Position numbers and translations under genes: made by a program. A stretch of 55,300 nt of DNA, filler included, from Sphacelaria rigidula (lineage: Eukaryota), in the NCBI GenBank assembly GCA_964200075.2. It is 5 parts of 5 records of this genome, joined end to end, with 100 filler letters (N's around TTAATTAATTAA, not from the genome) between each part and the next. Parts side by side here need not be neighbours in the genome. Positions count along the whole stretch, not along the records: positions 33,243 to 44,221 come from CAXNAA020005588.1; 4 more parts are not named here. One strand, 5' to 3'. Shown piece after piece: positions 1-55,300 of this stretch. How positions within the stretch are numbered: position 1 is the first letter of the stretch; each line of letters begins with the position of its first letter. The notes below the pieces were generated by a model. That model made no database searches. It worked only from the letters and a program-made list of their open reading frames with translations, and was not told the DNA's origin.

Positions 1-22
1 GCGGCGGGGGGGGGGGGCGGGG

Positions 23-54
<32 letters not shown>

Positions 55-269
55 GGGGGGGTACAGCACACCGCGCACCAGTGATGTAAACCGCTGCAGT
101 TTTAGAAATGAATTTATGTTCTTTGAAAACCCTGGACAATACATTATGCAGTATGGAATCTATTGTCTATTGCAGCAGGCGCAATAGTCGATACCGTACA
201 CTCGTGTAGTTTTAGAAATTAATCTTGTGTTGTCGTCTCCCGTTCTTGTTCGTCGTCCCCGTCTTTGTT

Positions 270-620
270 CATTTATGTTCGTTTGTCGCTCTGCCCCTTT
301 GCCTCTCTACCCCTTTGCCTCGCTTGTCTACTTATGTCTCCCTCTTGCCCTTTCTGGCAGTGTGGAATGAGTAACGCGTTCGCTACGGCATGCAAACGAT
401 ATGACCTCTTTACCGCTCGGAAGTGTTGTCCGCCCCGTCGCCTCTTGGTTACAAACAAAACTTCTTCGTTATGTTTCTTTGTTGTGTCTTCCTCCCACTC
501 TATTCCGTAGCAAGCGATCTGTTCCGTTCTCTCATATCGGGTGTTATCTTGTGACCACGTACGGCTGGATTATGGCTCCTAGCGCATCAGTTGATGTGGG
601 ATGATACGCGACCAATCAAA
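270..620 (-). pseudogene. Possible IS607-type serine recombinase (tnpA) C-terminal relic
   Basis: Minus-strand fragments GTDRLLR and EVISFACRS resemble the DRLxRFG and IxxFSxR motifs of IS607 TnpA, in the right order; frameshifted. Confidence 0.3.
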
Positions 621-914
621 ATCATGCAGTCAATCTATCTCCCCCTATGCCCCCTCCCTGACTGTGTGCATCTCCCTGTGTCATGTGCATACCTGTAAAG
701 TCCCTGGGCAGCAGGCCACTCTCGATAAGGAACCCCCTTGAGGGGTAACGCAATGAAGGCACATACATATACTTCATGTTTCGCTCCACACGCGATCAAG
801 CAGACAACGTCCCGTGACAGGATTTAAGCACGCCAACGAACACCACGATACGGGTTACACGAGAATGTACAATACAAAAGACGGCCGCGTCCCGGTGATG
901 TAACGAAAAACCTT

Positions 915-1049
915 CACACCCTAGCAAATAGAAAACAAATGTGTTGCGTACAGTATAGAATCTATTGTCTACTGCAATAGGCGCAATAGTTGATACTGTA
1001 CACAGTAAACTTTCGCACAGTGCATTCTGTTATCATTATCCAGGGTGTG
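915..1049. mobile_element. ~135-bp MITE family with CACACCCTGG TIRs
   Basis: Other copies at 9625-9761 and 49818-49963, partial at 131-205. Confidence 0.8.
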
Positions 1050-1867
1050 TCGCAGCTGTTTTTTTCTCCTTTTTTTTTCCTCAAAATATTTAATTTCTGT
1101 CATCGAAAGCCTGAAGACGTACATGAGTAGCACAGAGTATGTTTTATTTTCTGTCCCTGAGTTTGTTTGACGACAGTCGACGCCGCGCGGGAGTGCTGAT
1201 GGTCATGATCCAATCCGCGAGATCAAAATTGCAAGGGAGTACCGGAAGAGGGATGGGGTGATCCCCTTTAGATCGCGGAGGCGTCCAGAGGAACGAAAGG
1301 GTTTTTGGAAGCTGACGAACATACGCATACACAAGCAGTTGCTCACCTTCCAACGCAGCCCAAACGGTGCCGAGCCGAGCCGGGCCATCTATGTCGTCCT
1401 CATTCCTTTCACGATCATCTTCTGAGTTTGTTCCCCAGACGATACCAGCACCTCCACCGATTGCGCAGGCGATGTTGTATCTACGAGTCGTTGTCATCAT
1501 CATCGAGGAGGTTGATGGTCCGAGTAATGTGTCATTATCCAACTCATTGGCTGCGAGACACGTCCGGATTTTCACTGTAGGGGTGTTGATGCACCAAGAG
1601 CAGATGATTAAACCCTTTCAAGATCCGAAACTTTTCCGACGAAAATCTAGTCTGTTTTTTTTTTACATTGCTTGGAAGTATTTTTTTGTTTGGTGGCATA
1701 TATGTGATGAAGATATGAAGACACACACACACACACGCACACATCGCATGGGACACCGTGAATGTGGGGATCGATCCATTGCTCGATTGATTGGTTAATT
1801 GTCGCACACCAACGGATCCCGCACGAGTCATTATCCAGCCATCGTTACTAGATACACAGGCGTACCG

Positions 1868-2170
1868 AGGTGTGTGTGTGTAGTGCCGTCCCATCTATTC
1901 TGGACGCCAGTCTACACCTTTCGGTATATGTGGGCGCATCAGCCGGGGTCACATAAGAAAGCCAACACAGGAGTTTTTCTTTTTTCTTTTCTTTCAGTTC
2001 TCCACCTTCCTTCTGCGGTGCTGTGCCTTCCTCCATTATCGCGAGAGGGGTTAAACGGACCCTTCCCCTCGTCGATCGTAAAGTCGAATTTTTGTGTACC
2101 CACGTCATGGTCGCTCTCCACTGGTGGGCATGGTGTGAGGAAAAATTCCAGATCGTGTGACTTCATCGAG
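1868..2170 (-). mobile_element. SINE family A (5'-truncated)
   Basis: Reverse-complement match to the family A body. Confidence 0.8.
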
Positions 2171-2409
2171 ATACACTTGGAAAAACAAAATACGGGCTAA
2201 ATGGTCTCCCGGGGTCCTAAGACTACACAACCCCAGGTTCTGTTTTTTTTTTGGTCGATCGAATCGGTAACGATCGTCCTGGCGAGTAATCGTACGGAAT
2301 CATTCATCTGCAAGTTCTACCCACTTATTGCGGGGCAGCAATAAAAAGACGTTTATGGACCAAGATACGGATGATAACAGTTCCCTGTTCCCTCCCCCAC
2401 ACAGTAAAT

Positions 2410-2930
2410 TCTTCAAGGGTTGGCGTCGCTTGGCAGAGATGCTGTAAAAACACGTCACTTACCACGTCAGCTAGACAACCAGGGTACCGTTTTTTTTTCT
2501 TCCTCACTTTGATTTTCTTGCGGTAACCATGATGGTAGTCAAGTTCGATCATATTACGCGGGGTGAAGAATCTCAACCCCACGCATAGGGGATGACCGTA
2601 TTACGCAGAGTGAAGATAGTGAGACATTCGTGAGACATTCGTGAGGCAGTGCAACCCCTGGGTGTCGCAGGAAGTGGCGATACCAGAAAAGGTAGTAACT
2701 CATTTGAGGCTGTCATCCGTGCACAAAATCATAAGTACGCTTCCGGCCGAGAAATCTTAATGAACCTGCCTGCGGCTCGCCGCACACATCGCGGCACCTC
2801 GCGCTTGGTGATTGATTGCGAGTCTGATCCGGCGAAAATCGGGCGTGCTCCGTCTCGGCTTTGTAGAGACGCGAAATCAATGATCCTATGACAATGGCGT
2901 GTAAGATCATGAGAACACTCCACCCCACTC
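2410..2930 (-). repeat. Repeat family C
   Basis: Same orientation and sequence as ~16290-16800. Confidence 0.85.
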
Positions 2931-3723
2931 CGCACACATACAAAAGGTTTTCTATAGCGGCGGATTGCCCAGGCAAACACAACCTCGAGAAGTATATCCC
3001 ATGAACGACCTGTTCCTTCTTCCAATGCCCCTGACTCCCGACCGTTTCGGGCCGGAATGAAACTAGTCACTAGTCGGCGACGAATTCGCGATTAAAATAG
3101 CCACCCGTATGAATGGTGACTGTTAAAGTGTAATACCCGTTCGGACACCAGAGCTTGACAAATCTAACTCATTTTTTTTTTGGGGGGGGGGTAAGGGAGG
3201 GTCTCCGGTTGTTGCCAAACACCACTTCTTTCCTTTTTTTTTCCGTCACACTTTCAACCCCTCCCAGTGCCTCCTCGGGACGAGTCCGTGGTATCAACGG
3301 ATCAACCAACCCATCCCTGCCCAAGTACAGTACACGCCTTACATTCTGGTCCCGCGGACTTAATCATGAAAGCATTCACTCCCGCACTGCGTTGATTGTT
3401 GTCGTCGATCTTTTTTTCATGTTGATACATACTCACGTGGTCACATTTTCAGCGATGAAAATCAGTTACTTCCTTGGGAAATAAGCGAAATGCATCCGCT
3501 GGGGTTTGACCCCGTAATCTTCTGACCTAACCGACTATGGTCATGTTCCAGGTGGATCACCGCGCCGCCGCCGTACACCGATTGATCTATCCACTGAGTG
3601 ATTGATTGTCGCACACTAACTGATCCCCGAGGGACCCAGTAGTAGTCATTATCCAGACGATAGACGTATCCAAGATGAAGACAACTGAAACGATCGCGAA
3701 AGAAAACCGAAAGTTGAAAAAAA

Positions 3724-3777
3724 ACAAGCAACAACAACGACAACAACGACAACAACGACAACAACAAGAACAACAAG

Positions 3778-3809
<32 letters not shown>

Positions 3810-3810
3810 G

Positions 3811-3840
<30 letters not shown>
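3724..3840 (+). repeat. (CAA)n microsatellite at the tail of a dispersed repeat (related copies ~14990-15110 and 23250-23370)
   Basis: Visible directly in the sequence. Confidence 0.95.
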
Positions 3841-3841
<1 letters not shown>

Positions 3842-4167
3842 GATACACAAATGGAGTAACTGGAGAAACAAGAACCAAAAACGAGAGCAAACAAAAACAA
3901 AACAAAACAAAAACGAAATATTGATTTCGCCTCATTGATTACTATGCAACAAGCAAGAGCGTTGTTCGAAATAAAGACCACATCGGTACCCTTCAGGGCC
4001 CTGGATGATGACATGCATAGTATTGTCAACCTCTCGCTGATATTGTGCGGCGAAGGTAGGACATTGCTTCCGGCAACGGTAAAGTGGCTCGAATACCTCT
4101 CGGCCACTGATCCTATAGTGCTGCTGCCTTGACAGTGCCCCTGACAGCACGCTACGGAGCTCACCCG

Positions 4168-4510
4168 CCGCGCCCCGGTGGCGGTCTAATAGTACGATTG
4201 AAGCGCTATCAGGTCGGAAGAACGCGGGATTGAGATCCCCGACAAATATTTCTGGTTGTCGTTCTGAGATGTAGTATCCGATTGATTTCGTCGTTGAAAA
4301 CACGAGGGCGTGCGTGCGTGAGTATGTAGCAAAAAAAAAAAAACGCTATTCATGACGGGAGAGTCGACGCAGTGAGGGACTTGCGGAACCAATTCGCGAT
4401 GCCAACATCGCAACGCGTATATCGTTGGAGAGATGAGTGAGTTGATCCCTTGACACCACGGACTCGTCCCAAGGAACGGGATGCGTTGAAAATAGAGTAT
4501 GACCAGAAGA
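4168..4510 (+). mobile_element. SINE family B
   Basis: CGCGCCCCGGTGG head; 3' motif GATCCCTTGACACCACGGACTCGTCCCAAGG. Confidence 0.7.
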
Positions 4511-4782
4511 GAACTGGCATTTTGTTCTGACAGCGCACACGGCAACGGGTGACTTGAGCCTCCTACGCGCCACCTCAGTCTAATGGTACTACTGAATCCA
4601 TCAGGTCGTAAGTGGGTTCAACTCCTCCCACAGTGCCTTGAGCAAAAGCTTTCCGAACGCTTGAGGCGCCCAACCCGTGTATGACCGCCACACGGTGGTC
4701 TAGGCGAGCCTCCGGACAATCTGCACACCAACCCGTTCGCGGGGTAAGTATTGGGTGAGGTTTCCTCCTTCCTTCAAGAAGT

Positions 4783-4940
4783 GAAGTAAACTAGAGTAAA
4801 CTAAAGTAACATAAAGTAAAGTAAAGTAAAGTAAAATAAGGAAAAGTAAAGTAAAATAAAATAAGGAAAAGTAAAGTAGTAAAAATAAAATAAAACAAAA
4901 TAACACAACACAACATAACACAACATAACACAACATAAAA
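4783..4940 (+). repeat. (GTAAA/ATAAA/CATAA)n pentanucleotide tract
   Basis: Visible directly in the sequence. Confidence 0.9.
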
Positions 4941-5139
4941 ATTTAAAAAAAAATTGAAAAAATGTAGGCTCGATTCCCGGCAGATTCACCATGAGTTTCT
5001 TTTCACTCGAAGTATCTGATTTTTCGCCGTTGAAAACGTGGGGACCTGAGTAGGGAAGGAGAGTTGATTTCACGACCGTCGACGCGGTGAGGGAGTAGTT
5101 GCTGGACAAATCCACGACACGCAAATTGCGAGGCTTGTA

Positions 5140-5413
5140 GAGCAGTGCTACGGTAGCGTTGCACTTTCCGCTTCTGGATCTCTTTTTTGTAGGAGCCCGA
5201 ATATATGGGGCTTACTGTGGAACCCAAATATCCGGGGACCGGACTCCCAGAAACATCGTGTATGCACGCAGGGGCCTTTTCGTGAATCGGCATAATTTTC
5301 AGTCTTTTTCAAGTGAAAATGATGCTGATTCTCAAAATGACCCGTCCAAAACCCCGAGCAGCCCCGGGAAACGTTTTCGCTAAAAAAGTGCAACCCCTAT
5401 CGTAGCATTGCTC
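5140..5413. mobile_element. MITE with GAG..CTC termini and a 4-bp TSD (Sola-like)
   Basis: TIR GAGCA(G/A)TGCTACG; TSD TGTA. Confidence 0.85.
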
Positions 5414-5759
5414 TGTACTATACCGGGGGCGAGATGGGTTGATGCCGTGAAAGAACGGGCTTTTCCCGAGGGAGGTGAGGGGGTGACGTTGAAAATGTGA
5501 CGACCACGAACAAGAGGCGAAAAAACACATACACAATTTTCATGAACTCCGAACTCCGCAAAAAGGGGGACGCAGGCTGGGGGGCACTCACATAGGGGTG
5601 TTTGGCCACGCATGATCGTTGCACAATGTGTAAACACCGTCCCAAAACATTATTGACCCCGTAATCGCCGCTAGACTCTGCTTTCATCGAAAGGGCACAT
5701 GATGCATGTACAAGAGTGCACGAGGCGGCGGTGGCGGAGGGGGGGAGGGGGGAAGGGGG

Positions 5760-6300
5760 GGGGAGGGTATTCATGATCTTGCATGCCGTAGTCGTACGAC
5801 CGTTGACCTCGCAACCCTACAAAGCCGGGACGGAGCACGCGGAGTTTTCGACGGACAACACTCTCGAACAATCACCAAGCGCCAAGCGCCGTGATGTGCT
5901 CGGCGAGTCGCATGAAGGGTGACCTGCATTCTGCTGAGATTATTCGGCCCGAATCGTACTATCTTGCACACGGATGACAGCCTTGAATGATAGCATTATT
6001 ACCTGGCATTGTCGCTTCCAGAGACAGCCACGGGTTACACACTGCCTCATGGGTGTCTCACCACATAAACTCTACGTCGTACGTTCATCCTCTTACCGCG
6101 AAGTATAGATTCTACCATCCCGCATGAACTAGCTCGACCACCATCATGGTTATCGCAAAAAAATGTAAGCGCAAAAATAAAAAACCGGTAAATTACTTGG
6201 TTGCCAAGCTTACGCTGTGAGTGGGGTGTTTTACGGCGTCGTTGCCAACCGACGCCAACCCTCATAAGGTGCCGGAGGGTGGGGGTGGGGGAGGGGTACG
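5760..6300 (+). repeat. Dispersed ~550-bp repeat, family C
   Basis: Inverted copies at ~2410-2930 and ~16240-16800; partial copies at 7080-7175, 14235-14390 and 46455-46570. Confidence 0.85.
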
Positions 6301-6971
6301 AGAGAAATATGGAAATTGATGCATCCGAAGCTTCTGGTGCAAGACCTCCACGAACAGTATCCCACGGCACAGCGGGTAAAATGGCGAAAAGATACAGTTC
6401 AATTACAGCTACAGTTGCTCAATACAGCACAGCAAAATGAACTGCTTCCCCAGTGACTTCACATACAGCCTGCGCCTGGGAAACGTTTTACCACAACTCT
6501 GATTACTAGGAGCTAGACTCGTACTCGCAATTGTACCGATACCATGATAAAACCCGATAAGGGGTGGGAGGGGGGGGGTAGTGTACACCGTGCCGTTTCG
6601 GGGACCGAGAACATTCGAAGCACGCGGAAAAATCAACTTATTCTCGATCGGGCCATAAACGACGGATAGATGTGAAAAAAGAGCAGCCAAAACATGACTT
6701 TTGAAGAAGTTTCACCGTTGGAGTTACGACATGTATTTACCCTCAGGAATCATTAGTTTTCGACTACTGGATGATGACATATAAACGCGCCCCGGTGATG
6801 TCATGGTACAACCAACACCACTAGGTCCGGAAAAAACGTGGGTTCGATTCCCGCCACATGCGTCCAGTTTGGGTCTTCCTCAAAAGTACATGATGTCCGT
6901 CGTTGAGCATGTGAGAACTTAAGCAGCAAAAGTATAACGTTCCACTGAGTGTGTTACACAGCAGTCGACGC

Positions 6972-7010
<39 letters not shown>

Positions 7011-7599
7011 TCATTTGTTGCTTGCCCTAGTCGTTTGACCATTGACCACGGATGTTTTTCGAGACGGGTCACCGGTGTGGGGGTGTAAGCATGATCTTGC
7101 AAGCCATAGTCATATGACCGTTGACCTCGCATCCCTACAAAGCCGGGACGAGCGCGCCGGGTTTTCCCCGGGCCAGGGCACCGATGTGGGAGGGAGTGTT
7201 AACGGTCATGATCCAATCAATCCGCGATACCAAAATGTCAGACGTGTGCTGTAACGGGGGAGTGATGGATTGGTCTCAGGAGATCACGGTCTCGTCCCAA
7301 GGAGTGAGATGGATGGAAAGAGAGGCGGGAAAAAAATGTGTGGATCTTACAGAGAGAGCACCCTAGGTTCTGGAACGTTTTGTGCTCTGATGCTGATTTT
7401 GTATCGACCTGTCCTCTCAATTCTGTACGGGGAGGCTTTCGTGACTGCGTGTTTTGCTGTATTTGGTTTATATCCACAATGGGGGAGAGGAGGGGGGGGG
7501 AGGGGAAGCGTGGAGCATCGAATCTTGACGGCGTTACTGTTGTAGAAGAATGAAACATGCATGGAGGAGGTTAGACAGTCATGAAAAAACAAACAATTG

Positions 7600-8620
7600 T
7601 CCACGTTCCCAAGTACAGATGATGGCAGAATTCTTCAACGTAGACTCCGCTTCTCCGTGCTCTAAGCCGTCAAGGATACCGAACAACACCTGAGCGACAG
7701 TATTCGACATCTGTGCACGCAGTTCACCATCACGAATAAAGCAATACCCTGCGCGTGATCAAACGGGAAACGTACCTACGGAACGGTTACATTTCCCCAC
7801 TACGGAACTGAAACTCAGAAGTCCATCGATCTGAGGTGCTAACCTCGCCACCTGCAACTTACCCGACCGTAGAACCTTGACTTGTCCCTCCAGTTAAGCT
7901 GCCCGCGCGCCAAAAGAGAGCTCATTTCTGCCAATGACCCCTCGTGGTCCACAGAATCCATACCTTTCGATACCATCAGGTCGGGTATAACGGTTCGGAG
8001 TCGGGGTCGACAGTTGTAATCCAGGGTTCAGGGTTGAATGCGTCACTCCAGGAGTCGGTGGATTTCAAGGGTCGGACGAATTAATGATTAGTCTAGAAAT
8101 TACTTGATTTTAGTGTGATTGATTCGTACCGTACGAATCAACCCTTGAGCTCTCTTTTCAGCGTTGCAACTCAGGTACGCGCACCCCAGGCACGTGGAAT
8201 GGCGCAAAAAATGCGTGGAGACCTTTTTTGACCAGCGGTCAACTTTTTTTGTTTCTTTCGAGCAATCAGGCCTGAAAAATCGTAGGTTTGGTGATTCGAA
8301 CCGGCGATGGTTTGTTCGGACCGTGGTGGATTTGATTGGCACATGGCATAGTATCACCTTCTGCCGCCAAAGGAACTGTCCACGCGTTGTGGTAGATTCG
8401 TTCGCGGTGACAAGTTTTATGAGACAGGGAAGACTTCTGGATGTCCAAAAAACGGACCATTGGGTCGCTTCTTAACTTGAAAAAAAGTTCCGACTGAAGG
8501 AGAAATATATATAGACACACAGACACACACACGCTCGAGACACTTCCAGATGGCGAAACTTCTGTGTGGAACTCAAGTGACATGGCAGTGGATGTCGTAG
8601 GGAAAAAGAAAAAACAATCG
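7600..8620 (+). pseudogene. Fanzor1-like relic (WED to RuvC-II)
   Basis: TVFDI (~7697), GNVPTE, ISANDP (~7924, RuvC-I-like); after a repeat at ~8000-8330, RVVVDSFAVTSFMRQGRLLDVQKT..KKF (RuvC-II region). Confidence 0.4.
8135..8330 (+). repeat. Dispersed repeat shared with 40860-41050
   Basis: Shared TTTTCAGCGTTGCAAC..CACGTGGAATGGCGCAAA..GACCAGCGGTCAACTTTT. Confidence 0.8.
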
Positions 8621-8782
8621 TAGAGTGGCATCGAGGCGGAGAAACATGATGTTTCAAACTGATGCTCCGGCGGGGCTTGACTCGAAAATCGTTCCTACGG
8701 AAACATCTTCGGGACAGGATAAAAGAAAAAAACGTCATGAGACTACCCGGGACAACCACAACATTATGTGACGACCCAAGCT

Positions 8783-8893
8783 TAGGTTTCTACTTATTAT
8801 GCTAGTACGGGGTCTGTGTGCATGTGATCCATCATTATTTTCAACATGAACGATCTTTTCAGACCCCGTACTAGCATAATAAGTAGAAGCCTA
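8783..8893. mobile_element. 111-bp hAT-like MITE
   Basis: 34-bp TIR starting TAGG with 1 mismatch; 8-bp TSD CCCAAGCT/CCCAAGAT. Confidence 0.9.
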
Positions 8894-9624
8894 CCCAAGA
8901 TTGTGTGTGAGTGTGTGCATGTGCATGCGCGCGTCTGTGTTGCGTGACTCCTTGCCGCGATCTCCCGTCGCTTTGGGTTCAGTTTGTGGATCGAAGTGCG
9001 TCATGTGCAGCCATGAAGGTAACATCGTCTTCCATCTCCGCACAACATACAGGCTGGTTCCGCACCATTTGGCCCCAAGAAGAGTCTCCGGCGCGAACAG
9101 GACGAGCAGGAGCAGGAAGTAGAACGACCAAAAGATTCTCTGCAGTCTTACAGACGATCTGGAGTGCGCGGTGTGCTCTTTTCATATTTTCATTGCCATT
9201 TCACACTATCCTCGACGTCAAATACGGTCTGGTCACAGTACCCGTTAATGGTTGGTACAGACATCAACATATCCAAATTCTTGCTCGACCTGCTCTGGGA
9301 AAATGGTGAGCGTGTAACCGACGTCGAGGCGAGACCAGCGATACTTGTTTTGGCTCCTAAATCCTGGCCGCTCGGAAATTATGGCAAAACAACTGTTGAG
9401 AAAACATCTACATTAATGTACTCGATTTCCATGCCCGGGGAAAATCTAAATACCTTGGATCGTTCCCCCGAGATTCGAGGGGTAGGGGCTGAAATTATTT
9501 CATTATAGGAGTGTATTGAACGTTCAAAGGCCATGCCCAGGGGTGTCTTCGTTTATTGTAGTTTTCATGTCCGTCGAAGCGACTTTCCGTGTTCAAGATC
9601 CGCTTTTATCTCTAGAAAAAAAAA

Positions 9625-9761
9625 CATACCCGGGACAACAAATTACATTATCGAAAGTGTACTGCGTAGAGTATGGAATAAATTGCCTATCACAATAGGC
9701 GCAATAGTCGATACTGTACGCAGTACATTCTTGGACAACGTAGACTATTGTCCAGGGTGTG
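9625..9761. mobile_element. CACACCCTGG-family MITE
   Basis: TIRs plus a shared core, GCGCAATAGTCGATACTGTAC. Confidence 0.8.
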
Positions 9762-10089
9762 AAAAAATATAAGAAACAAGACGTCCCTGGTCATGGCCTT
9801 CAAACCATGAAAGTGCTCCTCTCGTCAAAATTTCAGGTTCAAATTTCGAATTTCGAGAGAGCAATCGCTGGAGTCCTTGTTTTGGCTTAAAAGTAGTAGT
9901 GGGACCAGCCTATACGCATCAATCCTCTACGACGTCGCCTGACACGCACAAGTTGGAGGGGGGGTCGTCTACTCCGGCGCAGTCACCTCGTACTACGACA
10001 TATGTATGTATGTTTATACATGAAGTATATAAATACTCGGGTTTCGGTAGCTTACACCGCCACGCTCAGTGGATCGAATTTCAAGAAAC

Positions 10090-10930
10090 ATGAGAAACGG
10101 TGATACTTACGTGCGTTACGTACGGGCACATGCCGTCGTGTCAAGAAAAAGTCGTAACTGCTCATCAGCTGAGAAAGCTGTGTGTGATCATGCACAAATC
10201 TGTTCGGCACTCAATGAGAAACGATCCGAAAATTATGCCGATTTAATTTGAATTGATGCCGATTCAGACCTGATGCCTATTCGAATTTGAAGTGATGGCG
10301 AATCACGAGGAAAAAAATCGCATGTACGGTTGAGTATCAGCAGCGGCTACACCAGCAGTACAGAGAAGGTAAAAAAGGGAATGCGTTGAGCCGATGCGAC
10401 ATGCGTACAAGATCAAAACACGCTCGAAGTGTGCCAGCTCCACTCCCAGAGTTCAGTGGAGAACGACGGCACGCTGATGGTCTCGTGTTGAAAAAAAATG
10501 GTGCCGATTTCAAAAATGAACACATTTGCCTCTTTTGGCCCGAAGAGGAACATAGATATCCCGTTAACATGATCACATGCGAAGGCTTGGCACACAACCA
10601 AGCACAATTAGAGGTGAACCTGAGGAACCAACCAATTTCCACCGCAACCCAAAAACACACACCTCGAACCGAACTTACTCATCAGCTGTTTTCACATGAC
10701 CTTAAACAAATGTTTTGAGCATTCAATGAGAGATGATTATTTGTGTGAGACGAGTGCAAACTGGTGATAGCTGTGTGCGTTGCGTGATGACACGTGTCAC
10801 TGTCTGAAAAAAAAGCCGTAACTGCACATCAGCCGGGCAACGAATACCTGGTCTTGCACAAATCCGGTCAGAATTCGATGAGCAACAATCCGAAAATGAC
10901 GCCGATTCAATTTTGAAGTGATGGCGAGCC
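10090..10930. repeat. Degenerate ~200-bp direct repeats flanking ~440 bp
   Basis: 10090-10305 resembles 10745-10930. Confidence 0.6.
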
Positions 10931-10982
10931 ATCCTACGATAGGGGTGGGGGTATTTTGGGGCATTTGTTGCTCGAAATTTCG

Positions 10983-11082
10983 NNNNNNNNNNNNNNNNNN
11001 NNNNNNNNNNNNNNNNNNNNNNNNNNTTAATTAATTAANNNNNNNNNNNNNNNNNNNNNNNNNNNNNNNNNNNNNNNNNNNN
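10983..11082. other. Artificial contig linker N-TTAATTAATTAA-N
   Basis: 100-nt spacer containing stops in all frames; identical spacers at 22064-22163, 33143-33242 and 44222-44321. Confidence 0.98.
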
Positions 11083-11116
<34 letters not shown>

Positions 11117-11169
11117 TATTCATATTCATATTAATATATATATATATTCTGGTTCTGTTGCGCTTCAAG

Positions 11170-12464
11170 TGTGCCCTATTTCCTCGCGTGCGGTGAATCG
11201 GTACGGCAAGCCCTGGACTGAAAAATCAGACCGCGCCCGTTATTTGAACCCTCAGACAGTGAGAGTAGGTCATCTGTTGAATCGGTACAATTTCACTTGA
11301 AGAAACAGTGCATGATCCAAATGAACTATCCTCGCGGTCCGAGGATTAAGTAGCACGTAGATGAGAAACTGAGCCTTGATTTCAGGGGGGGAAAATTGAT
11401 GGATTCGGCCATTAAAAACAAAGCTCATTTCAATGCTGCGCGCTGATGATTTCGCACACTATATAACGTAATAATAAACAATATGTTTGATCTTCATGAC
11501 TTGAGAGCTTTAGCCTCGGCGCAATCTCATGTTCCTAAATAGCCGGCCGCGTCTATGGGCGAAGCGGTAGCACATACCCAGGGCAGTCAGTATGCTTCGA
11601 TTGATCGATTGGTTTTCGCACATTTTACTGATCCTCTAATAATCAAGTGTTGGTGTGTATATTTACAGCTGTTGTTTCGCGATGGGTCTGGAGCGACGTA
11701 GTTTTCACCACTCGGTCGATTAGAACTTTCCCCAAATTTTATTACTTGATTTAATTGTGAATATCGATATCCGCATCTTCAATGGGGCTGACAACCACAA
11801 GTGGTACTAGCGCGAGCAGGACGCGTTTGCGTCAAAATCTGCGCCTGCGGCAGCGATCTGAGGTCTACCAACGCCGCACTTTATCTAGGGAACACTTTAC
11901 ACCCCCTTTGCCCGAGGGTTCTCGGTATGTCTTGGGTTGGGGTTAGGCGTAGAGTTAGCGTTAGTACGGCATGATATGTTTCCGAGAATATTCTTCGAAA
12001 ATTCAATCGACCAAGTTGTAGACGTACTTCCTAGAGCGATATGATACTCCATCGAGAAAATATCTCTAGTTCATACCAAGCATGAGCAAAATGGGCAGCA
12101 TGCTAGGAATGTCGAACAGCCATGGATTCCTAATCTGGTCTACTTCCTTGTAGTGCCTTTTCATGTTCTCTGCCTTGTCCTCGCTGTGTGGGCGCACACT
12201 TACGTTCTTGAGGTCGAATAGACACGAACATTCGATACTAAAATAGTACCCGGCAGCTTGGTGATGTTTTTTACTGGTCCCCTGGTTGATCTGAAGCGTT
12301 ACTGTCTTGAAAGTATCCCTGACCTCTTCGCTGTTTCGGCTTCCTCTCCGTTGCTCGTTTTTTTGCGTGTGTGTGTTCGTGTCCTGTTTTACTGTTGTAA
12401 TATTGTCCGCCCCATCTATCCTCAGGTGGATATTGCAGTCGTGAAGCGCACCCTTCGGGCGCTT
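11170..12464 (-). pseudogene. Near full-length Fanzor2/IS607-TnpB-like relic
   Basis: In order: FKTVTLQIN (HTH), NPWLFDIP (~12105-12129), YRSRK (~12027-12041), GCKVFPR, YHLWL, VAPDP (11683-11697, RuvC-I), RISKMC..RLRRG*..KIKHIV..*CAK, LNPRTARIVHLDHALFLQVKLYR (~11283-11350), IFQSRAC..DSPHARK. The stretch ~11270-11635 stays in one frame with few stops. Confidence 0.75.
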
Positions 12465-12589
12465 CTATTCTATAACCAGATCACACTGGTTGACACGTTC
12501 GCCTACAGGAACGTCTACGTGCCGACGGACAAGACGGAAGGTTTGGAAACCGTTTGACCGTCAGTGACGGGGATTCAACGCTGCCCGCT

Positions 12590-12721
12590 TTGAACCCTTT
12601 TGGAACCCGTTGGCAATTTTTGTTTGTTTGTGAACCGGCATCATTTTGACTTGAAGATTGACTGAAAATGACACCGATTCAAGAAACGAAAAAATCGTTG
12701 ACGGGTTCCAATAGGGTTCAA
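12590..12721. mobile_element. piggyBac-like MITE
   Basis: CCCTTTTGGAACCCGT..ACGGGTTCCAATAGGG; second copy at ~51647-51776 ends AGGG-TTAA. Confidence 0.7.
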
Positions 12722-12760
12722 AACAGTCATTTGTTGTCAGTTACTCCACTTTGCGGGTTG

Positions 12761-13130
12761 GCCCCGTGGCTCAGTTGGTAACGTCGATACCTCCTGACAG
12801 TTGGGTGGTGGGTTCGGATATCGGTGCAGTCACACGACCTGGGATTTATTCTCACATCATGCCCAACAGAGGGGAGCGACTATGCCGTGAGTACACAATA
12901 TTCGACTTCACGGTCGACGAGGGAACGGGATCGCTGAACCCCTCTCGCGATAAAAAGTAAGACAAGCATCACGGAAGGAAGGTGGAGAACTACAACAAAT
13001 AAAGATACAGGAAAATACTCTTGTGTTGGCCTTCCTCAGGTGTTATCCCGACTGATTCGCCCACATACACCGAAGGATGTAGACTGGCGTCCAGAATACA
13101 TGGGATGACAACACAACAACACACACACTC
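12761..13130 (+). mobile_element. tRNA-derived SINE, family A
   Basis: Head GCCCCGTGGCTCAGTTGGTA (A box) and GGTTCGGAT (B box), shared body, CA-rich tail. Confidence 0.85.
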
Positions 13131-13329
13131 CACTCGGGAAATCTAGATGTTTTTGAGCCACGAGCTTACCTTATCCCGAGGGTCGGACATGTAACGACTC
13201 GTCTGAGAAATCTTGCTTTTAGTGTATTTGATGCGCACGGTACGCATCAATCCTCCTTGGTTCCTCCCGTGCTTGTTCTCCCCATCCACTCCCACCCTTG
13301 AACCTTTCGATTACTAACGCGCACCAGCA

Positions 13330-13790
13330 TCCTCTGCATGCTCCGAAGGCGTAGAAGGGAGGTTTGGAAGTGCAGACTTCGTACCGTGGCCTGTGTTCGC
13401 ATGCACAAATCATGGTACGGCGTCTGCACTTCCAAGTCCCTCTTCGGCGACAGCATAGCATGCAAAGGATATTGTGCGCGTGAATAATCGAAACGCTGCA
13501 AGAGAAGTCTCTGCATGCTCCAAGGGCGCGGGAGAGGGGTTTGGAAGTGCAGATTTTGTACTGCGGATAGGGTGTATGTAGAAAACACACTGTGCTGTTT
13601 ACCTATACCCCATCCACGGTACGAAGTCTGCACTTCCAAACGCCTCTTCGGTGCCCTGGGGGCATATAGATCATATTGGTACGCGTGAAATGCTGCAAGC
13701 ATGTTCCTCCCATTGCACCCTGTGCGCTGTACACACATACCCTCTGCAAGGTACGAAGTCTGCACCTCCAAACTCGTCTTCCGCGTCCCC
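13330..13790. repeat. Array of alternating inverted ~22-bp motifs
   Basis: GTACGAAGTCTGCACTTCCAAA occurs five times in orientations -,+,-,+,+. Confidence 0.85.
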
Positions 13791-13829
13791 GTAAGCTCCT
13801 CTCTTCCCCCCAGACACGCCTGAAGAACT

Positions 13830-14900
13830 CTTAACGAGCGAGAATCCCGAACGAAGTGGCAAGCGATTCCGGACAATGGCTACACCATAAACGTTACACC
13901 GCCGAGAACTAGCCGACAATGACACGGTCTATGTTGAACGTGCACGTGGTTCGTCGCCGGCGATGGCCGTAGCAACCTTTCGCCGCTCTCTCCTCCCCCT
14001 CCCCTCCCTCCCACCCCTGACAGTGTAGAACGATTAGCCCACTCAGAGATCTGGAAGGGTTCAGGAGAGATGAGGTGAAAGATAGGTGCTTTGTATTCCG
14101 GAGCCGTACGCTCGCGGGCAGAAGGCAAGTCTCGACATGTGCGTATGATTCGTCACCAGCTGTCGGCATCCTACTATTTCACCCCTTTGCAGGATAAGTG
14201 AAACGGACCAGGGTTCGAATCGTAGTCCAGTGGTTGAGGGTGTAGTCATGATATTGCATACCATAGTCATGAGACCGTTGACCTCGCATCCCTACAAACC
14301 CGGGACGGAGCACGCCGGGTTTTCGCCGGACCAGGCTCGCAATCAATCACCAAGCGCGAAGCGCCGTGATGCCTTCGGCGAGTTCCATCAGGAGCGAGCG
14401 GCATCCTCTTGGCTGCTAGGGGGGGAGATTGATGGTCAAATCACAGTGGAGTTTGTGTGAGAAGCTGAAGAGCACGTATGCGCGCCGAATGCCTGGGCAT
14501 TGTGTAATGAGCGTGTCCCCTGTCATCTCTGCCTTTCTCGCCCCCCCCCCCCTGCCCCACCTCCGTCGTGAAGAATTACTGGCCGACCCAGAGTTCCGCA
14601 AAGGTTGCTGGGAGATGGTGAAGTGGATGGTTGAACCGAGTTCGGATAGCGGAGTCGACGAGGTCGGCGCCCCTTCCGATGTGGGTACTGTATCTGAGGG
14701 TGACGGCGGTGAAGGTGGTGCAGGTACTGGTTGCAGCGGCGGCGGCAGTGATTGTGCATCGAACGACCAGAGCAAGTGGGGAGGCTCGCTGCCTGGGAAG
14801 ACGCCGCCGCCTACCGATCGATGCAGGTGCGATGCGATGCACTAGGTGGGCCTACAGGAAGTATTCCTATGTAGAGTACGGGACTTGTTATCGAGTACGC
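13830..14900 (+). pseudogene. Fanzor1-like N-terminal/REC relic
   Basis: RSMLNVHVVR (~13925), GRRQVSTCAY..FHPF, LLADPEFRKGCWEMVKWMVE; no RuvC motif seen. Confidence 0.3.
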
Positions 14901-15699
14901 TTTTCCTCCGGTGCACTAGCTATGCCGATGTGTTGATCCGGCATGTCGGGTCTATCTGACTCAAGTATGGTCAACTATCGATTGTTCTGTTGGTTGATTG
15001 TCACACATTAGTTGATTCCCAAAGGATACAGCCGTGGTCATCATCCAGAAGATAGACGGGCCCAAGGGGAACAAAATGGGAACAGTCGCCGAAGGAAACT
15101 CGCGAACAAAAGAAGGCAACATATATATCTATATCTATATATGTGAAGGAATGAATCAGTGTCTTGTTACCCACGCCTGTCCTAATCATCCCTAGTCGGA
15201 CACACAGCGAGTTACGCCCCAGACCCATTTCAATCCTGGATTCCTCGCGAGTGTGCTGTTGTTGTGTCAGCGATCTCAACTCTCCTATTGGCTACTCTCA
15301 ACGCGATAGCTTCTTACTCTTGAGATAGGTCCAATTGGCGTAGATCTTCTCGTCGCACGCTCCCTCGAACTCCTTCACCCCTTCCTCGACCCCCAGGTGC
15401 TCGTTGCCCCCGTTCTTTGCACGGGGGCACCCGGTCTTGAAGGTTTTCAGTACACGAGCAATTTTCTCACATATATATATATATATATATATATTCATGT
15501 GAACCGTGCTTCATTTTTTGGTCATACCCGTACTTCGTTTAGATACACGTACTTTACGATAGTGACGGGGATGATGTCGTAAAGTGTTACGATTCAAGCC
15601 TTGTACCACTATTACTATGGGATGCAAATACTCGGAAGGTATCAACTCAAACGGGTACGTGTGCCCATATCTGCTCCCCCCCCGTCCAACCTTCAGCTT

Positions 15700-17400
15700 T
15701 CGAACCGCGCACGCTATGCGGTTTTGGATGGTTTATGCGACTTCCCCTCGATGTAACATGTAGAGTAGTGCTTGTAGGCGTATGTGAACCCCAGATGGGC
15801 ATGAGCAGTTGGCAAGAGCTGCCCTAAGTATTCATCGTATAATGCAAGGGCGCGCAGCAGCCTTTTCATAACGGCTGAGGGACGCCGTTGCACATTTTTC
15901 CCGTTCATGTATCGCTTCGTTGAGTTCCGGCCTGTCAAAACTCTGTCGATCCACGACCGCATGTTCTGTTGCCGGGAGAGCCTGTCACGATGTTTCCCTC
16001 GCGTAGCAGCTAATAGTAATGGTCGTGATTCGGCCGCAATGGACGATGGCACACGGTGTATGCGTGGCACGATCGTCTAGTGCCGAAATCCCCCTATCCC
16101 TGTGTAGGCGTTGCCTTTCCTCCAAAGGATATAACTACGAAGTGCCCTCCCCCCCACCCACCCCTCCCATGTAGTGCTCCGTCTCGAAAGGGTTGCGTGG
16201 CCAATGATCAAACGGCTAAGGCAAGCAACGAATGAGTACGCCTCCCCTTCCATGTATCCCCCTTCCGCCCCCCTCCCTACCATATACCCCCTAATGGTTG
16301 GCATCGGTTGGCAACGACGGTGTTGAACACGAATCTTACTGGGTGAGCTAGGCAACCAGGTTACCGGGTTTTTTTTGCGTGTTATATTTGCGGTAACCAT
16401 GATGGTGGTCAAGTTAGATCATGTCGTGCGGGGTGAAGAACCTCAACTCCGCGCAAAGGGGATGATGGTAACATGTAGTGCTGAAAGGGTGAGACACCCA
16501 TGAGGCAGTGTGTAACCCGTGGCTGTCTCTGAAAAAGGTGATGCCAGAAATTGAAGTAACTCATTCAAGGCTGTCACCCATAAGCAAGACTATCAGTACG
16601 CGCCAGGTCAAACAAAATGAGCAGGGCGCAGGCCACCCCCCCATGCGACTCGCCGAGCACATCACGGCGCTTCACGCTTGGTGCTTGATTGTGAGCCTGG
16701 TCGTGCCAAAAACCTTGTGTGCTCCGCCCCGGCTCTGTAGAGATGCGAGGTCGATTGTCAAATGGCTAAGGCATGCAAGATTATGAGCACGCCCCCACAC
16801 CCCCTCAAAGCCCGTACGTCTAGGGTCCAACTAGTGACCTCGGCGATCGTTGTGTTGGAATTGCAACAATCACACCAATTCTTATGGAAGCCGCCCGCAA
16901 TCACGAAACTGCGCTTGTTTTTGAGGGGTCCGAAAACTTGAAAAAACGACACACGACTATCTCTCACGGCTACGAGATGAAGAATGCCGCTTTCAAGTTG
17001 GAAAGTCCGACCGTTTTGCAGAACCTGGCGTTTCAGTGATGGCAGTTTTCATCTACGCCAACGTTTTCAGACACCATCCAGCTTCGTCTCTTCGTCTTGC
17101 CCAGAGCAAAGATCTCATCTTATGGAGAAATCACATGGCATGCGAGACAGGCTAACTCCTGACCACTAACTGGGCACGATGTGCTATTATTTTATCAGCA
17201 ATCGCTCAGTAGTCGAGGAGTGCCGGAGTTTTTTCGAGACCCTGGTAAATGGTTTCAGAACAGCTCCATTATATCTGCGCGCAGAGTCGCGTAAGCAAAG
17301 CACCGTGCACTGATGCGCACAAAACCTACATAGTGGAAGGTCGTGTCTAGGGGGTTCTGTGGGTGTCAACTACAGAGTAACGTATACCTTTACCCCTTTG
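15700..17400 (-). pseudogene. Fanzor1-like relic
   Basis: HLVAVRDSRV (~16950-16980, RuvC-I-like), then a repeat insertion (~16080-16810), then RLSRQQNMRSWIDRVLTG, RPSAVMKRLLRALALYDEYLGQL (~15815-15885, RuvC-II), YAYKHYSTC, LHRGEVA*TI (RuvC-III-like). Confidence 0.6.
16180..16805 (-). repeat. Repeat family C
   Basis: Reverse complement of 5760-6300, plus a module also found at 7008-7065 and 54385-54450. Confidence 0.85.
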
Positions 17401-17559
17401 GGGCCGAGGGCTCACGAATAATTGAAGCGTGGATTGATATGAGTTGCCGTGAGTGTGGATAAATGACGCACGAACTTCAACACATGCGTGCAGTCTATGT
17501 GGCTGCATCCCGCATCGGTAACAGCTTTTACCAGCGGCGCACCGCACAGCGGCGCACTA

Positions 17560-18120
17560 TTCAGTACAGTTCCACGTACGTCCACAACAGCGTATTAATG
17601 ACGGTACCTGTGATCGACGGACATGAGTCCCAGTGATCCCAGGGCAGCAGAGATGTGTGGTGGGGTGTGATAGCCAACAACGAGCAAACAGAACGGTGCT
17701 ACAGCACCGTATATAGTCAGGTTCGGAGAGATGTGCGAATGGAATAAATGTTGATCAGTTTGTCTGCTATAGGTGGTGGTGGTGTGTGCGCCCGACCACG
17801 CCGCTGCCATCCGTGGCTGGAGACGGTACGCAGAAGTGATCATCTGCGTTGCCGCGCCTCTCAGGCGTCACGTGCGCGTCGCTTCCCTCGCGTTTTCACG
17901 TTACTTGTTCGTGCATTGGTGTATTCATGTTGATGTGCTGCTTGTGTGTCTTTCAGGGGTGAGTGCCCAAACCATGCTGGAAGGGGGTCGGGGAATGATA
18001 GGTTGGTTGGACACTGATATCACGTAAAGAAAGATACGCGCGTGATTTCTCTGCTTGGGTCATCGAGATAATGTCCTACTATCGTAGACCTGAGCTGCTT
18101 CTAACGCCTTGTTTCAGAAT
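17560..18120 (+). pseudogene. Fanzor1-like C-terminal relic
   Basis: RGWRRYAEVIICVAAPLRRHVRVASLAF, WLDTDIT, YYRRPELL; directly similar to the relic at 28490-28960. Confidence 0.5.
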
Positions 18121-19900
18121 GTGTTGGCGCCAACCAGCCTGGTTTTCAATCACACTTTTCGGAAGGCATCGCAATGCATTGCAGTCGCTAGCCGCTTGGT
18201 TGCTCGTCCGCTGTGGGTGTGATTGCCTTGGCTCCCACCGGAAAAATCGCTCCGATTTCATCAGCAAACGCTGCGAGAGTCTCAGACCTGAAAGGGTCAC
18301 TTGTGCTGCGTGCAGCGGTGTAACAAATGTCCTGTGTGGGTAGAGTATGACTCTCTGTTTTGTACTTGTTGTGATTTTGAGCGTTCTCCCAAGATGGAAG
18401 ACGAAGTTCGGGAACAACGCTCAGAAGCGTGAGCTTCAACGGCAAGGAGAACGATTTGAGTTGTTTCCATTTCACGTCCAAAGTTTTTGCGACACGATTT
18501 CGCACGTCGAGTAACTTATGACTTAATTCACAAGGATGGTGGAACCCAGTTGAAAAAGTCACCACTCGGTTGAGCCACATAACTCAGCCAGTGGGCAATG
18601 GTACCTCTGAGCTACACAGTAAAACTCAGTCAGTAGAAGTAGGTAGCGTAAAATAGGTACGCTGCGTTAACCCAGTTGAAAAACTCACCGCTCGGTTGAG
18701 CCACCAAACTCAGCCAGTGGGCAATGATACCTCTGAGCTACACAGTGTAACTCAGTCATTGGAAGTAGGTATGAATAGCGTAAAATAGGCACCGCTCAGT
18801 GTAAATGAGTAGCGTATAATAGGTACGCTGCGTTAACCCAGTTGAAGAAGCCACCGCTCGGTTGAGCCACATAACTCAGCCAGTGGGCAATGGTACCTCT
18901 GAGCTACACAGTATAACTCAGTCAGTAGAAATAGGTGGCGTAAGATAAGTACGCCGCGTTATACCGTATACCTCAGCACCTGAGTTGTGCGAGAATGAGT
19001 CAAGTGAGTTGGTCTCGGTGACCGACATGTTCACCTGTTGATATGTTTGTTTTTGGCACTCCGTATGCGATGTCCAATGAAGTGTTTTGTTCTGTAGTGA
19101 CATTCCGCATCATGGTGAGTCGGCGGGGAATCTACTCTCTGGATGGTGTAGTAACGGTGCTCGCCGGACCTGTTGCGGCAGCGGTTACACCCTGCTCCAA
19201 GGCAGTGTTGTCCAATCGTCGCGCGTCGGTGTCATGGGTTGATGATGATAATCCTGTCGCGTCGGCGTTCACGTTCACGTAATCCGCTCGCTGCGGTTGC
19301 TGCTACTGCTGCTGCTGCTGTTGCTATTGCTGCTGCTGCGGTTGCTGCTCCGAGGATTCAGCATCTAAATACGCTACTTTTTTAGCCGGCGACGACGAAG
19401 AAGTGTTCTTAACTGGTGGTCATTATCCATAACGACGTGGTCGGCGTCGATACACAATCGTTCGAATCAACCGAAAACGAAGTTGACTCTCCTGAGGACC
19501 CTTCCGGCGATTCCAGACTTCCAGCTGGGCGGTTGGACAACGTGAACGAAAGTGCGCTGTTTTTTTTTCGATGCCATAACCCCTGAGCTGCATCGTCGGG
19601 ATTGATGCAGAGTCATTCAAATCAACCGTATCCATGCAGGGTTTTTTCCCCCGAGGAGTTTCCTTTCGACAAGTACAGATTCAGAGCTGGTCGTTTGGGG
19701 AATTTGAAGCAAAAATGTTTTTTAAACGCCTGTGGTCCATGACGATATAGTCAGCACCGACACTCAACCGTTTGAATCAATCGTAATTTTTTTATGTTGT
19801 TCCATTATTTACGTTCTGGCAGCCACAGACTCAAGAGCTGGGCGATTGAGAGACTCTAAGGAAAGTTAACTGAAAACGAGTAAGGCTGACTTATACTACA
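18120..19900 (-). pseudogene. Fanzor2-like relic with an internal tandem amplification
   Basis: SLWLP (~19820), VYGITRRTYLT (~18940-18975, RuvC-I-like), DVRNRVAKTL..SLP, TLSGLRLSQRLLMKSE (~18250-18300), RTSNQAASDC; also a poly-Q tract with CAG>TAG stops. Confidence 0.6.
18545..18962. repeat. ~125-bp tandem repeat, about 3.3 copies
   Basis: Units start ACCCAGTTGAA at ~18545, ~18670 and ~18836. Confidence 0.92.
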
Positions 19901-20112
19901 CAGAATATTCCATTGCACTAACCGATGCCGCGTGAAATCAACTGTGTTGTATGGTCGATTGCACACTGTGAAAAATGCTTGACCAAAACAAACTCTTCAA
20001 CGGAGCCTCCGGTGTCTCCTATATCTGAGTATCCTAAATACACACACACACACACACACACACCCCGTCAGCGTCAGTCGACCAGAATGAGATCTCCACA
20101 TTGAGCCGGGTC

Positions 20113-20462
20113 GCCCCGGTGGCTCAGTTGGTATCCTCGAAACCTTCTGATGGTTGGGTCGTGGGCTCGAAGCTCAGAGCGATCTACGTTTTTCTCACAC
20201 AATGCTCAACAGTGGAGAGCGACTATGTCATGGGTACACAAAATTCGACTTCACGGTCAACGAGGGAAAAGGACTGCTGAACTCCTCTTGCGATAAAAAA
20301 AAATAAAGGCAACCACGGCAGAAGGAAGGCGGAGAACTAGGGCAAATTAAAAAGGGAAAAAAACTCCTGTGTTTGCCTTCCTCCTGTGTGACCCCGGCTG
20401 GGGCGCCCACATATACCGAAAGGTGTAGACTGGCGTTCAGAATAGATGGGACGGCAACACAG
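20113..20462 (+). mobile_element. SINE family A
   Basis: GCCCCGGTGGCTCAGTTGGTA head; body matches 12761-13130. Confidence 0.85.
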
Positions 20463-20469
20463 TACCAAT

Positions 20470-20850
20470 CGCACCATTCTATGCACGCCTTCTTGTGTTA
20501 ACATACAGGTTGACTCGGCTGTTCAAGTCTTTTGGCGGGGGTCGAACCGTGGGCGACGTTCTGCTTACAGATATGGAGCTCCTTGAACTCCTCGACCACC
20601 GGAAGTAAGTGTCTCAATTGTTAGCCCCGCGGCGGCGGAGGTAGATGTCATCAAAGCTCAAATGTCATTTTCACTCATTTGCTAAACGCTTGGCCGCATG
20701 CACTCGCACTGTTTTTCGTGTGGAACTCGTGGAACCGGGTGTTCACCGTCAGGGTACCCGTGCGTGCTGTCGGTCCTCGAGGTCACCACCGATTGCCAAG
20801 CGAGTTGCGGTATCAACCGAGGATTGCATGCGCTCACCTTTTACCTTGGC
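20470..20850 (-). pseudogene. Possible IS607 tnpA relic upstream of the Fanzor2 relic at 18120-19900
   Basis: DLEDRQ and EEFKELHICKQ loosely resemble resolvase DLxRQ and GxVxEVVV motifs; position and orientation fit an IS607 element. Confidence 0.2.
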
Positions 20851-20999
20851 GATTTGCTCATTTTTTTTACTCGGATGTTGACCTTTCCCGCCAGATTCGG
20901 TTCTAAGACATTTTGTGTGTTTCCATGTTATTTGTTTTTTCAACGTTCCTGTGTGTCCTGTGTTTCACGTCTTTTCGTGCGTCGTTAATGTGGATTTCG

Positions 21000-23050
21000 C
21001 GACTGCAACCTGGCATTACAGTGGTTGTTGTATTCTACTGACATCCGCCGCAGTTGGCGGTACACGACGTATGTTTCACCTGAGTAGCGCTGTGTGTGCA
21101 TTTAACTATGTTTCTTTTCTTGTATATATAATATAGCAATGACGAAATTAAGATGAATTATCGATGACCTGAAAGGTACGTTTCACGGTTTGAACTGCAT
21201 CAACCCCCGACACGCTTGCGTAGAGGCATCTGGGTAGTTCACAGGGTACTTCCGCCGTGTCTGTTTCTGAGATTTACTTGATCAGTGCTGCGGTGCGGGT
21301 CTCAAGATGAGTTGGGCAGTTTACAGTCAATACTTACCGTACTGTACTGGAACCCCCGACTACTGCATCCCTTTGCTCGTTGTGTCTCTACGCCGATACC
21401 TTATGTGATCGTGTCGATCTTGCACACACTTTGGTTCAGGGTGTCTCATCTTGGCGCGGTGCCGTAAAATGCGACTCCTCGCCATATGCCGTCAACATTG
21501 CGTGCAAAACGTTCGACTCGGTATAGTTTTCAAGTACAACAGCGGTGTAATGGGAGATCCCCGCCACAGTGCCGTCATGCGGGCTTGGCAATCCAGCGCA
21601 CTATGACGGAATTTCCGCCCTATTTCAGTGTTCAGGGTTCCGGGCACCGACCGTCAGGAGGACGACATGGATCTTTGGGAGACTCTGGTCGTTCACATAT
21701 ACTGCACAGATTGGGCTCAATGTCTACCGTACCGTCTACTGCAATCGCGTTCACTTGTGCGTCTCCGTTCAAACTCGCTTAGCGTTATAACGGCGGTCCT
21801 CTTGACGTCGACAGGTGTATCTGTCGTTGGAAATACCCCCTCGAGATCTGTTGATTTATCATTATTTGTAATAATAATAATTATTTTTATTTTTATTTCC
21901 GCACATTAGTCCGATCCCTCGAACTCGTAGTCACAGACGTGAGCTCGTCTTTTAATTACCGCCCCTGCTATTCCTTACAAGACATACAAGCTGGGCCGCC
22001 TAAGAAGCTCACTTTCCTTCAGCCCGTTCTAACTGACGATGTATCGCGAGTTGTGCCTACCATNNNNNNNNNNNNNNNNNNNNNNNNNNNNNNNNNNNNN
22101 NNNNNNNTTAATTAATTAANNNNNNNNNNNNNNNNNNNNNNNNNNNNNNNNNNNNNNNNNNNNAGAGAAAAATGCCACTTCAACCCCATATTTTTTGTGA
22201 ACCTCATTTTCTAGGATCCACTGTTGTGTGGTATCCATTTGAGTCCAATTATCTGGCAGTTCAGAATGCTGCTGAAGCAGCCAAATCTAGCGGCTGTCAA
22301 TTCCAAACGTTTTCATTCACGAATGGCCGGAAATCCCAGAAACCCTCAGATATCAGAAGAAGTGTACCACTTGTTCCAGGTCTTCCAACACAGTCGCCCT
22401 CACATACCGGTTCTATACATTCTGGTTTGGAGTCATTCGCAGACGTGGACACTGTAATGCGTGAGAGGACCGCGTGCTTGGGGGACCGCACCGGAATTTG
22501 AACACCCCTATGGGTAGGGTTAAGGTTAGGGTTTGTATTGGCGTTATGGTCACGGGCGTAGTACCTGCAGGGACTGGCCCGATTGGTTTTGAAAACCATC
22601 GATCCTGCGGTGTTTTGAACTACGACGCGGTCCTCTAAGCACGCGGTCCTCTCACGCATTATATCGGGATCATGGTCAGAGGAATCACAATCCGCTGTAC
22701 CTTCTTCACGCAATTCACACTTTCCACATATACTACACCGACGTCTTTTCGGGGTAAGGAAAGCTACCCTATGCGTTGAATTACCTGTGAGATGGTGTGC
22801 GAGATGGCTCCAGTGCGCTGCCAAATGTTCTGCAGGTCAACCATGCAGATGCCTTCACCTGTGCCCGGTACGATGCAAACGGCGAGTCTTGAGCACGAAT
22901 GCACTGCTTCCGATACTTTGTAGACTGACTCTGACGGCTAGAAGGAGTACCTGGTTTGGAGTGCTTGACAGTTGCAGTCATCACTCTTGAAGACTCATCC
23001 CGCTCCGCTTTTTCCGTAAGTTCTCTGTTGTCGCGCTCTTGCTTAGCCTG
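21000..23050 (-). pseudogene. Fanzor1-like relic (spans an assembly gap)
   Basis: TATVKHS..KASAWL (N-terminus), QQHSEL..TQQWILEN, AIAVDGTVDI (21719-21748, RuvC-I), VPVQYG..RPAPQH..RRKYPVNYPDASTQAC (~21210-21355, RuvC-II), LNAH..NIRR. Confidence 0.65.
22453..22663. mobile_element. MITE with TGT..ACA-type termini (Ginger-like)
   Basis: TIR TAATGCGTGAGAGGACCGCGTGCTT; no TSD seen at this copy; family copies at 26355, 27153 and 32567 (partial). Confidence 0.85.
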
Positions 23051-23099
23051 TCGACGAGTTTTGTGAAAAAACGGGTACAAACTGTTGTGTCATGACTAG

Positions 23100-23800
23100 C
23101 AAACCATCAGGTGGCTTGTAAGGTACCTCAGCTGATTCTCTATGCGACGCGTGCCGCCAACTAAGCAAACGAGGTCGCGATTTTTCACGCCCGGGCTCGC
23201 GCACTTATTCTCGAGAAGTACGTCCATTGAATCGCCTTCACTGCGTGGAATTGGTCGGATGTTTGACTGGTTGATTGTCGCACTACCTTAACAAATCTCC
23301 GAGGGATCCAGTCGTGGTCATTATCCATAAAATATACGTACTCAAGATGAACAAAATGGAAATTATGTGGTACCATTTTGGCGACCACCATCGATGAGCA
23401 TCAGAGGCAGCCAGGCAAAGGGGAGTGCTGCAGGCGCACATGTATCTGTACGATCGCGTAGGCATGCAAACAGCGCGAGCTTTGTCTCACGTTTCTATCG
23501 TTCAAGCTGTGTTGTTCATCTTGAGATAGCATCCGAGTGTCAACGTCGAAGTCTTCACTTGAGTTGTACTTGAAGCAGTTATCACCATCAGTCCCGATCG
23601 AGGATGTTTCACGCGGGGAGTCCAATGTCATCCTCGCAGGTGATGTGACATTTGCGGGAGCGTGCTGGAAACGCCTCTGTACGTAGTGTAAGAGAGGGCG
23701 ACGAAAGGGCTAGTTGCACACGGTGCACTTGGGTTCGCGTTCAGGTACGTACGAACGCACATGGCTTGCGTGGTCTGTTTCTTGACGCTGCGTTTTACTC
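23100..23800 (-). pseudogene. Additional Fanzor1-like WED fragment
   Basis: SSIGTDGDNC (~23575-23605) matches the Fanzor1 SIxTDG motif, followed by PLPG. Confidence 0.3.
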
Positions 23801-24335
23801 GTGATGTATGGTGTACGTTCGGAAATTAAATTGAAGAGGTCAAGATAGCCACGCCATTGCAGGCTACCTACTATACCCTACCTATGTTGTGAAGACTTCC
23901 TTTGTTCCACCCGCCCGCTTCGTTACAGACCCTCCGCTTCAAGCGTCCGACCACACAAACGCAAGCACAAACGCACAAATACGTCACCTTGATTTCATGG
24001 AGATCGCGCATCGAACTTGAAAGCGAGCTCAAGTAGCCGCCCGCACCATCCTTGCCATCGATCACCGGGATATCCAAATGATTGTTCACGTGGACCAGGT
24101 TGAGAGCCCCTAGAGTCATCACGCCAGGTGCCGTGGTAGTCGGCCCAGCAATCGCCGGATCAGGCATTATTATCACGTTGTGAGCAGCGCGGGAGCGACT
24201 ACCGTTGTTGTTGTGAGCGCTGTTACTTTTGCGTGTTCCCCCATGCTTTGTGTTGGATGAAGAGTGTGCCTGATGTTGTGGCGGAGAACGATGCACATTC
24301 CAATTGGATTCTCCCGATTTTCATCAACACCGTTG

Positions 24336-24336
<1 letters not shown>

Positions 24337-24416
<80 letters not shown>

Positions 24417-24448
24417 CCATCATCACCATCACCATCACCATCATCATC
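24337..24448. repeat. (CAT)n microsatellite
   Basis: Visible directly; reads as poly-Asp in one minus-strand frame. Confidence 0.97.
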
Positions 24449-26354
24449 TTCACCTTCACATATGTGCAAGGGCAACAAACCGTGCAGTATTGCATGTGTC
24501 CTTGCAAGGATTGACGGTGTATCTCAATCTACTCTCCTAGCCATTCGAAACGAGCCTCTGCCCCATCCCAACAGTCCTCAGCCCGTACAGTTCAAGCAAG
24601 AAACTTGGATTTCCTTCGCCCCCGGTCCTCCACTCGTTCATCGTGCGATGTACTCACTCGAATAGCCAGGGCAACCTCCATACGCCTCCGCAAATGTATG
24701 GCCGACTTCCTGGATAGAGACGTGGAATTGAATGCAAATGCCTGCACAGATGTACCACCTCTCTCCTTGCCTTTTGATGCTCTCCTCACGATTCCTTTGC
24801 CACGCTTACGTTGCTGCGGCCCTGACTCATACGAGACATATTTGTGGAAATCAAAACGTTGAGGGTTGCTGGTAAATAAATGTCCACAAGCACAGAAGGC
24901 AAATATCGTCAACATGGATAAATACACCTCCTGCCCATGGTTGAAACAATGTACACCCACGACTGTGGTTGGTGTACGTGTATCATCTGACTCGCTGAAT
25001 ATCTGCCGATCCAGCGATAACCCATGGCGGCGAAGGAACCCCCCTTACTACACGAGATATAAGCGACGCACCTTGCCGCTCTGCAGTTCTGACAGATGTA
25101 GAATTGCTTTCTCTCTCTGACTTCCTTGCCGAGTTGTTCGGCGTATCGATAGCGGCAGGTGACCTAACCTCGCCGTCTCCCCAAGGCAAGTGGAATGACG
25201 AGTAGACAAGCTTGCGCTTGCGCTTTGGTAGACTGGTGCGGGTTAGACCAAGTCGCCCTCCCATAACGATGGGGCCTCTCGGCTTTGGAGATGCATCGTC
25301 AACACCGCCACGGAAACTTTCCTGAAACGTATCTTGTTCGACAGTAGATCCATTGGTGGAAACCTTACGCGCTGGTGACAACATGTCGGGATCTTTGGTG
25401 TCGTGGCACCTTGAGGCCCCTCCCGATGGTCGAAACCCTATATTTTCCTGTTCCGAAATGCTTCCTTCACAATCATCGCCATCTCTGAAGTGGTTGAGCG
25501 AAGTGTGGCCTATCGTGGCTGTAGCCTGCGACCTGGTAGCCCCGCTCGATTCCTCTGGTGTCGAACCCTTCAGGCAAAGGGAAAATGGCTTCACGTACTT
25601 GATGAACTGGTGAAGCATACCGGCGGGGGCGTGCTGGAACTGAGTTACACCAACACCCGTGGAAGTGCCACCCCTCTTCCCGCTTCCCTCCGTCTTATCG
25701 TGCTCTGCGTTGTCGCGAGTGCTGTCGCTACCGGTAGCGCTAAGTTTGGTGCCATCAAAGGCTCCGGCAGGAAAAAGAGGGGTGCTTACTGTATCCACGT
25801 CGTTGCCAGTGGTGGATTCTTCAGTATGTGCAAAATCGTCGACTGAATGCAGCGATTGTAACATGATATTCTCTGGTAGCAGGTCTTTTGCCGTGGCTTG
25901 CCCTAGTCGAAGTTTCACGAAAAGCTCAGCCCTAGCGGGGAGCGACATGGTCAAGACAGAATCGCCACCGATATTCACGTCCTGCCCTGACAGAGATTGT
26001 GATTTTTCAACATTCGGGTTATTGACGGCCTTCGGTTCAGCGGAAAGGCTGGTGACTGTTGTGGCCTCGGGTGCCCACTGCCAGAAGGAGAAGTTTCCCG
26101 TACAGAGCGCGGCGAGGACAGGCAGGTCACAATTGTCACGGTGTTCTGTTTTTCACTTTGGATGCTCGCACGGACGGAAGTTACATCGAGAGCAGCGATG
26201 TAGCAAGCACCCATCCTGTTAAGTGAACAACTTTTCATGGTGAACCACTTAGACTCCCACTGGTAGACAGGAATCTGGTTCTTCAACAGATTGCCTCATA
26301 CCGGCATCAATTCCACGCCTAGGAGCACACGAGCAGAGGTCAAGTTGTACGGAG

Positions 26355-26550
26355 TGTAATGCGTGGGAGGACCACGTTCTTAGAGGACCGCATCGAATTT
26401 CAAAACACCTCAAGATCAAAGTTTTTCAAAACCTGCCAGGCCAATCCCTACGGGGACCACGCCCCTGACCCTAGCCCCAACACTTACCATAACCCTAGCC
26501 ATGAGGGTGTCAAAACTCTGATGCGGCCCCTCAAGCACACACGCATTACA
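26355..26550. mobile_element. Ginger-like MITE
   Basis: TGTAATGCGTG..CACGCATTACA; flanks CGGAG/CAGAG. Confidence 0.85.
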
Positions 26551-27152
26551 CAGAGTAACGGCTCTAGCTACCAGTTGGAGGAAATCGATTCTTGTAGGTA
26601 AATGGCTTTACGTGAAGTGCTATGAAATTTGTTGTTGGAGGCGTGGGATATTCCAAACGATCTGTGTACCTGGGTTTGGTCAGGCCCATATGCAGCGCCT
26701 GTGGCGTCGAGGGCTCTACCAGGCTCCCCCGAGGTTTCCTTAGACAAAAAAGCGATCTGCTTTGAGATTACTTCCATCCTGAACGGTGCATTGCGAGAAC
26801 CGTGAGCGCGGGTTGGGCGCACGCTTTGAAATACATACGGTGTGGGACTTTGATTATCGTTAGAGCAATGCTCCGTGGTATGATCGGGGTAGGTGCTTAT
26901 AAAGATCCATATGCATCATGCGCTCATTGGGCATATCTTGTGGTTTATTTGAGGAGGGTTCCAATTTTCTCAGAGCGTAGTCGCGATTTCTAAGATATCC
27001 CCCACGATTCCTGGCAATCCACGTATTCCGAGCACATGATCAAAACCAGAGTCAATTGGCAATGTGGCGCGGATCAGGTTCTTCATTACATGAACGAGTT
27101 TGTTCTTGAACGAGCTCGTGTGATTTCCACTCGGTTAGTGACCGGCCATAGA

Positions 27153-27356
27153 TGTAATGTGTGAGCGGACCGCGTGCGTTTTGGCCCGTACTGGAGTTCA
27201 AAACACGCCGGCACCGACGTGTTTCAAGATCGTTTGGGGCACTCCTTGCAGGGACCGCGCTCCTGACGCGAACACAAACCTCAACCCTAAAGCTAGTCAT
27301 GGGGGATTTAATCTCCGATGTGGTCCAAAAAGCACGTGGTCCGCCCACGCACTACA
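27153..27356. mobile_element. Ginger-like MITE
   Basis: TGTAATGTGTG..CACGCACTACA; flanks ATAGA/ATATA. Confidence 0.8.
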
Positions 27357-27499
27357 ATATACTTGGCTGTTGACACCGCACAAAAAGTCCTTGCAATGGT
27401 TTCACGCACCGGTTTGTGTGTTTCTTGTATTCGTGGCGGGAGCCCGGACGTCTTGAAAAACTCAGACATTTGCGTTGCAACATACTGAACTTACCCAAG

Positions 27500-28480
27500 G
27501 AGGGTGGTCAATGATAGAGTAGGTCGATGTTGAAATGTCTCAAGACAAGCCAAGTGATACCGCAACAGCTGCCACCCCTGGCGGTCAAGCCGATGTAGCA
27601 GACACGCTGTTCCAGGTATAGTCGAGAGGCGATGTTAAGAGACGCCTCTTGAGGGCAAGGTAAGCTCGAAAACAATGAGTATTGCGGAGTTCAGAGACTG
27701 GAGAAAAATTACAAAGATCACCGACTGTCTTATGTGGAGCTAACGGTCCCGTGGCACAATCCCCCATATTGGGTACCCTGCGTTTACCATCCCACTTCCT
27801 GACAGTCCCAGGGCAGCTTCCCCCCACGGTTTACCCATGACATCCAAGTTTCCCATTGAAGTTGCCCCTGACCTCGAATAGCACATCGTGTTCCAAAGGG
27901 TTGACACATAAACCGCACAGACGAAATTGTTAACCCCCCCCCCCCCCCTCGCCATAACACGACAAAAAGCCATGTGTTTCCCTGCCAACATGGTCTATAC
28001 TGTGGTCAAGTAATCAAAGCCCCGACACGATTTACTCCTAGTAAATACACTAACTTCAGGCTCACGTGAACTTGACCGCCAGTTTAGTTGTTGTTGGTAC
28101 TGTCCGGTAGCACAATGCGACCTTTTCAGCACATTAGTCGCTTTACCGGTTGGGATTTTCATGTGCAGTGTGCCTCACGCTGTCTTATTTTCTAGCGAGG
28201 AACTAAAACCTCAAGCATTTTTGAAATCACGAAAGGACCTACTACTGTAGCAGTATTCTCACTTGAACATAAAGCCAAGTGATATCCGCAGCAGGCCAAA
28301 ATTACGTGATGAGTTGATAAGAAGCAAATACAAAACGTATACAAAAAACGAATTAATTTGCAGCCCGCCCTGCCCTGCCAACCTCCATCTGCACACAGGG
28401 AAACAAACCAAGCGGTACACCACCAGAATCCACCAAGTACTAGAAGCATTTTGTTTCATTTCCTTTGAGAGCGTGCGTGT
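27500..28480 (+). pseudogene. Weak Fanzor1-like relic
   Basis: VLCGANGP (~27730), EITKGPTT, RDELIRSKYKTYTKNEL (~28305-28355, like DExxTSKxCxxCxxEL). Confidence 0.3.
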
Positions 28481-28489
28481 TCAGTTCTT

Positions 28490-31000
28490 GATGTCAGTGC
28501 TAACATAATTTAAACATGGTGTCGAGATAAGTTCAGGTCTTCGACGGTAACAAGGACTCGATTTGAGCATGGAATCAAATGGGGTTTGGCGCGATGTTGG
28601 TGTCGAGGTCAAACAAGAAACCTCCGCTCTTGTCCGGCTTAGTTTTTCAAGGACCTTCAACTGGTAAACGTACACAAATTCAACACACCACCGCGCAAAC
28701 CGCCAGCGCGCGGCGAGAAAAACAAGGGGAACCGCGTCCATGCAACGCCTGAGTGACACAGCAAAGACATAATATATCACTCCTGTGCACCCCTTTCAGC
28801 CATGGCTGACAGCAGCTTGTTCGAGGCATAAGCCGCCAGTAATTTGCAGTACCGGTTGGTCTCCGGACGGCTAGATACGCTACCTTCTGGTTTGACGCAC
28901 CACCACCTTCGACTACATGCCGCTGCTGCCCTGGCATTGTGCTGGAGAACAACGCCTATCGGTGACGGGTCCGCAGACAGATAGGCATACATACACGCCG
29001 GGACTGCATCGCTTCGCACGGCATAGTGCAGTACTACTACTGTGCTGTCCTGGACTAAAATGGGATAATATGCACCACACAAATCTTGTTTGAGCTCGCG
29101 GTTCGTTCTGATTCTACGCGTCACTCTCAACACTTACGATCAGTCAACGCTTTTGGTCGTCCCTCAACCCCCAGCTCGGACAGGAATAGGGATATATCGT
29201 GCTTGGTGATCTTGTTGATTACCCCCGGCCATACAAGCTGGGCCAGCTGACAGTGATTTGCGAATGTATCCGGGCCGGGCGGTGGGTAATCCGAAGCGTT
29301 GGGTGCTGAATTTTGACACAACATTTTCAGCATCACTACGCACGACCTTCCCGGAGATGCCAAGAAAACAAACAAACATAAAGTTAGAGCGGTTTGAAGT
29401 TTCTGCAAAATTAGAAAAAATGCTATAACTCGAAAGAAATACGGGGGCATCCCTAGTGTAGTCGTGTGTCCTTGTGTGGAGGATATCCTGGTACAACTTC
29501 GGCCAAAAATTCCAGAAATTTCGCGCAGCATCCAACTTTTCGTGTGGCACGGCTGCGCTCCATTAATCCAAGTGATGCAGTTGACTCCAGCTATAGAGGT
29601 CACGACTTCGAATCCTGACGGATTCGTTTTTGTATTCCGTCGGTTTGGTGATACTGTTATAGTGTTCAGCGGGATGCACCCTCTTGGTGCAAGCCGGTCG
29701 GGTCAGAGGTCAGATGCTTCCAAGGCTCTGTACTCACAAGGGGGTCGAGTCATAGACGTGTTCAAATCAGCCAACACCACAATAGCTTCACGCAGTAAGC
29801 TATACACACTTTAAACAAAAGACTCTTGTTCACTCGTATTCGTTATCGCTCCTTTCAATGCTCTCTCAGCTGCTCTTCGGCTATAGCAATGGCTTAACAA
29901 TCAGCTCCACCCGGGCGAGTCCCGCGGGAGCGCTGAAGGACCTATGCCCGTACCTCTTTTTATCAGTCTTACAACCGGCCTAGTCAAGCTTGATCAGACC
30001 CGCAACTATGGAATCCCAGATTTGATCATAGACGCCGCCTAGCTTCATGACACTCGCCCATCCAGAGGAATCTATATTACGGTTGCGATGAGAAATCTCA
30101 AAAAGCAACGAAAATCGAGGTTTTTCTCCACGTCAGGTCATGAGCAACAGGGAAGGCGAACTCAATGCTATAAAAGCATTCGGCCATAGTGGCTAAAAAA
30201 CGTAAGGTACACCCCACACGAGGAGGGCAACATCCACTCCGTTGCCCGATCCTCCCACACCTCAAACAAGGTAAGCGGAATCTGCTACCGAAAAGCGCAA
30301 GTGCGCTTGAACATAGACGCCGCCTAGCTTCATGACAACACGTTATGCGGTACATTTATATTTATTTGTTGTCATTCAGTGGCGGTCCCGTGCGTTACCA
30401 TGTTGGCCTGCAGGTCATCCCGAGAGCAATGCTACGATAGGGGTGCACTTTTTTCGTGACATTTTGTCTGGTTCAGGGGCTCCTAACGATTCTAGACGCA
30501 CAAGAATATGGGTCAGAGCATCCCCGTTTGCAGACTTATTCGGGACATCCCCAGCACATTGGAATATTATAAGAGTTATCCTGGCGTACTCTCGCAAATT
30601 TTCATCAGTCGTGTTATGGATGAGATAAAGGGCTCTTAACAATTCTAACCTCAGAAAATATTTGTGTACCCCTACCGTAGCATCACTCCCGATGTATTCA
30701 AGTCGGACTGACTTGGTGAACTCTATACGTTATAGCGTGACGTCCAAACGCGGGATTTACTGCTGACCCAGCTCGTACCTCACGAGAATCTGGCGTGAAA
30801 TATTTTCCATATCGTGTCCCTCGCCTCTACGTTCGGATTGGAGCGCAGGTGTCGAAGCAAACGGTGATTCTGTCTGTGGTAGTTGCGGCAGCCGAGTAAA
30901 CGAAGGGCAGCATCGTAATTGAATTCAGCATTTAGCTGGTGAAAGGTTGAAAAGGTGCGCAAACAATTTGTGCCAATACTGCGACAACTAGCACATCCGC
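28490..31000 (-). pseudogene. Fanzor1-like relic
   Basis: HQLNAEFNYDAALRLL (N-terminus), PVVRLIKR..PSAL, ARPGY (~29270, RuvC-I-like), ISLFLSELG, LLAAYASN, HG*KGCTGV..SLRR, VYQLK, FDLDTNIAPN (~28583-28613), YRRRPELI. Confidence 0.6.
30424..30688. mobile_element. Sola-like MITE
   Basis: GAGCAATGCTACGATAGGGG..CCCCTACCGTAGCATCACTC; TSD CCGA. Confidence 0.85.
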
Positions 31001-31029
31001 GCCCTGTATGTGTATGGCGTGGCATAGCT

Positions 31030-32450
31030 GAGGTAGCCTCTGATCATCTGTTCAAGTAAGATTTTCCTCAGTTTCGTTGGCCCATCATCATGAATCTCAT
31101 GTTGCATCATGTATGTGTCACTTCGCGAAAAGCATGCGGGGTAAAACAGACGTTCTTATTCCGACCCAAACCCTAGCTGAAAATCCCCACTGCTGTCGTA
31201 GACCACGACAAAGAGTTGCGGCGGGACTGTTATAATAGTCTATCCGAATAAAACGACCAACCACCGTGTTCAGCTCGGTCGACTGTTTTGCACATGCATC
31301 TTTCCCCCGCATTTTGCGGCGCCCCCGTTGTTAGTTATGTTTCGTATCGACATCAAATGCTGCGAACGCAAACAATATCGGGTTCGAGTTGGGTCTTGAG
31401 CGGCACGAATCTTTCAGTCAGACTGGTCTCTACACCAGAATCGTGCTACAAGTTCTACGATGGCAGTAGAGTCACCCCCACCCTGGCATTACGTATCCAT
31501 TTTTGAAAAACTCTTCGTCTGATTCGAACAATAATATATGAGGATCTTCGTGGAGCCCACAGTCGCAAGTGCACGGTCCAGCATGCTCACCTCGCGTTTG
31601 GTTGGGCGCTTTCGGCGCCCGATCTGAGCTCTGATAACGCACACTTTGCCTGCATACTGCTGTACGTACCTCTCTTTGCCCAATGGTCCTCGGTCTGCCT
31701 TAGGTCGGATATCGGAGTTCGGAGTCCGGAGTTCGGATTGGCGTCATGGTTTGACAAAATAAAAAAATGTTCAACCATGGATTTGAGGAGCCAGGTGGAA
31801 AAGAAGCCCCCTTGCCCTCCTGGGCACGAACTCGTGAAAAGCTTGGCGAACGTGACAGTTCCGCGTCAGTTTTATCCGAGTACCCACAGGAACACTCGAA
31901 TCCTCTTGTTTTGTCACTTAGTTCTATCCAATTAAACAACGGCAACCTATACAGTGCTTTTTCGCGTGCGCTCCGCGTCCATTTGTACAGATTACTTCAG
32001 CAGTCACACGCTCGTACTTGTAACCCATTTACAAAAACACTTTACTCACGAGGGTGGTGAATCTTAGCTCGAAAGGGTTCTTGGCGACGCGTTTACGCTC
32101 GACATCTGCCTCCAGGGCGGTGAGCTCGTCTTCCATGATAGAGTGCATAACTGATGTTGAGTTGATATGAGAGGACGTAGTAGACCAGCACCCTAACGCA
32201 GTCGATGTGAAACAATCTTTGCTTACATCCTCCATTGCCCCGCGAAGAACACGGACGTATTCACATTTGATCAAGCGATTACAGGTCCCGCTTGTCAAGG
32301 TGGATTCCAAAAGCCGTAGAACGAAACATATGGAAGTGTGGAGTGTGCGCAGTACTACCTGTGTATGTAAAACGAACGAGACAAGCACTCAACACATTTT
32401 TATCGTGAGGTTGAGAGTCCAGGATACGATTGAAAGTGACAAGCGGTCAA
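31030..32450 (-). pseudogene. Near full-length Fanzor2-like relic
   Basis: SGTCNRLI, W..MEDELTALEA..NPFELRF (~32058-32080), GPLGKERYVQQYAGKVCVI, KWIRN, AFDV..RRKMRGKDA, DRLL*Q, FVVVYD, IHDDGPTKLRKILL (~31053-31095). Confidence 0.6.
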
Positions 32451-32739
32451 TTAATGAATGAAATAGTTTCAGTTCCGAGATGCTTCACCGGGCCATATAC
32501 GAAGTCCGATACGCTTTCTGCGGTAGCTTGCCACTGAAGCCTCTGATGTCCCTGAGTAGGATATCTGTAGTGCGTGAAAGGACCGCGTGCTTAGAGGACC
32601 GCATCATGGTTTAGAACACTTCAGGATCGACGTTTTCTGAGACCAATCGGGCTAGTCCCTGCAGGGACCACGCCCGTGATCCCAATCCCAACACCAACCG
32701 TGAACCCTAACCCTGACCACAGGAGTGTTTGGACTTCGT

Positions 32740-33142
32740 GATTTTCTCTTCGGCAGGATATAGAATTCACCGTTTTTATTATTTGTTGCGGTGGACCCCG
32801 TCATTTGAGATGGGCGATGATAGTAGGGAGTTCGATCTATTACGGACTCCTGCCGAGATAGCCCCCCCACCAAAAGTGTGCAGGAGACCGTCCGACGAAC
32901 CGGCGTAGGGTGCCATTCTACACGCGGTCGTTGGTTTTATAACAACGGGCGAGTCATTCCACGAGAGGGGGGGGGGGGGATTTTGGGCCACTTATGGCAC
33001 GAAGTTCCAAGTAAATTTGGCTTTGAAAGCACCAATGATTGTTCGAGCGAGCTTCCTGTAGATAAATAACGCATATAACAACAAATTGTGCGAATTGAGG
33101 TTTAACTTTGAGATGAGGTTCAAGCCTAAAACAGTGCTTTCC
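32740..33142 (+). pseudogene. Fanzor1-like RuvC-I fragment, cut by an assembly gap
   Basis: FVAVDPVI (VAVDP at 32785-32799); the DNA at ~32855-32905 matches 50845-50895 in another relic. Confidence 0.45.
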
Positions 33143-33389
33143 NNNNNNNNNNNNNNNNNNNNNNNNNNNNNNNNNNNNNNNNNNNNTTAATTAATTAANN
33201 NNNNNNNNNNNNNNNNNNNNNNNNNNNNNNNNNNNNNNNNNNGAAGAAATGGGACCATATTTCGAAGATTTAGTGTGGATACGAAGATTTTAATCCTCCG
33301 GGTTCTCATCCTCAATGAAAAGCACCATCCTCAACATAGATGATCAGCTGTTTTATCCTCAATGGAAAGCTCCATCCTCAATTTTGATG

Positions 33390-35420
33390 ATCGGCTGTTT
33401 TCGTAGTATGTTATTAACAAATCCTCCGAGGCATCAGATTCACGACTCGCTGCATTCGAGTCATTGATCGGACCTGCAGAGAATATCCATGAATGCATCT
33501 ACATACCACTCGCAATCTGCTGCAGTTGAACACGCAAGGAGTTTCCCCTGTATCGCTACCGGCGCCGGGGGTTTATTTCGTACACATTTTCCCACAATGC
33601 TTGCCTGCTTCATCAATGATGCCGGTCGCACTTCTTTGACGGGCTCTTCTTCCCCATGATGAGTACTTGCCGTTTTTTTCTAGTGACGGTGGGCCTACAA
33701 TAGTTCGACTCATGCTCTATAACCGTGTATATTATCTCCAATCTGCGTCAGTGAGTGGAGCAAGTTTCACCCGTACTCTCTTCTCGAGATGACCAAAAAA
33801 CGTGTGTTTGATGCATCAGTACATTTCGATATATCGATACATTATTGTTTCATTTTTTGTGACGGCGATTTTTTTCAGGAGCCGGTGAACGGGGCAAACT
33901 ATGCATTGATAACCAGCAGATGATTTACCAACTTTGACGATGTCCCGGGCTAGTGTGGGCCGACAAACTAGCGCGTGCGAATTGTTAAGTGATGGTATAA
34001 CGTTGGGTAGTTCCCTTTTTTTGGCGGACCTCGAACACCGCTGTACACATTTCACTTGGGTTCAGAATGGGTGGTACATGTGTGAACTTGGTCACTGAAA
34101 TGTCAGTAGTGGAAAAAGACCCCAACATCTACCACGCCTTCTTCCCGTACAACAATCCAGTCAAACCATGACCCGATGGCATATTTCGATGTGTGATATG
34201 CTGTATGTCGGTAATTAATACTATTTTGTCGATATATCGGGTGTGGTATTGTTGTATATCGAGCGATATTCCAGGAATGTCTCCATACATCATATAATAA
34301 TTTTTTCGATACATCGGGTGTGATCTTTCATTAGAGAGTTTCGGAAAACAAAATTTTAAGCCAAAAACTCAGGGATAATTTGCGTCTTCTCACTAAAATC
34401 CAATCAAACGATGATTATCCCTGAGTTTTTCCGGCCTGTTGTTGTTTCCCGAAACTCTCTATTGTTGTATACCGAGCGATATTCCAGGAATGTCTCCATA
34501 CATCATATCAGAGCGATTTTGGCAAATTATACCGCTGATAAAGGAGAGTAGAAGGCGACCAATTGCTGTTAAACAAAGATGGCCATCTCGAACAGACATT
34601 TTCAAAATTCTCCTGGCCGACGGACCTGAGCCCAGCTGCACCCCTTCAGTTTCCAGTTGAAATGATTCCCACGACGAGACGGTGCCTGTGACTCATAGAC
34701 AGGCCGACAGACAGGTGCGCAGGCACGCAGCAGGTGTTGCTCGTGTGTGCGCGATATGACCAACGGCAGCACGGCAGTTTGTGACGCAAACCATTTCGCG
34801 GAGCTAGACGCCTACCATTCACACGTTGATCGTTTCAACTCTAAAATAGGTGGCGGATGTATCTCATCCGATGAAACCGTGGGACTTGCACGAGAGGTGG
34901 ACAGGTCTCATCACGGGTGAGAAAAACACGAGACTGGTCAGTGTTGAAGTGTTTCATGTTTGGCAGGCAGGAAAGGAGAGAAAAGTATCATGTGTCTGTT
35001 CCTCTGGAATCTGGTTTTGGAAAGGCCATTGGCAACATCAACATGCTTGCTTGTCATCGCGTACCCGCGCCTGCTTGCCCGCGTGCACGACGGGATGGTG
35101 GTTGAATACGGATAAGCGTGTAGGTTAAGGTTGACTGATGCAATTCCTTCCCCAAGTGTGTGTGGGTGTGGGTGTGTCTGTTGGAGAGGGGGGGGGGGGG
35201 GATTGCTGAACGTGTCGAGCTCCCAACGGTGTGTGTACACTACGGAACGCAAGTCACCTGCTGCCCACACCACGCCTACACCCCAGAGCATTCGGCTGTA
35301 GTGTGTGATATTCTACTCAACGAAAGAACTCGTCGGTGCATTGGAGGAGTAGATGTCGTATTCACGGCGTTTCCGTGCTCCAACATCAGACATTTAGTCT
35401 CTTCACGTTCGTACACATAT
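33390..35420 (-). pseudogene. Fanzor1-like relic
   Basis: EETKCL..HRRVLSLSRISH (N-terminus), W*MLGSFSTTDISV (TDG-like), ILNPSEMCTAV..RYTIT (~34000-34070, RuvC-I), NGKYSSWGR..IIDEAGKHCGKMC (~33580-33680, RuvC-II), IHG, INDSNAA (~33447-33468). Confidence 0.65.
34332..34461. mobile_element. 130-bp TIR element
   Basis: TAGAGAGTTTCGGAAAACAA / TTGTTTCCCGAAACTCTCTA, plus an inner inverted repeat AAAACTCAGGGATAAT. Confidence 0.7.
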
Positions 35421-35899
35421 GATTTTTTGCGCGCGTAGAGGAGTTCCACCGACAAGGAGACCAGGAGGCGGAGCAGGGCATCCCGGTATCGCCTCTCTGC
35501 AGGCGAGACGGACACAACATGGCAAAGAGCCAATGTGACTTCATCGATTTCGTGGTGCGACCATGTGCGGTAAGCAATGCGTTTCTCGCCTGTACGGTTC
35601 AGTAGCAGCCACGCGCACATTGAAGGAGTGGGTGGGTGGGCGGGGAAGGCAGGACAATAGCCATCTGTGCAGGCTTCCAACACGACAAATTTGTGAAAAG
35701 GAGGGGGTCTTTGGCGGGTCTCTCAGGTCGCACGAACGTATAGAGTTCACCTAGGTGAGAAGAAGCATCGCGCAAGCAATGTTGTTCAGTAGAGCAAGGT
35801 GAAGCATTCCTCAAATTCTGCGGTGGTTGATGTGCCGGGCATGTGCATTGTACCCATCTTCTCGTCTCCCACTCTCCCCCATGCAACGCGTGGGCTGTG

Positions 35900-38600
35900 A
35901 AACGGTACATGGTAACTTTGCACCGGTAACAGCCGAAATAGCGCAATGAGTCTCGACCGCAAAAATGAGTCTCGATCCCAAACTAGTGCCGCCCGTAACC
36001 TAAAGCTAGTTATGTTCAATGGCCTTTCCGTCGGCCTAATATCTCTCGACCGCGTGGAAACTGTTTCAGCGCCCTTCATCGATTTAGTGAGCCCACACGG
36101 TGCTGAGCGAAAGCATCATTCTCCCGTTTTGGTTATCACACTGAAATCAGGGCACAATGATGCTTTCGCTCCCGCGCGTCGGCTAGTTTACAGGGTCCAT
36201 GGGAGGCGCTGGAATAATTCCGGGCGACCTATGGACATTGGGCCCTTCACAAAGGTCATTGAAAACAGTGACTTCTAGGTTTCCGGCAAGCACGGTCTCA
36301 TGGTTGACTCTGATTTCAAGATTGAACGTCATTCTTCTGCAATTTCGGCTGCTCGGTGCTCCTCCCTGTCCTCCAACCCACCTTTTCGTGCAACCTGTCA
36401 TGTGGTTTGTTCACGCCGCTGTCCTCTTCCTCGAATGTTTGCGTTTCTCATCAGACCGTTTTCTCATCGTTCGCAAAGGAGAGGCTGTGGCTGACTACCT
36501 TGGAAAACAATCACCGAAGGTTTGCAGCGTACGAGTAGCACAAAGGATACTGCTTTACGATGATCAAGGGTAATTTTTGGAACTTCATTGCACGCAAGCA
36601 GCAAATTCATTCATGTCCGCACTTTTACTATGCTGAGCCATGACAACCCGCATGAAAGGATGGAGAAACGCGATCGTATCTATGTAGTAGTCACCATTTG
36701 AAGGCCTTTTCCAATACGGAGAGATTTTCGAACACGTTTCTTGTCAACAAGACTCATCACGAATAGGCCACTTCTTATGCGTCTGAAAAAAGCTTTTATT
36801 TCAAAAAGCCCATTTTCGGCGACCCAGCGCCGATTGTTGCCGACATACGGGACTCAGCGGTTTGTGCCGCCTGGAAAGTACTTGCTGTACTCTCCCAGAG
36901 CATTCGAGCATACTTGTCCGATCTGTCACGTGCCCAGTCTGACGTTTGACCGGACACGTGATTTCTCACACAACAATACAAAACACGTTTCTCGGAGGGT
37001 TAAGGGTGGTGGCACCTGCATGGGCTGGTGCCAGAAGCGTGCTAGAGGTCCGGCCCACCGGCACGTGCCACTGGGACGCGTCCCAGTGGCACCCATTAGA
37101 GTTCTCCGCTATGCAATAGGGATAACTCCCGTCGTGGTACCTGAGGTACCATTGGCACGTGTCCGTGGGACGTGCCAGTGCACACCCAAATCAGCCCCGA
37201 ACCTGTCACGAAGGAAACGTCCATACAACGCATGATAGCTGGTTTCAGACTGCATGACGCGCCTCACATGGGCGGCATTGCGAGAAGGATCCCAAGCGTG
37301 GGAGTTACCAGCTGGTCGGTGTGCTCGGCTCCTGTCTGCTTGCTTCACACGCAGATTTTTCTCTCTAAAACCGCCCACGCTTCTGGACTGGGGGCTATCG
37401 CGGCACCACTCACTAGCACCATGCACGATTGCGGAGGGCATCTAAAAAAAAACGAATGAATGAATTAAGCATTCGAACGTGGACTCCTGTAGTCACCTTA
37501 GGTGAACAGTTGTGAAGCTCACCCGAAGCCAGATTTTTCCTAAGCTAGCAACAGCCGCGCATTCGTAGTAGCACATGATTGTCAACGTAGGTTATCGACT
37601 GCACTTGCTGAATAATGCAGAGAGTACTCCTGACCTGAGCCCCTCTCATCTGCCGTATCCCTTGTGCGCACCCATCATTGCGTATTTTTTGCAACTGTTG
37701 CAACCATGATGCCAATGGCAAAAACAAAAAAACAGGTGGCAATTACAAATAACGTGATGCACTTCGCACTTTTTATCCAGCGGCAACGTTCATCGCGGAC
37801 TGGGGCCTTCGGTTCCGGCAGGCCAACCACAACATTTAGTACAGGACGGGGAGTAGGGTTTTGCGTAGGGAGATGCGGGTGGCGGGGCAGGGTCGTTGGT
37901 TGTTGCAGACAAAACCTAGTAGGTATTGTCGCGACCAGATCCTTCCAGCAACTTCGATGTGAGCGTTCCAAGTGATGGCAGCGATCGGGGAGGGGGGCGG
38001 GGTTATGTATCCAGTTGATATGTGGAAATATAGTCCCTCAATTATTGGGACGGGATCTACCATGGTCAGTTGCTGTACCTTGATGTTCGTGTAAGGTTTC
38101 TATTTTTGCTGCTCCTGACCACGGGCTGGATTGTTGGAATTAGCTAATGTGAGATAATGTGAGATAATCGATCAAGGTAATTGGATACTGCTACTGCTAA
38201 TTTTGGGGATTTCGAGTCGAAACGTCTTTGCTCCCGATCTTCTTCCTTACGTGCTCGATCGATGGTCAAAATTGAGTGAAGGGCGGCGAAGCAGTCCATT
38301 GGAAAAAAATCGATGCAAATACTGTTTCAGTTCCTTGAGAGATTTTGAGGCGACATCTACGTCATTCTCAGGGCTGAATAATACCTACAAGACAAGCGTG
38401 TTGCTGTCACGACACATCCCTCAGCTTCACACGAATTCTCACACCGAACGAATTACCCGACCTGGTACAGTCACAGAGAGAGACCGGGAAAAAAACTCTC
38501 AGCTGAGGCTGTGTCCTTGGTAGCAATCTCTGAGCCCCGAGGACTCCAGTTAGTCCGATGCCGACTGAGCTCTCGATCTTGAGAAGTTTCGACCATCGCA
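35900..38600 (-). pseudogene. Fanzor1-like relic
   Basis: VRWSKLLKIESS (N-terminus), SITYVDNHVL, AWDPSRN (37277-37297, RuvC-I), SPGIIPAP (~36205-36228), VITKTGE, LVWDRD (~35969-35986, RuvC-III). Confidence 0.65.
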
Positions 38601-39199
38601 CACGAGGCGGGAGTTCGGAAGTCTAGCTATACAAGCTGAACGGGGTAGTTTGGTCGATTCATGACCTACCAGTGGCGACAAGCTCACCATAATCCGCACA
38701 GTCATACTAGTGAACGCCACATGGTGCTTGGGCGGTACATATTTTTATGATGGAAATGTTTGGCGGGTGACTTGCCCCTGAAAATCCATCGGTTCTCTGT
38801 GTGGAAGCGTCATAGGTGGAAGCCATTCGCTTCAGTCCTACGATTAATTCACCCGCTCGTTTGTGCATCGTACCTCTACTGAGTACGACTCGTGACAGAC
38901 AGGGAGCGCTAGAAGAGAGACAGAGAGAGATCGAAAAATAGTAAACGGCTACCTCAAGTGACGCGAGCACGGCACAGGTACAGGTACTGACTCTCGTCAG
39001 GAAAATATACACCGCACGCGACAGACGATGGATGACGAGTCGACACAACATATGACTGATGGCGGCGGAGAGCGCACAGTCGACGATCGATAAGGCCTGA
39101 AGAGCCCTCTTCCCCCGCCAGTGCCCTTGTGCACGTTTATCCATGCGGTGCACCAGAGATAGGGCTCGCCTAGTGAAGTAAGACAGGCGACAACGTGAC

Positions 39200-41330
39200 C
39201 GACGGCGATTCCATACCGTGAGCTGCACCTCACAACACAGCAAATCCAAGTGCGCGGTGCTACATCAAAACTCGACGACCCCCACGAAACTAGACATGCC
39301 ACTTCTTCGTGGTGATTTACAATTTATACAACACTACCGAGACAAGACCCAATGAAATCGACGTGAAGATCGCTGGTACGTCCCCCGTTAACTTGTGTCA
39401 TGCTCTACAATTATATTGTTCGTGTTCGTGCTTTGTGCCGACCGCGCAGTCAACGCTTGACGACGACTGGTCGCTATATGTTGCACGTACTGGTTCTCCG
39501 CCCTCACACGATCCTCACCCCCGTCCCCTGGCCGGATACACTCTCGTCAAGGCAAAATCCGTTCCGTTGCTACGCATGGAGTGGAGAGTTGCTCGAAGCA
39601 CGACCAAAAACGGATCTTGTACCTCCACGCTACCGATTTCTGCTCCTACCGATGCGACGAAGCCTCTCGAATCTACGCAAGCAATCGCCCCTGACAAGAA
39701 ATGCACACTAGTTCATCGGATACCCGTCGGCCGCCTACATGCTGCATGCGTGCAACCTCAGCAGCCTCAGCATCGGTGACGCTCCTGCTTTCAGTAAAAC
39801 TGATCTTGACAGGCATGGGGTCCACCTCACATATTGTATCACTCCCCGAAAGAGCATCGATCTCCGCATCACGGCGGATGTTTAGCAAGAGCGACCCTGA
39901 CTTACCGGACGTTCGAGATTGCACGCAGTCGTCGCACACGAGAACCAGCATGCGGCACCTGGGTTGTACAGAGATTACACGACGGTAACGACAACGGAAA
40001 ACGAAAACCCGAAACGAAGCACGAATGAAATGATCATCGTTTTGGAACCGCGAGCTGCTGCGGCTCCTTGCAGTCCCGTGAAGGATGAGAATATTGCAAG
40101 GGTAGGTCGAGTAGAGTATACTCAATTGCGGGGTATTTTGAAAGCTTTACTTGAAGTACACAACTTGGTGGCAGGGTTTCAGGAATCGCTTCCCAGCTAT
40201 TTTTTGGGTACGACTCCGAACACTCTACCCTAGCTGGAGTACCCCAAGCACGTCTTTCAAAATACCCGGCATTTGAGTATTACTCTACTCGACCTGCCCT
40301 TGGAATATTGTAGACGAGGGGAACAAGCAGGACGGTCGGGCCTTTAAAACGATTGCGCGTATTTCGTTTTGACCAACAGGATCGCAGCAGCCAAGTTGGA
40401 GGTATTGCTGCGGTCCATCATGTGCATGTGCAACATGTATCGCGAACAGGATGGCTGCGCCATGTACGCCTTCGTACCCCACTGGCATTGTCACGCTTTC
40501 AACGACGGAGATGGATACGCGATTCCGGAGCAGCCGTCTGCTTGTTGTACCCAAACATTACAAGCAGAAGGCGCAATATGTGCGTGGCAATGCTCTTGCG
40601 GGCCCGGACCCCCGTTGGTTACATGAAGGCTTTGTCTCTCACGCCAGAACGACGACTCCAAAGTTGCGGCGGAGGGAAATAAGGAAACAGCCGCCTACTG
40701 GGGCATGGGCGCTCATGGGTTGAGAGTCGGAAAGATGGCGTTGATACGTGCGATGAAGTACGGAATATCGCTCCTGGTTGATGTCAATATTCCAAGGGTC
40801 GGACAAATAATGAGACGTCTGGAAATTACTTGGTTTCAGTATCATTGATTCGACTCTTACGAATCAATCCCTGGGCTTTGTTTTCAGCGTTGCAACCCAG
40901 GTACCCGCAGCCCAAACACGTGGAATGGCGCAAACGTTGCATGGATACCCCTTGGACCAGCGGTCAACTTTTGTCTCCCTTTTGGGCGATCAGGCCGAAG
41001 TAATCGTGAGTTTGGTGATCATTAGTCGTGATGATTTGTCCTAACCGTGCAATATCCAATTGTGAACTGGGTAGCCGACACTAGAAAACAAATGGCTAAG
41101 CTTGACGTAACCTGTCTCTCCGATGTATGCCATGCATACAATATGTCAAGTACGACTGAGGCATGGCAAGTGTACAGTCCTGACGCCCTCCGCTTCACCA
41201 TCCAGTCCAATTGACGAATCGATGCACATGTTGCTTTCACCTGCTACAACGTGAACGGCTGCCATAGTCATCCCACGGACACGCGCAGCAAATGCAGCTC
41301 CCCACAACTAGTCCCCCTGCTGGACACTCT
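39200..41330 (+). pseudogene. Fanzor1-like relic
   Basis: FHTVSCT..ATSKL, SLPERASI, KQDGRA, VTLSTTEM, RWR*YVR (~40733-40752), HAYNMS, HVAFTCYNVNGC (~41227-41262), RAANAA (~41283-41300). Confidence 0.6.
40097..40302. mobile_element. MITE with CAAGGG termini and an 8-bp TSD (P-like)
   Basis: TIR CAAGGG(T/C)AGGTCGAGTAGAGTA; perfect TSD GAATATTG. Confidence 0.92.
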
Positions 41331-41389
41331 GGCACCGAAACCCTGTCGAGGCAAAGGAACACCACAAAACGGAATAAAATCGGCGCTCT

Positions 41390-41550
41390 TTCAGGGGTAT
41401 TGGCTCCAGTAACCTGACACCGGGTTACTGTAATTGGGCCAGGACTCGAGCGGGGTACGATTGTCTCCCGCAGTGATGGTTGGCGGCGTTACACCCTTCA
41501 TGCCGCGGACACTGCTACGAGTAGAGTCTCAAGATACCGCTATATTACCT
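41390..41550 (+). pseudogene. IS607 tnpA (MerR-type HTH plus serine recombinase) N-terminal relic
   Basis: CNWA / ERGTIVSRSDGWRRY, then CY-(1-nt shift)-RVS, resembling TLRxW..GKI..RTxGGHRRY..YxRVS; lies directly upstream of a Fanzor2 relic. Confidence 0.4.
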
Positions 41551-41629
41551 GAATAAAAATTGCACTACACAGTGTTGATGGAAAGCAGTACAACCGTGTA
41601 CAGCTTGTGTATTCGGAGGTACACACGAC

Positions 41630-43000
41630 ATGTCGAGAAGGGCCTCACACGCCATCACCATGACATTAAATAAACAAGAGTCACGGTAAATTCAAGCGAT
41701 GTGATGGGCAACGTAGCAGACAACAAGTTTAACGTTTGGGGTCTACAATGGCGGTATTTCCCGCACGACAGGTCAGTGTGATTGTTCGGACTAGAACCGC
41801 CTATGAAGTTGATATATGTTATTAAGCCGCACTTCAAGGAACATAACGACATCTTCGGCAGAACGCCATGAGATGCACACGGTGACAGCAAAAGCCCGGC
41901 TGATAGCACTGAAAAGTGAGGATTGCGGCTGCCCGGCGATGTTGGGGTTCTCAAGACGATTTGGTGCCGCGCTCGTGGTGAATCAAATGTGAAGAACACC
42001 ACAAAGCAATACCCGTGTTTAATGGTGCTTTTTTCGACCCGTGTTTTCATAATTAATTACTAGGAGAGCCACATCTGTTGGACAGGCTACACCATCGTAC
42101 AAAACCTCACGGGTTCAAGTATTGAACTCGATTCGTTCACCATACTTAGACACTTCAAGTCGACAGCTGTGGGATGTCACTGCTGCATAAGTATGCCGAG
42201 TAGTCACCAGATATGCTACAACGGTCACTGCTAAGTAGCACCTGTTCAGCAATTGGTCGATATTACGGCCAATTCAGCTAACACGGGCGGAAAATGATCG
42301 ATGGTGACAACTTGATCCATCCATGGAAATACTACGAACAGGTTAAATCAACTATTTTCTTCTCATTACGGGAAAATATGTTTTTGACAGCTACCGACCA
42401 CCAACTATCCATTTCCTCCTCAAACATTGAGACTCGGATGGCGAGAAGTGACCTCACAAACGAAAACAATCAATGAAAGAAAGAGTCGGGAGTTCTATCA
42501 AAGGATCGGCTTTTCCAACAATGTACGGAATCCGCCGTCTTTCTCCCCCAACATCTACGGTGCAGATGGACGACCGGTACAAATTGGACAAGCATAGAAA
42601 GCTCGCGATTAATAATGTTGTCCACCATGTGAACCATGCGTACCGGATTCTAGGACAAGTTTATTCAATTATTGGCGGAAAAAATGCCGCAACATCCACA
42701 GCTTCAAAAGTACTTCAGCAAGTTATGATGCGAAATAAACGGGTAGACAAGCAGCAAGCCCGTTATCATCTTGAAGCTACCGTTCGAAATCGAGCAGTTA
42801 GTATACCCCTTGTGTCGGAATATCTGACGAGTAGATGTTGCTACAGCAGCCCCAACTTTCGCCACGTACGGCTGCGAATTGAAAAAAAATATTGAAACTC
42901 ACATTTGCGTCTTATTCCAAGCTTCCGAGGCAGACTGATCCTGCACGATGGTCCTGCGAAACTTGGTTCTCACCAAGAATCGCAGAAACGGACACCCCCC
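41630..43000 (+). pseudogene. Near full-length Fanzor2/IS607-TnpB-like relic
   Basis: MSRRASHAITMTLNKQESR*..FGVYN (HTH), IFGRTP*DA, GRYY, SLRENMFLTATD (RuvC-I position), KLAINNVVHHVNH..YSII, LEATVRNRAVSIPLVSEYLTSRCC (LVSEYLTSRCC at ~42809-42841; TnpB-like spacing), HDGPA/RNLVL. Confidence 0.7.
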
Positions 43001-43329
43001 GTTGAGGCGCTTTTTTCTTGCCTTAATTTGAACGAGCGCGGCATTTTGTAGTGAAACTAAAAACGCGTGTGTCCGGATAGCGACCATGCATAGCGTTTTA
43101 CCAGTAGCAATCACACCTTCAAGGCCAAAGTGAGCATCTTATACATACCACTAAATACAGCTCTTTTTTTTTTTTCATCAATGCGGCCCAATAAAGGAGA
43201 AAACAATCGAAAAAAAGAGCCGAGTGGCTGGGAGAACAAAAACAACACGACTGCTCCTCAATGGCTATATTAGAAATTGAACACAAGCCTGAGGCAGGTT
43301 CTTGTTTAGTATATATGCTTTTGTAGAAG

Positions 43330-45100
43330 CGACGGCGTCGTGACCATGCGTAACGGCGTGTTCAGAGAACATCGGGAGATCAATGAGGTTGCAGCATTTC
43401 TCCGTACACTACATACGGACGTGTTTCGGTAACGCTTCAAGCCTGTCACAGGCGATAGGGCTAGCCAACCCAGCATTGCTGAATGCCAGAGCATTTCTGT
43501 TGTCCCAGACTTAGGGTACGGATGGGGTTCACTTTCCCCGTTGACGTGTGCTGCACTTCTGGTTGCATTGGTCGCAACACTGGGCAGAAAAAAACACTCA
43601 AAACATGCTTCGCAACCGGCACCGAAAAGGGAAAATGGTCAACCAATAACATGTAATCCGACGCAAGAGCAATATTCCTCATCGTAGATTTCTTCCACGC
43701 ATCCGGCTCACCCCAACCGTTGACACACACTCGATAAGTGAAGGTCTCCGTATACCTCGAAAAAAGAACGGAAAAACGATAATTTTCGGTAGGAAATCCA
43801 CCTTTGCGCTGAAGTTAGAGCCGTGCATTGTGTCCTGTTTTCACCAACTGTTTCACTTCTCCATGCGGTCATGTTCCGCTGAAATCTTGTTTGGTCTCCA
43901 TATTTGTGCAGAACATGGACAGGTTAGAAAATACAGCCGCTGAAATACGTAACCGTTCGATGTATATCTTGAATCCCAAACTCTTTGCCGGATATCCACG
44001 TTCGAAGCGATCCCATGTGAGTCATCCTGTGCCCACGCATTTTACAGGTGTCTTTCTTCATTACACCAGCAGTGGAGAGTGACTGCGTCGTGGGTAAACA
44101 AAAGTCGACTGAACGGTCGACGAGGGAAAGGGATTGCTGAACCCCTCTCGCGATAAAAATTAAAAGCAAGCACCGCAGAAGGAAGGTGGGGTACTAAATA
44201 AAAAGAAAAAGAAAAAGCTCCNNNNNNNNNNNNNNNNNNNNNNNNNNNNNNNNNNNNNNNNNNNNTTAATTAATTAANNNNNNNNNNNNNNNNNNNNNNN
44301 NNNNNNNNNNNNNNNNNNNNNGGCATCGAGTTTGCTTCTGTCGTGTGTTCGGTGGGGTCTGGCAGGGGGGGGGGGGGGGGGGGGGATGTTTGATTCCACG
44401 AGAAAATGGGCTCATAGGTGCGGAAGACGATACAACACACTCGCGGTGCGCTTGATTTGGGTAAAACTGGTGTTGGGCAGTATGGATGCGCGTTATCTAT
44501 GGGGAGCAATCGCTTTCGAACAACCGTAAATGCTGCTGCTCTTAGCAACGATTGAAATAGAATTTCGTACAAGAAACGCCTCCCCCTTTCGTAGCATGAC
44601 TCAGATATCGAGACAAACAAGATGAACACCTCCTCCCCTGACTCGCGGACCGCAGGTAACCGCTTCATGCATGGACCAGAGACCTTCGACAGACAGGGAG
44701 CTAGTACTCAATCATTTTGCATGATAGTTCAGGGTACAAGGTATTAGTATATACTTACTCCGAGTTTTAACGCAGGGAGAAGGGAGCCCGAAGGTTACAT
44801 TTCAGATGAATCCACCTAAACAAGCACCTGATCATGATCCAACCAGTCTCCATCAACCGACATGGCATGATAACACTGTACCTCTCTCTTTGCGAACTCC
44901 AACGAGGTGGCGAGCGTCTCGCGGCACACGGTATCACCCTCCGGAAAATGAAGAAAAAGATACGGCACTTCGGAGGGGCCCGCCGAGATAGAATCCTTCG
45001 CAAACGAAGCCAGACACTGCCTCACGCGGTCGCGATCCGTCTGGGACGTACGTGAGACGTGAGTTGGGGGCGCACCGAACGCTTAGTTTCTTCGACAGGT
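43330..45100 (-). pseudogene. Fanzor1-like relic (spans a SINE and an assembly gap)
   Basis: LASFAK, DGDWL, SGSLLPALKL; FKIYIERL..LSMF, VNGWG..STMRNIA, VPVAKHVLS..CP, IRTL, LKRYRNTS (~43417-43440, like WxRDxNAS). Confidence 0.55.
44068..44221 (+). mobile_element. SINE family A fragment ending at a gap
   Basis: Matches the body sequence at ~20210-20360. Confidence 0.75.
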
Positions 45101-45599
45101 GACTGGAGAAGGGGAAAAAAAAAAGGATAAAACGTGAAACCGTTATGTGAAACCGTTTAATACCGTTTTAATGAATGGAAGTCCCCCCCAACCTCCCGAT
45201 TAGGCCCCGTCTCAACGAAAGAAATCATCAAGAGAAGGATGGTGACAATGAGAATGGGAGTGAAGAGCAAATTAATGACGTTTTGTGAGGACGGAGGAAC
45301 AATCCAATAAATATGCGAAACGGAACGTAAAATGGTTGCCACGAGTGGGCTCCTCGTCACAATCGCTCTCGTTGTCACAATCCTGTCCTCATTTTTTCTC
45401 GTCTTGATAAGTTGGGGCCTTACCGGGGATGGGGAAACAGCAAATACCAGTCAGCTGCTACCTGTAAAAAAAAAAAGAGGAATGCGTGCATACATACATT
45501 GCACCAACACAACAGACCATTCAAAACATGACGACGGGTCTCAAAAACAAACAGAAACGAAGTGACACCCATTTCGTTGAAAACTCAAAAAATGATCAG

Positions 45600-46950
45600 T
45601 CTAGCTATAGGCCCCAAAAGCGCATGTCCATCTTGATGGTAAAAATCTCAACATGCGTGCGATTACGGCAGGGCACGGGACCGTTAAATACGAGGGATAA
45701 CGCCCCCCAGTAGCGTTTTTTTCGGCTCGATTTCTCCAAGACTACGCTGCTAGCTAGTATAGTACCCCCTAACTCTCGTCTGTGGGAAATATATCAAGAT
45801 TTGTCTATGCACGCTTTATCGCTCTAGCCTTCGGTAAGATCAAGGGTGCCCAAAAAACAGCCTCAGACCCTTTGTACCCCCCCCCCCCCTCGTCCGACGG
45901 TCGTAAGGTGTTTTTTTCTTTCACAGTAAGAGATACTTAATGAATAGCCCTTTTGGGGCGACTTGGATGAGGTAGCGCCTTTGATTGTTGACTCTACCTG
46001 CCACCACAAGATGCGACGTACAGTGGACGCAAATTGGCGGTGCAGATAGATGCGTTTAGCTTGATTGAGCAAGCATTGCAGAGCACTGTGGTATTTGTCT
46101 AGTCTTGTTCTTGTCGTGGAAGTGTGACGTGCAGTGTATTGCCGAAACCCATAAATATAACTTGGCCTTACTTGGCTCCAAGTTTTCCGAAGAATTAAAG
46201 CTTCATTGACCCGAATATTTAATAACGAACATCGTGCGTCAATGCTATACGTGTATTGAACAACAAAGGCACACTGACTCATCGCTATCGACGTCATGTT
46301 TGGTAGATCGGTACCTGAATTACTGAGGAGCCACCAGCGACTTGGAACAACGCTAAATACTGTTTCTTTCATGAACTTCTTTTTATTTTGGACAAATGCA
46401 GCTTTACAGCTGCGTTTCAATGGGATTTAGTAATCCCCCTCCCCTCCCCCCCGCGCGAGCCTGGTCCAGCGAAAACCCGGCGTGCTCCGTCTCGGCTTTG
46501 TAGGGGTGCGAGGTCAATGGTCTTATGACCATGGCATGCATAATCATGAGTACCCCCCCTCCCCCCCCCCCCGAAGAAATTCAGGACTGAAAAAGGGGTC
46601 TGGGATTGTTTTTCGGGCACCTTTGGTAAGATAGGGGTTTGGAGACGAACGGCTTCATGACAAACACATGCTGATTCTCACCGTATCTTTTCCCGTCCAT
46701 GCGACGCGCACTTGACAGGAGGGTCGCGGTTAAGGTTACTACGTGTACTCATTATTCTTCGTACTCTATCAAGTGGGGTTGGCAACATTGGTAGCCTTGC
46801 CCAGGGAGATTCAAAATGTACGCCCAAAAGAAATCGAAAACGAGAAACAAAAAACAGTCTCGTCAAGGTACACCTCGAAGTACCCACGCAAGTTCGGGAT
46901 GATTTCAGGTATGCCTCGTTGCCGCCGTGCCCGAATGGTCTAAATTAAAA
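45600..46950 (-). pseudogene. Fanzor1-like relic
   Basis: EIIPNL..VYLDE, WTGK..SACV, TVFSVVPSR (46337-46363, like VDPGR), RLDKYHSALQ, APL..ARAIKRA*..TDE[10-nt insertion]YYTS*QRS (~45740-45785), FYHQDGHA. Confidence 0.65.
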
Positions 46951-47304
46951 TAGTACATGATGAGCCGGTTCGTGCGCAAGGTTACGGGTTGGGTTCACAG
47001 CCCAACACATACCGTTCTCTCTCGAGAAGCACGTATCTGGTCTCCGCTATCGACAATGAAGGAACGTGAGTAGCGAAGAAAAAAAATTAATATGACGAGA
47101 GAAGACGCGGCGCGGGAGTGCTAAAAGTCATGATCCAGTCCATCATACCAAAACGTCAGGCATGCACGCACGTGGTACTGTACCGGGGAGGAGAAAGATT
47201 GACCCCTTTTGAGGCCGCTTCTTATGGTAAACAAAGAAACAAAATATCCTGAAAAACTGCCCTTTTGGACCTTCTGTATCGTTTTACGCCCAAAAAGAGG
47301 GCTC

Positions 47305-47600
47305 GGCAGATTTTGGCACCTTGAAGTGACTTGCTCTACTCGTTGAGACCGTTTCAGGACACCTTTGCGATGTCCGGTGGCCGCAGTCCTTTTTTTTTAC
47401 CAATCACACTTGCGTTTTAGTCCAAACACGGCCAAGTGCAGAAAAAATGGCGTTTATTTCTAGGTTTGACCGTTCTTGACCGACCTTGGACAAAAGTGCT
47501 TGTTTGGTCCAAAAAGAATCTGCGGCAACCGGAAAACGCGAAGGTGTCCTGAAACCGTCTCAACGAGTAGATCAAGCCATGCCAACACGTCGAAATCCGC
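47305..47600. repeat. Degenerate foldback / inverted repeat
   Basis: TCTACTCGTTGAGACCGTTTCAGGACACCTT versus AAGGTGTCCTGAAACCGTCTCAACGAGTAGA. Confidence 0.75.
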
Positions 47601-47679
47601 CCAGTTTGTCACGTTTGTCACAGTAAAAAAGTACAGTATAAACTTTGAAACGATGCGACCCCTCTCAGAATGCTCAACA

Positions 47680-49700
47680 ACCTACGACGCTCCGGTTGGA
47701 TCATTTTCAACACTCGCACTGCCTGCAATCGAACAGTAAGCTGGCTAGATGTTCAGGCCGCCGTTCTGCACGCCTGCTATAATACTACGTCTGCCTACCA
47801 CTCTCTCAGCGTGTTCAATGACAATCGCTTCGATGTTCGCTATCAGCGATACAGACATTCCAAGCCCTGAGCCCTTCCGGTTCTGTTCGGTGTTCATTAT
47901 CTCACATCTATCATTATTGATGTGTGATTCAATTTAATCAATCCTTTTGGAATCCTCCCCTCCTGTCCCCTGACCAAACGCCTTATTATGAGAAGCCCTG
48001 ACGAAGAGGAAAACATGGAAACAGAAAAGGCCGACGGCAACATTTTTACAATGGAAGACCGAAGAAGAATATCCTCCCTGGAGAAATTGGGTAAGGTTTG
48101 TCCAATCATACCACGCAACGGATGAAGTGTGTCCAATTGTATCCAACGACAATAATCAGCAAAACCACTGTAAAACATTCCATTAAAAAAATAGCAATGG
48201 GATCCAGGGCCCAACCAGGCACGTCGGTATATTACCATTTGTAGATAAGGGAAGCACCGCTTTGATGGGCTGCAGCATCGGGTGGCGAGTTCGCCAAGCC
48301 ACACCGTACATACAACATAGTACGGCTGAACCCCGCAAAATCTCGTCACCAAATGTGGAAGGCGCAGTGGATTGTGCGGGCGGTACATGGCGGGCGTGAT
48401 CGCAGGCGTCCGCACAGACGATATACATGCACACGGGAGGGAGCCAACGGGCACCGCCTACCGAAATCAGGCCAGATGAAAATACACAATCCACTGCGCC
48501 TTCCACATTTGGTGACGGGATTTCGCGGGGTTCAGCCATACTATGTTGTATGTACGGTGTGGCTTGGCGAACTCGCCACCCGATGCTGCAGTCCGTCAAA
48601 GCGGTGCTTCCCTTATCTGCAAATGGTAATATACCGACGTGCCTGGTTGGGCCCTGGATCCCATTTCTATTTTTTTAATGGAATGTTCTACGGTCAGTAA
48701 TCACAGTACGTTACACCATTGACTTGCGGCTACACTCCGTGCAATATAAACATAAGCATGTGAAAAGTCGGCCACGAGAGTAGACGGCACGAGACGATAG
48801 CGGTAGCCGGCCTCATGAATTTCATGCAGCATGAAGTATATCTGTGCAACGGTCGGGAACGATCAACCCGCGGTATAGATGTGGTGGGGCAACTGTGCCT
48901 TCCGCTACGCCGTTGTGTAATTGTCAACCCGCAGTATAATGTTGTCTGCACGTGCTTGGCAGAGCGCAGTTCTGTGCATGCCTCGCGTTTGACAGAGATT
49001 TCTTCAAAATACGATATATTTTAAAAAGATAATACAGAAATGACACGAAGCAGCAAGGCATCATCCCTGGGGCGACGGCACTTGGCATACTCTACACCAC
49101 AGTGACGGTGCATAACTGCAGGGCACATGGCGTCTGCGTCGCCTATACACATTTTTTCAAACGGAGGGATGGTGCTGTCGGAACGTGCATGAGCGCGATG
49201 TTGTGCATGACATGAGTGTGCAGTCGAGATTACCCCAAACTGCTGTAAACACACCCAGTACTGTACAGGGCAGTATCGCAGCACCCCTGGCGGCACGGAA
49301 AGGTGACTGCCTGGGATTGTATTACACGCCAGTTCATGAAGATGGCGAATGTGCCATCGGCGTTGCCCTTGTTGCTATGAAGCTGCAAAGAGTATAAACT
49401 GCAGCGGGCAGGGCGTGCAGGTCAGGTGGGAAGCACGCTTCACAGAGGCCTGCCGCGCACTGTGGCCGGGGAAGGAGCTCATGAGTGTGGAAAAAAAAGC
49501 CGACGGGTCGCAGCAAGAAAATAGGAAACCTTCTCTTGTTCCACTTGTCACTCGTACGGGTCTGAAAAACACGCGTTTGGCCAAAATTGTTGCGTCTAAG
49601 CTGTGAACCATCAACCATATCTTGCTCAAAAACCGTCAATTGCAAATGATCAATTTTCCATTGTGAGTTCCAAAAGGATTAAATTAGAAATTCTTTCGCT
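47680..49700 (+). pseudogene. Fanzor1-like relic
   Basis: DVQAAVLHACYNTTSAYHSL (N-terminus), NFMQHEV..LCLPLRR (~48893-48913), SDGA, AVEITPN, LYYT, RFTEAC, RTGLK..TINH. Confidence 0.5.
48167..48694. mobile_element. Foldback element with 210-bp inverted arms
   Basis: 48167-48376 is the near-perfect reverse complement of 48485-48694; 108-bp spacer. Confidence 0.92.
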
Positions 49701-49817
49701 CCCACAAAACACATATTCCCTCGATTATGAATATTTCGTAATAGCCCTCTGTCATGGCGTAAAACGACGCATAAGGACCGAAAAGGCAACTTTACAGGAT
49801 TTTTTGGGGAATATTTG

Positions 49818-49963
49818 CACACCCTGGACAATAGATCACGTTGTAAAAAAAAGTACACTACGTATAGTATCGACTATTGCGTCTATTGCGATATACAATG
49901 GATTCAATACTGTACGTAGTACACTTTTCAACAATGTAATGTATGGTCATTCTCCAGGATGTG
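49818..49963. mobile_element. CACACCCTGG-family MITE (inverted)
   Basis: CACACCCTGGACAAT..CTCCAGGATGTG. Confidence 0.8.
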
Positions 49964-49999
49964 TTCGTTTGCCATAAGAAGCGGCATGAGACCACGGGC

Positions 50000-51340
50000 T
50001 CGTCCCCGAGACGGGGAGGGACTGCAAATATAAATGGCAAAAAAACAAAATAATACGTAGCACACACACCACCCTGAATACGGCTATACTACATGGAAAC
50101 TATATCCGTCGACATATATAGGAGAAAATTTCAGTACCACAATTGGATGATGACTCTTTAACCGCCAGGGTGTGTCATCTGGGTCCTACGATCATTTCCT
50201 AAGTGGAGATTATGCCGATGCAACCGATAGATGGGCCATCCTGATGGTCTAAGGGATAAGGCCAGAAGACTTCTTCACACGACAACAGCTACATAGGCAA
50301 AAACATTGCATTGAGTCGACGGCTCACCTGGTAGCAGTCGCCCAAGACCGGAAATTCCAGCATCCTCAATATCCAACCTAGCACGGGGACTCGGATTAAC
50401 CGCTCGCTTACCAAAACCTAATAAATAATGGCAACACGTACGGGGAACAATTAGCGGACGGGCAGGAAGGGTGCTAAATATACCGCGGTACTTGGTCTTG
50501 GAGGATCTGCAGACAGACTGAAGTACATACTACTGTATGGCCATTATCCATGAGATGGACATCACACTGGCTCACCGGATGGATTCCCCTATTTAGGCGC
50601 TTCGAAGGGTCAGCAGCTGCTACATTCACTTGCATTTTTTCAGGTGTTTCGACGCATGGGGAGGGAAATAATTTTTCTGCGCGCGGACCGGAAAAAAACA
50701 GCTCGAATTAAAAGAGCTGGCACCGTGTAAAGTACTCCCGCAGGGCCAGGTAAGGCAGGGCTGGAAGACGAATCAACACGGGTACGTGGTCCAACAGGCG
50801 ACAACAACACAGCGCAGAGACGGAAAATAGCACGGGACTAATGCGAGATAGCCCCCCCACAAAAAGTGCACCGGAGACCATCCGACAAACCGGCTGCAAT
50901 CCCACTATTGGAATCGTCTGCAGCAATTTCGCCCACATGAGAGGCGCGCAGCAGTCCGAAATCAACTGCAGTACATATATTTTGTTTGTTTTGAGGCATT
51001 ATGTACCGGCTTCCGGGGGTCTTCACCCCGGGACCTCCGGAAGCTGGTGAAGAGCGGATTTAAGTTTGAAATGTTTTCAACAATACATATTTCCAAAGCT
51101 GTTTTCTGTCTAGGGTATACCCGGAAGTGGGCCCAATCAAACCTAAATGTGAAATGTGTATCGGACATTCCGTTATGGTCCAACAGGGTATGGAGCCTTC
51201 TTCCGAATAATCCGGAATGCTTCCGGAGGGTATATTTGTTCACCGATGAAACACCTCCTTCATCTTCTATATTTCAGTTGATACCCGAATTTCAGCCTGT
51301 ATGCTGTACCCTAGAGAAGACGACCTTGCATATTTCTATT
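50000..51340 (+). pseudogene. Fanzor1-like relic
   Basis: ADRKK (~50683; one base short of ADPGK), SPKSTAVHIF, FKFEMF, AVFCLGY..W, RVYLFTDETPPSS (~51225-51265). Confidence 0.45.
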
Positions 51341-53450
51341 TAGAGCGCTTTCATTCGTTCATCCCTACCATGTAACGTCATTTCATGTTGTTTACACTAG
51401 GCAGGTAGAGGGTTGACTGATGTTTGCTCTGTGTGCCTCTACCTGTGAACGCCCAGCGTCGTGATCTCCGACTATTGAGGAGAAACCCTCCAAGTTGTCC
51501 ATGCATATGCTACCGGGAGGCCTGGCCCTCTGCCCTCTAGAGTGCTTGGGACTCCAGCCACTGTCGGAACGAGTCTTACCGTGATTGCCTCGGTGGTATA
51601 AATTAAAATAGTACACTGGTCGGCAGTGGGGGCGGAAGGATGCGGATCAACCATTTTGGAACCCACTGACGATTCTTGTTTTTTATCAATCAGCATCATT
51701 TTGACTTGAAAATGACTGAAAACGATGTCGATTCATAAAAAAAACAGAAATCGTCAACGGGTTCCAAAAGGGTTAATTACTTCAAGTTTCTTGTCGAGAG
51801 TACTCCACAGTATATGATGATGCTGTGTATGATTTTCAGTGTCAGAAATGTGAGGACGTGAGAATCAAAAGAGAGTAAAGTCAAGTGAATTAGAGTCGAT
51901 GCCATGTGGGAGTGCTGATAGTCATTATCCAATCTGCGAAACCAAGATATCAGACATGTACCGGAGGAGAACTGGGGAGATACCTTGACACTACAGAGAT
52001 GTCCTGAGGAAGGAAAAGGGTTAAACACTGTGAGGGAATCTATGCATATATGTACACCTCCTGATTTTATGGGCGTGTTGTGACAGTCGTCTCTGAATAC
52101 GCACACACATGTGGGTTCCGTATCTGTGGGTTCCGTAACGCGAACTACGCGTTACGGCACCTCCGCAGAGGTGCTTAGGGTACGGTCATGGCTCAATATT
52201 CACTCAAGGTCGAGAAAAAAAAAACGTCGCGCCAGGAAGAATTTGCACACTCAGAAACAAAGATCACGTCCCGCCGGGAAGGCTTCGTACATTCAGGGCA
52301 AAACTCACGCCCTGCCTGGCAGACTCTGTGCATTTAGAAATAAAAATCACGTCCCGCCCGGAAGACTTCGTTCATTGTAGACCAAAAATCAGGATCAGGT
52401 CTACACGCGTCCTGTCCGGATCGCTTTTAACCCGAAAAAAAATGGTATATATCTTCAGTCGATATCCTACGGGTACGTACACTGAAGTACTCGGTACACC
52501 GGTTACCCTGACAACCTACGAGCTGGGCCAGCTTAGAAACTGCTAAAAGTTGCTCACACCGCAGCTTCTCCAGTTTCCCAAACGAACCCGATGTAAGCAT
52601 ATCACTGTGCAGTGCAGACCAACCTGGTAACACACAGCACCGCCGCTGAATGAAAGAAAAAAAAAAAAAGTACGGCATAATATATAACCTCAACGACGGA
52701 CGAAAAAAAAAAGAAAATCTGTCGGGATTCGAACTCATGACCTTCATAATTAGAGTCTCCCATCACTTGAATCATAGATGTGCAACAGCGTCACGCGAAA
52801 CGTTGCACGCACGGCCCAATTCGACGACTCTTGAGCTGAAACTTCACAAAGACCTTCTGCACCCAAGGGAATGATACATCGCGTGAGCAGCTGCAGAATT
52901 TCGAATCCCCATGACTTCCTTATTGTTATTTTTTTCTTCGCTGCTCACGTGATCTTCTGCACCTCGATCATAAAAAGCGGTTGTCAAACTTACAGCGTCC
53001 AACTCCTAATATCACGCCGTGCGTCGCCTGAGCGAGATTCACACCTACTCTTGGCTGGCCCAGCTCGTAGGGTCTTTGAGGACACGGTACCCTTCCCCCA
53101 ATTTCATCTTCACCTTCGTGTATCCGTGCGCCCCCACAGCTCTTGCCACCATGAGGATGGCCCACCAATCCAGCCCGAGAAACGTATGGCCGGGCAAAGT
53201 ATTCGATACAATGACGCACGGGCTCAGTCCGTCCAGCATGTCGCTGGGTGCATGGGCAAAAGTGGGATAGAAGGGGTGGATCGGCACGCACACCGCAAAA
53301 AGCCGGAAGGGCTTCTCAATCATGGATTCGATTAAACGTGATCTTCATTTTCAAACCATTGAACTCTTCTGATCACCACTGATCGGGGTGTTCCATCTAT
53401 TTAACCGCGAATTCTTGTCCTTACTGTTCCTCCGAAAATAATGTATCATA
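51330..53450 (-). pseudogene. Fanzor1-like relic (its N-terminus probably continues among the SINEs to ~55200)
   Basis: KPFRLFAVCVPI, DWWAIL, ELDAVSL (TDGVS-like), CCVLPG (~52625), RRISTEDIYHFFSG (~52432-52470), DSGWSPKHSRGQRARP..GDHDAGRSQV, HGRDE. Confidence 0.6.
51647..51776. mobile_element. piggyBac-like MITE
   Basis: Matches 12590-12721; right end AGGGTTAA. Confidence 0.7.
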
Positions 53451-53749
53451 CTCGGTTACTATCCATCTGCTTTATTTTTTGTTCATTGTCACACTTTGAA
53501 TAACACCCCCTTCCCTTTCTCGGGACTAGTCCGTGGTCTCGCAGGGACAACCCATCTCTGCGCGGTACACGCCGTGCATTTTGCTACTGTAGCGCTCAGA
53601 GAGTCAATCGACCCTTTGACACCGGCGGGGGTGGGTCACCTGTTTCTTCCGCTATAATAATTCCGCTATAATCATTTCCGATGCTCACCACATTGACTGG
53701 TCGATTCATTGATTCGCCTGATGGTCGCACATTCACATCAACTACTCCG

Positions 53750-54380
53750 GCGCGCCCCGGTGGTGTAATGCAAGGGCAGGTCGAGTAGAGTATACTCAAT
53801 TGCGGGGTATTTTGAAAATCGTGCTTAAAATTAAAGTACACAATTTGGGGGTAGGGTTTTAGGGATCGCTTTCCAGTTATGTTTCGGGTACGACCTCTAA
53901 CATTCTACCCTGATCTGAGTACCTCAAGCACGTCTTTCAAAATACCCCGCAGTGAGTATACTCTACTCGACCTGCCCTTGGTGTAACGGACCGACTATCG
54001 CCGTCAGGGTGGGGAGAACGAGAGTTCGATTCCCGATGCATTGAGTTTTTTCTTCGTAATATCTGATTTCCACCGTGGAAAGCGTGAAAAAGTGAGTAAA
54101 CAAAGTAGTCGACTAAGTTTGTTCGACGTGAGTTGCCGCGGTGCGGGAGTGCTGATAGTCATGACCCAATCTGCGAGATCCAAATGCAAAGCGTGTACCG
54201 AAGGAGAGACGGGATGATCCCTTGAGACCACGGACTCGTCCCCAGGAAGGGAAGGGTTTCAAAGTGCGACAAAAAAATAGAATAAAGACGCGGAAACCCA
54301 GGATTGGTCATCAGATAGAAAACAGAAGTACCAAAGGTCAACAATCAGAAGAACTCGCCGGAGAGAACTGGAGAAAAGGG
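53750..54380 (+). mobile_element. tRNA-derived SINE, family B (with a MITE nested in its head)
   Basis: GCGCCCCGGTGGTGTAA..GAGTTCGATTCCC head; related copies at ~885-1320, 3180-3570(-), 4168-4510, 4960-5560, 6788-7340 and 47080-47200. Confidence 0.75.
53771..53980. mobile_element. Second copy of the P-like MITE
   Basis: TIR CAAGGGCAGGTCGAGTAGAGTATACTCA; TSD GTGTAATG/GTGTAACG. Confidence 0.92.
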
Positions 54381-54619
54381 GGGCGTACTCATTTGTTGCT
54401 TGCCTTAGTCGTTTGACCATTGACCATGCATCCCTTTCGAGACAGAGCACCGTAGATATGTAAAAGGTATTTGTGCTTATCGCATGCGTCCTAAATACCT
54501 TTTACATATCTTATGCCCTTTTTTTGGGGAAGCTTATCGCATGCGTCCTACAATGCCTTCATGAAGCTTCTCCTCCACAACACTAAATTGGATGTTGATT
54601 TGTTTCGCTACTCCCGTAC

Positions 54620-54963
54620 CTGTGTTACCATCCCATCTATTTCGGACGCCAGTTTACACCTTTCGGTATACGTGGGAGCATCAGCCGGGGTCACACAGGA
54701 AGAAGGCCAACGCAGCAGTTTTTTCTATTTTTTTTCTAGTACTTCACCTTTCTTCTGCGGTGCGTGCCTTTACTTTTTGTTGCGAGAGAGGTTCGACGAT
54801 CCCTCTCCATCGTCGACCGTGGAGCCGTTTTGTGTACCCACGACATAGTCGCTCTCCACTGTTGGGTATAATGTAAGGAAAAATCCCAGATCGTGTGACT
54901 TCACGAAGATTCGTACGCACGACCCAACCGTGACAAGGCTTCGAGGTTACCAACTGACCCACC
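54620..54963 (-). mobile_element. SINE family A
   Basis: Minus-strand head GGTGGGTCAGTTGGTAAC; body matches. Confidence 0.85.
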
Positions 54964-55300
54964 CCTAATCCTCTGCGGGAAACAATCCGCAGGAGCGGTG
55001 ACTTTCTACAGTGCTCAATTCACGTTGCAAGTATCCATACATGAGCTCAAGGGTATAATACAGTAGGAGCCTGGCGTTTCGTGCCGAGGAACCCATGAAA
55101 TGCCGTGGAGACGTGTCGCATACCGTACATACAACAGGAACAACGGTCTCCTTACCTCTACACAAGTGGAGCAAGGACGTTACCCATCGCATTTACGCTT
55201 CCGCTTTGTGCATAGATCGCATCGCGGGGGGGGGGGGGGGGGGGGGGGTTGTGGTTTTGTGGGGGGGGGTCGTGAGAACAAAAAAGACAAATCCCTACCA

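Follow-up and report, generated by a model that had tools for sequence, protein, structure and literature searches.

Introduction

Fanzor/TnpB-like genes of brown algal endogenous viruses have already been described (PMC3627910, PMC13236599, PMC11890097): IS200/IS605-like genes are present in brown algal EVEs (PMC11890097), an IS4-Fanzor element is restricted to EVEs in Ectocarpus, and phaeovirus insertions sit in introns (PMC13236599). The TnpB/Fanzor motif is given as D-X(125,275)-[TS]-[TS]-X-X-[C4 zinc finger]-X(5,50)-RD (PMC3627910), and the catalytic triad of ApmFz2, an IS607-type Fanzor2, as Asp324, Glu467 and Asp501 (PMC11832414). In Fanzor2, an alternative RuvC-II glutamate is placed six residues before the zinc finger (PMC10711439).

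In this work we analyzed a window of 55,300 nucleotides, filler included, from the Sphacelaria rigidula assembly GCA_964200075.2 (244 Mb, 27,214 contigs). Five unrelated contigs of about 11 kb each are joined in it by artificial linkers, each 100 nt long and made of N's around a spacer with stops in all six frames (10983-11082, 22064-22163, 33143-33242 and 44222-44321). The locus of interest lies on CAXNAA020005588.1 (contig C5588, window positions 33243-44221), where the initial annotation had proposed an IS607-like unit with a tnpA remnant, a Fanzor2 relic and an omegaRNA region. With IS607-type Fanzor2 (ApmFz2, PMC11832414; the group of Bao and Jurka 2013, PMC3627910), it shares V-x-E-Y-x-T-S-x-x-C with the glutamate six residues before the cysteine, a helix-like region at matching spacing, an LDP string upstream and stem-loops 3' of the frame. 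It differs in that it is without a C4 zinc finger, a third Asp, a detectable N-terminal half, a TnpA, defined ends and any library match, and in that it is present as a single copy. Compared with ApmFz2, DPS takes the place of DPG and 168 instead of 143 codons lead to the glutamate. With the Fanzor1 of ESvi-1B/ESv-type phaeoviral elements (PMC3627910), the locus shares E-x-x-T-S-x-C-C, whereas support beyond this motif, terminal inverted repeats (TIRs) and a target-site duplication were not found. The accessible literature on brown algal Fanzor/TnpB genes yielded no report of the locus itself, and supplementary sequence files (e.g. of PMC3627910 and PMC10711439) may hold closer relatives.

Results

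The whole stretch is intronic in a host gene on the minus strand (Table 1), a fact that the initial annotation had missed. Contig depth in runs X6 and X7 is 57-69 on the exon (41238-41348) versus 0-5 in the intron, and the 1378 nt by which an X6 transcript contig extends further upstream match nothing on 41349-44220. Read on the minus strand, 41343-41400 consists of a polypyrimidine tract and the CAG acceptor of the host exon, and a GT donor is found at the other side of this exon. The splice joints, the acceptor and donor, the open frame and the unplaced upstream 1378 nt together identify everything from 41343 to the contig end as intron, and the left boundary that had been drawn for the IS607 unit (41390) therefore falls on splice signals. 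X6 and X7, both from a single study, are presumed to be RNA (no run is recorded as such), so that low-depth contigs within the intron carry no weight on expression; nor can such contigs reveal a small RNA. The region 39673-41342 (-) comprises the two last exons of an expressed, Cys-rich host gene. The peptide encoded by the exon at 41241-41342 appears to resemble the C-terminus of rhodanese-domain TSTD2/STR6-type proteins; it gave no match in a Pfam search, and an Atlas search of the next exon gave no useful match.

Table 1. Position, strand and properties of features at the locus and in the surrounding host gene (window coordinates).
Feature	Position	Strand	Remarks
Last coding exon of host gene	39673..39958	-	Splice joint in X6 and X7 contigs; stop codon ends at 39673; frame open across splice
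1282-nt GT..AG intron of host gene, with two repeats	39959..41240	-	Joint 39955->41238; CT..AC ends at cut +3
102-nt coding exon of host gene, Cys-rich	41241..41342	-	X6/X7 contigs; open frame into next exon
Upstream intron, 3' part, reaching contig end	41343..44221	-	Transcript contigs and acceptor context; contains the whole locus
Proposed tnpA remnant, unsupported	41390..41630	+	TnpA profile at background
LDP-containing string, RuvC-I-like, ends in stop	42311..42346	+	Same frame as the 147-codon frame
147-codon stop-free frame	42452..about 42892	+	Weak, collinear alignment of 42482-42841 to the helix-to-RuvC-II part of Fanzor2
RuvC-II-like motif	42770..42841	+	Profile-column match; codon 42818 as candidate for the alternative Glu
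Stable hairpin with two less stable ones behind it (to ~43040); candidate omegaRNA remnant	42954..42985	+	-16.9 kcal/mol

Repeats lie on both sides of the region (40090-40309, 40789-41055 and 44059-44221). The repeat at 40090-40309, within the host intron, is palindromic and MITE-like (74% self-complementary) and has a second copy at 53766-53981; those at 40789-41055 and 44059-44221 border the unique part of the intron, are of very high copy number and occur in many X6/X7 contigs. Elsewhere in the window, 48167-48376 and 48485-48694 are the arms, 210 nt each and 96% complementary, of an inverted repeat with a spacer of 108 nt, a young fold-back or MITE-like element. For the stretch enclosed by the 40789-41055 and 44059-44221 repeats, nothing similar was found in the window or in 600 kb of other contigs, and DNA and protein searches for further copies in the genome returned the locus itself only. 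The locus is thus single-copy; weak paralogues may have escaped these searches, which pass over frequent words and score a small number of candidates.

The block is present in both X2 and X5. Relative to the window, strain X5 has a 63-nt deletion (41545-41607) and a 9-nt insertion at 42430, and it differs in 48 letters over 41608-44095 versus 3 over 39500-40118. Among the differences listed, five within the 147-codon frame are nonsynonymous and two synonymous (5/7 versus 0.77 expected at random); the five agree with the protein of the X5 allele (P0001), in which the frame is likewise open. These small numbers fit neutral drift between strains.

The motif LEATVRNRAVSIPLVSEYLTSRCC lies inside the 147-codon frame, and its spacing is that of the Fanzor2 RuvC-II profile with every column agreeing, so that the TnpB spacing originally ascribed to it was borne out. 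None of 1,203,540 codon positions in 600 kb from other contigs of the genome scores as high as its 13-residue core. The candidate alternative glutamate codon stands six residues ahead of the cysteine as in Fanzor2, within what is a single short motif. The frame around it is one of 23 stop-free segments of at least 147 codons in the window. An ATG at 41630, the start assigned to a Fanzor2 relic of ~1.35 kb, is present and in frame with the motif, but 15 stops interrupt the first 274 codons from there, and 182 of 316 controls are equally open as, or more open than, the cheapest three-frame path through 41557-42895. Taken together, the stops, the path and the many long segments leave no family-independent trace of a 1.35-kb gene. 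An AlphaFold model from the single sequence (pLDDT 45.7, all-helical, no fold match) was uninformative.

Upstream of the motif, a block corresponding to the Fanzor2 helix region occurs at the expected distance (p 0.005). The LDP string, on the other hand, lies about 35-40 codons too far upstream of the remaining alignment, to which it can be joined only by long insertions; the distance from its Asp to the glutamate is 168 codons versus 123-152 in 38 of 42 measured sequences. Its p value is 0.009-0.015 as an 11-residue block chosen after inspection and 0.37 as the 15-residue block tried first. Other Fanzor parts were sought in vain. Of the TnpB/Fanzor family motif (PMC3627910), TS-x-x is present and the second CxxC and RD are absent in frame, the best out-of-frame blocks having p values of 0.40-0.56 for the zinc finger and 0.18-0.22 for the third catalytic Asp. 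The sequence downstream of the motif adds no score with Fanzor2 profiles, and N-terminal HTH blocks are at background (p 0.62 and 0.26). Neutral decay was simulated for five held-out real genes in 840 runs. Scores of 35 or less were reached mainly at 0.3-0.4 or more substitutions per site, at which the open frame around the motif was typically 25-41 codons long, and a low score coincided with at least 147 open codons in 1 of the 840 runs. For this reason the long frame lends no support to a Fanzor2 origin unless the donor lineage was divergent.

Custom profiles, about eight in all, were built from Fanzor2/TnpB, Fanzor1 and IS607 TnpA proteins of this genome and of publicly available virus and metagenome contigs, and were applied with several parameter sets. 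With HMMER, the locus is absent among the 14 chunks matched at E<=20 by a 46-sequence Fanzor2/TnpB HMM, and its E values are 7.2 (phaeoviral Fanzor2 profile), 2 (a profile of 51 sequences) and 0.78 and 0.14 (Fanzor1 profiles). An E value of 0.0044 was returned by a 5-sequence profile alone and is discounted because its five sequences had been gathered via the EYxTS motif. In hhalign, the motif alone was aligned, at probabilities of 1.2% and 6.4%, the latter being the maximum. A frameshift-aware aligner gave 32.9 bits with the Fanzor2 profile over 42482-42841, in an alignment that is collinear, almost free of gaps and confined to one frame over about 125 profile columns. This score was reached by none of 51 window segments and none of 100 shuffles; among 600 segments taken from other contigs 3 reached it, or 1 once composition was corrected for. 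The score of the RuvC half was reached by 0, 4 and 1 of 600 control segments under three gap settings. As a window holds about 55 such segments, 0.05-0.3 chance matches are expected per window. The phaeoviral type would be the likeliest Fanzor2 donor locally, yet 62 of 600 controls match its profile no worse than the locus does.

When the motif was held fixed and the 115 codons upstream were scored, about 0.2-10% of controls were as good with Fanzor2 profiles, depending on the profile. The figures are 10/400 shuffles and 0/400 genomic pieces, and 2/500 codon shuffles and 1/600 open genomic frames, for Fanzor2 profiles; 8/600 shuffles and 4/600 open frames for the 51-sequence profile; 19/600 and 10/600 for an independent 5-sequence set; and 60/600 and 26/600 for the phaeoviral profile. 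A 6-sequence subfamily profile (45/500, 23/600) is given no weight, its sequence filter having been flawed. With Fanzor1 profiles the same codons did no better than controls (241/400; 364/600 and 111/600). On these comparisons, 42452-42845 may descend from the RuvC region of a Fanzor2/TnpB protein or may resemble it by chance.

The initial annotation had staked its full Fanzor2/IS607 claim on TnpB or resolvase profile matches. TnpB, resolvase and MerR families were found neither in 15 stop-free fragments (Pfam, NCBIfam, PHROGs) nor in six frames with stops read as X (Pfam, NCBIfam), and PF07282, PF01385, PF12323 and NF040570 have no match at the locus, whereas an intact Fanzor2 of the genome, the positive control, matches NF040570 at 1e-25. 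Genome-wide searches with PF07282, NF040570, PF01385 and PF00239 retrieved elements on other contigs and none on C5588. On its own terms, the full claim is refuted by the standard libraries. When the 147-codon frame was compared with 1.84 billion proteins, the three matches at E<=0.001 were the 96% identical allele of the other strain, on a contig that at 3016 nt equals the X5 contig in length, and two repetitive proteins; further homologue searches with the 147-residue frame returned no relative. One lone homologue match was dismissed as chance, since it runs on the strand opposite to the bacterial gene, and an IS110-transposase-like first Atlas match (0.93, 139 shared features, recognition below threshold) was taken as noise. 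A final virus scan listed four loci, with the motif in the translated frame at none of them, and blastn and tblastx of the locus against all collected Fanzor/TnpA loci, including those of the genome itself, gave nothing significant.

The strings described as MerR-HTH/YxRVS remnants, GWRRY (~41478) and YNRVQ (~41589, within the segment deleted in X5), do exist and stand in one frame, 37 codons apart, but the region is at background for TnpA. It scores 14.3 bits with a 43-sequence IS607 TnpA profile, a level attained by all but two of the 51 window segments and all but five of 100 shuffles, and the score of 41343-41700 is reached by 374 of 480 controls; five TnpA blocks have p values of 0.17, 0.07, 0.54, 0.99 and 0.54, the 0.07 belonging to the GqRRY block. 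A TnpA serine recombinase with an N-terminal MerR-type HTH upstream of tnpB, the hallmark of IS607, was not detected at the locus; likewise no terminal repeats stood out, and neither TIRs nor a target-site duplication were found. Neither the IS607 unit nor its tnpA part nor a gene start at 41630 is supported.

A guide RNA had been expected at ~42950-43150. Folding of 42900-43200, the check suggested at the outset, gave an unremarkable z of -0.49. In narrower windows z falls to between -2.6 and -3.0 owing to the hairpin at 42954-42985, and 42910-43029 is the most stable of 44 intron windows; the level of z -3 is attained by 16 of 364 windows across the 55 kb. The hairpin is real but common, as control DNA contains 46 equally stable ones per 100 kb (~0.09 per 200 nt, or about nine in 100 stretches of that length), and Rfam has no match in the candidate region. 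The proposed guide RNA is not supported by these results, the hairpin being a candidate remnant.

Long open Fanzor genes are encoded on other contigs of the same genome. IS607-type units are found at C117:2451-4272 (-) (L012, L240), where a MerR-HTH/resolvase TnpA overlaps a long open Fanzor2 frame, and at C4055:680-2450 (+) (L013, L241), where the TnpA match contains one TGA and again overlaps a long open Fanzor2; the adjoining genes seem to lack introns and to resemble those of viruses. One more resolvase, the third, is situated at C185:24138-24524. Long open frames are also seen in Fanzor1 genes, which belong to two subfamilies and occur on C279, C117 (~10650), C2267 and C4055 (~5500) (L007, L008, L009, L011), so that on both C117 and C4055 a Fanzor1 accompanies a Fanzor2. 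One Fanzor1 shares 73-76% identity with three loci on a virus contig of 335,593 nt, and Fanzor proteins on other contigs share 63-67% with Ectocarpus siliculosus and Sphacelaria rigidula records. In contrast to the locus, the C117 and C4055 elements have long open Fanzor2 frames in a phaeovirus-like context and match PF07282, PF01385, PF00239 and MerR; the locus has no significant similarity to them.

Discussion

We are highly confident that the stretch is inert intron DNA. It is single-copy, lies in an intron of a host gene on the minus strand, in a nuclear genome of brown-alga type, and holds no mobile-element gene that is intact or recognizable to the libraries. It would drift neutrally and is probably transcribed only within the host pre-mRNA and then spliced out; splicing is shown at the flanking exon, and we infer it for the remainder. 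As such it would encode no transposase, nuclease or guide RNA. Where the motif comes from is a more delicate matter. Chance resemblance without any Fanzor ancestry has, in our judgement, an even prospect of being correct, nearly level with descent from a dead Fanzor2 fragment, a judgement drawn from the control comparisons after about eight profiles had been tried. Most likely, the motif would then be the best match that chance provides in a window of 55 kb, with the hairpin, the 'tnpA' strings and the ATG at 41630 interpreted around it. What counts for chance is the intronic and single-copy state of the locus, the absence of library matches and relatives, the locus missing from the 46-sequence HMM list, the low hhalign probabilities, an openness no greater than that of controls, the lack of any score downstream, the weak phaeoviral fit, the decay simulation and the proportion of nonsynonymous differences. 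Counted against it are the motif itself, unequalled among the control codon positions, the upstream fit to Fanzor2 profiles, the LDP string, the position of the hairpin and the presence of IS607/Fanzor2 elements in the genome.

The closest rival is a dead fragment (~42300-43050) of a TnpB gene of the Fanzor2/IS607 type, derived from a lineage of which databases hold few members, which we consider a serious though tentative candidate. Such a gene would have entered the intron in antisense orientation, probably with a giant virus, and would then have decayed, the hairpins being remains of the omegaRNA and the right end. The C117 and C4055 elements, together with the intron insertions reported for phaeoviruses (PMC13236599), provide a plausible route of such genes into the nucleus, and the unequalled motif core, the collinear, nearly gap-free alignment, the helix block, the rarely equalled RuvC-half score and the z value near -3 of the hairpin point the same way. 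Against this stand the chance matches expected per window, the number of profiles and parameter sets tried, the missing second CxxC and RD, the background HTH blocks, the overlong distance from Asp to Glu, the rarity of a low score combined with a long open frame under simulated decay, and the failure of both DNA and translated comparisons to link the locus to the Fanzor genes of the same genome. In a more specific form, the block would stem from a divergent lineage of Fanzor2/pro-Fanzor type that differs from the phaeoviral Fanzor2s and is missing in the protein collections searched; the element would have inserted by itself into a brown algal intron outside an EVE and left part of its omegaRNA. 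This we regard as rather unlikely. A Fanzor1 gene that has decayed and extends over three frames between ~41560 and 42900 is largely refuted and very improbable: EYLTS is common to sequences of both Fanzor types, Fanzor1 genes are present in the genome and one Fanzor1 protein, L215, gives an alignment of 135 residues (E 0.013 for the window), but this query had been preselected by the motif, the upstream fit is no better than that of shuffles and the read-through N-terminal frame has an hhalign probability of 0.1%. Slighter still is the prospect of a complete IS607 unit with a tnpA remnant from 41390, Fanzor2 from ATG 41630 and an omegaRNA to 43150, which is refuted at the sensitivity reached; the paired GWRRY and YNRVQ strings and the GqRRY block speak for it, while the background TnpA profile, the four other blocks, the splice-acceptor sequence at 41343-41400 and the stops behind the ATG speak against it. 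Least probable of all is a retained and expressed antisense unit within the intron, be it a domesticated nuclease-dead fragment in the 147-codon frame or a small RNA from the hairpin region. The open frame in X5 and short low-depth X6 contigs over 42643-42844 and 42902-43144 would suit it, but no purifying selection is seen, comparable contigs of low depth occur elsewhere in the intron and stop-free segments of this length are numerous in the window.

Chance resemblance within inert intron DNA, our preferred reading, and a dead Fanzor2 fragment both leave the locus ordinary, and under either it supplies no usable nuclease or guide RNA. If the relic were real, it would add a single dead fragment to a family that has been described before, in a lineage whose phaeoviruses are known to bring Fanzors with them (PMC3627910, PMC13236599). 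Its mild interest would then lie in an IS607-type gene that is not part of an endogenous virus, given that the IS4-Fanzor element is reported to be restricted to EVEs in Ectocarpus (PMC13236599), and were the relic of the divergent kind outlined above, it would show that IS607-type elements have moved into the host DNA of brown algae. The more useful by-product of this work is the set of long open Fanzor2 plus TnpA and Fanzor1 genes on other contigs of the genome.
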